In this document: in pieces, positions 1 to 42,576 of the stretch | Numbering within the stretch: position 1 is the stretch's first letter | Layout: the number at the start of each line of letters is the position of its first letter | Origin: Candidatus Hermodarchaeota archaeon | Lineage (GTDB): Archaea; Asgardarchaeota; Hermodarchaeia; Hermodarchaeales; Hermodarchaeaceae | DNA length: 42,576 nt | Assembly: GCA_016840065.1 (NCBI GenBank) | Contig: JAEOTB010000006.1 | Location: 1-42,576, forward strand | Direction of reading: 5' to 3' | Notes under the pieces: model-generated | The model's database searches: none | Told to the model about the DNA's origin: nothing | Seen by the model: only the letters and a program-made list of their open reading frames with translations | Position numbers and translations under genes: made by a program

Positions 1-476
1 CGCCATTGTTTGATGGCTTCTTGTCGCTGGATTTCCCATGCTTGCTCTATTTTGTCCCAGTTAATTCCTTCTCCTATTGGGTCGCCGTTCTGTGCCCAGA
101 TGAGGCGTTCGATGATTTGCTCAGTGAAATCTGCTTCTGCCCAGAAATCAATACGAACAGTGTGGTTGGATGGGTAAAACGCGCCCCACCCCATTTGTCG
201 TGTTTGGAACTTCATCAGAACTGGAAGATTTGGTGCTAGAAGGAATGTCTTATTACGAATGAGGGTGTAACACATCTGTGTTTCAGGGTCGAGGGTTCGT
301 AGAAACTGTTCTGTTGCATCAATTAGGCAGTTACTCCAAAAACCACTCCACATAGAGCGGTATCGCTGACTGATATACCGTGGCTGGGTGTAGAGGGTCA
401 GCTGGGGCAACTTGTAGATACCCAGTTTCTCTGCTTGCGACTCAATTTTTGTACATGATGTGTAATCAAGTTTCAT
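1..476 (-). CDS. Hypothetical protein, 3'-truncated at the window edge (not in ORF track)
   Basis: Manual translation of the minus strand from ATG at 476 gives MKLDYTSCTKIESQAEKLGIYKLPQL...DFWAEADFTEQIIERLIWAQNGDPIGEGINWDKIEQAWEIQRQEAIKQW with no stop before base 1. Start codon uncertain. Confidence 0.65.
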   Translation of the reverse strand, partial: MKLDYTSCTKIESQAEKLGIYKLPQLTLYTQPRYISQRYRSMWSGFWSNCLIDATEQFLRTLDPETQMCYTLIRNKTFLLAPNLPVLMKFQTRQMGWGAFYPSNHTVRIDFWAEADFTEQIIERLIWAQNGDPIGEGINWDKIEQAWEIQRQEAIKQW

Positions 477-609
477 TGCTAGCAACCATTCCGTAAGCGC
501 TACTCCTTGATAGTGACTCGAAGGTTTAAACTTTGACTCAAGCAGAGTTTTGGTGGAAATTAGGGTATAATTCTGGTAGAATATTGGATGATGTTTTAAT
601 AGCCAGATT

Positions 610-1848
610 GTGAAGGGGTTGAGTAGTCTATTGGAGTCGATGTTTATGGACAGGCGTCTGAAAGCCCTCCTCATCGTAGTCCCTGTGATTTGTGCAGGAA
701 TCTTTGGAGCTTGGCTTTTCATATCATTAAACACCCAGCAAGGTTCAATGGTTCATGAAAATTTTGTTCATTATGTCAGGGGGAACACCGACTACGGTAT
801 CAATGATTTCATCGACAACAGCGATGGCACCATCACCGATAATGCCACGGGGCTAATGTGGTCCCAGGCAGATAGCGGTGAGGGTCTTAACTGGCAAGAA
901 ACTTTAGCTTGGGTTCAACAGAGGAACACGGAGACTTACCTTGGTTACAGTGATTGGCGGCTACCCAACGCTAAGGAACTCCAGAGCATCGTCGATTACA
1001 CCCGATCCCCCTCCACGACTAGTTCTGCAGCGATTGACCCGCTTTTCAGTGTGACACCCATCACAGACGAGGCTGGAGATACGAACTATCCCTTTTTCTG
1101 GACCAGCACAACCCACTTGGATGGGCCACCTGAAACCGGTTATGCTGTCTACCTCTCCTTTGGGGAGGCTCTAGGGTACATGCCATCACCGACAGGGGTT
1201 TATGAGTGGGTGGATATTCACGGTGCGGGAGCCCAACGTAGCGACCCGAAAAGTGGCGACCCCGCAGATTATCCCACTGGACATGGGCCACAGGGTGATG
1301 CTATCCGGATCTATAATTATGTCCGGTTGGTGCGTACAGAGAAAGCAGCATACAACTATGTCGTGGTGGACACCGGGCAAGATGCCTGCTATAGCAACAC
1401 AGTCGCAATAACAGCTCCCTCCCCTGGTAGCGCCTTTTACGGACAGGATGCACAATACGACGGAGTTCAGCCCTCCTATCTGGATAACGGTGACGGAACA
1501 ATCACGGACCTGAACACTGGACTGATGTGGCAGAAGACACCTGGCGATAAGGCCACCTATGATGAAGCAGTAGCTGCGGCTGACACATTCACACTAGCTG
1601 GTTATGATGACTGGCGTCTACCAACCATTAAGGAACTCTACTCGCTAATCGATTTCACCGGCGTCACTGGTATGAGTGCAGCTGAAAGTACACCCTACAT
1701 TGATACAGTATACTTCGATTTCGAGTACGGAGATGAAAGTGCTGGGGAGCGGTTCATCGACTCCCAGTACTGGTCCAGCACCGAGTACGTCGGCGGCACT
1801 CAAGTGTTCGGAGTAAATTTCGCTGATGGACGCATAAAGGGATATTAA
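610..1848 (+). CDS. Membrane-anchored DUF1566 (Lcl C-terminal-like) double-domain protein
   Basis: Two copies of DN[SG]DGTITDxxTGLMW...DWRLPxxKELxS. N-terminal hydrophobic anchor. True start probably ATG 640 or 646. Confidence 0.85.
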   Translation: MKGLSSLLESMFMDRRLKALLIVVPVICAGIFGAWLFISLNTQQGSMVHENFVHYVRGNTDYGINDFIDNSDGTITDNATGLMWSQADSGEGLNWQETLAWVQQRNTETYLGYSDWRLPNAKELQSIVDYTRSPSTTSSAAIDPLFSVTPITDEAGDTNYPFFWTSTTHLDGPPETGYAVYLSFGEALGYMPSPTGVYEWVDIHGAGAQRSDPKSGDPADYPTGHGPQGDAIRIYNYVRLVRTEKAAYNYVVVDTGQDACYSNTVAITAPSPGSAFYGQDAQYDGVQPSYLDNGDGTITDLNTGLMWQKTPGDKATYDEAVAAADTFTLAGYDDWRLPTIKELYSLIDFTGVTGMSAAESTPYIDTVYFDFEYGDESAGERFIDSQYWSSTEYVGGTQVFGVNFADGRIKGY

Positions 1849-1958
1849 GGCTTGAATTCCTGACGATGTAAAAGCAACCAGTAATTATTTAGAACCTCAG
1901 CGAACAAAAGCCATACAAATATTCTACTTGTAAACACTGAACATTTTGGTGACTAGCT

Positions 1959-3155
1959 TTGAAAGTTGAGGATGTTAAACAGGTAGCTGTGCTGGGTTCG
2001 GGTCTGATGGGACATGGCATTGCCCAAACCTTTGCCACAGCTGGCTACAAGACAACCATGATTGATATCAAAGAGGAATTCGTCGAAGCAGGGCTTGGGA
2101 AGATTAAGTGGAGCCTCGGAAAACTCCTTGAGAAGTCTCGCATCACTCAGGTAGTATACGATGCTGCCCTAGCGAACCTCACTACAACCACAGATCGTGC
2201 GGCTGGAGTAAAGGATGCGGACCTCATTGTAGAGGCGATTCCAGAGATAATGGATTTGAAACAGAAGGTCTTTGCTGGTCTAGAGAAGGAAGCTCCTTCC
2301 CATGCAATTCTCGCTACAAACACTAGCTCTCTCCCAATCTCGGAGATAGCAGAAGCAACAGAGCACCCCGAGAAGGTTGTTGGGATGCACTTCTTCTCAC
2401 CAGTTGTGCGAATGGATATAGTGGAAATCATCAAGGGTGACAAGACTACTGATAATGTCGCACAGCTCATCTTTGAGCTCACCCAGAAAATAGGGAAAGA
2501 ACCTGTTATTTGCAACAAGGACATCCCCGGCTTCATCGCCAACGGCATCATGATGTTCCCCCTCAACTTCGTGGGCCAACTAATCGATATGGGCAAATTC
2601 ACGACTGAAGAAATCGACTCTGCCATGCACTTTAACTTGGGTATGCGAATGGCAGTTTTTGGTCTAATAGACTTTGTCGGGCTCGACGTAACCTATAACA
2701 TACTGAAATTCATGGCGACGCGTATCAAAGGAATGACCCTGGCAAAGTGCCTTGAGGACAGAGTGCAACGCGGCGACCTCGGAGTGAAGACAGGTAAAGG
2801 CTTCTATGAGTACCCCACTGGGCGCTGGGCAGTTCCCTCCTCCTGGTCCATGGACCTTGTAGGGAAATTTGACCCACAATTCGTAACAAGTGTAGCCATT
2901 AACCGAGCGGCTGCGCTGGTCGACGATGATGTCGCTTCTCCAGCTGATATTGATAAGACTCTCAAGCTGGGCTTCAACCTTCCACTAGGTATGCTAGAGA
3001 TTGCGGATTCACTGGGTATTGACTCGGTTGTTGAGAAACTAGAACAGGTCGCAAAGGAGTACGACCAATTCTACACACCCCACCCCTATCTCCGCAAGAT
3101 GGTCAAGGAAGGAAAGCTTGGCCGCAAATCTGGTGAAGGCTTCTTCAAGTACTAG
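1959..3155 (+). CDS. 3-hydroxyacyl-CoA dehydrogenase with duplicated C-terminal domain
   Basis: Rossmann GSGLMGHGIA, EAIPE, NTSSL, GMHFFSP..VEII; two copies of the GxLGxKxGxGF[YF]xY C-terminal signature. Confidence 0.95.
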   Translation: MKVEDVKQVAVLGSGLMGHGIAQTFATAGYKTTMIDIKEEFVEAGLGKIKWSLGKLLEKSRITQVVYDAALANLTTTTDRAAGVKDADLIVEAIPEIMDLKQKVFAGLEKEAPSHAILATNTSSLPISEIAEATEHPEKVVGMHFFSPVVRMDIVEIIKGDKTTDNVAQLIFELTQKIGKEPVICNKDIPGFIANGIMMFPLNFVGQLIDMGKFTTEEIDSAMHFNLGMRMAVFGLIDFVGLDVTYNILKFMATRIKGMTLAKCLEDRVQRGDLGVKTGKGFYEYPTGRWAVPSSWSMDLVGKFDPQFVTSVAINRAAALVDDDVASPADIDKTLKLGFNLPLGMLEIADSLGIDSVVEKLEQVAKEYDQFYTPHPYLRKMVKEGKLGRKSGEGFFKY

Positions 3156-3181
3156 CCCTACCTCACATCAACTGGTCAATG

Positions 3182-4063
3182 TCATTTCGTCTTTGTAGCT
3201 TCTTCGACGCGGTCCAGCCACTCGCTGACAAGTGCATTGAAGAGTGTCTCCTGTTCTATCTGCAGATTATGTCCCGCCCGGTCTAAAATAGCAAAAGTGC
3301 CACGGGGATATAACTCGATTAGCTTCATCGCGTCTTGGTATCCAACAAACCAGTCCTGACGGCCCAATAAAATCAGTGTGGGGCCTTTGAAGCCGCCATC
3401 TAGGTCATCGACATCAAATGAAAATGGATAACCATCCCCCCTTATTACATCGGTAAAGGAGCTGTCAACGATTTTGTGGCCTGAAAGAATCTCGTCACGA
3501 GTTCGCTCCCAGACTCTCTGAGATTCGACTGTGTTAAAGGACTGAAAGAATTCAGCTTCAGAGGCATCAAGGCTAGAAATAAGCTCAGGGTCCTCCACTA
3601 TTTTAACAGGAGGCGGGACCCTCCGTAACTCATCCTTTGCAACTATTAATGGACAAATCAGGAGCTGCCCATCCACACTCTCTGGACACCGGTAGATAAC
3701 TCCTCTGGAAAGATAGCCACCATATGATTCTCCGGCTACCACAATTCGTTGTTTTGGGACAACCGCGTCAATGAATTCCAAGACGATATCGAGCATCTGG
3801 TCAGAGTTGGTTATCCAGTCCTCGCCAGGTGTTTGACCCATACCTGGCAGATCAAAGTATATTCTCTGCCATCCACTTCGATTCTTGAAGACAGGCTCCA
3901 TGCATCCCAGCATCATGCGATGGTCTAGCGTAAACCCGTGGAGCATGATGAGGGGTCGTCCCTTACCTTTTAGTCTATAATAGATAGTCGTGTTTTCGAG
4001 CTGGCATTTCATTTGGTAGCCATCCAGTTCATCCTTCAGCTCCCAATGTTTCCTAACTATCAT
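3182..4063 (-). CDS. Alpha/beta fold hydrolase
   Basis: LHGF oxyanion motif, DLPGMG, nucleophile elbow GESYGG, GRQD acid, AGHNL catalytic His. Confidence 0.92.
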   Translation of the reverse strand: MIVRKHWELKDELDGYQMKCQLENTTIYYRLKGKGRPLIMLHGFTLDHRMMLGCMEPVFKNRSGWQRIYFDLPGMGQTPGEDWITNSDQMLDIVLEFIDAVVPKQRIVVAGESYGGYLSRGVIYRCPESVDGQLLICPLIVAKDELRRVPPPVKIVEDPELISSLDASEAEFFQSFNTVESQRVWERTRDEILSGHKIVDSSFTDVIRGDGYPFSFDVDDLDGGFKGPTLILLGRQDWFVGYQDAMKLIELYPRGTFAILDRAGHNLQIEQETLFNALVSEWLDRVEEATKTK

Positions 4064-4095
4064 AAATCTAGCTATGGGTGCTCCAGACGCCTCTT

Positions 4096-4404
4096 TTATT
4101 TAGAATCGAAGAAATAGGTGATGAGCTGGTAGTATTGGGTTAGGGCTGCCTTGCCTTTCTCTGTTGTTCTGAACTCAAAGATTCCCGCTGTGGGTTCGCT
4201 GAGCTGTTCAAGGAGCCCTCCCTGTGTGAGAACACTGAGGGCTTCCTTGGCGGCTGCAGTATTGAGGCCGATTTTACGCACGAGCCAGCTTTGGGTGCGG
4301 GGAGTTCGAAGGCAGGCTTCAAGTAGTGCAGACCATATCTCGAACTTGTCTCGGCGGGGCGACTTGTAGCTTGTACGTTTGGGGGAGGCTGAATCAGTCG
4401 GCAT
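4096..4404 (-). CDS. Small winged-helix DNA-binding protein (ArnR1/HTH_45-like)
   Basis: RRDKFEIWSALLEAC...TQSWLVRKIGLN...L...GLL...FRTTEKG pattern. ATG at 4404 overlaps the upstream stop (TGATG). Confidence 0.8.
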   Translation of the reverse strand: MPTDSASPKRTSYKSPRRDKFEIWSALLEACLRTPRTQSWLVRKIGLNTAAAKEALSVLTQGGLLEQLSEPTAGIFEFRTTEKGKAALTQYYQLITYFFDSK

Positions 4405-5165
4405 CAGGACCTCCATCCTGTATCACTAGCGCTTTGCCCGATAGTCGATTCGAGGTCCGCTTGCCATGTGATAAGCGCCTCGTAGAGCTTTAGCCAGCGA
4501 TGTATATATTTCCTCCAGCGGAAGTACATCCAAAACCAGACAACAACATACCCAATATTGAACCACAGAAAGGGGATAACAGGAGTCAGAAGGAGGCGAG
4601 GTATGACATATGGGCGTCTAATGAAGAAGCTACCAAAGCTGAAGAAAAGAATCGCAAAAACCATTACTCCAATTATAGGCATAATTCTGAGGGTTCGGAA
4701 GATTCTATGAATTCGCTGCTGTTCCTCTTCTTTAGTACTAGGACTCGCTGTTTCCCTAGGTAGAAGAACGGGGAAGAGGAGATTGATGTAGGTCGTGAAA
4801 TCCTCTGCGGCTTGTGAGGTGTTAACATCTCTCTTTGCATTATCCAAGAAGCGCTTCGCCGACTGCATGTATGTAAAGAATGATTTCCATCCAAACCAAA
4901 GAACAATAATAATGATTGGCATTGTGATCCATACTGGAGTAGTAATTCGGAGGAACCACTCAAAGGATTCTGCGATAGCCGCTGAGAAGAGGATCACCCA
5001 AAGAATCCAGAGGGGAGCTAATAGAATTGATGCAAAGAAATTCAACACGAAAAGCCGGTGACTCCGATACAGCTGTGGCAGCAGCTCTTTTTGGCTGCTT
5101 AGTAATCCGTTTGGACTAGCCTCTATATCTGTAAATGTAGTCACCAACCTTTGGACAACCTTCAT
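4404..5165 (-). CDS. Hypothetical membrane protein (about 4 TM)
   Basis: Two pairs of hydrophobic helices; translationally coupled to the wHTH gene. Confidence 0.75.
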   Translation of the reverse strand: MKVVQRLVTTFTDIEASPNGLLSSQKELLPQLYRSHRLFVLNFFASILLAPLWILWVILFSAAIAESFEWFLRITTPVWITMPIIIIVLWFGWKSFFTYMQSAKRFLDNAKRDVNTSQAAEDFTTYINLLFPVLLPRETASPSTKEEEQQRIHRIFRTLRIMPIIGVMVFAILFFSFGSFFIRRPYVIPRLLLTPVIPFLWFNIGYVVVWFWMYFRWRKYIHRWLKLYEALITWQADLESTIGQSASDTGWRS

Positions 5166-5321
5166 TCTTGATGCATAATCTGTTGTTCATAATCAATCAC
5201 TGAAGTAGTGAGGGGCTCAGTTGAATATAAGGAACTGTGGATTAATTCTCCATAGGCGTAGTCGATTCGTCTCAATTTAACATTAGGTTTTAAGTCCATA
5301 TGTAGATTCGAGAGCTAGAGT

Positions 5322-6074
5322 GTGCGAATTATAATGTTAAAAGAGATTCTTGGAGTATTGTTCGATTTCGGGGGCACCCTCCTCGATTACACTCCCTGTA
5401 TCAGCCTAGTCTTTTCAAGGGTAGCGAAACTACTCGGTATCGAGATGTCCTCCGATGACCCGCGGATCCAAGAGGGAATACGACGGCAACAAACCGCATT
5501 CATAGCGTTGAAGGTTCCAGACGCCAAGTTAACGAGAGACCACATGCACTCCTTGAATCGTCATATACTGGACGCTATGGGCATTGACTATGAGCGAATT
5601 CCCAAAGATAAGCTGATGAAAATCATCAACGATGAATTTGATAGGAGTTTTGAATTAGGAGAAAATTTCGAGTTGTACCCAGGCACCCAGGAAACCCTTG
5701 AAAGGCTCCACTCCACAGGTCTCAGGATTGGTCTGCTATCCAATTGCCCCGCATGGCTAGGAACATCCAGGAGGAGAGTGATGGAGAAACTTGGTATCTT
5801 CAAGTACTTTGATGCCATAATTCTTTCAGGCGAAGTAGGTGTTAGTAAACCTGAAAGAGAGGTTTTCGAGATTGCCTTTAGAGCGCTTGACATCGAAAAT
5901 CCCCAACAAGTCATACATGTGGGCGACAGCCCCTATTCAGATGTTTATGGGGCAGAAAACGCTGGATTAATACCTGTGCTTTTCGACCCGCAAGGCTTGC
6001 ACTCAATCGAAGGTGTTACTACCATCAGGAAAATGCCTGACCTCCTTAACTATCTCAACTACCGAATTGATTAG
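5322..6074 (+). CDS. HAD-superfamily hydrolase (subfamily IA)
   Basis: FDFGGTL motif I, LSN motif II, KP and HVGDSPYSDVYGA motifs III/IV. Start may be ATG 5334. Confidence 0.92.
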   Translation: MRIIMLKEILGVLFDFGGTLLDYTPCISLVFSRVAKLLGIEMSSDDPRIQEGIRRQQTAFIALKVPDAKLTRDHMHSLNRHILDAMGIDYERIPKDKLMKIINDEFDRSFELGENFELYPGTQETLERLHSTGLRIGLLSNCPAWLGTSRRRVMEKLGIFKYFDAIILSGEVGVSKPEREVFEIAFRALDIENPQQVIHVGDSPYSDVYGAENAGLIPVLFDPQGLHSIEGVTTIRKMPDLLNYLNYRID

Positions 6075-6114
6075 TGCGCTCCAAAGTGAGCGACCAAGGT
6101 CTGCTGGTGTGTTG

Positions 6115-6855
6115 TTATCCTCCAACGCTATAGTTACATGACTTCGACTTTTTGTGTTCAGTGTCTTGGGGCGTGTTATTTAGAATCTCCGTATCCAAGA
6201 ACCTGCTAATGGGAAGAAGGGTAATTGTGGATGCGATTCGAATTATATTGTCTTTATCCTGCCTACCCTGTATTAGTGCTTCAGCAGCTGATTCACTAAA
6301 TTCTCTGAGTATCTCAGCAGCTCGCCATCGAACTTGGCATTCACTGTCTCCTAGTAATTGAACCAGGGATCTTATTACCGATTCTTCTCTGAATAAACCA
6401 AGGACCTCTGCTGCTTTCATTCGAACAACACTGGATTTAGCCTTCAGGGCTTTCATGATGGTGGGCACGGCTCTCGAATCAGCAATTTTCCCAAGAGCTT
6501 CTAGTACTTCTACTTGGGTTTCCTCGTCTTCATCCTGTAATCTTTTAATGAAGTATTCTAGGGCTAGCGTTCCTGATGCTTCCAACTCGGCCCATTGTCC
6601 CATTTTAAATAGATACTGAATTCTTTCGGGAATGTTTAGAGGGCTACAACCCAGCTTGTGAAGGACCTGTGTGACTGCTTTTCGAATGCTACTGCCTTCA
6701 TCCCTTATAGTATCGATTAGTGGCTTTACAAGACGAATATTGCTAACTGTGCCCAACATTCTTGCAGCTGAACTTCGAACTGGAAAATGGGTGTCCAAGT
6801 CGTGAACTAATTGTTCTACTACATGTACTGCGCATCTGAGGAGTGTAGTTTTCAT
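6115..6855 (-). CDS. HEAT-repeat (PBS lyase-like) protein
   Basis: Repeats of L.D....VR..AA..LG. Confidence 0.85.
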   Translation of the reverse strand: MKTTLLRCAVHVVEQLVHDLDTHFPVRSSAARMLGTVSNIRLVKPLIDTIRDEGSSIRKAVTQVLHKLGCSPLNIPERIQYLFKMGQWAELEASGTLALEYFIKRLQDEDEETQVEVLEALGKIADSRAVPTIMKALKAKSSVVRMKAAEVLGLFREESVIRSLVQLLGDSECQVRWRAAEILREFSESAAEALIQGRQDKDNIIRIASTITLLPISRFLDTEILNNTPQDTEHKKSKSCNYSVGG

Positions 6856-6937
6856 TGTCGATATCCAACTATATTATTAGAAGGAACGATATTAACACTT
6901 TTCGGAATGGTTTTTCATCTTTTCTACAGGTGTGTTC

Positions 6938-7645
6938 TTATCTGAAAGCATAGAAGAAACAGACGCTTGCCAAGAGGAAGAATACGTGTCCGAGTAACCC
7001 CAGAACAGGTAATGTGATGCCAAGCAAGTTAAACACACTGTAGTACGCAATGCCCACAGTTACGAGTAATAAAGCAATGGACAGGGCGAGTGCCTTCTGA
7101 TATTTCGCGTGCGAGCGCTTAACCGATCTGAGGGTGCGAATGAAGTAGAACGTGGCAATCGCCATCAACGAGACAGGGATTAGTAACAGACCGATTATAC
7201 CCCAGATTGACATCGCGAACCCGAGCGTGTCTTGGGCAGCCATATAGTTCACCGAGTCGTTGGGAAGAGTGAGGATGATTCCAATTACTCCCGCAGCCAC
7301 AATTGGCCCCGCAACCTGTAACTGTGAGACATAATGTTCACCTTTGAAGATTAGGATACCCGTAAGCGCCCCAATTACGGCGGCAATTATCGCGCCGGAA
7401 GCTGAGATATCACGGAAGATGTTGAACACAACAGGGTAGAAGGGAACAAGGGGCAAGATGTAGATTAGCCCTTCAAAGAACAGATAGACTCCAAAGGTAA
7501 TCATCGCTAAGGCAGTGAGTCGGTTTAGGAAGTTCTTCGAATCCTTTCGGAACACAACGACGGCTACAAAATCTAGGACTACCGCATCTATTAGAAATAT
7601 CAAGCCTATTAGAGGTCCCGGAACAGAAGCAGGAACAGTCATCAA
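6938..7645 (-). CDS. Stand-alone 7TM membrane protein (HisKA_7TM-like), paralog A
   Basis: Seven hydrophobic segments; aligns end to end with 9114..9806. Confidence 0.75.
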   Translation of the reverse strand: MMTVPASVPGPLIGLIFLIDAVVLDFVAVVVFRKDSKNFLNRLTALAMITFGVYLFFEGLIYILPLVPFYPVVFNIFRDISASGAIIAAVIGALTGILIFKGEHYVSQLQVAGPIVAAGVIGIILTLPNDSVNYMAAQDTLGFAMSIWGIIGLLLIPVSLMAIATFYFIRTLRSVKRSHAKYQKALALSIALLLVTVGIAYYSVFNLLGITLPVLGLLGHVFFLLASVCFFYAFR

Positions 7646-7738
7646 TCTCCTAATGAGGGAAACTTTGCTTTAAGGTTTCTAGGTCACATTGCTAACGTTT
7701 TTATCGAGATTATGATGATTTGCATTGAGGATACAATC

Positions 7739-8236
7739 ATGTCCAAAACTGTTGATGTACTTCTCGCCGCCTTTGAACACGAGGCAAAGCAGGCGCGCGT
7801 CGTAATCGCCACCATTCAAGATACCGACATGGAGTACTCGCCACAAGAAGGAATGCGGACCCTAGGTGAGCTAGCCAATCACCTAGCACAAATCCCTCTT
7901 CTAGACCCTGCTATGTATGCACAGGAAATCCCAGATGTAGAACACGCTAGGGCACGGGAGAAAGAACTGCACCGTAAAGACCTAGACGGCATCCTAACAG
8001 TGTTTGACGAGGGTGTCCAAGCCGTAAAACAACGATTTACTGGAATGACGGACAAGGAGTTCTTTGCTAAAACTCTCAAACCCTTCTACGAGAAAACGGA
8101 AAAAAACTGGGCCTACTATTTGCCCGAATTCATCAGTCACATTGCCATGCATAAGATGCAGCTATTCATGTATCTGAAGCTAGCTGGCGTCAAGGTCGAT
8201 ATGATGACCTACTATGGCGTTACTCCTAAGGAGTAA
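7739..8236 (+). CDS. DinB/YfiT family metalloprotein
   Basis: YSP..GMRTLGELANHLA and HIAMHKMQLFMYLK (three-His triad). GAGG upstream of ATG 7739. Confidence 0.9.
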   Translation: MSKTVDVLLAAFEHEAKQARVVIATIQDTDMEYSPQEGMRTLGELANHLAQIPLLDPAMYAQEIPDVEHARAREKELHRKDLDGILTVFDEGVQAVKQRFTGMTDKEFFAKTLKPFYEKTEKNWAYYLPEFISHIAMHKMQLFMYLKLAGVKVDMMTYYGVTPKE

Positions 8237-9068
8237 CTGGTTCTTCCGGTGTGAAGCGGTAAACATCGCATAAGTAATAGGGTTTGAACCCGATGCGGGA
8301 ATACAAGTTGTAGCCGAGCTGGGATGATTGCAAGGTGCTAATTTCGTACCCGCGCTCGCAGGCATCCTGAAGGGCAACGAGAGTTGTAGCCGTGCCTATG
8401 CCTTTTCCTCGATGTTCTGGTTGGGTATCAATCCAATAAAGGCCTGCAACACCGACTAGGTAGGCTACCTTAGAAACACCTACAACACCACCATCAAGCA
8501 ACGCTAGAAATACTCTGATATCACTCTGCTCTCTAGCGAGGGCGGGTATTAGCATATCATACATTGATTGTACTGCTGGCTCAGGATAACTTCGGTTCGT
8601 AAGATACGCAAACCATTGATCCAAGTCTTCAACAGTTTTGACTTGCCTGATCTGGATTCCTGACTTGTTAAGCGCGTCAGGTAGTAGGGCGTGGTCCAAC
8701 TCTCGTAAATCAAGTGCCATTGCAGGAAAACTCCACTCCTCCTTGATGAGCCCTTCCTCCAATATCAGGTCGCCCAGGTTTTTCGGTGATGAAGATGAAC
8801 CAATCCACCAAAGAAAGGGCACGCCTCGTTCTTTGAAATATCTAACTACTTCAGCGACTTTTTGTTTAGCGTTTCGGGTCGTGAACCTCGCCCACATTAC
8901 GCCATTCTTCACTGCTACTGGAACGCTGGTGTAGAACCTAAAGATTTGGTGCTCTTCAATGACTTCAACTTGTCGCCAGTAGGTTTTGATGTATCGTGCA
9001 AAATTCGCCTCAATTGCAGTCTTGACAATTGGTTCCGCATGATTCCTGAGTATCTCTTCTTCAGACAT
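8226..9068 (-). CDS. GNAT family N-acetyltransferase
   Basis: IDTQPEHRGKGIG acetyl-CoA motif A; LQSSQLGYNLYSRIGF motif B. Confidence 0.92.
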   Translation of the reverse strand: MSEEEILRNHAEPIVKTAIEANFARYIKTYWRQVEVIEEHQIFRFYTSVPVAVKNGVMWARFTTRNAKQKVAEVVRYFKERGVPFLWWIGSSSSPKNLGDLILEEGLIKEEWSFPAMALDLRELDHALLPDALNKSGIQIRQVKTVEDLDQWFAYLTNRSYPEPAVQSMYDMLIPALAREQSDIRVFLALLDGGVVGVSKVAYLVGVAGLYWIDTQPEHRGKGIGTATTLVALQDACERGYEISTLQSSQLGYNLYSRIGFKPYYLCDVYRFTPEEPVTP

Positions 9069-9113
9069 CTGTAGAACCTCCTATACTCGGATGGATAAAT
9101 TTAGGTTATCGAA

Positions 9114-9806
9114 TCACCTGAAGGCATAGAAAAAGAAGGCGCTTGCGGCAATATAGAAGGCCTGTCCGAGAATGCTTAGAGTTGGTGAGGGAAATCCCAT
9201 CACAGCAATGACGGTGTAGTAAGCGATTCCGATGGTTACCAGAATCAGAGCGATGGGAAGCGCGATTGCTTTCCGGTACTTTTTGTGCGAGCGATCAATT
9301 CCCTGGAGGGTTCTTAGATAGCAGAAGGTTGCCAGCACCATCATTGAAACAGGAATAATGAACAAACCTATCCCAGCCCAGATAGTACCCGTAAAACCAA
9401 TGGTGTCTGTCGCGACGTTATAATCCACATATTCGTTCGGAATCGTGAGTACTAAAGCAATTATCTCTAGAGCGATAAACGGAATAACTACGCGTATCCG
9501 GGCTACGTAGTGTTCACCTTTCAAGAGGATGATACCTGACAAGGCACCGAGTATTGATGCGGTAATCGCTCCACTGACAGCCACGTCGCGGAAGATGTTG
9601 AACAGGTAGAGATAAGGAATCACTGGCAGTGTGTAAATCAAGCCGCCTAAGAGCATGTAGCTTCCAAAGGCGACCATTGCAACTGCCACTACTTGGTTGA
9701 GTAGATTTCTGGGGTCCTTTCGTAGGACCAAGATGGCGACGGCGATTATGAGTATCGCGTCGAACAAGAAGATTAGTCCAATAATGGGTCCTGGTGCAGT
9801 CATCAT
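9114..9806 (-). CDS. Stand-alone 7TM membrane protein (HisKA_7TM-like), paralog B
   Basis: Seven hydrophobic segments; shares PGPxIGLIFL, RKDxxNxLN, FNIFRD, KGEHYV and F[FY]YAFR with 6938..7645. Confidence 0.75.
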   Translation of the reverse strand: MMTAPGPIIGLIFLFDAILIIAVAILVLRKDPRNLLNQVVAVAMVAFGSYMLLGGLIYTLPVIPYLYLFNIFRDVAVSGAITASILGALSGIILLKGEHYVARIRVVIPFIALEIIALVLTIPNEYVDYNVATDTIGFTGTIWAGIGLFIIPVSMMVLATFCYLRTLQGIDRSHKKYRKAIALPIALILVTIGIAYYTVIAVMGFPSPTLSILGQAFYIAASAFFFYAFR

Positions 9807-9880
9807 CTTATACCTCTATTGGGTCGCTTTTAGGTTTTGGGCTAGTTTTGTTTCAGGTTTCTTAGTCTTTGGTGGGGATG

Positions 9881-9894
9881 AGAAACCTTTTAAG
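9881..9894 (+). promoter_or_regulatory. Putative BRE/TATA promoter of the MoxR operon
   Basis: AGAAACC-TTTTAAG about 35 nt upstream of ATG 9929. Similar AACC-TT(T)AA motifs precede several other genes on both strands. Confidence 0.5.
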
Positions 9895-9928
9895 CGTAAT
9901 TCGTAATAACATTACATAAGGTGGGATT

Positions 9929-10957
9929 ATGAGCGAAACAATACTCGAACAACTCGGAGTACAAGAACGCCTTAGAATGGTAACCTCCCTTGTAGACGCC
10001 CGGGTCCCCCTCCTCCTTCTAGGACCTGCTGGCAGCGGTAAAAGCTACCTCGGCATGATGGTCATGAAGGGTTTTAGCCACAAACACCTCGGTAATGCAC
10101 CCATCCGCCGACTCGGCGAGCTAGACGACCAAACAATGCAATCAGGAAATATTCGTGCACTCTACATCGCAGGATCATCCAACGTAACCCGGCTAGATGT
10201 CTTGGGTGGTCGAACCCTCGAAGGAGGTAGCTACACCAGAAGACCCGGTGTTCTTCAACTAATGATGGAGCAAGGTGGTATAGTCTTTCTCGACGAGGTG
10301 TCCAGCCTTCCACCCCAGTTCAATATTCTCTTAAACGAGATTGTCGACCGAGTCATCAATCGGGACTGCCATGCCAACTTTTACATGTTTTTCGCAGCGA
10401 ACCCTGGAACCTATCTCGGTGCAAACGAGTTACCAGACTCCACGGCTGAACGATTAGTAACACTCTGGTTTGATTACTATCAGTTCGAGGATGAGGTACG
10501 AATCGTCAAACATATGCTCCAACGGAGCTTCCCAGCATCCTCAGAGATCTACAATCCACCAGAGGGATTTGATGCCTTTGTCCGATTCACCACAGGATTG
10601 ATTCGCCGCATGCGGCGCAGCATTTCTGGCGAACAGGAGATTCCCCTTAGCGTTCGAAGCATCTCAATGCTAGCAACCACCGCCCTAAGGCTAGGCGCGA
10701 TAGCACCTGGCTCAGGAACCACTAGCCCACAGGGAACAGTGGAGGCACTAGGTGTTTACCAGAAACTACAAGGAAAACTACCAAAATCCATGACTGAAGG
10801 CCTCAAATCAACCGATTTAGATAACCTCGCCAAATACATGACCGCTCGAGGCATTGACTGGTCCATCATCCGAAAATCCATCGATTCTCTCGGTATCATA
10901 CAACGAGTGCGGGGATCAAGCTTCTATGAGGCTTTCATGTCGGTGGTTCCAACTTGA
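9929..10957 (+). CDS. MoxR/CobS-like AAA+ ATPase (AAA_5)
   Basis: Walker A GPAGSGKS, Walker B VFLDEV, sensor AANP..Y.G..LP....ER, and SVR helix motif. Confidence 0.9.
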   Translation: MSETILEQLGVQERLRMVTSLVDARVPLLLLGPAGSGKSYLGMMVMKGFSHKHLGNAPIRRLGELDDQTMQSGNIRALYIAGSSNVTRLDVLGGRTLEGGSYTRRPGVLQLMMEQGGIVFLDEVSSLPPQFNILLNEIVDRVINRDCHANFYMFFAANPGTYLGANELPDSTAERLVTLWFDYYQFEDEVRIVKHMLQRSFPASSEIYNPPEGFDAFVRFTTGLIRRMRRSISGEQEIPLSVRSISMLATTALRLGAIAPGSGTTSPQGTVEALGVYQKLQGKLPKSMTEGLKSTDLDNLAKYMTARGIDWSIIRKSIDSLGIIQRVRGSSFYEAFMSVVPT

Positions 10958-12435
10958 CCTGGCGAGGTGGGAAATTGGATAGTCTCCGCTCTGAAATAAG
11001 GCGTGAACTCAAACGGCTCATAGCCAAGAGACGAAAACGAGAGCCGTCAAAGCCACCTGTGCCACGAAAGGATATTACACAATTTGAAGATGGCGAAGTC
11101 CCGCCATCTTATTATCCTAAGGAACTCCCCGGTAGGTGTGATCGAAGTCCTCCCGATATGACCGATGAATCATTTACAAATGAAATCGAGCAAGCCGCCA
11201 AGCTTCAAGGCTGGGCACGGGAATCACGAAAAGAGGGGACGTTGCTTGATGATATCCTGAAGGCTGCAGAGAAAAGGGGTCACAAACTGATTAAGCCGCA
11301 ACCGTCGTCTCCCTCTCCTTTTGGGTGTCGAACACGCTGCCAAGAACATGATCGCCCCCTCCGCTATGACTATGAGAATCTTCTCTGGCGCCACGATGAC
11401 GACGGGAGCACCTGTGACCAGTTAGATGTGCTTCCTCAACCAGAAGGGCAGCTCACCGTGTCATTAACGGAGTTTCATCTTCGCGATTTACTCCTCACAA
11501 ATGTGTCAGTAGCTGATGTAATCCGGCTCGCAAAGGAATGGCTAACACAATTTCAATCGGAGGGAACCTTACAATTTCAATCAGGGGAATCCTTGGGTCA
11601 GAACTGGGCCTTGATCCTGTTGGCAGCATCGCTGGCTCCTGATGTGTCAATAGATTATGAATCCGCAGGTGGAATGTTGAAACGGAATATCAAGGAAATC
11701 ATCAGAAAATTGGTCATAGCTGCTGCCGTAGACATTCTCAACGATTACAAGCAACTCAAGCTTCCATCACCAAGTGGTAGACCGCTTAGTTTCGTTTCAG
11801 AAAGGATGGCTGAACGAATACTAGGGCTGTGGCGGCATGTCGAAGCACGACTTCAGAAACAGCGTCCCGGAGGAGGTCAGACGGGAAGAACAACTAGTCC
11901 TAGTAGGAGCCCCTCATTACAGGCGGAGTTACGCGGTGAACTTCTCAGACATCCACTATTTCAGAAACGGAAGGGGCTAATTCAATTTCATGAAGACGGC
12001 GTACCTCAACAGTTTCTAGCAGATATCAAACACTTCATGGAGGAGGGGCGAATCGACAGAGACCAGCTAGTAAAGGAAGCGCTTGGCGATGAACAAACCC
12101 TCGTAGATCTCTTTGAATCACTCAAGAAAGAGGGACAGAAGCAACTCGAACTAATCTTTCAGAAAGCCCAACAACAAGAAGTTCTCAACGCGATGCTCCG
12201 AAGACTCCTCCTCATGGATGACAGTCCCTCCCTTGACCGCTTACTCGGGTATGTTGGCATCATTGGAATATCAATTAAACGCAAAGTTGCAGGGCTGACC
12301 GGATTCTCCACCGAACTCCTCAGCCTAGACAACCTTAGAATTGCGAGGTGGGTTGCATGGACAATAAGAGGTATCTGGCCAGCCCTAAAGAACATGCGGC
12401 AGCTGGCCCTTCCGTGGATCGAAAAATCACCATAA
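10954..12435 (+). CDS. Hypothetical protein, middle gene of the MoxR-vWA operon
   Basis: 493-aa ORF; TTG start overlaps the ATPase stop (TTGA); no recognisable family. Confidence 0.75.
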   Translation: MTWRGGKLDSLRSEIRRELKRLIAKRRKREPSKPPVPRKDITQFEDGEVPPSYYPKELPGRCDRSPPDMTDESFTNEIEQAAKLQGWARESRKEGTLLDDILKAAEKRGHKLIKPQPSSPSPFGCRTRCQEHDRPLRYDYENLLWRHDDDGSTCDQLDVLPQPEGQLTVSLTEFHLRDLLLTNVSVADVIRLAKEWLTQFQSEGTLQFQSGESLGQNWALILLAASLAPDVSIDYESAGGMLKRNIKEIIRKLVIAAAVDILNDYKQLKLPSPSGRPLSFVSERMAERILGLWRHVEARLQKQRPGGGQTGRTTSPSRSPSLQAELRGELLRHPLFQKRKGLIQFHEDGVPQQFLADIKHFMEEGRIDRDQLVKEALGDEQTLVDLFESLKKEGQKQLELIFQKAQQQEVLNAMLRRLLLMDDSPSLDRLLGYVGIIGISIKRKVAGLTGFSTELLSLDNLRIARWVAWTIRGIWPALKNMRQLALPWIEKSP

Positions 12436-14258
12436 GAGAAGTGCAGAAATCAGATACAAGGCAAGTTATTCCTCTCCACGACTCATTACAGGTTCTTTAT
12501 CAGAAACTGCTGGGTTACAGACATACATCACACCCTGGTCCTCCACCAGTTCCTAGCCAGGTAGCAGGAAGACGGCGACGAATGACTGCTGAGGAGTTCC
12601 GAAAGGAATTCACAATCGATCACCAATTCAATGTTCTTGGACTCCCCGTACTCTTAACAAAGGAGCAAAGCAATGGCTCTCTGGGCTGGACTGACGGAAA
12701 GGTTCTCTACATCTCAGTCCCCGCATTCAGCGAGATGATGGCCAAAAGTAATTTCACCAAGGAAGAAATGCAGACCCTCCTCAATGCCATAACTTACCAT
12801 GAATCTGGTCATGTCCTTCTCTCCGATTTCGTCCTCTGGAAGCTCTTCAATGAGGTAATCAGGGCTGATTACCCTGAAGGGTGGCCACTGGTACGGTTTC
12901 TCGCAAACCTGCTGGAGGACATCCGTATCGAATTCTACATGGGAATTGAATACCCGGGTCTGGCTCCCGCATTTCGAAAGGCTAGCAAACTACTCGCCCA
13001 GGTCCCGGTACTCGAGGGGGAAGAAAATTTCATTACATCACTTATGAAGGTGCTATTCCTCACTCTACGATTCGGCTTGTGGAATGGCGATTTTGAAACA
13101 GCGGCAAGAGAGTGTGCCCATGAGTATCGCCACTTCATCACTGAGGTCCTTGACGCTGAAGGCATCATGATTCTCACCTATGCCATTCGAGGGCAAGATT
13201 CCCGCTCTGCTATTTTCGGAGCTATGCTGTTCTTTGAAAAGTTACTCAAGGTTTCCGAGCGCTTCTTTGAACCCGAAACCCTCGAAGAGGTATTGAAGAA
13301 TATCACACCGAGTACCACAATCGTAGTTGATAGACACGCACTCAAGAAGCTTGAGGAACAGCTGCCACCAGATGCCTTCGCAGAACTCATGCAGCAGCTC
13401 AAAGAAATCTACGGCGACAGCTTTGGAGAAGATGACGGAGAGAGCAGCTTCAGCTCCAGAGGTGCAGGAGAGGGTGGACTTGATGTGGTCACTGAATTAG
13501 AGGACTTTGTCTTCTACCAAGATACTAGGAACCATTACAAACATGAAATCGCGCAGCTAAGAAAGCAATTTGAGCGGCTCGCTAGAGTCTGGGAAGAAGA
13601 CCGCCGACGCTGGGGCACACCACTCGAGGAGGAACTCCCCCAAGCCTATATGTGGAGCCTAACCAGGGATATCCCCTCTCCCCGGATTTTCGAAGGCTAC
13701 AAGCTCCACAAGCCCCCAATGGATATCATCCTCCTTATTGATCAAAGCGGCAGCATGAGTGGAGCCCCTGGAATTCTTGCGATGCGTGCTGCAGTGGTCA
13801 TCGCAGAAACCGTTGCCCCTATCCTCGGCGAAAACATCACTCTCAGCGTCTATAGCTTTGGTGACAAGATTCGCCAGGTGAAAGCTCCCCAAGAAGCTAT
13901 TCATCAGGGACGCTACTTCCCTAAACCTAGCGGAGGAACATCAATATTCAAATCAATCGACAGCACAGTGAACCTCATCCATTCCCACATGAATCCACGG
14001 GCCAAAAAACTCCTGATTGTTTTCACTGATTCTTATAACTATGATAATCCACGGGGGGCCCAAGTCGTGGCTAAAGCGAAGACCCTGATGGCTCCCTTGC
14101 TCTTAACAGCCTTTTCCACGGTCCCAGAACCTGACAAAGCCTTCACCCAACATTTGGACATGTTCAAATCTCTCGCGTCAATCGAGGAGCTACCAGAAGC
14201 CTTCTCCACTTTTCTCCGCGGGCTCCTAGAAAACCTAAGCCGAACACCCATCACCTAG
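12348..14258 (+). CDS. HExxH zincin-like metallopeptidase domain + C-terminal vWA domain (CobT/NorD-like)
   Basis: GWTDGK...YHESGH...NLLEDIRIE; acidic linker; MIDAS DQSGSM, GGTS, FTD. True start may be GTG 12441 or ATG 12582. Confidence 0.88.
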   Translation: MGCMDNKRYLASPKEHAAAGPSVDRKITIREVQKSDTRQVIPLHDSLQVLYQKLLGYRHTSHPGPPPVPSQVAGRRRRMTAEEFRKEFTIDHQFNVLGLPVLLTKEQSNGSLGWTDGKVLYISVPAFSEMMAKSNFTKEEMQTLLNAITYHESGHVLLSDFVLWKLFNEVIRADYPEGWPLVRFLANLLEDIRIEFYMGIEYPGLAPAFRKASKLLAQVPVLEGEENFITSLMKVLFLTLRFGLWNGDFETAARECAHEYRHFITEVLDAEGIMILTYAIRGQDSRSAIFGAMLFFEKLLKVSERFFEPETLEEVLKNITPSTTIVVDRHALKKLEEQLPPDAFAELMQQLKEIYGDSFGEDDGESSFSSRGAGEGGLDVVTELEDFVFYQDTRNHYKHEIAQLRKQFERLARVWEEDRRRWGTPLEEELPQAYMWSLTRDIPSPRIFEGYKLHKPPMDIILLIDQSGSMSGAPGILAMRAAVVIAETVAPILGENITLSVYSFGDKIRQVKAPQEAIHQGRYFPKPSGGTSIFKSIDSTVNLIHSHMNPRAKKLLIVFTDSYNYDNPRGAQVVAKAKTLMAPLLLTAFSTVPEPDKAFTQHLDMFKSLASIEELPEAFSTFLRGLLENLSRTPIT

Positions 14259-14359
14259 ATAGTCCCTATTTGACCCAGTTAGTTTTTCCATTCGATCTTA
14301 TCTTTGACAGCCTAGTTTAATAAGGTGAGAGGATTATCGGGGCTAATTCGCCCGAGGTT

Positions 14360-15652
14360 GTGTACTTGCGAGCTAAAGTCCAGATTGGCATGGCATCTTT
14401 CCAATTTATGGTAAATAGCCGACGGGCAATTTTCTATACTTTCTTGACTTTGTTTATGTTTGAGGTGCTTGGAGCTAGCTTCATCGAAATTAGTCTAGTC
14501 ATAACGTTGCCAATGCTAATCAGCAGCGCCATGCAAGCTTTGGTCTGGGGGCGCTTGTCCGACCGTATCAAACGTCGCCGCCTTCTAATTGTCGTTGGTG
14601 AAGTCTTCGCGGGGTTTGGCTATCTCGTTATCTGGACCTCGATATCTATCTGGGTGATTATCATCGGATTATCACTCATCGAAGCGGTGTGGTCAATGAG
14701 TAACACAGGATGGTCTGCACTTTTCGCTGATCTCACTGACCCCAAAGAGAGGTCCACCCTTAATGGGCGTATCAATGGACTCGGGGTCATTGGACGAATC
14801 GTTGGTATCACCGCGGTCGGTGCTATCTATGACCTTCCTACACCTGGGGCAGGCTTTCCCTTTGTTTTCCCTATCGCGTCTGCTATTATGTTTGGAAGTG
14901 TTTTGGTATTAATCGCTTTAGTCCCTGAATCTAAAGTAGTGCCCTCTATCAAAGACCTGGAGGGGACGCCAAAGATACGGAGAGGATTGAGGGGGCTATT
15001 CAAAAGCTATCCTCCCGGCTTCTTAATCTTCCTTGGCTGCTGGGCTTTCATCGCTGTTGGGTGGGTGTGCTATATGTCGCTCTTCACTGTGTATCTTCGA
15101 ATTGGACTTAACCTGACATCGATGGAGATCAGTTTGGTACGGAATCTCAACTCTGGTGTTGGCCTTGTTGCGGCCCCTGTGGCAGGATTCCTTGGGGACC
15201 GTTTGGGACGTAAATTCGTCATTCTTGAAGCCCTTATAATTCAAGTAGCGGTTACGGCTCTGTATCCCTTTGCTACTACCCTAGTTCCGATGCTTGTCGT
15301 TAATACGCTTGGAGGCATTACTCGCCCTGCCCTCCACACAGTAGGCTATGCTCTTGCTGCTGATCTTATCCCTGAGGATCAGCGTGGTCGCCTCTTCGGC
15401 GCGTACAATGCAGCTTGGACCCTTTCCTTCGGGGCTTCACCAACTGTTGTTGGATCCTTCTATGCGACTTGGAGAGAGGGTGCCTATCTGGCTGGTGGAT
15501 TCTCTCAGGATTCTGCGGAACTTCAAGCTATTATCGATGTCTTCTTACTCTCCACTGTACTTGTAATTGGTGGTGCCTTAATTTTCACTGCTGCTGTTAG
15601 AGAACCTAGAAGAAACCGAGAAGTGGTCGACCCACAGCTGGCTAGTAGATGA
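14360..15652 (+). CDS. MFS transporter
   Basis: About 12 TM; motif A twice (GRLSDRIKRR, GFLGDRLGRK). Confidence 0.92.
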   Translation: MYLRAKVQIGMASFQFMVNSRRAIFYTFLTLFMFEVLGASFIEISLVITLPMLISSAMQALVWGRLSDRIKRRRLLIVVGEVFAGFGYLVIWTSISIWVIIIGLSLIEAVWSMSNTGWSALFADLTDPKERSTLNGRINGLGVIGRIVGITAVGAIYDLPTPGAGFPFVFPIASAIMFGSVLVLIALVPESKVVPSIKDLEGTPKIRRGLRGLFKSYPPGFLIFLGCWAFIAVGWVCYMSLFTVYLRIGLNLTSMEISLVRNLNSGVGLVAAPVAGFLGDRLGRKFVILEALIIQVAVTALYPFATTLVPMLVVNTLGGITRPALHTVGYALAADLIPEDQRGRLFGAYNAAWTLSFGASPTVVGSFYATWREGAYLAGGFSQDSAELQAIIDVFLLSTVLVIGGALIFTAAVREPRRNREVVDPQLASR

Positions 15653-15660
15653 GAATAGGA

Positions 15661-16110
15661 TTAACGGCTGGCTAGGGCAAAGCCGATGAAGAGGAGAAAG
15701 GTGCTGCCCAAGGCAATAAGAATCGCGATGAACTGGATGTACGTTGGGAACAAGATCGAGAAATAGTACATCGTCATCAAGTAACTATAGTAGGCTAGGA
15801 ATAGGGCGTCGAGGATAATGAAGAGGAAAAGGGATTCATCGCTGAAAGAGCGCCGGGTTGCTGTTAGTACTATGCTTGCTGAAGCGAATATTAAGAGTAG
15901 GGCAAGGTGTGCGTAGAAAAAGGTGGAAAGATTTGCGTCGACGTCTTGTCCATAGAAAAGAAAAATTAAGACGACTAGGGAGGCAAAAATAGTGAATAGT
16001 AAAGATCGCACTATTGACCATCGACTCTTTTCGGGTTTTGAGCCAGAGGAAAGGCTCTCATACTCGGGCGCTGAGTGTTGTGATAGAAATAATGGAGTTG
16101 GTGGGGTCAT
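15661..16110 (-). CDS. Hypothetical 4-TM membrane protein
   Basis: Four hydrophobic segments; GGGAG upstream of ATG. Confidence 0.7.
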   Translation of the reverse strand: MTPPTPLFLSQHSAPEYESLSSGSKPEKSRWSIVRSLLFTIFASLVVLIFLFYGQDVDANLSTFFYAHLALLLIFASASIVLTATRRSFSDESLFLFIILDALFLAYYSYLMTMYYFSILFPTYIQFIAILIALGSTFLLFIGFALASR

Positions 16111-16246
16111 TGAATCTCCCTCGGCTAAGATGTTTGTAGTTCTGGGCGTTTAAGGTTGTTGGCTGACCCCAAGTTTTTAACTCAAATTTACGGAAAAACA
16201 GTTAATTTTATATGGGGGAAGAGACCATTCCCCTTAGGAAACGAAG

Positions 16247-17383
16247 ATGTCACCGCCCACCAAACCACCCAGCAAGTTCATCCCCTCAAACCGCCCAATC
16301 CTAGGTCCCGAGGAGATCGCAGCAGTCACCAAAATCCTAGAAAGTGGGATGTTAACCCACAAATCAGGTGCAGGCACCTACGCCCTACAATTCGAAAAAA
16401 CCTTCGCAGAATTCGTAGGAGTAAAACACGCTATAGCAGTCAACTCAGGAACCGCAGCGCTCCACGCAGCCCTTCTCGCCCTAGACATAAAACCAGGTGA
16501 TGAAGTTATTGCACCCCCCTTCAGCTTCATCGCCACAACTAATATGATACTCCTCTGCGGGGCAAAACCAGTTTTTGTTGACATTAACCCGGAAAACTTC
16601 AACTTGGACCCTGACAAAGTAAAGGACGCAATCACGCCCAAAACCAAAGCAATACTCCCTGTCCACCTCTACGGCCACCCCACTGATATGGATCCTCTCC
16701 TCGAACTATCACAAGAACACGACTTTGGTATTGTCGAAGATGCTTGTCAGGCCCATGGAGCCAAACATCGTGGACGTCAGGTGGGCGCAATCGGTGATAT
16801 TGGGTGTTTCAGCCTATATCCCAGCAAGGTAATCACTACAGGTGAAGGAGGTCTCCTCACCACCAATAATGACAAGTTAGCAAAACGTCTAAGACGCATT
16901 CGCACCCATGGTGAAATCCGCCCCTACGAATACGTCATGATGGGCCACAACTACAGGATGCCAGAAATAGAAGCAGCCATTGGTGTGGAGCAGATGAAGC
17001 GTCTACCAGGATTCCTTGAAGAACGGAACAAGAACGCTGAATACCTCACCAAACACCTTTCAGATGTAGAGGGAATCATCCTACCACAGGAGGCAGAGTG
17101 GGCAACCCACAACTGGTACCTCTACACAATCAGAATACTCCCCCCACACAACCGTGATAGAATTTTGAAAACACTTCACCAAGCCAAAATTGGTGCAGGC
17201 GTTTACTACGAGGTTCCTCTCCACCTCACACCAATTTACAGAGAACTCTTCGGATACAAGGAGGGTATGATGCCTGTCTCAGAACAGGCAGTAAAAGAAG
17301 TTCTCTCCCTTCCAAATCACCCAGCCTTAACTGAAGCAGAGATCGCATGGATTGTAGAGCAAGTCCGCCAGGCACTAGCGTAG
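16247..17383 (+). CDS. DegT/DnrJ/EryC1/StrS family PLP sugar aminotransferase
   Basis: NSGTAALH, PVHLYGHP, EDACQAHGA, FSLYPSKVITTGEGG (PLP lysine). Confidence 0.96.
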   Translation: MSPPTKPPSKFIPSNRPILGPEEIAAVTKILESGMLTHKSGAGTYALQFEKTFAEFVGVKHAIAVNSGTAALHAALLALDIKPGDEVIAPPFSFIATTNMILLCGAKPVFVDINPENFNLDPDKVKDAITPKTKAILPVHLYGHPTDMDPLLELSQEHDFGIVEDACQAHGAKHRGRQVGAIGDIGCFSLYPSKVITTGEGGLLTTNNDKLAKRLRRIRTHGEIRPYEYVMMGHNYRMPEIEAAIGVEQMKRLPGFLEERNKNAEYLTKHLSDVEGIILPQEAEWATHNWYLYTIRILPPHNRDRILKTLHQAKIGAGVYYEVPLHLTPIYRELFGYKEGMMPVSEQAVKEVLSLPNHPALTEAEIAWIVEQVRQALA

Positions 17384-17424
17384 CCGGGAAACCTCACTGG
17401 GTCGGTAGGTGACCCGGCTATGCT
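17377..17424. terminator. GC-rich stem-loop between convergent genes
   Basis: agcgtagccggg...cccggctatgct outer stem plus acct/aggt inner stem. Confidence 0.55.
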
Positions 17425-17434
17425 TCCACCTGGT

Positions 17435-18019
17435 TTAGCTTGATCTTTCTACAAGAAACTGGAGAAGCTCTTTGATATCCTCTTCCCGGGGATGATTTGG
17501 TACTTGGTTGAGTAATAACTGGGCTCGTTCAAGACAATTAATGGCATCCGTCGTGTAGCCAGTTTCTTTTTGATGGACTGCTGCGCATTTGAAAAGCAGT
17601 TCGATTGCCATTGAAGCGTTATCAAGGGTGATTGTATGTTCAATGGCTTGCTCTAATGCGTTTGCAATGATGAGCCAGATTTCCCTGTCTTTATTACGAA
17701 CCGAAGCAAAAGCATTCGCAGCGGCTAAGAAACTATCCCTCGCTTCTGCTATTCGTTCAGCCGCATCATGGATTCGTGCAATATGCAGATGGCTATGAGC
17801 CGCTTGGAGCGGCGCTTCTGCCGAAGTGAAACCTGCAGCTGCATGCTCCCAGAGAGTAAGAATTTGTTCAGTTGTTCCCTCTTTCTCAATAACTGCATAG
17901 GCCTTTTCGAATTCCCAATAGGCGCGGTGCATCTCGCCCTGCCTGACGAATTCCTCTGCGGCAATCATGTATTCCTCTACCTGTCGGCGCAAAGATTCGT
18001 AATCTGACATCATGCTCAC
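17435..18019 (-). CDS. TPR-like helical repeat protein, alpha-SNAP-like
   Basis: Helix pairs such as ANALEQAIEH...MAIELLFKCAAVHQKE...DAINCLERA resemble SNAP repeats. Confidence 0.6.
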   Translation of the reverse strand: MSMMSDYESLRRQVEEYMIAAEEFVRQGEMHRAYWEFEKAYAVIEKEGTTEQILTLWEHAAAGFTSAEAPLQAAHSHLHIARIHDAAERIAEARDSFLAAANAFASVRNKDREIWLIIANALEQAIEHTITLDNASMAIELLFKCAAVHQKETGYTTDAINCLERAQLLLNQVPNHPREEDIKELLQFLVERSS

Positions 18020-18169
18020 CTCGTGGCTTTTTCGTACCCGTCCTCCATCATCAAATCTTATAGGTTCAATCCCCTTTCTCCTGTTTTAAGGTTGCTGTAT
18101 AGATTTAATGAGTAAGGAATAAAGGGAGTTTGATATATTGATGGGTGTGTCAGAGAGAGGTGTCAAAGC

Positions 18170-19249
18170 GTGAGAATCTGGTTTGATGTTCTAACTCCAA
18201 AGCAAGCTCTGTTCTGTCATGCGTTAGCAAAGCGGTTCGAAGCAAAAGGCTACGAAATAGTCTACACGACTAGGAAGTACAATGAAGTTCTAGGGAAACT
18301 TAAGCTTCTGGGGCTAGATGCTGCGATAATCGGCCGCCACGGAGGTGCTAACAGATACGATAAGCTCAAGGCAAGTGCTGAAAGAGTAGTGAAACTAGCT
18401 GATTATGTACACCATAAAATCAGACCAGATGTTGGCTTTGCCTTTGCTTCTCCTGAGAGTGCCCGAGTCGCATTCGGTCTTGGAATCCCCTATTTCACGG
18501 CTAATGACTCACCCCATTCACGTTTCGTAGCACAGCTAACAATCCCCTTTGCGAATCTCCTATTCACTCCATCGTTCATGAAAAGAGCATGGAGAGAGCT
18601 AGATGTACCGCTTGAGAAAATGGTCTTCTATAAGGGACTGGACCCTGTAGCATGGCTGCGCGACTTTGTACCAAACCGAGAGGCAATAGCGAAAATCGGT
18701 ATTAATCCCCATCAAGACTATGTCGTTATCCGACCTGAGGAGGCAAAGGCCTCCTATATCGCTGAAGTTTCAGATGAAAGGCAACCCAGAACAACATTGG
18801 TCACTGAGCGTATCTTGCAGACTTTTCCAGATGTACAAATTGTGATGTTGTGTAGATACCCTGATCAACAAAAGGCGATGCGCAGACGCTTTGGTGATAA
18901 TGTAATAATACCTAGGGAGGTTGTGGATGCGCCGAGTCTGATTGCCCTTTCTGCTCTGCTTGTGGGTGCAGGTGGTACCATGAATCAAGAGGCTGCACTT
19001 TTCGGAGTACCAGTGATATCCTGCTATCCTGGTCAGATACTAGAGGTCGAGAAATACCTCATCAAAAAGAAACTGCTTTACCGTATCCCCAATCCTATTC
19101 TCGCCGCAGATAAAACCGTTGAAATACTACAGGACCGGCAGCGCTATCAGATGGTGCACCTCCGTCGTGCCAGTGCTCTATTTAGCTCTATGGAAAACCC
19201 GGCTGACGTTATTCCCGCACACGTACTAAAATACTTAGATAACATGTGA
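18170..19249 (+). CDS. DUF354 family protein (GT-B glycosyltransferase-like)
   Basis: RIWFDVLTPKQ N-terminus, IGRHGG, IRPEEAKASY, GAGGTMNQEAALFGVPVISCYPG. Confidence 0.88.
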   Translation: MRIWFDVLTPKQALFCHALAKRFEAKGYEIVYTTRKYNEVLGKLKLLGLDAAIIGRHGGANRYDKLKASAERVVKLADYVHHKIRPDVGFAFASPESARVAFGLGIPYFTANDSPHSRFVAQLTIPFANLLFTPSFMKRAWRELDVPLEKMVFYKGLDPVAWLRDFVPNREAIAKIGINPHQDYVVIRPEEAKASYIAEVSDERQPRTTLVTERILQTFPDVQIVMLCRYPDQQKAMRRRFGDNVIIPREVVDAPSLIALSALLVGAGGTMNQEAALFGVPVISCYPGQILEVEKYLIKKKLLYRIPNPILAADKTVEILQDRQRYQMVHLRRASALFSSMENPADVIPAHVLKYLDNM

Positions 19250-19323
19250 TTCTTCCTAAAGGCTGGCTCAGCCGCAAGGAATTTAATAGAGCCCTTTACA
19301 ACGAATTAGTGAGGGTTAATCTA

Positions 19324-20214
19324 ATGACTAGTACAAGAGGTCGACTTGGAAAGGGTCCACTAGCACTATTGTGGTTGGCTGTCAGTGTATATCTCCTTAC
19401 TTCTCCATCCCTTCCTGTTGCATGTTATACTCCCATCCTGGGTCACCAGACCCATTATGATTATGGTTTCATCAATACGGGAGTGAATCTAACAGCGGAC
19501 GATATCAATTTCTGGACTGGATTATCTCTCTCTGAGAGCAATTATACGATGCGTTGGCATCAACATGTCAACCTAACAATATCTGTTATCTCTACAAGCC
19601 CCGCAACAGCAGATTACAGATACAATGTAACAATTCTCAACAACGTTGTCACAATATCGAATACCTCCTGGGAATCAGGGGATGTTATATTAAACGCGTC
19701 AGTATCAACCCCCTCACCGACAGTGCTTGACAATGGAACACATCAATATCCCATTGGCAGCGGATTACCTGACTTCTTCCTTGATGACACAACCCTAGCG
19801 AGTATCACAATGGGGAACAATGTAATGATAGGCAACAGCCTCTGGGAGACTATCACAAACACTACATTCACTCTAGGGGAAAGCACCGAGGCCTGCTATC
19901 AACTACAAAACACTACCACAATAGCAAATACACGTTACGAAACTCGACAAGTCATCGACCAAGATGTTGGAATTTATTACTCAAACAATGAAACCAGAAT
20001 CCTCAGCTATGGAGCGCTCCAAGGAATCATTACATACTATTACAGAGTGGTCGCAACAAACATTCCACTGTTTCCTCCCCCCAATCCACTAATAACCATC
20101 TTGATTATAGTCCTAATTGCTGTAATTATCATTACCGTGATAATATTGCTTTGGCACTATATATCCCGTAGACGTAGACGCGTCCAGCTTCCCCCTCAAC
20201 CTGAACCCAGCTAG
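19324..20214 (+). CDS. Type I membrane surface glycoprotein
   Basis: Signal-like N-terminus from ATG 19324; about 10 N-x-S/T sequons; C-terminal TM followed by RRRRR. Confidence 0.75.
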   Translation: MTSTRGRLGKGPLALLWLAVSVYLLTSPSLPVACYTPILGHQTHYDYGFINTGVNLTADDINFWTGLSLSESNYTMRWHQHVNLTISVISTSPATADYRYNVTILNNVVTISNTSWESGDVILNASVSTPSPTVLDNGTHQYPIGSGLPDFFLDDTTLASITMGNNVMIGNSLWETITNTTFTLGESTEACYQLQNTTTIANTRYETRQVIDQDVGIYYSNNETRILSYGALQGIITYYYRVVATNIPLFPPPNPLITILIIVLIAVIIITVIILLWHYISRRRRRVQLPPQPEPS

Positions 20215-20299
20215 GCCAAATGAGGGTGTGCTAATTCCAGGGCATAGGATGAGTTAACAGACCGGTGAAAAGCGTTTTATGTTATCTAATACCTAAAGA

Positions 20300-21343
20300 G
20301 TGCGAGATTCACCAATGATCCACTATATCTACATGTTTCATAGAAGCGGACTCAATCTGACTAGTGTTAAGTTAAGCGAGCGGGATATGAAGATTAGTCC
20401 TGACCTGGTATCCGGATTCCTGTCAGCGCTACGTATGTTCGGACAGGACCTTCTTTCTGATGACATAACATCTATTGAAACAGGTAGTTTCCAGTTCGCA
20501 TGGGACGAGTCCAATCCTATTCTCTGTGTAGCACTTATGGACCGAGAAGACGATGAAGTGGCAGTGCTCGCAGTTCTAAAGACATTGAACGCTCTTTTCC
20601 TAGAAAGATTCAAACAGAATCTGCAACGGTGGACTGGTGAAGTCGCTTCATTCAGGGCGTTTGATTCAGTGGTGCGGGAGGTCGTTCAAGATTATCTACC
20701 CAGTTTCGAGGAAACTCCTGGGGGAGAAAGAATACAACCTGCTGTACTACAACTCTGGGGTTTGTTTGGTACGGGACTTGATATCATAGTCTATGGTTTA
20801 GTGGCTAGTGTGCCTATTTTGGTAATCGGACATAAAGCACATAACCAACGAGTCATCAATGCTCTCCGAACGTTACAAAAACGTAGGATACCAGTAATGT
20901 TTTTCGATGATGCTAGTGCCGCGCTCCAGGTGCTTCGTGACCAATCCTCATCCCTTTCCTTCATACTGAGCCTCCCGCCCAGAGCATATCAATCCACCTT
21001 CGAGAAGGAGTCACAAGAAGATCTCACCTACGTCGGTATCTTTGTTGAAATGGAAAAGGTCACCGCCGTCGGCTTTTCACCTACCTCGCTTGGAATTGCT
21101 ACAACAATCGAAAAGGCAACTGACTCTACCACCAAAGAGGAGGGGCAGCTCATTGCAGAGAGCGCGTTTCAAATCTTTCGTAATCGAGTCAATGAAGTAG
21201 GCCAATTACTCTCCATCAATCCTAACCTTCCAGACAACGAGGCAGCAAAACTACTTCGGTTGAACCAAGAAGAATATAAAATCTTAAAAGACCTCGCCCA
21301 ACGGGGAGGGCACATTCAAGGTGCCAGAAGAACAACCAAGTGA
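20300..21343 (+). CDS. Longin-domain protein with a DENN-like C-terminal region
   Basis: IHYIYMFHRSGLNL...DLVSGFLSAL..FG...I.SIE...F.E.F...L..WTGEV..F..F longin pattern; later IVYGLVASVPILVIG segment. Confidence 0.75.
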   Translation: MRDSPMIHYIYMFHRSGLNLTSVKLSERDMKISPDLVSGFLSALRMFGQDLLSDDITSIETGSFQFAWDESNPILCVALMDREDDEVAVLAVLKTLNALFLERFKQNLQRWTGEVASFRAFDSVVREVVQDYLPSFEETPGGERIQPAVLQLWGLFGTGLDIIVYGLVASVPILVIGHKAHNQRVINALRTLQKRRIPVMFFDDASAALQVLRDQSSSLSFILSLPPRAYQSTFEKESQEDLTYVGIFVEMEKVTAVGFSPTSLGIATTIEKATDSTTKEEGQLIAESAFQIFRNRVNEVGQLLSINPNLPDNEAAKLLRLNQEEYKILKDLAQRGGHIQGARRTTK

Positions 21344-21863
21344 GAAAGAAGAGAGAATACCTCCTGATCTCGCTATCGCATTACGAGACCTCCCTGAACG
21401 CTTCTTTGAGCTTATGACTTCAGGCAGCAGGTTGGCAAAACAAGGGGAGATATCAGAAGCATTGAACCAATTCATGGAGGCTCGGAGAGAAGGTGCTCGC
21501 GTTCTGAGGAAACTCCTTGAAATCCCCAAGACCAGCAGTGAAATTCAGTGGCAGGTACTAACACTGCTTTGGGCCTTTAAACTAGTAAAGAGCCTTTTCT
21601 TCTGGGCTTTAGCAGGTGCTGAAACTTCCGAGTCAGAGGAACATCGAAGAAACTTCCTACTTGCTGCTGCTGGTGTCCAGCTTGTTGGAAAGGATATTGC
21701 TTCTTCCTTTTCGGAGCTTCACCTGCACCTAAAGAGTCATGACAGGGAACTCCTCTATCTATTGAATGAAGCAGTCAACAATTATCAGGAACGCCAACGT
21801 TTACTTGAACACCTGTTAAAGGAGCTGGGAATCAGTTTTTCCACGCTTTTCGGTGAATCTTGA
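21321..21863 (+). CDS. Helical-bundle hypothetical protein, coupled to the longin gene
   Basis: GTG start overlaps the upstream gene by 23 nt; amphipathic helices with a TPR/MIT-like QGEISEALNQFMEA segment. Confidence 0.7.
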   Translation: MPEEQPSEKEERIPPDLAIALRDLPERFFELMTSGSRLAKQGEISEALNQFMEARREGARVLRKLLEIPKTSSEIQWQVLTLLWAFKLVKSLFFWALAGAETSESEEHRRNFLLAAAGVQLVGKDIASSFSELHLHLKSHDRELLYLLNEAVNNYQERQRLLEHLLKELGISFSTLFGES

Positions 21864-21974
21864 TTAAACCCTGTTAAAATAGGTTAAGGCGCCATTTCAA
21901 GGGATTCAGGCAAAGGCTTTTTACCTAAAACTCCTACAATAAACGGAATAAACCACGCGGTTGGAGGTAAAAAA

Positions 21975-22154
21975 TTGGCCGATTTTATTGTAAAGAAAGC
22001 AGTATCTGATTGGGCTCATAGACAAAAACCAAAACTAAGTGTTTCAAGCGAGACCTACAAGACAATCAATAAACAAGTTGAAGCTATACTAAAAGCAGCA
22101 GCTGCAAGAACAGAAGCAAATAAGAGAAAGACAATAATGCCCCATGATATCTGA
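21975..22154 (+). CDS. Short histone-fold protein, face-to-face / alpha3-truncated type (not in ORF track)
   Basis: TTG start after GGAGGT (21963-21968). 59 aa: MADFIVKKAVSDWAHRQKPKLSVSSETYKTINKQVEAILKAAAARTEANKRKTIMPHDI, ending in the histone RKTxxxxD motif. Confidence 0.9.
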   Translation: MADFIVKKAVSDWAHRQKPKLSVSSETYKTINKQVEAILKAAAARTEANKRKTIMPHDI

Positions 22155-22190
22155 AATAGAGTCTGACCATGAGCAGGCTCTATTCTCCTA

Positions 22191-22197
22191 TTTTTTT
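22191..22197 (+). terminator. Oligo-T archaeal terminator of the histone gene
   Basis: T7 tract about 37 nt after the histone stop codon. Confidence 0.5.
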
Positions 22198-22211
22198 CAG
22201 GAATCATCAGT

Positions 22212-22769
22212 TCAACGTAAACTGAGTATTGCACGGTATGCATATTTACGTAGAATGAGGTAGAGGGAAATAATGGTGCTTACTGCTCCAGTGAGAATAG
22301 AAGAGAAGAAGAGGACCGCGGTTGCTAAACTAAGAGGGCTTGTCAAACGATAGGCGTGAAACTGGAGTGCAGCCAAGATGGCTAATGCAATCGGGGACGC
22401 AATCGGTGAAGCCAGAACTACGGCTGCCGCGCAAATAATCAACACACCAAACAGGACAACTAACCCAGTCAATAGAGGTATCGCAAAAGGATCAAGCCCG
22501 ATTCCAGAGGGCAAGAAAAGTTGATTGATAGTGTCTGCTGTATTGATAAGAAGAACCATCAGTAATGAAGCTGTGGCGGTACACAGAAGCGATGACACAA
22601 ACCAACGGAGCCAAGAAGGGTGGCTCTGATTTATACCAAAAACCTCCAAGAACTGGGCGTTGAAATGGAGAAAACCTTCCAGGCGTCGACTAAGAAGTAT
22701 AATGAAAGATGAACTAGTAAAGAGAAGAGTAGTGATAATCATTAGCAAGAAACGGACAGCTAATTCCAT
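22212..22769 (-). CDS. Hypothetical multi-pass membrane protein
   Basis: About five hydrophobic segments. Confidence 0.7.
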   Translation of the reverse strand: MELAVRFLLMIITTLLFTSSSFIILLSRRLEGFLHFNAQFLEVFGINQSHPSWLRWFVSSLLCTATASLLMVLLINTADTINQLFLPSGIGLDPFAIPLLTGLVVLFGVLIICAAAVVLASPIASPIALAILAALQFHAYRLTSPLSLATAVLFFSSILTGAVSTIISLYLILRKYAYRAILSLR

Positions 22770-22910
22770 TATTTCGAACCTGCCTATGCGTCAATTCTGC
22801 AGGTATTAGTACCTAAAAGGTTGCTGGACATTTATTGATAAACTTCCACTCCTTTTAAAAGGCAAAATGAGTAATACTAAAACACGAAACGCGGACTGGA
22901 GATAATCGGT

Positions 22911-23297
22911 TTGTCAACAACATTAGAATCGCTTAACGAAGCTCTTGAGGAACTCAACGAAACAGGTAGAGTCAGTGCAAGCCTAGTCGCTACTAGTGAG
23001 GGTTTTGTCATTGCCTCGGTCGTGAGAGAAGAAGTCGATGAGACTGTCGCAGCTGCTATGAGTAGCTTCGTGCATAACGCGGCTCAGCGTGCTCGAGAGG
23101 AGATGAAACTAGGTGAGATCCGTGATATTACGATTCGATGCGTAGAGGGTATACTTGTCTGTAAGGGAATCATACTGAGCGATGGTCGTCAGGTGGTCCT
23201 TGCTGCGTTAGTTGCTCCAGATACTAGGTTTTTCATGCGTGCCGTTAATAACGCGGTCCGCAAGATACAAGAACTGCTTCGCAATTTGTACGTTTAA
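22911..23297 (+). CDS. Roadblock/LC7 (MglB/LAMTOR2-like) domain protein
   Basis: L..L....V.AS.V.TSEGFVIAS....DE..AAAMSS....A.....E.KLGEI..I.I....G pattern; GGAG upstream of TTG. Confidence 0.9.
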   Translation: MSTTLESLNEALEELNETGRVSASLVATSEGFVIASVVREEVDETVAAAMSSFVHNAAQRAREEMKLGEIRDITIRCVEGILVCKGIILSDGRQVVLAALVAPDTRFFMRAVNNAVRKIQELLRNLYV

Positions 23298-23323
23298 TAG
23301 TAACATTTCTGGATCGGGAATCC

Positions 23324-24040
23324 TTGGATACGGATAAACTAGCTGTATTTACTGACGCTTCTCATATCCTTGCTCTTCTAAATGTTATCAAAGGAGAGTC
23401 TATCATCGATTTCTCTCAGCTCCCTGAAACCATCCGAAACCCAGATTTCCTATCTGCTCTAGAGGATTCTGGTCTTGTACAACCACTCGATAAACAAAGA
23501 CTACAAATCCCTAAAACCGCAAAGGCACAACTAGCTCTACGAGCCATCGAGCTAGGACAGCCCCAGCGACCAGTGCTCAGCACGCTCAGCTGGTGGGAAT
23601 TCGAGGAATTTATCGCTACCGTTCTTCATCGACACGACTTTACAGTAATTCATGGGTTCCGATTTAAATCGAGGCGTCGCTTCGAAATCGACGTAATAGC
23701 TGCCAAAAAGCCCACAATATTCTGCATTGACTGTAAGCAATATGGCATACGCTCTAGCAAAGCATCTCCCCTCCGGACAGCGGTTGAAGACCAGCTACAA
23801 CGAGTAGAAGCATTGGCAGCCAACTTTGCAGCCCAGCAGGTGAAACTACAATGCCTCGGTTGGCGAACAGCGAATCTTTACCCTCTACTTGTAACAATGC
23901 TTCACGAAGACATCCTCTGGCACAATCAGGTTCCCGTGGTTCCTGCCGCTCAACTCAATACATTCCTTCTTTCCTTCCCTGAGTACTCGGATCGTTTACA
24001 TATTGTCAATCCATCGGCAGGGCGTCAACAAACCCTCTGA
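23324..24040 (+). CDS. Mrr-like PD-(D/E)xK restriction endonuclease-fold protein
   Basis: LSWWEFEEFIA...FEIDVIA...CIDCKQY; short wHTH-like N-terminus. Confidence 0.85.
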   Translation: MDTDKLAVFTDASHILALLNVIKGESIIDFSQLPETIRNPDFLSALEDSGLVQPLDKQRLQIPKTAKAQLALRAIELGQPQRPVLSTLSWWEFEEFIATVLHRHDFTVIHGFRFKSRRRFEIDVIAAKKPTIFCIDCKQYGIRSSKASPLRTAVEDQLQRVEALAANFAAQQVKLQCLGWRTANLYPLLVTMLHEDILWHNQVPVVPAAQLNTFLLSFPEYSDRLHIVNPSAGRQQTL

Positions 24041-24122
24041 TACAAACAATGCGCAATCTTTAATGAAAGAATAGAACTACCTCTATAACGCATCATATTT
24101 TCCACAAATGGTGAAATAAGAA

Positions 24123-24287
24123 ATGGCTGAACGACATATTGAAGAATTAGCTAATCAGATGGGACGCTTATACGACCTCTTCTATTCTCGGATTTACGAT
24201 GTCCTCGGAAGGATATACCAGGAGCTTCGCGAGATTCGCTCAACGCTGAGTGATATTAACAGTAACATAAGAGATATTTCGCGTTAA
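24123..24287 (+). CDS. 54-aa coiled-coil microprotein (not in ORF track)
   Basis: GGTGA upstream of ATG. MAERHIEELANQMGRLYDLFYSRIYDVLGRIYQELREIRSTLSDINSNIRDISR shows regular 3/4 hydrophobic spacing and fills the intergenic gap. Confidence 0.7.
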   Translation: MAERHIEELANQMGRLYDLFYSRIYDVLGRIYQELREIRSTLSDINSNIRDISR

Positions 24288-24300
24288 TCTGAGCTCGATA

Positions 24301-25107
24301 TTAGCAGCGTACTGAGCATCCACGTGATTTGAGGATTTGAATCCATTTCTCAATAGGTGACGGAAGCGTCGACAATGGATTCTTCCTTAGACCTAGATGA
24401 GTAAGCTTGGTTAGCATAACTACACTATTGGGAAGAGTGGATAACTTGTTTTCACTCAACGATAATACTTCAAGGGTTGCTGCTAGGTTACCAATACTTT
24501 CGGGAAGAGAGGTCAATTGGTTTTTGTGTAGGGCCAGTCTCTTGAGCTTAGGCAGGGCTCCTATTTCTTCAGGAATGGACTCTAATTTGTTGATGTAAGC
24601 GGCAAGGTCCCACAGGTTACTGAGTTGTCCAATGCTCTCTGGGAGACTTTCAAGTTCTACATTCATCAGCCCAAGTCGCTTCAACGATTGCAGCTTCCCG
24701 ATACTCTCTGCAAGATAGCGCAGAGGATTCCTGGACAAATCAAATCGCCAGAGTCTGGGTAAGTCACCGATGCTATCAGGGAGTGTACTGATTTGATTGT
24801 TGAATACGTCTAGATTTCCAAGGTACCCGAGATTACCTATGCTCTCTGGGAGTGTTGTAAGCTTGTTGTCACGCAAATACAACTTTTCTAGATACTCAAG
24901 GCTCCCAATGGTTGTAGGGAGGGTCTGTAGTTCCTTGCGACAAATGCTCAAGCCTGTTACGTGTTGATCTTTGTGAATGAAGCCTGATTTGTAGAAGGCG
25001 ATTCCTTGATTGGGAATCGGTTCACCGATTAGCTCTTCAAGTTCTTGAAGGACCCTTACCTCTTGTTTGTCAAGGGTTACTCCCTGATAGATGGGCATTT
25101 CGTTCAC
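24301..25107 (-). CDS. Leucine-rich repeat protein
   Basis: About eight 23-aa repeats LxxLxLxxNxLxxLPESIGxL. Confidence 0.95.
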   Translation of the reverse strand: MNEMPIYQGVTLDKQEVRVLQELEELIGEPIPNQGIAFYKSGFIHKDQHVTGLSICRKELQTLPTTIGSLEYLEKLYLRDNKLTTLPESIGNLGYLGNLDVFNNQISTLPDSIGDLPRLWRFDLSRNPLRYLAESIGKLQSLKRLGLMNVELESLPESIGQLSNLWDLAAYINKLESIPEEIGALPKLKRLALHKNQLTSLPESIGNLAATLEVLSLSENKLSTLPNSVVMLTKLTHLGLRKNPLSTLPSPIEKWIQILKSRGCSVRC

Positions 25108-25233
25108 TTCGCAGGAAGTAGTCTGTTATCATGTTAAAAGTGAATTCTTTGGGGAATGCTTCAGGGTTTTCACTTTAGTTACTTTTATGTAACAAGTTGA
25201 AATTTAGGAAACATATCTTGTTGTTGATTGAAG

Positions 25234-25524
25234 ATGTCTGAACCCAGAGAATCTCCTGTGTTGCCCAAAATCAGAGTAGAAATCGTCAACATTCTTGGTG
25301 GGGGTGAATGCTCTCGTGGTCATCAGGTTGGTGATGTCTTCCAGTATCCTCGGGACCGTGGAAAGATGTGTCCATCGGCGCTCCAAGTACTGCATCCTTA
25401 CCTGATGATTCTAACCTTTGGTGGTTCCAATATCTACAGACCTGAGGATCCCAATTCATTCTCTGTGAGTTGTCCTGATTCAACTCACCCTGTTGTTTAC
25501 AAGCTCACTCGAATGCCTGAATAG
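25234..25524 (+). CDS. TIGR04076-family small Cys protein
   Basis: C..GH.VGD.F...CP.A...L.P.....GG...CPD...PVV signature. Confidence 0.8.
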   Translation: MSEPRESPVLPKIRVEIVNILGGGECSRGHQVGDVFQYPRDRGKMCPSALQVLHPYLMILTFGGSNIYRPEDPNSFSVSCPDSTHPVVYKLTRMPE

Positions 25525-25548
25525 GGTGGAGTATTTGACAACAACTGG

Positions 25549-25950
25549 CTAGGGTGTAAACCAGCGTTTTGCTTGGTCTATTGCTACCTCCACTGATTCA
25601 GGAACTTCTTCAAAGACCTCAGTCGGGTTCTGGCGAATGGAAAAGATAGCCAGCTCTTTGATAACGTGACCGAACGCCCTTCCCTTCTCAGTAAGATGAT
25701 ACTCCACTAGGATGGGCGTTTTACTCTTAATGACCTTATCAATGAGCTCCGCCTCCATCAGCTCTCTCAGCCTGAGCGAAAGGGTTTTGGTGCTCAATAG
25801 GGGATTCGCCTTCAGGAAATCTGAAAATCGGCTTTTTCCTTGGAAGATATCACGGAGGATGTTGACAGCCCATTTCCTCCCAACCTTATGCAGTGTGACT
25901 TCTACTGGGCAGCGCTTGATGAGTCTGAGTGTCTCCATTTTTGCAACCAT
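25549..25950 (-). CDS. HxlR/DUF24 family winged-helix regulator
   Basis: CPVE..L..VG.KW...ILR...G..RFSD...LS.RLREL...VEY.LTEKG. Confidence 0.92.
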   Translation of the reverse strand: MVAKMETLRLIKRCPVEVTLHKVGRKWAVNILRDIFQGKSRFSDFLKANPLLSTKTLSLRLRELMEAELIDKVIKSKTPILVEYHLTEKGRAFGHVIKELAIFSIRQNPTEVFEEVPESVEVAIDQAKRWFTP

Positions 25951-25979
25951 ATTACCATCTGGTTACAAACCCTTTAAAT

Positions 25980-26012
25980 GTTACATAAAGTAACAATATT
26001 ACCTCGAGTAAC
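25980..26012. promoter_or_regulatory. Tandem palindromic operators [GA]TTAC-N5-GTAAC in the divergent HxlR/SRPBCC promoter
   Basis: gttacataaagtaac (25980-25994) and attacctcgagtaac (25998-26012), just downstream of a CCCTTTAAA TATA-like box. Related gttacttttatgtaac at 25178-25193. Confidence 0.6.
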
Positions 26013-26024
26013 AATTCCTATTGG

Positions 26025-26498
26025 GTGAAAAAAGTGCAGAAAATAATTCACACCTCTACGCGTTTGAAGTGTGGGAGGAAAAGGGCTTTCGAGATGTTTA
26101 CTAACAACGCGCTTCTCGCTTCTTGGTTGACCAATCTCGCAGATGTCGAACCGAGAGTAGGAGGAAAATACGAGTTGTTCTGGGTTCCTGAAGAAAAGGA
26201 GAATAATAGCACAATTGGCTGCAAGATAACCGCCATGGAGCCTAGCAAGCTGCTGGCCTTTGAATGGAAAGGTCCAATATTCTACAAAGAGTTCATGAAC
26301 AAATCCGATCCCTTGACCCATGTAGTCGTCATGTTTCTGGATTGTACTGAACAAGAAGAGTGCACTGAAGTCCATCTCCTGCATTCCGGTTGGCGGCAAG
26401 GAGATAATTGGGAGGAGGCGCGGATGTATTTCGTGAAAGCCTGGGCTAAAGCCTTCAAGGACCTCAAACAACTAGTCGAAACAAGTGCCGCATCATAG
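26025..26498 (+). CDS. SRPBCC/AHSA1 domain protein
   Basis: AFEMFT....LASW.....EPRVGGKY...LAFEW...TEVHLLHSGW...W. Confidence 0.9.
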   Translation: MKKVQKIIHTSTRLKCGRKRAFEMFTNNALLASWLTNLADVEPRVGGKYELFWVPEEKENNSTIGCKITAMEPSKLLAFEWKGPIFYKEFMNKSDPLTHVVVMFLDCTEQEECTEVHLLHSGWRQGDNWEEARMYFVKAWAKAFKDLKQLVETSAAS

Positions 26499-26546
26499 CG
26501 TCCACCTACACTTCACTCGATTGAAGTCAAATCTGTCGGTGCATCA

Positions 26547-27095
26547 TTACAGTTTCGAAATGATTGTTCGAGCGAAGGCCCGAGCATTGTGTAGATCCTT
26601 AGAGTCGGGACGGCTTCTAACTTCTGACAGGTAAGACCGATATTGTTCCTCGGAAGAAATTACCTTGGTACGAATAAACTCTTCAATAGGCGGCGAAGGG
26701 GCGCCCATGCAGTGAAAATACCCCTGAAACTCAATCTGCTTCTCCTGACATGGTGTCTCAAAGGATGCAATGCATTTACCGGCCCAGCGTTGGTATATTT
26801 CTTCTCCTCCCTCGTATTCATCTGGAGCGTAAGTAGCGTGGGTGAAGAAACCAGCTAGCTTGAACCCAGGCGACTTTGGGGCTGCCTTAAGGAATTTCCT
26901 AACGGGCGGTGCCAGATCCGAGCCATGGCACGGTGCACCGAGGAACACTAGCTCATAATCCCTCAGGTCATCGGCGGTTATCTCACTGATTTTACACAAC
27001 CGCACATCGTGCCCGTCTGCTGCTTCATCGTGAATCGCTTGAGCAACCTTCTCAGTATTCCCTGTTTCACTATAATAAGCGACGATGATTCTCAT
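26547..27095 (-). CDS. Flavodoxin family protein
   Basis: YYSETGNTEKVA FMN-binding loop; LVFLGAP. Confidence 0.9.
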   Translation of the reverse strand: MRIIVAYYSETGNTEKVAQAIHDEAADGHDVRLCKISEITADDLRDYELVFLGAPCHGSDLAPPVRKFLKAAPKSPGFKLAGFFTHATYAPDEYEGGEEIYQRWAGKCIASFETPCQEKQIEFQGYFHCMGAPSPPIEEFIRTKVISSEEQYRSYLSEVRSRPDSKDLHNARAFARTIISKL

Positions 27096-27301
27096 AAGAC
27101 CGAATTAGGGGATGTTGTTTTAAACTTAAGGAATCAGGTTTGAGTTCAGATCAATGCCTAGTTTTAATTCGTATTTAGGCTGGTGCTGAGGTGTAAGTCA
27201 ATCTCCTGTAACTCCTTTGGAGTGAGAGGATTCCTGTGATTGGCTTATTCGGGTTACAGGACGCCATCAACTCTAGTGAAACAAGTCAATGTCTATCCTG
27301 C

Positions 27302-27490
27302 TTAATCAGTCTGAGTTAAGGTCAGATCAATCTGCTGCACCCAAGCTCTCAAACATGCTTGGTGTAACTCACACCCATCAGCGCCATCGCATCCAAAGAA
27401 GTCACCAAACTCGCTGCATTGGGGGACCGTACTCGATTGACCGAATCGCCTAGTCTGGGTATGTGACGGTTTTAACAAAGCTTCAGACAT
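27302..27490 (-). CDS. Cys-rich microprotein, paralog 2 (Cx8Cx5Cx5C)
   Basis: AGGAGTGA upstream of ATG 27490; CSEFGDFFGCDGADGCELHQACLRAWVQ aligns with the upstream gene. Confidence 0.75.
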   Translation of the reverse strand: MSEALLKPSHTQTRRFGQSSTVPQCSEFGDFFGCDGADGCELHQACLRAWVQQIDLTLTQTD

Positions 27491-27491
27491 T

Positions 27492-27686
27492 TTAGCACTC
27501 ACTCCTTTCAAAACCCGCTTCTTTGTAACGTAGCAGCCAGTGGTGCAGCTCTAGGTTATACTGCATCCACGCTTGCAAACAGGAATGTTGTAGTTCACAG
27601 CTCGGGAGGTTCTCACAAAAGAAAACCTCGCCATGGTCACTACATTCGGTTTGATTTGGGGCTCGCTCTCTCACAACTTCAGTCAT
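27492..27686 (-). CDS. Cys-rich microprotein, paralog 1 (Cx8Cx5Cx5C)
   Basis: AGGAGTGA ribosome-binding site; CSDHGEVFFCENLPSCELQHSCLQAWMQ. Confidence 0.75.
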   Translation of the reverse strand: MTEVVRERAPNQTECSDHGEVFFCENLPSCELQHSCLQAWMQYNLELHHWLLRYKEAGFERSEC

Positions 27687-27706
27687 TTCTTAATCACTCC
27701 TTTCGA

Positions 27707-28039
27707 TTAAACTAGCTTCGGAACACCGCCATGCCTACTAATAGCACAATTTAGAATCCAGAGGAAATCTTCCAGTAACTCTAACAGAAGATTCAGGTTC
27801 ATGTGAGCTTGCGAAGCTTTCAGAGAGCCACTTTCATTGATAATTAGATGCCCCTCTTTGATTAGGAACTCATGTACCTGCCGGAGATCCTTAAACGCAG
27901 TATCCAGTCGAGAGATGGCATGTTTTGTAACCCTTTTTTCACCGATTCCTCGACCAGGGCGTCGCCGGGGGCTCATTTTTGATAATCCCAGCTCCCCGAC
28001 TTGTGGAAGGGAGCGGATTTTTTCGCTTTTTTCAGTCAT
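27707..28039 (-). CDS. Hypothetical protein (basic N-terminus, helical C-terminus)
   Basis: AGGTGA ribosome-binding site; sits in operon spacing between neighbours. Confidence 0.7.
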   Translation of the reverse strand: MTEKSEKIRSLPQVGELGLSKMSPRRRPGRGIGEKRVTKHAISRLDTAFKDLRQVHEFLIKEGHLIINESGSLKASQAHMNLNLLLELLEDFLWILNCAISRHGGVPKLV

Positions 28040-28058
28040 TCATTCTTTCACCTTTCTT

Positions 28059-29927
28059 TCATTCTTTTTCTGAGCTGACGACAGTATCGAGCAGAGACTC
28101 CTCCGCCTCTTCAGGTAGGGAACCATCAAAGGATCTTGATTGGACATAACCAAAGATGGTCGGAAGGTATTCTCGATACCAGATCCACTGATTCGTTGTT
28201 GTATTGAAGCGGCACCTACCCAGCACTGAGGAGACAATGAAGTCTTTTGAGCCGGTTCCATAGAACACCGAAGCATCGAATTCCTCTTGGTCAAGCAAGA
28301 GGCGGCTAAGTTCTTCTCCCACCTCTTGGGCCTTTCCTGAAGGTAACCCGAAGGCTACGATGCAACCTGGATTCGGGGTGGTAAAGACTGCTCCTCCAGC
28401 CATCGGCGCCTCCTTGCATCCAGCCAGGAAGTTCTCAACGACACTTCTGTCACCCTCGATCATCACAAAGACGGATTCGTTCAAACCCAACTGGAAGAGG
28501 CTATTCTCAGGGCGCTCGAAAACTACCTTCTCTTCGAAGAGTTTTCGCTGCTTCTCTTGCACTAGCTGAACTGGTTGCCCCAGCTGCTTCGCTATTGTCT
28601 CTACAGGGACTTCTGGTGAGATTTGGCTCAGGATACCAAGGTCTACCGCATCCAATTCTGCGGCTTCGACGTAAGGTTCACTGTACTTGTAAATGTAGGG
28701 CTTTGGTAGAACTTCGCCGTATCCCTGGTCAATGAGTACCTCTTTGAGGTATTTTGCCCAGGCAAGCCATCTAAACCGTTCCCCGATTGGTGTATCAGCC
28801 TTGTGGGCTAGGTAGCTTTGTAGGTTGTAGCTCTGGAAGGTTCCTTCTAGCTGATAGAACCCGAAATGGCTCAGGTGACCGAGACTCGTCAATTCTTGGT
28901 AAAATTCTCTTAGTCGCCTGAGTCTGAGCCTTGGGAGGTTGTATGAGATTAGATAGGGTGCGTTTGCGCCGCTGAAACGATGAATCTTTCTTAAGTAAGG
29001 GCAGAGTTCTACGTAATCATCTATGCGACTACCAGAGTCAGGGTAAGCTAGAACCATAACATGAGACAGTCGAATCTTTGGAAAGTTAATTCTGTAGTAT
29101 TTCGAGTAGTAGAGTTTCTCTCTAAGGGCTTTCAGATAACCATTCAAACTGCCTGCAGATAAGGCGCTGACTGATTGGAGTTCTTCGAGGCTAGCGTTTG
29201 GATGTTCTTGCAAAAGGTGGATTACCTTAAGTTCCTGTTCAGTTAGCGGAGAAGCGTAATTAAACATAAAATCTGCAATCAGATCTATGTATTCGATACT
29301 GGTCAGTGTTCTCTTTGATGTATTCAGTTCATCGAGGTATGGGAGCAGAATCTGGAGAAATGTTCCCTGAGTTGTACGATTGAACATTGTCAGCGAAAGG
29401 CATGCATGATAGATTATATCACCAAAGTAACGTCTGGGGGAAACCGCCTGCCATACTTTGATAAGCCGTTCGCGTTGCGCTTCATCGAAGTGGATATAGG
29501 CACAGAGGAGGCCTAGGTCAGCGCTTTCAGGAATCGGTTGGATCGCGGGGGGGAGCAGTGCAGTGTACAGTTCACGGTAGAGAATCGCATCCAATAGGAC
29601 TGGTCGGTCAAGAACCTGCCGAGCTAGAGCTAGATTGTTACCCTCCCAGTGACCACAGAATTTGGGAGAGGAGAGTGAGCACTCTTCGAAGAAGACAATC
29701 TTCTTTGGCATAGGTGGAGTTCGGCCTGTGAGTTCGGCTATTGCTAGCTGAACCTCTTTCAGCCGCTTCCTTAGCTTGTGTTTTCGTGGTCGGCTCGAAG
29801 CCGGTTGTTGCATCGTTTCCATTTTCAATGTCGTCCGCATCATTAGTCGCCAAGCGAATCGCCCCCGAATCGCTTGGAGGTTGAGTCCGAAGAAGGGGTC
29901 AAGTGGCTGAAGGGTATATAAACACAA
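28059..29927 (-). CDS. Large transcription regulator: degenerate zincin-like N-domain + two Lrp/AsnC-type wHTH-RAM units
   Basis: wHTH1 LTEQELKVIHLLQEHPNASLEEL...INFPKIRL; wHTH2 LDAVDLGILSQI...VETIAKQLG...QLGL. A TTTATATA box near 29915 implies the real start is downstream (about 29843-29813). Confidence 0.75.
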   Translation of the reverse strand: MCLYTLQPLDPFFGLNLQAIRGRFAWRLMMRTTLKMETMQQPASSRPRKHKLRKRLKEVQLAIAELTGRTPPMPKKIVFFEECSLSSPKFCGHWEGNNLALARQVLDRPVLLDAILYRELYTALLPPAIQPIPESADLGLLCAYIHFDEAQRERLIKVWQAVSPRRYFGDIIYHACLSLTMFNRTTQGTFLQILLPYLDELNTSKRTLTSIEYIDLIADFMFNYASPLTEQELKVIHLLQEHPNASLEELQSVSALSAGSLNGYLKALREKLYYSKYYRINFPKIRLSHVMVLAYPDSGSRIDDYVELCPYLRKIHRFSGANAPYLISYNLPRLRLRRLREFYQELTSLGHLSHFGFYQLEGTFQSYNLQSYLAHKADTPIGERFRWLAWAKYLKEVLIDQGYGEVLPKPYIYKYSEPYVEAAELDAVDLGILSQISPEVPVETIAKQLGQPVQLVQEKQRKLFEEKVVFERPENSLFQLGLNESVFVMIEGDRSVVENFLAGCKEAPMAGGAVFTTPNPGCIVAFGLPSGKAQEVGEELSRLLLDQEEFDASVFYGTGSKDFIVSSVLGRCRFNTTTNQWIWYREYLPTIFGYVQSRSFDGSLPEEAEESLLDTVVSSEKE

Positions 29928-30206
29928 CTTATGATATTTTTTGGGGTCTTAAAATGCTCTAAAACCTGTTTTAACACCGAAAATAACTGGAAAATCTTCT
30001 AAGAAGAAGTAATTACCCATTATCATCAGAAAGGGGCATGGAGAATCCCTTAAAACATGATTTCTCGCGTGTTTTTGACTCAGTGATTGGGAAAAATTTG
30101 ATGAGGAAAATTTAGTTGAGCATAATTATGTCGAGCCAACTTTTTCCCTCCAAGTAGAACATATTAATGATGGAGACACTGAAACTGGTTTAGGAAGTGA
30201 GTTGAA

Positions 30207-30413
30207 TTGAGTAGGTATATCGACAGGCTGCATTGCCCGCATTGCGGTAAAACGCACTCAACGAATCAGTGGCCAGAAAATGGTGACTGGGTACCCTTCT
30301 ACTATCAAGAAGAGCGTGGGAACTTCAACCTAGAGGTCACCTGCCCGTACTGTGGTAAAGACTGGTATGTAGTGTGGGATCGGGACCCAGGCCCTATCAG
30401 AAGAGTGCGGTAA
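30207..30413 (+). CDS. Small zinc-ribbon protein (2 x CPxC)
   Basis: CPHCGK ... CPYCGK. Confidence 0.75.
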   Translation: MSRYIDRLHCPHCGKTHSTNQWPENGDWVPFYYQEERGNFNLEVTCPYCGKDWYVVWDRDPGPIRRVR

Positions 30414-30482
30414 ATAATCAGAAAAATTAAGTAATAAACCCCTGTAATGTGAATCAGTGGAAAGAAAGGTGGGTGATTCTTA

Positions 30483-30734
30483 ATGAAATCGAAGTTAGCT
30501 GACATTATCCTAGAATATTACAAAGTGAAGATTCTGTTACTTAGAGCAAGCGGTTCGCACTTGTCTGTGGAGGAAATCGAGGAAAATCAGGAACGCTTTT
30601 CTCGCGAGGCTTTTGTTTACATCCAACAGGAACAAAAAACACGCAGACTCGATGGTCTTAGGGCGGACGATTCTGAAGAAGTAATACGAGAAATACTCGA
30701 TGAATTCGTTCAGATCTGGGATTTCCCAGAATGA
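30483..30734 (+). CDS. Small helical hypothetical protein, paralog 1
   Basis: GGTGA ribosome-binding site; aligns with 30910..31182. Confidence 0.75.
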   Translation: MKSKLADIILEYYKVKILLLRASGSHLSVEEIEENQERFSREAFVYIQQEQKTRRLDGLRADDSEEVIREILDEFVQIWDFPE

Positions 30735-31270
30735 AAAACTCCGCCGATGAGTAGTAACTGCTGCAAATTCGCCTAATTCCCAACCGATTTGTACGTCGTT
30801 TGGGAATGAGGTCCTGGTCCCATCAGAAAAGTGTACCAAACAATCAGTGAATTTTAAAACAAAGCATTTATGAAGTTCACAATATGTGAATAGAAATAAG
30901 TGATTCTTGATGTGGCCGTATCCGAAAATCATCAAGTCTGCTTACGAAATAGCAGTTATGTTGTTTACACAAAGCCATCAGGATTTGTCAAAGGATAGGA
31001 TGGACAATATCATTGAGGAAAACTGGGAACTCTTCTCTCGTTCTGCAAAGAGTTACATTATGGAAACAAATAGAAGTCGCAGACTTGAAGGTCTTGAGAC
31101 GTTATCTACTGAATCCCAGATACGAGTATTACTGGCGGATTTCGCTCAAATCTATATTTTCGTTACCGAAGGAATTCACTAGAAGCAATATTTTCGTTCG
31201 CTAAAATCTGGGGTTTACTGGAGTGAAGAACTCCGTCGATGACTAGTAATTGTTGAGGATTCGCCTATTT
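30732..31270 (+). repeat. 47-bp imperfect direct repeat (30732-30778 and 31224-31270)
   Basis: tgaaaaactccgccgatgagtagtaactgctgcaaattcgcctaatt vs tgaagaactccgtcgatgactagtaattgttgaggattcgcctattt; 38/47 identical, no gaps. Confidence 0.85.
30910..31182 (+). CDS. Small helical hypothetical protein, paralog 2
   Basis: Shares IEENxExFSRxAxxYI...RRL[DE]GL...E..IR..L..F.QI..F with 30483..30734. Confidence 0.75.
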   Translation: MWPYPKIIKSAYEIAVMLFTQSHQDLSKDRMDNIIEENWELFSRSAKSYIMETNRSRRLEGLETLSTESQIRVLLADFAQIYIFVTEGIH

Positions 31271-31292
31271 GGAACCTCTTCCGAGTTTTTCC

Positions 31293-32237
31293 TTAAAGGC
31301 GCTGGTTCGCGGGGTGTACCTCACAGGTCTGGTTCTTGCAGGTAGAGCACTCCTTAGAGCTATGCGTCCAGAAGCCATGGAAGCGCTCAACGAACTGTTT
31401 TACAAATTCTGGATTATTGGTCCAGCTCATTTGTTCCCCTACACCTGATAGGCCTTTCACGGTGAAGTTCGAGCTTCCTTCTAGGACTTCTGCATCGTCA
31501 ATTATTAGCGCTTTGATGTGTAATATGCTGCAGACGACGATTTCGATTTTGTCGGATAATTTGAGAAGTTTGTTTATCGCTTTTGAGAAGTGGTCACTCT
31601 TGCTTCCTAGGGCTTGTGGGTCGTTAGTTAAGAGGCGAACTGAAAAGCCATCCTCGGCTTTTGCGGCAAGCCGCTCTAGCAGATTGACCTCACAGTCATC
31701 CTTTCCGACTTTTATGGTTCTAACATCAGAAAGAGTCATCGTCATCAATCTGATGGATTTCTTTGCCCGATTGATCATACCTACTAGGGCTCGAGCGATT
31801 TCAATACCTTCGAGCACCTCGTGTGCAACATCTTCTGGGGCAACTGGTTCGGTTTCTACTTTGGGCTCTTCTTCCTCTGGGGGAATGAAAGCTTCCTCGG
31901 TTTCGCTTTCAGTCGGGGGAGTGACGGGTTGTTCGGTGTCTGGCTGGGGATCGGGTGTAGTTATCTGTGGTGCAGGATAGAAGCTATCAAGGGCTTCGAC
32001 AAGTTCCAAAGGTAATGGTTCGCCGTTCCGGAGGACCTTTGTGATTTCAATCATTACTTCTGCGCGTCTAACGGCTATCCTGTGGGCCTTTCCTGAGGAG
32101 TGCTTTGCGATTCCGCTGAAGGCTTCAGCAGCTTTAAGAGCTGCCTTGGAGGCTCGTTCAAAATCGCCTTTACTCATGAACTCTCGCACCAGCAGAAGCG
32201 CCTCCCTTGCTACTCGACCAAGCCTAGTCAAACTCAA
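31293..32237 (-). CDS. Phospholipase D-fold (single HKD) protein with a MIT-like N-terminal helical bundle
   Basis: LHIKALIIDD...EGSSNFT..G; acidic/Pro linker; three-helix N-terminus; C-terminal CSTCKNQTCEVH. Confidence 0.85.
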   Translation of the reverse strand: MSLTRLGRVAREALLLVREFMSKGDFERASKAALKAAEAFSGIAKHSSGKAHRIAVRRAEVMIEITKVLRNGEPLPLELVEALDSFYPAPQITTPDPQPDTEQPVTPPTESETEEAFIPPEEEEPKVETEPVAPEDVAHEVLEGIEIARALVGMINRAKKSIRLMTMTLSDVRTIKVGKDDCEVNLLERLAAKAEDGFSVRLLTNDPQALGSKSDHFSKAINKLLKLSDKIEIVVCSILHIKALIIDDAEVLEGSSNFTVKGLSGVGEQMSWTNNPEFVKQFVERFHGFWTHSSKECSTCKNQTCEVHPANQRL

Positions 32238-32329
32238 CCATGTGCACTCCTAATAATCTAAGAAAGTGTTACACAGATTAATCAGAAGTAAGATGATAAT
32301 AACTCTTGGTTTTCAGGTTCGATGAACTT

Positions 32330-32830
32330 TTAGAGCATCACAAGGGCTAGAAAGCCTAGCCCTAACCCAGCGATTAATATGAGTAGGGCTGAGGAGGGCT
32401 CGAGGTCAAGAAGGAAGGGAAGAGGTATGACGATCAAGGGTAGACAAAGAGGAAGCAGGCCAAGAGCCCATGAATTCACGATTGGGTGCATAAGGTAGTT
32501 CATTGCCAAGTAGACAGCAGCGAAGACATTTACCAAGTAGGCTGCAGTAGCAAACTTCCTCCATAGAATTCGTGGAGGACGAGGTGATTGTCCCTGGAGC
32601 ATCATCCAAGTCGCCATTCGCTGGGGCGAGGCAACTCCGTTCGTGGGTAGTGATTGGTGTTGTCCATCGCTTTGGAAAGCTGATGACATTAATCTGAGTT
32701 GCACTATCCACTTGCGGAACTCTGCTTTTCCTTTAATTGCATGATAAACCTGTTTAGCAACAAAAGCCTCACTTATGAGAATTCCCAATTGAACGATGTC
32801 AAGAAGTAGAATGTCAATGATGTTTATCAT
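32330..32830 (-). CDS. Hypothetical membrane protein
   Basis: GGAGG upstream of ATG 32830, 8 nt after the peptidase stop; about 4 TM. Confidence 0.7.
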   Translation of the reverse strand: MINIIDILLLDIVQLGILISEAFVAKQVYHAIKGKAEFRKWIVQLRLMSSAFQSDGQHQSLPTNGVASPQRMATWMMLQGQSPRPPRILWRKFATAAYLVNVFAAVYLAMNYLMHPIVNSWALGLLPLCLPLIVIPLPFLLDLEPSSALLILIAGLGLGFLALVML

Positions 32831-32837
32831 GTAATTT

Positions 32838-35800
32838 TCATCCTCCTTCCCTTCCCTGCCCTGATGATTCACCAAGATTGGCGATGAGGCGACGGAGATG
32901 CCGTTTATCCGCTCCTAGGAGTACTATATGAATCTCGTCCCCCTGGCGGTTATAGGCTAGTACTGCCTGCTCGTTAGAGAATCGACCTTGTCCCCTATGT
33001 GATAATCCGAATCGCCGACTGACTTGGGCTATCCTACTCTCTAGCTGTTCTGAGAAAGGATAGGATTTCACCAATCTCTCTCGGGGGCTAGAACCAGGAT
33101 AGCCAAGTGTTGAAGGGCTGCTTCCATACTCTGTTAGCCCCGTGATTCTTCCCGAAGGGGATTTGTGTTTTGAACTCCGCTGCCAGCAAATCCCCAAAAG
33201 GATTAGACCCACTAGGACAGCGGGAGGCAGAAGAGATATGGTGAGATTCAGAAGAGAATAATTCACTTCGATGAGAGCCTGATCACTGCAGAGTGTCTGC
33301 TCCTCTAATTTCAAGTGGACTCTAAGGAGGCGAGAACCGATGTCTGCTGGATTTGAGGGATTATACAATACTGGCACCCTAGCAGATATTGTTTGTTCCG
33401 CCATCACAGAAATCTGGCAGCCTCCTTCAAAGTTGTCTCCCTCGACGATTACCTCGAAGGTTCTAGCTCGGCTACCTTGGTTAGTAATATTCACAAGGAT
33501 TTCGAAGGGCTGCTGTTGGAGAACCTTAGATGGAGGCTCATCGAGATAAATATTGAATGCAGATAAAACCTCCAGTGGATACACCTCAAAGAGTAAGACG
33601 AGTTCCGATATTGAAACCGATAGTACTAACGAGTAATTACCTGGTGGAGTTGTGGGAGAAATGTCAAAGTCAAGGCGGAAGAAGTTCAGACCAGGCATTA
33701 ACAGAAGGTTATCTAGTGACGCTGCTCCCAGGAGGGGCGCTCCAAAGGACAAGTTGACATAAGCAGGTGTCATCCAAGTGGAGTTTATCATACATTGAGC
33801 AGCCAGCATTTCACCGGCTAGTTCTGCTTCAACTGCTCCTACACTTCCTACACAAATGGGAATGGGTGAAACACTCAGCTTTGCTCTGAAACCAGAACCA
33901 CTTTCTGCTAGGATTGAGTAACTCAGGGGCGACTGAATAAACACTTCTAGTGTGGCGACACCCGTTTCGTTGGTCACTAGTTGAGTTGACTCTAAACCTG
34001 ATAGATCAGAAGTCACGTTCAACTGTACTAGCTCATTAGGGAAGCCAGCCATTGTGAGAAAATCACACATCACAACAAAGATTGTTGTGTGATCACCAAC
34101 CCTCGGCGGCTTCGTACCTACTCCTAGTAATATCCCCTCTTCCCTGCCATCAACGAGCCATTCAAGACTCGCAGTTGCCATGCTTTGAACGGCATTATCT
34201 AGGGGAGTATCAACACCTAGGAAGAGAATGGATGTTTCAGTATCAGGGTCAGCAAAGAACGCCATCGAACACCAAGTATCATTGCCCACCAAACTCAGCA
34301 TTTGTTCATGTATAGTCACGGCAAAAACGGAAGGGTAGGCTACAAAAGGCTTAGCGACAGGACCACTAAGAAGGTAGGGGCTGGCAATTGCTGGGTGTAA
34401 AGAGATAAATCCGTCAACATAGTGCGATTGAGTCCCAATTGATGTGGTTTCCACGCCAGCTAGAATTTCAAGGAGCTGGGCTCCTGATTGTCCTAGAGCT
34501 AGAATTGGTATTTGATTCTGTGTTAGTGATGTAGTTAGAGTACTATCTAGGACGAGAGCTGGATCGAGGACTAGGGCAGTGTAGGTACTGGTGTTGTGAT
34601 CCAGGTAATCGATGACAGTGACATTGGCAACCTCATCAAGAATAGGACTCCAGTTCTCAGCAAAGTCTGGGGGACTTGGGGGTATCTGATATGCTAGTGA
34701 AAGAATAAGCGAGATTACCAGTTTTGAAGCGTTACAAAGATTACTGGGATTACAACTACCGATCACATCATTCTTTGTATGCTTATTGGGGTCTGGGTAC
34801 TGATTCGTTGACAAGGTCAGCGAAGGTATTTCAGAAGTGTGGAATGTCCATTCCGATGTGCTCCATGCAGATCTATGCTCAACATCAGAGAGGCTTTCCA
34901 CACGTGGTTTCACCATATCCTCCATAGGTATACCCAGTAACACACTAATCTCTTCTAATGGGTCAGTTAAGCTAGTAACATCCTCGTCAGGATAGTGGTA
35001 AATCGCCAGTTGTATTGAATCAAATTCCCCTGAATATCCCACTTCATCCACATTCAGGACCATGGCTGTTGAGGAATCGACTCCCAAATTCTCTAGATCC
35101 TCTGTGACCATTTGGTTGGAGCCCCAAAGATGGCGAGTGTTGTTTCCTTCTTCGCCCCCTAGAAAGCCGAAGAGAATATTCCACTCCCCAAACATGTCAG
35201 GAATCTTTGTGAGGATCCGGAGAGCCTCAAGTAACACAACAACACCCGCGGCGTTATCATTAGCACCAGGTGCCGAAGTAGATGTAAGTCCGAGATAGCT
35301 GTATCTCGCTGAATCGACATGACAGGTCACGATTAGACTCGGTTGATTTCCATCTAAATCCCAGGGTGAAATGTAAAGGTTCCGAGTCCAGTAGGGTCGA
35401 AGTTCAAATCCGATACCACTCCAAACCTGTCGCATGACAGGGAACCAAACCGACTCTGGGGTTAATCCGAGTTCCACTAATTCGGATTCCAATAGATTAA
35501 GGCTGGCATTCCCGCCGCCTTCAAAGGGGTGGCGGCTGTCAAAGCTGGTGAAAGAGTGGAGAAGCCCCATTTGACGCGTCGCGTTTACACGAGCTGAGGT
35601 CAGCAGCTGCCAATGGGCCAAGTTTGAAACATTGGTAATATATGCCGCAGATAAGGGAGAAACGGATGGAGATATGGAGGCAGGACAGTTTGGGGCGGCA
35701 TCTGGAGTCGAATTCAAACCTAGCTCTCTGTCAAGTGCGGGAAAAGAAACACCACTGGAGTGCTGAGCTACTGCTAAGGGAAATAGAAGCAAACCGATGC

Positions 35801-35843
35801 AGCAGTATGTAAAGAATTCGACTCGTCTCATGGGGCTTATCAT
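32838..35843 (-). CDS. Membrane-anchored M28 family metallopeptidase with Ig-like stalk
   Basis: Signal peptide; CHVDS, GANDNAAG, GEEG, LNVDEVG, HTKND zinc ligands; beta-rich repeats; TM helix and cytoplasmic tail. Confidence 0.9.
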   Translation of the reverse strand: MISPMRRVEFFTYCCIGLLLFPLAVAQHSSGVSFPALDRELGLNSTPDAAPNCPASISPSVSPLSAAYITNVSNLAHWQLLTSARVNATRQMGLLHSFTSFDSRHPFEGGGNASLNLLESELVELGLTPESVWFPVMRQVWSGIGFELRPYWTRNLYISPWDLDGNQPSLIVTCHVDSARYSYLGLTSTSAPGANDNAAGVVVLLEALRILTKIPDMFGEWNILFGFLGGEEGNNTRHLWGSNQMVTEDLENLGVDSSTAMVLNVDEVGYSGEFDSIQLAIYHYPDEDVTSLTDPLEEISVLLGIPMEDMVKPRVESLSDVEHRSAWSTSEWTFHTSEIPSLTLSTNQYPDPNKHTKNDVIGSCNPSNLCNASKLVISLILSLAYQIPPSPPDFAENWSPILDEVANVTVIDYLDHNTSTYTALVLDPALVLDSTLTTSLTQNQIPILALGQSGAQLLEILAGVETTSIGTQSHYVDGFISLHPAIASPYLLSGPVAKPFVAYPSVFAVTIHEQMLSLVGNDTWCSMAFFADPDTETSILFLGVDTPLDNAVQSMATASLEWLVDGREEGILLGVGTKPPRVGDHTTIFVVMCDFLTMAGFPNELVQLNVTSDLSGLESTQLVTNETGVATLEVFIQSPLSYSILAESGSGFRAKLSVSPIPICVGSVGAVEAELAGEMLAAQCMINSTWMTPAYVNLSFGAPLLGAASLDNLLLMPGLNFFRLDFDISPTTPPGNYSLVLSVSISELVLLFEVYPLEVLSAFNIYLDEPPSKVLQQQPFEILVNITNQGSRARTFEVIVEGDNFEGGCQISVMAEQTISARVPVLYNPSNPADIGSRLLRVHLKLEEQTLCSDQALIEVNYSLLNLTISLLPPAVLVGLILLGICWQRSSKHKSPSGRITGLTEYGSSPSTLGYPGSSPRERLVKSYPFSEQLESRIAQVSRRFGLSHRGQGRFSNEQAVLAYNRQGDEIHIVLLGADKRHLRRLIANLGESSGQGREGG

Positions 35844-35903
35844 ATTTCGCCGGAATTTAGTTCGTTTTTATAGGTTACGGTAAGAATTCACCCGCTTGGG
35901 GTT

Positions 35904-38900
35904 TTACTCGGCCTCCTCTGAGGATTCCTCTGAATCACTAGAGCTAGTTGCAGATTCTTCATCCCTTTCACTAACGAGATCCAGTAGTGTGCTATCTGGT
36001 GTTTGTTGGGAGCTGGTCACTCCTCCACCCGCAACAAGAGACCCCGCTATCTCGTTTGCTGTTCGCTGAAACCTGATGAAAAGAAATATCCCAGCACAGA
36101 GGCCACCTATCATTAGGCCTAGGGATGCGAGGGTTAGAAGTGGTGATGGTATACCGATAGGGTTGTCTAGCCCTCGAACTACAAATGTGGATGAATCAGT
36201 GGATGGAGCGAAGCCGATATCTCCCGAGTATTGAGCAACCAAATTGTAGTAGCCAGGCGATGGAGTAGTCATTGCCCAGTTAAGTAGTCCAGAGGCCTCG
36301 GTTGATGAGGTCATTTCTAAGAGCAGGGATCCATTTGCGCTAAACAGCTGGAATGTGATTTGTCCCGAGAAACCATAACTACTACTTCCGTTTTCATAAG
36401 AAAGTAGGACTTCAACAGATATGGTGGGTGTGGCGATTAGATTGGTGACTTCAGTTGGGCTGATGGTAAGGTTAACACTCGAGGAATAGACGCGCAGGGT
36501 TTTGACGATAACCGTGTCAGAGCTAGTTGTGTATATGTCAGGATCATCGCGCTGACCAAAGAGGATGGCAAGGAGGTGTTCTCCCGGAGATTCAGTATAT
36601 GATATTACAATCTGGACGAGTCCAATACCTTCGAGAACAGGAAAGTCCAGTTCCCAGACACCATCCCAGTATAAGCTGGCAGTACCATTTACTGATGTAA
36701 TATCTCCTGCAGTTATTACCAATGCAATATTCATTGACTCGCCAAGATAGATCGTTGTTGTGCATTGAGTGATTGTGGTTGTTGTTACCTCCTTCACTAG
36801 AAGTATGGAATCTGTCGAAATCGATTCTTCGTAAACGCTAGTTTCTGCCACCTTGACATGGAAGTAACGGTATCCTAAGGGCGCTGTTGTGCTCCAGGAA
36901 TAGTTGGCTTCACCGTTAGCATCTGTGTAAGCTGAATATAGCAGATCTTCTCCTTCAAAGAAGCTGACCAGTAGCTCAGACAGTAGGGAGCCATTATAGG
37001 TATCAGAGATAGTCACTTTGATTTCACTCTCATTCCCTACAAATGCTTCAGCGGAGGAAATCCATTCCAATGAGCAGGTGAGGGGTCGCCGTGAAATGGT
37101 TACGATGCTAAGGTCGTTGCAGCTTTCGTACTGATTTTGTCCTGCGAAATAATACTCAAGAATCCATTGTCCAGCCTCGTCTGGAGTCCAAGTACAAGAT
37201 ATTAGTCCACTAGTATTTGTGATACAATTCAGGGTAATCACAGGTTCGAGGGAGCTGGGTGAAGTAATATTAACTTCAACAGGGAATCCCGCGAGCCCCG
37301 TCGCGTTCTCGTCTTCAAGGCGTATGTCAATGGTCGTTGGCTCAAGAACTATCGGAAGGGTTGGCTTTGCTGCCACCATGTCGAGGGCAGAGCTGAAGGT
37401 CACTACATCTACATCCTCAATGATTTGATATCCAATACAATAGGGGGATGATACGTTCACTCGAATTTGATATGACCCAGGATTCAATCCTTCGGTAAGG
37501 ACTTGGCCAATATAATATCCTCCACCCTGGTGAATCGTTGGATAGGTGAGAGAATTGTTCTCATTTGTCAACTCCACGGTAGCCAATGGAAAGCTCCCTT
37601 CGGGACCACTGGCTCCTATTACTGATGCATGAACTGTTACCTCCAAGGGGACGCTCCGAGGAACAGTAAGCCCGGGTGAATAGCTAGCTGTGGCGGTAAG
37701 GCTACCCCAAACCTCGCAAGTGTCTACTAGTACTTCTATTCCAGGCAGGTAGGTTGGAGATCTCACAATGAGGGTTAGGTCTTGCGGTCCAATCGCTGCA
37801 CCGGAAAATGGCACGGTAAAGGTAATGTTCCATTGTCCCAGAGGACTAGTTCCAGTGAAGGGTGTGTAGGCCTCGCCGAAAATTAAAGCGGATATTGTGA
37901 AAGATTCAGGAATAAGACCCCACTTTGTTTCATTAACAGTTACAGATATTTCCACCTGGTCGTCGCCATAAAGAACACCTGTTGGGTAGAGGATTGGGGT
38001 CAAGCTGAGAGTGGGATTTCCGTCAAGCTCGATTAGTAGATTGAGATGAACTGCCATCCGGAGGGCGAGGTCTGTGACATAAGGCATCCATCGACCTTCT
38101 GGCTGTGATGAATCTTGAAAGAGCCCATTATAATCCATACAATCCTCCAGAAGAGTTACGATGCTATCCTTGTCAATAAGGTCCAGGGCTGAGGGGTAAA
38201 GTCCCAGCTTAGTTAAGAGGTATAAGATATCTGTGGCATAGAAGGTTGTGATAATGCTTGAGGGGCTGTCAAGGAAGGATGAAGCATAAACAGCTAGCTT
38301 GATGCCATCAAGTCCTGCACATGTTGGGTCGAGGTAGGAGTAGGCTTTAAGACCAAGCCAGGTTTCAGCAAGATGATCGTCTGCTGCTCGTAGCGGCGCA
38401 GGTAGAGGTACTGTATGGACGATGTCTTGGAAGTATTGGGTTCCACTGGATTCTTGAAGGCAGCTTTGAAGGTACAGGAGAGCAGCAGTAGAATTTAACA
38501 GGTCAGCAGGTTGACCACCTAGCTTTTCATGAGCGATGAGATTCCAACAGGTTCCTTCAAAGCGGAAGGTCAAGTCACTTTCACGACCAACATACAGATG
38601 ATGGAGCCCAAACATACCCCGATAATCCTCAGCTAGAGTTTGACTGGATACGATTTCATTGCGAACTATTTCTAGACGCGTCGACCATAGAGGATCATCC
38701 TCTAAATCCAGTATGTAAACAAGCTCGGAGAATGCATAATGATAGAGGGGTCCGAAGGTGTTGCTTTCAACACCACTTCGATCAGGCGTGTATGCATCAG
38801 AATTCCTGACGACATCTGGAGGCTGCTGGTGCCAGCAAAGGGAGGACCGAACATATAGCCAACAGTTATCGAGGTAGGATAGAAAGGATGTTCTGTTGAT

Positions 38901-40871
38901 AGCAGAGAGTCCACCCGCCTGGTATAGGGCTGAAATAATCTGCCAAGCAGTTAGAAGGTCACCAAAGAATTTGGGTTCAGTTGCGCCACCCCAACCTGTA
39001 GTGCAATTGGATAGATAGTTGACAAGATTAGCGGTTACGCCGCCGAGTCCACCAGTCACAATGAGCCCCTGGACACCATACCATGTCTCATCAGGTGAGT
39101 TATGGAAGTCTTGTGTTGTGTCTCCTCGCCCCCAACCTCCGTTGGGATACTGCTGAGTAAGAAGATAAACACGGCTAGCAGTTGTGTTATAAGATGTCAA
39201 AGAGCCAAGAATCTGAAGTAGTCGAAGTGCACAACTCGTACCAAGTACCAATTCGTCGTTATCAAATATGATACGTGTATCAAAGACATCAGATCCCATC
39301 GGATTCTCACAGTTTTGAATAAAGGTCAGAAGCGCAGGTTGGTTGATGGTGTAAATCGCGCCTAGAATACTTAGTGCTTCGAGGGCATCAAGGCTGCAGG
39401 GGAGATCTGCCATGAACCCAACACCAGGGGAGTCATAGAATCCACCGAATTCTGTATGGGAGGGGTCTAATTCTTGACAGGCAGCAATGAAATCAATAGC
39501 TGCCTCAACATCGATTTTCCCTAGCTGGCCAAGCGCGACTAATGCTTCAACGGCATAACGTGTTGCTTGAATAGTGGTTGTTGTTACTCCTTGTTCAGTA
39601 AAGAAGCCGCCTGATCCTAGATCCTGACATCCTGCTATGTAATCACCTATAGCTGTAACATCAATGCTACCGAGCTGAGCCATGGCAGCTAGGGATAGCA
39701 CTGCCATACTGGTTGTGACACACCTGTCATTTCGCTGAAGACTAGCAAGATCTTCAAAATAGCCCAGAACATCGTAGCATTCGTCTAGGAGCCATGGAGA
39801 AAAGGCTGAAATGTTTACATCCAATCCAAGGGTTACGACCATATCAGCTACATAATAGGTAAACGCAATGGAGGGCTCCAATGGATAGGCAAAACCACCC
39901 GCGCCCTGAACACCCCAATATCCTCCTTCTGCAGGAAGAGGGAGCTGCAATGAGGCAAGCGTGGGTCCCAATCGGCTACCGAGGTTAGTTCTCAACAGCC
40001 AATGGAGCAGATTATCCATTAGTTTACGACCATTACCATCAAGTCTGCTGGCAGTATCTACTCCCCAATAATATATCTGGGGGTTGTCAACAAGAGCGTG
40101 GAACCAAATTAGATGGGCACCCGTGTTTGGATAGTTATGGGCAAGGATGCTACACTGTTCAGGTAGGGCAGAGATGCGATAGGCATCATAATCTACATGA
40201 CCCTCAAAGACGGACATCTGACCGCTGCTTCCTGGGATGACATGAGGGGAAGTAAACACCTGATGTGAAGGAACAGTGGTCCACAACGCACTCTCTCCGC
40301 AGGGATAGAAATCATTAACTGAATCGAAACCCCAAACCTGATCCAATACCTCATGCGCGTATCCCAGAAGTAGTACTGGTTTCCCTCCATCCACGATTGC
40401 TTGGGATTGGCTTGGCGAAGCTACAAAGTTGGGGCCATATTCACCAGTATTGGGTAAGACCACAACTACGTCGATACCTTGTGTTACCGTAAAGTCAGTA
40501 ATATTTGAGGTGATAGTGGAATATCCAAGTTCGTTGAAGAGGTCTTCCCATCCTTCGGTCGGGTCTTGCTCTTGGCTTTCTCCATAAATTAGCAGCAGAT
40601 TACCCAGGGGGATTGATGGGATAGGTGAGTTGTAATTAGTGAAAGATGGGGTAGGTTCTGCAGAAGCGTAGGTTGATGGGATTCCAGGAATTGCTGTTAT
40701 GTCCTTTGCTTGGTAGTCAGAGCTAGTCGGTTCACTCAATATATCTGCTGGAGCTAGCGAAGATTGGAATGCTCCAATGACACTTGGAAGTACTAGTAGG
40801 ACTAAACACCCAAGGACAAGGAAGACGTTCAGTTTTGAGCGTGTGGCTGGGGATTTCATGTTCATCTCCAA
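35904..40871 (-). CDS. Giant surface protein with prenyltransferase/squalene-cyclase repeats and Ig-like stalk
   Basis: Signal peptide; repeated I..CQ....GGF / GGWG motifs with ID......FI spacing; YF.G..Y..S Ig-like repeats; C-terminal TM and acidic tail. Confidence 0.85.
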   Translation of the reverse strand: MEMNMKSPATRSKLNVFLVLGCLVLLVLPSVIGAFQSSLAPADILSEPTSSDYQAKDITAIPGIPSTYASAEPTPSFTNYNSPIPSIPLGNLLLIYGESQEQDPTEGWEDLFNELGYSTITSNITDFTVTQGIDVVVVLPNTGEYGPNFVASPSQSQAIVDGGKPVLLLGYAHEVLDQVWGFDSVNDFYPCGESALWTTVPSHQVFTSPHVIPGSSGQMSVFEGHVDYDAYRISALPEQCSILAHNYPNTGAHLIWFHALVDNPQIYYWGVDTASRLDGNGRKLMDNLLHWLLRTNLGSRLGPTLASLQLPLPAEGGYWGVQGAGGFAYPLEPSIAFTYYVADMVVTLGLDVNISAFSPWLLDECYDVLGYFEDLASLQRNDRCVTTSMAVLSLAAMAQLGSIDVTAIGDYIAGCQDLGSGGFFTEQGVTTTTIQATRYAVEALVALGQLGKIDVEAAIDFIAACQELDPSHTEFGGFYDSPGVGFMADLPCSLDALEALSILGAIYTINQPALLTFIQNCENPMGSDVFDTRIIFDNDELVLGTSCALRLLQILGSLTSYNTTASRVYLLTQQYPNGGWGRGDTTQDFHNSPDETWYGVQGLIVTGGLGGVTANLVNYLSNCTTGWGGATEPKFFGDLLTAWQIISALYQAGGLSAINRTSFLSYLDNCWLYVRSSLCWHQQPPDVVRNSDAYTPDRSGVESNTFGPLYHYAFSELVYILDLEDDPLWSTRLEIVRNEIVSSQTLAEDYRGMFGLHHLYVGRESDLTFRFEGTCWNLIAHEKLGGQPADLLNSTAALLYLQSCLQESSGTQYFQDIVHTVPLPAPLRAADDHLAETWLGLKAYSYLDPTCAGLDGIKLAVYASSFLDSPSSIITTFYATDILYLLTKLGLYPSALDLIDKDSIVTLLEDCMDYNGLFQDSSQPEGRWMPYVTDLALRMAVHLNLLIELDGNPTLSLTPILYPTGVLYGDDQVEISVTVNETKWGLIPESFTISALIFGEAYTPFTGTSPLGQWNITFTVPFSGAAIGPQDLTLIVRSPTYLPGIEVLVDTCEVWGSLTATASYSPGLTVPRSVPLEVTVHASVIGASGPEGSFPLATVELTNENNSLTYPTIHQGGGYYIGQVLTEGLNPGSYQIRVNVSSPYCIGYQIIEDVDVVTFSSALDMVAAKPTLPIVLEPTTIDIRLEDENATGLAGFPVEVNITSPSSLEPVITLNCITNTSGLISCTWTPDEAGQWILEYYFAGQNQYESCNDLSIVTISRRPLTCSLEWISSAEAFVGNESEIKVTISDTYNGSLLSELLVSFFEGEDLLYSAYTDANGEANYSWSTTAPLGYRYFHVKVAETSVYEESISTDSILLVKEVTTTTITQCTTTIYLGESMNIALVITAGDITSVNGTASLYWDGVWELDFPVLEGIGLVQIVISYTESPGEHLLAILFGQRDDPDIYTTSSDTVIVKTLRVYSSSVNLTISPTEVTNLIATPTISVEVLLSYENGSSSYGFSGQITFQLFSANGSLLLEMTSSTEASGLLNWAMTTPSPGYYNLVAQYSGDIGFAPSTDSSTFVVRGLDNPIGIPSPLLTLASLGLMIGGLCAGIFLFIRFQRTANEIAGSLVAGGGVTSSQQTPDSTLLDLVSERDEESATSSSDSEESSEEAE

Positions 40872-40913
40872 ATCGCGGGCGAAATTTGGTTCTTTTAAAT
40901 GGCTTTCGGTGTC

Positions 40914-41717
40914 CTAAAGCCTCAACTGAGGCGACTGTTTGATTCGCCTTCTTCGAAAATTCTGTAGGAGAAGATAAGCCCCAATTGATGCCACAGAGGC
41001 AATGGTTAGGGAAAGAAAAACGGCTCCGTAGGTGAGCCAGAGATGAGTGAACAGACCCTCGTGGGGAAGAGCTGGTGTTGCTGATTGTAATTCAATTTGC
41101 ATTAGGCGTTCAATAACCCCATCCTCTACTAGTTCTGAGTAGGCTGCAACTAGCATACCTGTCCATTGCTCATAATAGAAAGATTCGTGGATACCATTGG
41201 GGTTCTCATTTACTAGCCACCAACAGGTATACCGAGATGTGCCAACGCTCAGAGAGGTTAAATCCATAACCAAGAAAGGATTGCTGCGTACTGGATAGTT
41301 TGTAGCAGGAAGATCTCCATCAATGGGGATTAGATTGCCCACTTGGGTTTCAGGGGCAATCCACCAGGCTGTGTAGGACTCTAGGATTCCATCTTTGTAG
41401 GTTCGATTATTAGTGAAGGCATGAGTTTCTGTGGTGGTTTCCCAAGATTGCCCATTATCCAATGATATATTCCAGTTAATGTAGCCCATTATGGTTTGTG
41501 GGTCTGTGGAAACTAAAGTTACAAGCTGCTTGCCTTGAAATTGGATTGTGGAGTTGTAGGAATGCCGGATTCCGCTGAAGGCATATTCACAGGTAATATC
41601 CTTGTATCCGTTTTGTGTATTCGCTGTAATAGGGTGGATGGAAACAAGAAGAAGAAATACCAGTATTGCGGATGAGGTGAGAATTCTTAGGGTTTTACTG
41701 ACTCGCAAACTTCTCAC
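40914..41717 (-). CDS. Secreted protein with C-terminal membrane anchor
   Basis: Signal peptide, YEQWTGML beta motif, TM followed by RRRR; GTG start overlaps the upstream stop (GTGA). Confidence 0.75.
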   Translation of the reverse strand: MRSLRVSKTLRILTSSAILVFLLLVSIHPITANTQNGYKDITCEYAFSGIRHSYNSTIQFQGKQLVTLVSTDPQTIMGYINWNISLDNGQSWETTTETHAFTNNRTYKDGILESYTAWWIAPETQVGNLIPIDGDLPATNYPVRSNPFLVMDLTSLSVGTSRYTCWWLVNENPNGIHESFYYEQWTGMLVAAYSELVEDGVIERLMQIELQSATPALPHEGLFTHLWLTYGAVFLSLTIASVASIGAYLLLQNFRRRRIKQSPQLRL

Positions 41718-42576
41718 CCCGCAGCTACAATCAGAGTTTTTTGTTTCTCCCGTCTGCTACCTTTGCTTCTACTTCTTTGGCGTGCAGATGATTCTTCTTG
41801 TTGGGGTGTTACTACTTCTGGGGTTTCGGGAGGTGAATCCCCGTTAAGGCTAGGAGCGATTTTAAGGGCACGGATTTGCCGGATATTCGCTAGTAAGTGC
41901 TCGGTTTTAGGTGATTTCAGTACCCGCTCGGTCCCATCAAAGCGAAGACGAATGCTTCCTCGAGAGAGCTGAAGTTCCTCGCTCGCAGATGGATGTCTCG
42001 ATAGATCCACAAATTGAGCAACAAGATAATCTTCATGTTGGAGAGCGGCCTCCATATTTTCAAGCAGGGATTGGTCTTCGGGGAGGTGAACCACTGCTAA
42101 TGCGACTGGAACAAGGGGGGCTAGCTCACGTCTTTGCTGAGCAGCTTCTACATCAACCTCAACAGCTCGTCGTCTGGGGTTCGGAGTTGATGTTGTAGTG
42201 ACCTCTTCAATCACATCATCTGCCTCAACCAGAAGGTCTGGTGAGGGACCAGCATCTACTTGGGGTGTTGATGGATGGGAATCTTCTGGGAGGGGTGAGT
42301 ACTCTGGGTATTGTCTCTCCTCTTCCCTTGTTTGAAGGTGCTCAGTTGTTTCCTGTACTTGGGATTGGGGTTCTAGCTGTGACGGCTCAGGCCTTGGTTG
42401 GGAAGGTTCGGATGATTCTGTTCTTTGGGGAGGAGTACTGGGGAGACGGGGTATGATACGGAAGAACTGTTCCTCCCAGGAGGGGGGAATTGCCTGTAGC
42501 CTAAGAAGCAATGACATGACAAAATTACCTACACTCTTTGCTTCTTCACCGGTCATGGGTTCCTCTTTGGTGGAAA
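41714..42576 (-). CDS. Hypothetical Pro/Glu-rich protein, probably 5'-truncated by the window edge
   Basis: Frame stays open from 42556 to the window end; long low-complexity linkers. Confidence 0.7.
   Translation of the reverse strand, partial: STKEEPMTGEEAKSVGNFVMSLLLRLQAIPPSWEEQFFRIIPRLPSTPPQRTESSEPSQPRPEPSQLEPQSQVQETTEHLQTREEERQYPEYSPLPEDSHPSTPQVDAGPSPDLLVEADDVIEEVTTTSTPNPRRRAVEVDVEAAQQRRELAPLVPVALAVVHLPEDQSLLENMEAALQHEDYLVAQFVDLSRHPSASEELQLSRGSIRLRFDGTERVLKSPKTEHLLANIRQIRALKIAPSLNGDSPPETPEVVTPQQEESSARQRSRSKGSRREKQKTLIVAAG

What the first reader, a model, noticed from the sequence alone, without database searches (positions are those of the whole stretch)
31293..32237. MIT-like + phospholipase D fusion resembling eukaryotic MITD1
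Seen: N-terminal ~70 aa (AREALLLVREFMSKGDFERASKAALKAAEAF...RRAEVM) fit the three-helix MIT pattern, followed by a Pro/Glu linker, a PLD domain with an intact HxKxxxxD...GSxN motif, and a CxxCx4CxxH tail. Established: MIT domains bind ESCRT-III, Asgard archaea encode ESCRT, and human MITD1 is MIT + PLD-fold and acts in abscission without a canonical HKD. Inference: an ESCRT-III-recruited, probably active lipase or nuclease that could be an archaeal counterpart or precursor of MITD1.
Basis: partly seen in the sequence, partly recalled or inferred. Interest (0 to 1): 0.7.

Follow-up and report, generated by a model that had tools for sequence, protein, structure and literature searches.

The report
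Asgard MIT-like bundle tethered to PLD enzyme
A Hermodarchaeota-type Asgard archaeon joins a diverged copy of the MIT docking module (which eukaryotic proteins use to grip the ESCRT-III membrane-cutting machinery) through a floppy acidic linker to an apparently active Nuc/Zucchini-type phospholipase-D-fold enzyme; this suggests that enzymes were tethered to ESCRT-III before eukaryotes, although binding and substrate are untested and it is probably not the ancestor of human MITD1.

Summary
The ORF at 31293-32237 (-) encodes 314 aa with four parts:
- a confident three-helix bundle plus a short fourth helix (res 1-88);
- a disordered acidic Pro/Glu linker (89-135);
- a single-HKD PLD domain with every motif residue conserved;
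- a conserved CxxCx4CxxH tail.

The MIT reading is supported, though not by Pfam's own model:
- A profile-profile match to Asgard Vps4 MIT domains gives P 1e-4, and 0 of 400 shuffles reach it.
- The N-domain profile hits a genuine Vps4 MIT.
- Foldseek's top three hits are archaeal Vps4 MIT domains.

The family is confined to one Asgard family (15 of 18 genomes). The same genomes also carry a canonical-MIT PLD with a dead HKD next to XPB-Bax1. The window's genus also has the same bundle fused to a transglutaminase-like core. ESCRT-III and Vps4 lie on another contig, and the ESCRT-III tails carry MIM-like motifs.

Most likely this is a dimeric phosphodiesterase, probably a nuclease, docked on ESCRT-III polymers, with a layout convergent with MITD1. 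The scan has met this family in other genomes, with the same verdict. No paper describing it was found.

The parts
31293..32237 (-). Whole gene, 314 codons plus stop; TTG start
   Evidence: 48 homologous clusters
32245..32250 (-). GGAGTG ribosome-binding site, 7 nt before the TTG start
   Evidence: read directly from the sequence
32022..32237 (-). MIT-like three-helix bundle, residues 1-72 (helices 3-22, 26-45, 49-70); strongly basic (mean net charge +8)
31974..32021 (-). Conserved EPLPxxLVxALDSFYP segment, residues 73-88, forming short helix 4 (77-85) that follows the bundle; a possible cis pseudo-MIM or capping helix
   Evidence: 82% column identity; helix in both models; the role is inference
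31833..31973 (-). Disordered acidic Pro/Glu linker, residues 89-135
   Evidence: pLDDT 30-38; mean net charge -12, 17% pairwise identity
31359..31832 (-). Single-HKD PLD-fold domain, residues 136-293
31467..31520 (-). HKD catalytic motif H240-I-K242-ALII-D247-DAEVLE-G254-S255-S-N257
   Evidence: invariant or 20 of 21 conserved
31530..31532 (-). Cys236, four residues before the catalytic His; conserved throughout the Cys-tail PLD subfamily and a likely extra zinc ligand
   Evidence: 20 of 21 sequences here; also present in the distant relatives P0053-P0056, P0067, P0122, P0106, P0119; zinc binding is inference
31296..31358 (-). C-terminal Cys/His tail, residues 294-314: C297-x2-C300-x4-C305-x2-H308
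   Evidence: conserved in 20 of 21 sequences; CxxCx4C (or x3) is shared by most distant PLD relatives examined, with the third Cys lost in P0067

Best explanation
The gene encodes a cytosolic two-module enzyme. The C-terminal module is a single-HKD, Nuc/NucT/Zucchini-type PLD phosphodiesterase. Like those enzymes it should homodimerise, so that two HKD motifs build one active site. A Cys/His cluster (C236, C297, C300, C305, H308) probably binds zinc next to the catalytic strand. The N-terminal module is a diverged, very basic MIT-type three-helix bundle on a ~45-residue acidic, disordered tether. A dimer would therefore present two MIT-like readers. These would bind with avidity to the acidic MIM-bearing C-terminal tails displayed by polymerised ESCRT-III, bringing the phosphodiesterase to sites of ESCRT-III assembly such as division necks or budding sites. 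The substrate is most likely nucleic acid, for example DNA or RNA caught in a constricting neck, and less likely a phospholipid head group. Shown here: the domain identities, the intact motif, the conservation, and the presence of ESCRT-III tails with MIM-like motifs. Inferred: dimerisation, zinc binding, ESCRT-III binding and the substrate. The layout equals that of human MITD1, but it most likely arose independently from archaeal Nuc-type PLDs.
Confidence: 0.55

Rival explanations
1. Same ESCRT-III docking, but the enzyme is a phospholipase or transphosphatidylase that remodels lipid head groups at constricting membranes, rather than a nuclease.
For: It belongs to the PLD superfamily. Zucchini/PLD6, one of the closest matches, is named a cardiolipin hydrolase in its depositions. 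The PLD domain is acidic, pI 5.4. A conserved small membrane protein lies immediately upstream. MITD1's PLD-like domain is reported to bind membranes (title of Hadders et al. 2012 as cited in PMC9477494).
Against: The best structural matches, NucT and Nuc, are nucleases. Small single-HKD enzymes are mostly nucleases (general knowledge). The relatives sit in DNA-metabolism contexts. No hydrophobic or membrane-insertion segment is evident, and a Cys/His knuckle is more typical of nucleic-acid binding.
Confidence: 0.2
2. The N-domain does not read ESCRT-III. It is a basic helical bundle that binds nucleic acid or another partner, and the protein is a stand-alone DNA repair, turnover or defence nuclease.
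For: The bundle has net charge +8 and pI 10.8. The RNA-binding three-helix ribosomal protein S20 also appears among the Foldseek hits (TM 0.51-0.58). Pfam MIT does not match. PLD hits to DpdK and DrmC defence nucleases reach E 2e-11 to 3e-9. The gene is not linked to the ESCRT genes. The paralogue sits beside XPB-Bax1.
Against: Sequence-profile evidence points specifically to MIT. MIT hits have higher TM and lower rmsd than S20. The DpdK and DrmC scores are far below the family cut-offs (37.8 against 100; 26.5 against 133), and none of the three neighbours scanned matches a PADLOC model. No Pfam family typical of defence systems was seen in the ten neighbours scanned.
Confidence: 0.2
3. The protein is the archaeal orthologue or direct precursor of eukaryotic MITD1. 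An active MIT-PLD was inherited by eukaryotes and later lost its catalytic residues.
Against: MIT_C (PF16565) finds nothing above cut-off in 301 Asgard genomes and nothing in this genome; the weak hits checked are ABC ATPases. MITD1 is absent from the profile search at E up to 10 and from the 50 best of 1000 structural matches to the PLD part. The family is confined to one Asgard family (15 of 18 genomes, 0 elsewhere). MIT-PLD fusions seem to have arisen more than once even within archaea (AU p 0.028).
Confidence: 0.05

Closest known systems
Human MITD1 (MIT + MIT_C PLD-like domain; PDB 4a5x for the MIT; Hadders et al. 2012 and Lee et al. 2012 as cited in PMC9477494)
   Same: N-terminal MIT-type three-helix bundle, a linker, then one PLD-fold domain; expected to dimerise through the PLD fold; expected recruitment by ESCRT-III tails.
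   Different: The HKD motif is fully intact here, whereas MITD1 lacks it (my knowledge of the family). The C-domain matches PLDc_2 and Nuc/NucT, not MIT_C. It has an extra Cys/His tail and a long acidic linker. The MIT is too diverged for Pfam. No sequence link to MITD1 was found.
Nuc (Salmonella, 1byr) and NucT (Helicobacter, 6ehi): single-HKD PLD-family nucleases
   Different: Nuc and NucT are ~155-160-residue chains that the PLD domain alone spans, so they have no room for a MIT-like module, acidic tether or CxxCx4CxxH tail; their secretion and lack of a Cys tail are from my knowledge.
Zucchini / PLD6 / MitoPLD (4ggj, 4gel)
   Same: Best sequence-profile match in the PDB (2.2e-5); a single-HKD enzyme (a dimer with a zinc-binding Cys/His element, from my knowledge of the published structures).
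   Different: Zucchini is anchored by an N-terminal transmembrane helix and its zinc finger lies inside the domain rather than at the C-terminus (my knowledge). Here there is no transmembrane segment, and a MIT-like bundle takes its place.
Vps4 / CdvC MIT domain (2w2u, 2v6y; Pfam PF04212)
   Same: Three-helix bundle of the same size and topology, with shared sequence signature (G-x4-A ... AAE ... RAE-x2-I-x3-K-x-LR).
   Different: Attached to a PLD enzyme rather than an AAA ATPase; four extra residues in helix 1, an additional conserved helix 4, much more basic, and below Pfam's threshold.
Hermodarchaeial canonical-MIT dead-HKD PLD (P0123 in this genome, contig C128; P0122 type)
   Same: MIT-type bundle + PLD + CxxCx4C tail, found in 17 of the 18 other genomes of the window's family searched, and in the window's own genome.
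   Different: The paralogue has HxN and GSAP/GTAP in place of HxK and GSxN, a short linker, and a MIT closer to Vps4's (P 2e-5). It lies next to XPB, a PIN-like protein and Bax1. Its PLD domain belongs to a different clade.

Membership tests
MIT domain (Pfam PF04212 and relatives) | Antiparallel three-helix bundle of about 70 residues superposable on known MIT domains | tested here: met
MIT domain (Pfam PF04212 and relatives) | Match to the curated Pfam MIT model at its gathering score | tested here: not met
   No MIT hit at E up to 10 for the protein or for 15 family members, and no hit at E up to 1 in the own-genome scan.
MIT domain (Pfam PF04212 and relatives) | Profile-level sequence similarity to bona fide MIT domains | tested here: met
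   hhalign to Asgard Vps4 MIT: P 9.8e-5, 58 columns, probability 58%. 0 of 400 column shuffles reach the score. The family profile hits a Vps4 MIT at E 6.5e-4.
MIT domain (Pfam PF04212 and relatives) | Binds MIM motifs of ESCRT-III tails | not testable with these tools
   MIM-like motifs exist in both ESCRT-III tails.
PLD superfamily, HKD enzymes (PLDc_2) | Pfam PLDc_2 above the gathering score | tested here: met
   63.2 bits against a cut-off of 27, E 2.9e-17.
PLD superfamily, HKD enzymes (PLDc_2) | Intact HxK(x)4D(x)6GSxN motif | tested here: met
   H240, K242, D247, G254, S255 and N257 are conserved in 20-21 of 21 sequences.
PLD superfamily, HKD enzymes (PLDc_2) | Nuc-type fold; a single HKD that needs a homodimer | tested here: inconclusive
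MITD1 family (MIT + MIT_C) | C-terminal domain matches MIT_C (PF16565) | tested here: not met
   No MIT_C hit at E up to 10. None in the own genome at E up to 0.1, and none above cut-off in 301 Asgard genomes. The two weak hits examined are ABC ATPases.
MITD1 family (MIT + MIT_C) | PLD fold without catalytic HKD residues | tested here: not met
   The HKD is intact here. That MITD1 lacks it is from my knowledge of the family.
Defence PLD nucleases (DpdK, DISARM DrmC) | NCBIfam equivalog score and presence of the system's partner genes | tested here: not met
   DpdK 37.8 bits against 100, and DrmC 26.5 against 133. None of the three neighbours scanned matches a PADLOC model.

The most novel reading that the evidence does not exclude
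Hermodarchaeial Asgard archaea already run a small 'MIT-ome'. Besides Vps4, at least three other proteins carry MIT-type bundles that dock on ESCRT-III polymers: this active PLD phosphodiesterase, a dead-HKD PLD beside XPB-Bax1, and a transglutaminase-like protease. If so, the eukaryotic principle of ESCRT-III as a recruitment hub for enzymes predates eukaryotes. The active PLD would cut nucleic acid trapped in the constricting division neck.
Probability: 0.3. Interest if true: 0.8.

Novelty: new variant of a known kind. Interest (0 to 1): 0.6.

Why it matters
In eukaryotes, MIT domains recruit about twenty different enzymes to ESCRT-III, including Vps4, spastin, calpain-7, AMSH, USP8, ULK3 and MITD1 (PMC9477494). 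In archaea, the MIT domain has been treated as diagnostic of Vps4 (PMC10936438). If this bundle binds ESCRT-III tails, accessory enzymes were being plugged into ESCRT-III in the closest archaeal relatives of eukaryotes. It would also give a tractable recombinant system (bundle plus tail peptides) for testing how the MIT-MIM code began. A catalytically competent nuclease-type PLD at ESCRT-III sites would also link membrane scission with clearance of nucleic acid. That link is consistent with the reported DNA binding by Asgard ESCRT-III (bioRxiv 10.1101/2021.11.29.470303).

Tried and rejected
- Pfam and NCBIfam on the N-domain gave no MIT hit. The only weak hits were to PaREP1 (best E 0.011 in 5 of 15 members, covering about 30 residues). 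I rejected these as too short and sub-threshold.
- MITD1 link: a profile search of PDB sequences at E up to 10, Foldseek and a VIA re-ranking of 1000 chains never listed MITD1's C-domain. This does not exclude a distant relationship.
- MIT_C across 301 Asgard genomes gave only sub-cut-off hits, and the two I examined are ABC ATPases.
- Defence-system reading: the PADLOC and NCBIfam hits to DpdK and DrmC are generic PLD similarity below cut-off, with no partner genes among the neighbours scanned.
- Gene neighbourhood as functional evidence: the synteny (Prenyltrans-like 1650 aa, M28 peptidase, small membrane protein, PLD, wHTH protein, 110-aa protein) is conserved only within one archaeal family. 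I treat it as weak evidence.
- Literature: searches for Asgard with MITD1, or Asgard with MIT domain and phospholipase D, found nothing. The main ESCRT survey does not mention such a protein in its main text. Hadders et al. 2012 is not held in the library.
- Single origin of all MIT-PLDs: the AU test gives p 0.028 against it. This is borderline, and the group was defined after a first look at the tree.
- Model coordinates are not exposed to scripts, so I could not check where helix 4 packs or whether the Cys/His residues cluster.

Full report
**Observation.** The ORF at 31293-32237 on the minus strand is real and encodes 314 residues from a TTG start. A GGAGTG site lies 7 nt upstream of the TTG. 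Homologues starting with ATG align from residue 1, with residues 1-20 nearly invariant. The true start is therefore the TTG. The public gene call of 294 aa (P0002) starts at Met21 and removes most of helix 1 of the N-domain.

- Residues 3-70 form three helices of about 20 residues each.
- Residues 89-135 form a Pro/Glu-rich linker.
- The PLD domain carries H240-x-K-x4-D-x6-G-S-x-N.
- The tail reads C297-x2-C300-x4-C305-x2-H308.

**Family and conservation.** A search of 5.8 billion proteins returned 48 clusters at E 1e-71 to 1e-190. All named ones are Asgard (Hermodarchaeota, Thorarchaeota, 'Promethearchaeota'), and most cover the full length. Fourteen species-level genomes hold it, mostly labelled Hermodarchaeota. 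Pairwise identity is 75% in the bundle, 77% in the helix-4 segment, 70% in the PLD domain and 76% in the tail. It is only 17% in the linker, which keeps its acidity (mean net charge -12) but not its sequence. The N-domain profile finds the family in 15 of 18 other genomes of the window's own family. Among 301 Asgard genomes it finds the family in no other archaeal family.

**Is the N-domain a MIT domain?** Pfam's MIT model does not match, either on the protein or on 15 family members at E up to 10. Five other lines of evidence point to MIT.
1. AlphaFold2 on the N-domain alone gives pLDDT 93.5 with helices 3-22, 26-45 and 49-70 and a short helix at 77-84.
3. I built a profile of 13 Vps4 MIT domains from this and related Asgard genomes. 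hhalign aligns it to the N-domain profile over all three helices, with P 9.8e-5 and probability 58%. Reversed alignments score 11.5-12.1. 400 column-shuffled alignments average 10 with a maximum of 19.5, against the real score of 26.5.
4. The N-domain profile's only hit outside its own families in 301 genomes falls on residues 7-71 of a 384-aa protein (E 6.5e-4). Pfam shows that protein to be MIT+AAA+Vps4_C, encoded next to a Snf7 gene.
5. The nearest named clusters in the ESM Atlas are all MIT-type, at scores of 0.79-0.83. This is a lead only.

I put the chance that this is a diverged MIT homologue at about 0.8. It differs from Vps4 MIT in four ways: four extra residues in helix 1, a conserved extra segment EPLPxxLVxALDSFYP that forms helix 4, a very basic surface (net charge +8, pI 10.8), and loss of the conserved Tyr in helix 2.

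**The bundle is modular, and MIT-PLD is a recurrent archaeal layout.**
- In the window's genus the same bundle (hhalign P 1e-11 to the family; P 4e-4 to Vps4 MIT on its own) is fused to a transglutaminase-like core with a visible Cys/His/Asp set. This is G000:C44:96-929, P0078 type.
- Distant PLD relatives with the same Cys tail carry N-termini that are clearer MIT domains. P0067 gives Pfam MIT E 2.2e-5, and P0056 gives E 3.4e-3. hhalign to Vps4 MIT gives P 4e-7 to 9e-5 for P0056, P0067, P0122 and P0064.
- A profile of these relatives finds a ~280-aa orthologue in 17 of the 18 other genomes of the Hermod family searched and in all 6 genomes of a second family. Its N-terminus hits Vps4 MIT domains at E about 4e-9.
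- The copy in this genome (P0123, contig C128) has HFN and GSAP in place of HxK and GSxN. It lies divergently from XPB, followed by a PIN-like protein and Bax1/DUF790.

Each of these genomes therefore holds an active MIT-like PLD (the window's gene) and a dead canonical-MIT PLD. In a tree of PLD domains, the canonical-MIT PLDs, active and dead together, form one clade (93/88). The window's family sits elsewhere. Forcing all MIT-bearing PLDs into one clade costs 16 log-likelihood units, AU p 0.028. A single fusion is thus not favoured, though the test is borderline.

**The enzyme module.**
- PLDc_2 matches at E 2.9e-17.
- The whole-protein model gives a confident PLD fold.
- The family profile's best PDB sequence matches are Zucchini/PLD6 (2.2e-5), Nuc (1.8e-4) and PLD3.
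- All HKD motif residues are conserved in 20-21 of 21 sequences. The one exception (P0048) has Gln for His and lacks the tail.
- Most distant relatives share CxxCx4C (or x3). They also share a Cys four residues before the catalytic His, which is C236 here. I infer a zinc site that ties the tail to the catalytic strand; this is untested.

Hits to DpdK and DrmC are far below the family cut-offs, and no defence partner genes are among the neighbours scanned.

**Substrate.** The nuclease lean rests on three things: the closest structures, the Cys/His knuckle, and the DNA-metabolism neighbourhoods of MIT-PLD relatives. Those neighbourhoods are an RPA-like OB protein, PCNA and Hjc around P0056, and XPB with Bax1 beside P0122 and P0123. 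Against it, the PLD domain is mildly acidic, pI 5.4. A phospholipid substrate remains possible.

**Link to ESCRT.** The genome encodes one Vps4 with a Pfam-positive MIT and two Snf7-type ESCRT-III genes, all on contig C69. The window is contig C16, so there is no genomic linkage. Both ESCRT-III proteins end in acidic tails with MIM-like motifs...QLEEEIRRLKEES in one, and ...QLPTVPVG...KELDRLRKELEE in the other. These are plausible ligands for a basic MIT-type bundle.

**Comparison with MITD1.** The layout is the same: MIT, linker, one PLD fold. Membership of the MITD1 family fails on its defining C-domain.
- MIT_C (PF16565) does not match this protein.
- It matches nothing in this genome at E up to 0.1, and nothing above cut-off in 301 Asgard genomes.
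- The two weak hits I checked are ABC ATPases.
- MITD1 is reported as an ESCRT-III-recruited PLD-family member that stabilises the midbody (PMC9477494). It lacks the HKD residues (my knowledge), whereas they are intact here.

The most economical reading is convergence on one architecture. The archaeal dead-HKD paralogue shows that the decay path from an active MIT-PLD to an inactive one has occurred independently.

**Novelty.** No paper in the searchable library describes an archaeal MIT-PLD. This scan has met both paralogue families before in other genomes and in this genome's contig C128, with the same conclusions. I used those notes only as cross-checks. I rate this a new variant of a known kind (a MIT-tethered enzyme), of moderate to high interest. 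The decisive experiments are simple: bundle-tail binding, and a nuclease versus lipase assay.

Noticed in passing
G000 contig C44:96-929 (+) = L068:96-929: A 277-aa protein with the same MIT-like bundle fused to a transglutaminase-like core (Pfam E 3e-6), with a visible Cys/His/Asp set. It was found only in the window's genus. The architecture recalls eukaryotic calpain-7 (MIT + Cys protease).
   Followed up: partly
G000 contig C128:40793-41635 (+) = L079:8794-9636: A paralogue, P0123 (280 aa): canonical MIT + PLD with HFN/GSAP (dead HKD) + CxxCx4C. It lies divergently from XPB helicase, followed by a PIN-like 629-aa protein and Bax1 (DUF790). The arrangement is conserved in L072.
   Followed up: partly
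window 29930-31290: A plus-strand islet of three small genes: a 68-aa zinc ribbon and two diverged paralogues of 83 and 91 aa. In related genomes the PLD gene and the wHTH gene are separated by only 300-400 nt at this position, so the islet looks like an insertion.
   Followed up: no
G000 contig C45:2-916 (-) = L069: A second, closely similar copy of the window's gene with the same upstream neighbours (181-aa membrane protein, M28 peptidase fragment). It is probably a co-binned strain or species variant in the MAG (contamination 5%) rather than a paralogue.
   Followed up: partly
L071:9001-9771 (JGI metagenome contig): The active canonical-MIT PLD P0056 lies among many tiny ORFs, with an RPA-like OB-fold gene directly upstream, and PCNA and Hjc nearby. 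This looks like a mobile element or virus-like replication island.
   Followed up: no
window 32330-32875 (-): A 181-aa multi-pass membrane protein with no Pfam family. It is conserved just upstream of the PLD gene in most related genomes examined (165-168 aa orthologues; two genes intervene in L011) and overlaps the end of the M28 peptidase gene.
   Followed up: no
L011, L013, L015, L016 (about 12.1-13.3 kb in locus coordinates): A Roadblock/LC7 gene (128 aa) and a ~205-aa gene lie a few kb downstream of the PLD gene in related genomes. They may form a small-GTPase regulatory pair.
   Followed up: no
G023 (several contigs): One Asgard genome of another family has seven sub-threshold or threshold MIT hits, several of them inside giant proteins (809-2130 aa). 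Non-Vps4 MIT-like modules may be more widespread in Asgard archaea.
   Followed up: no
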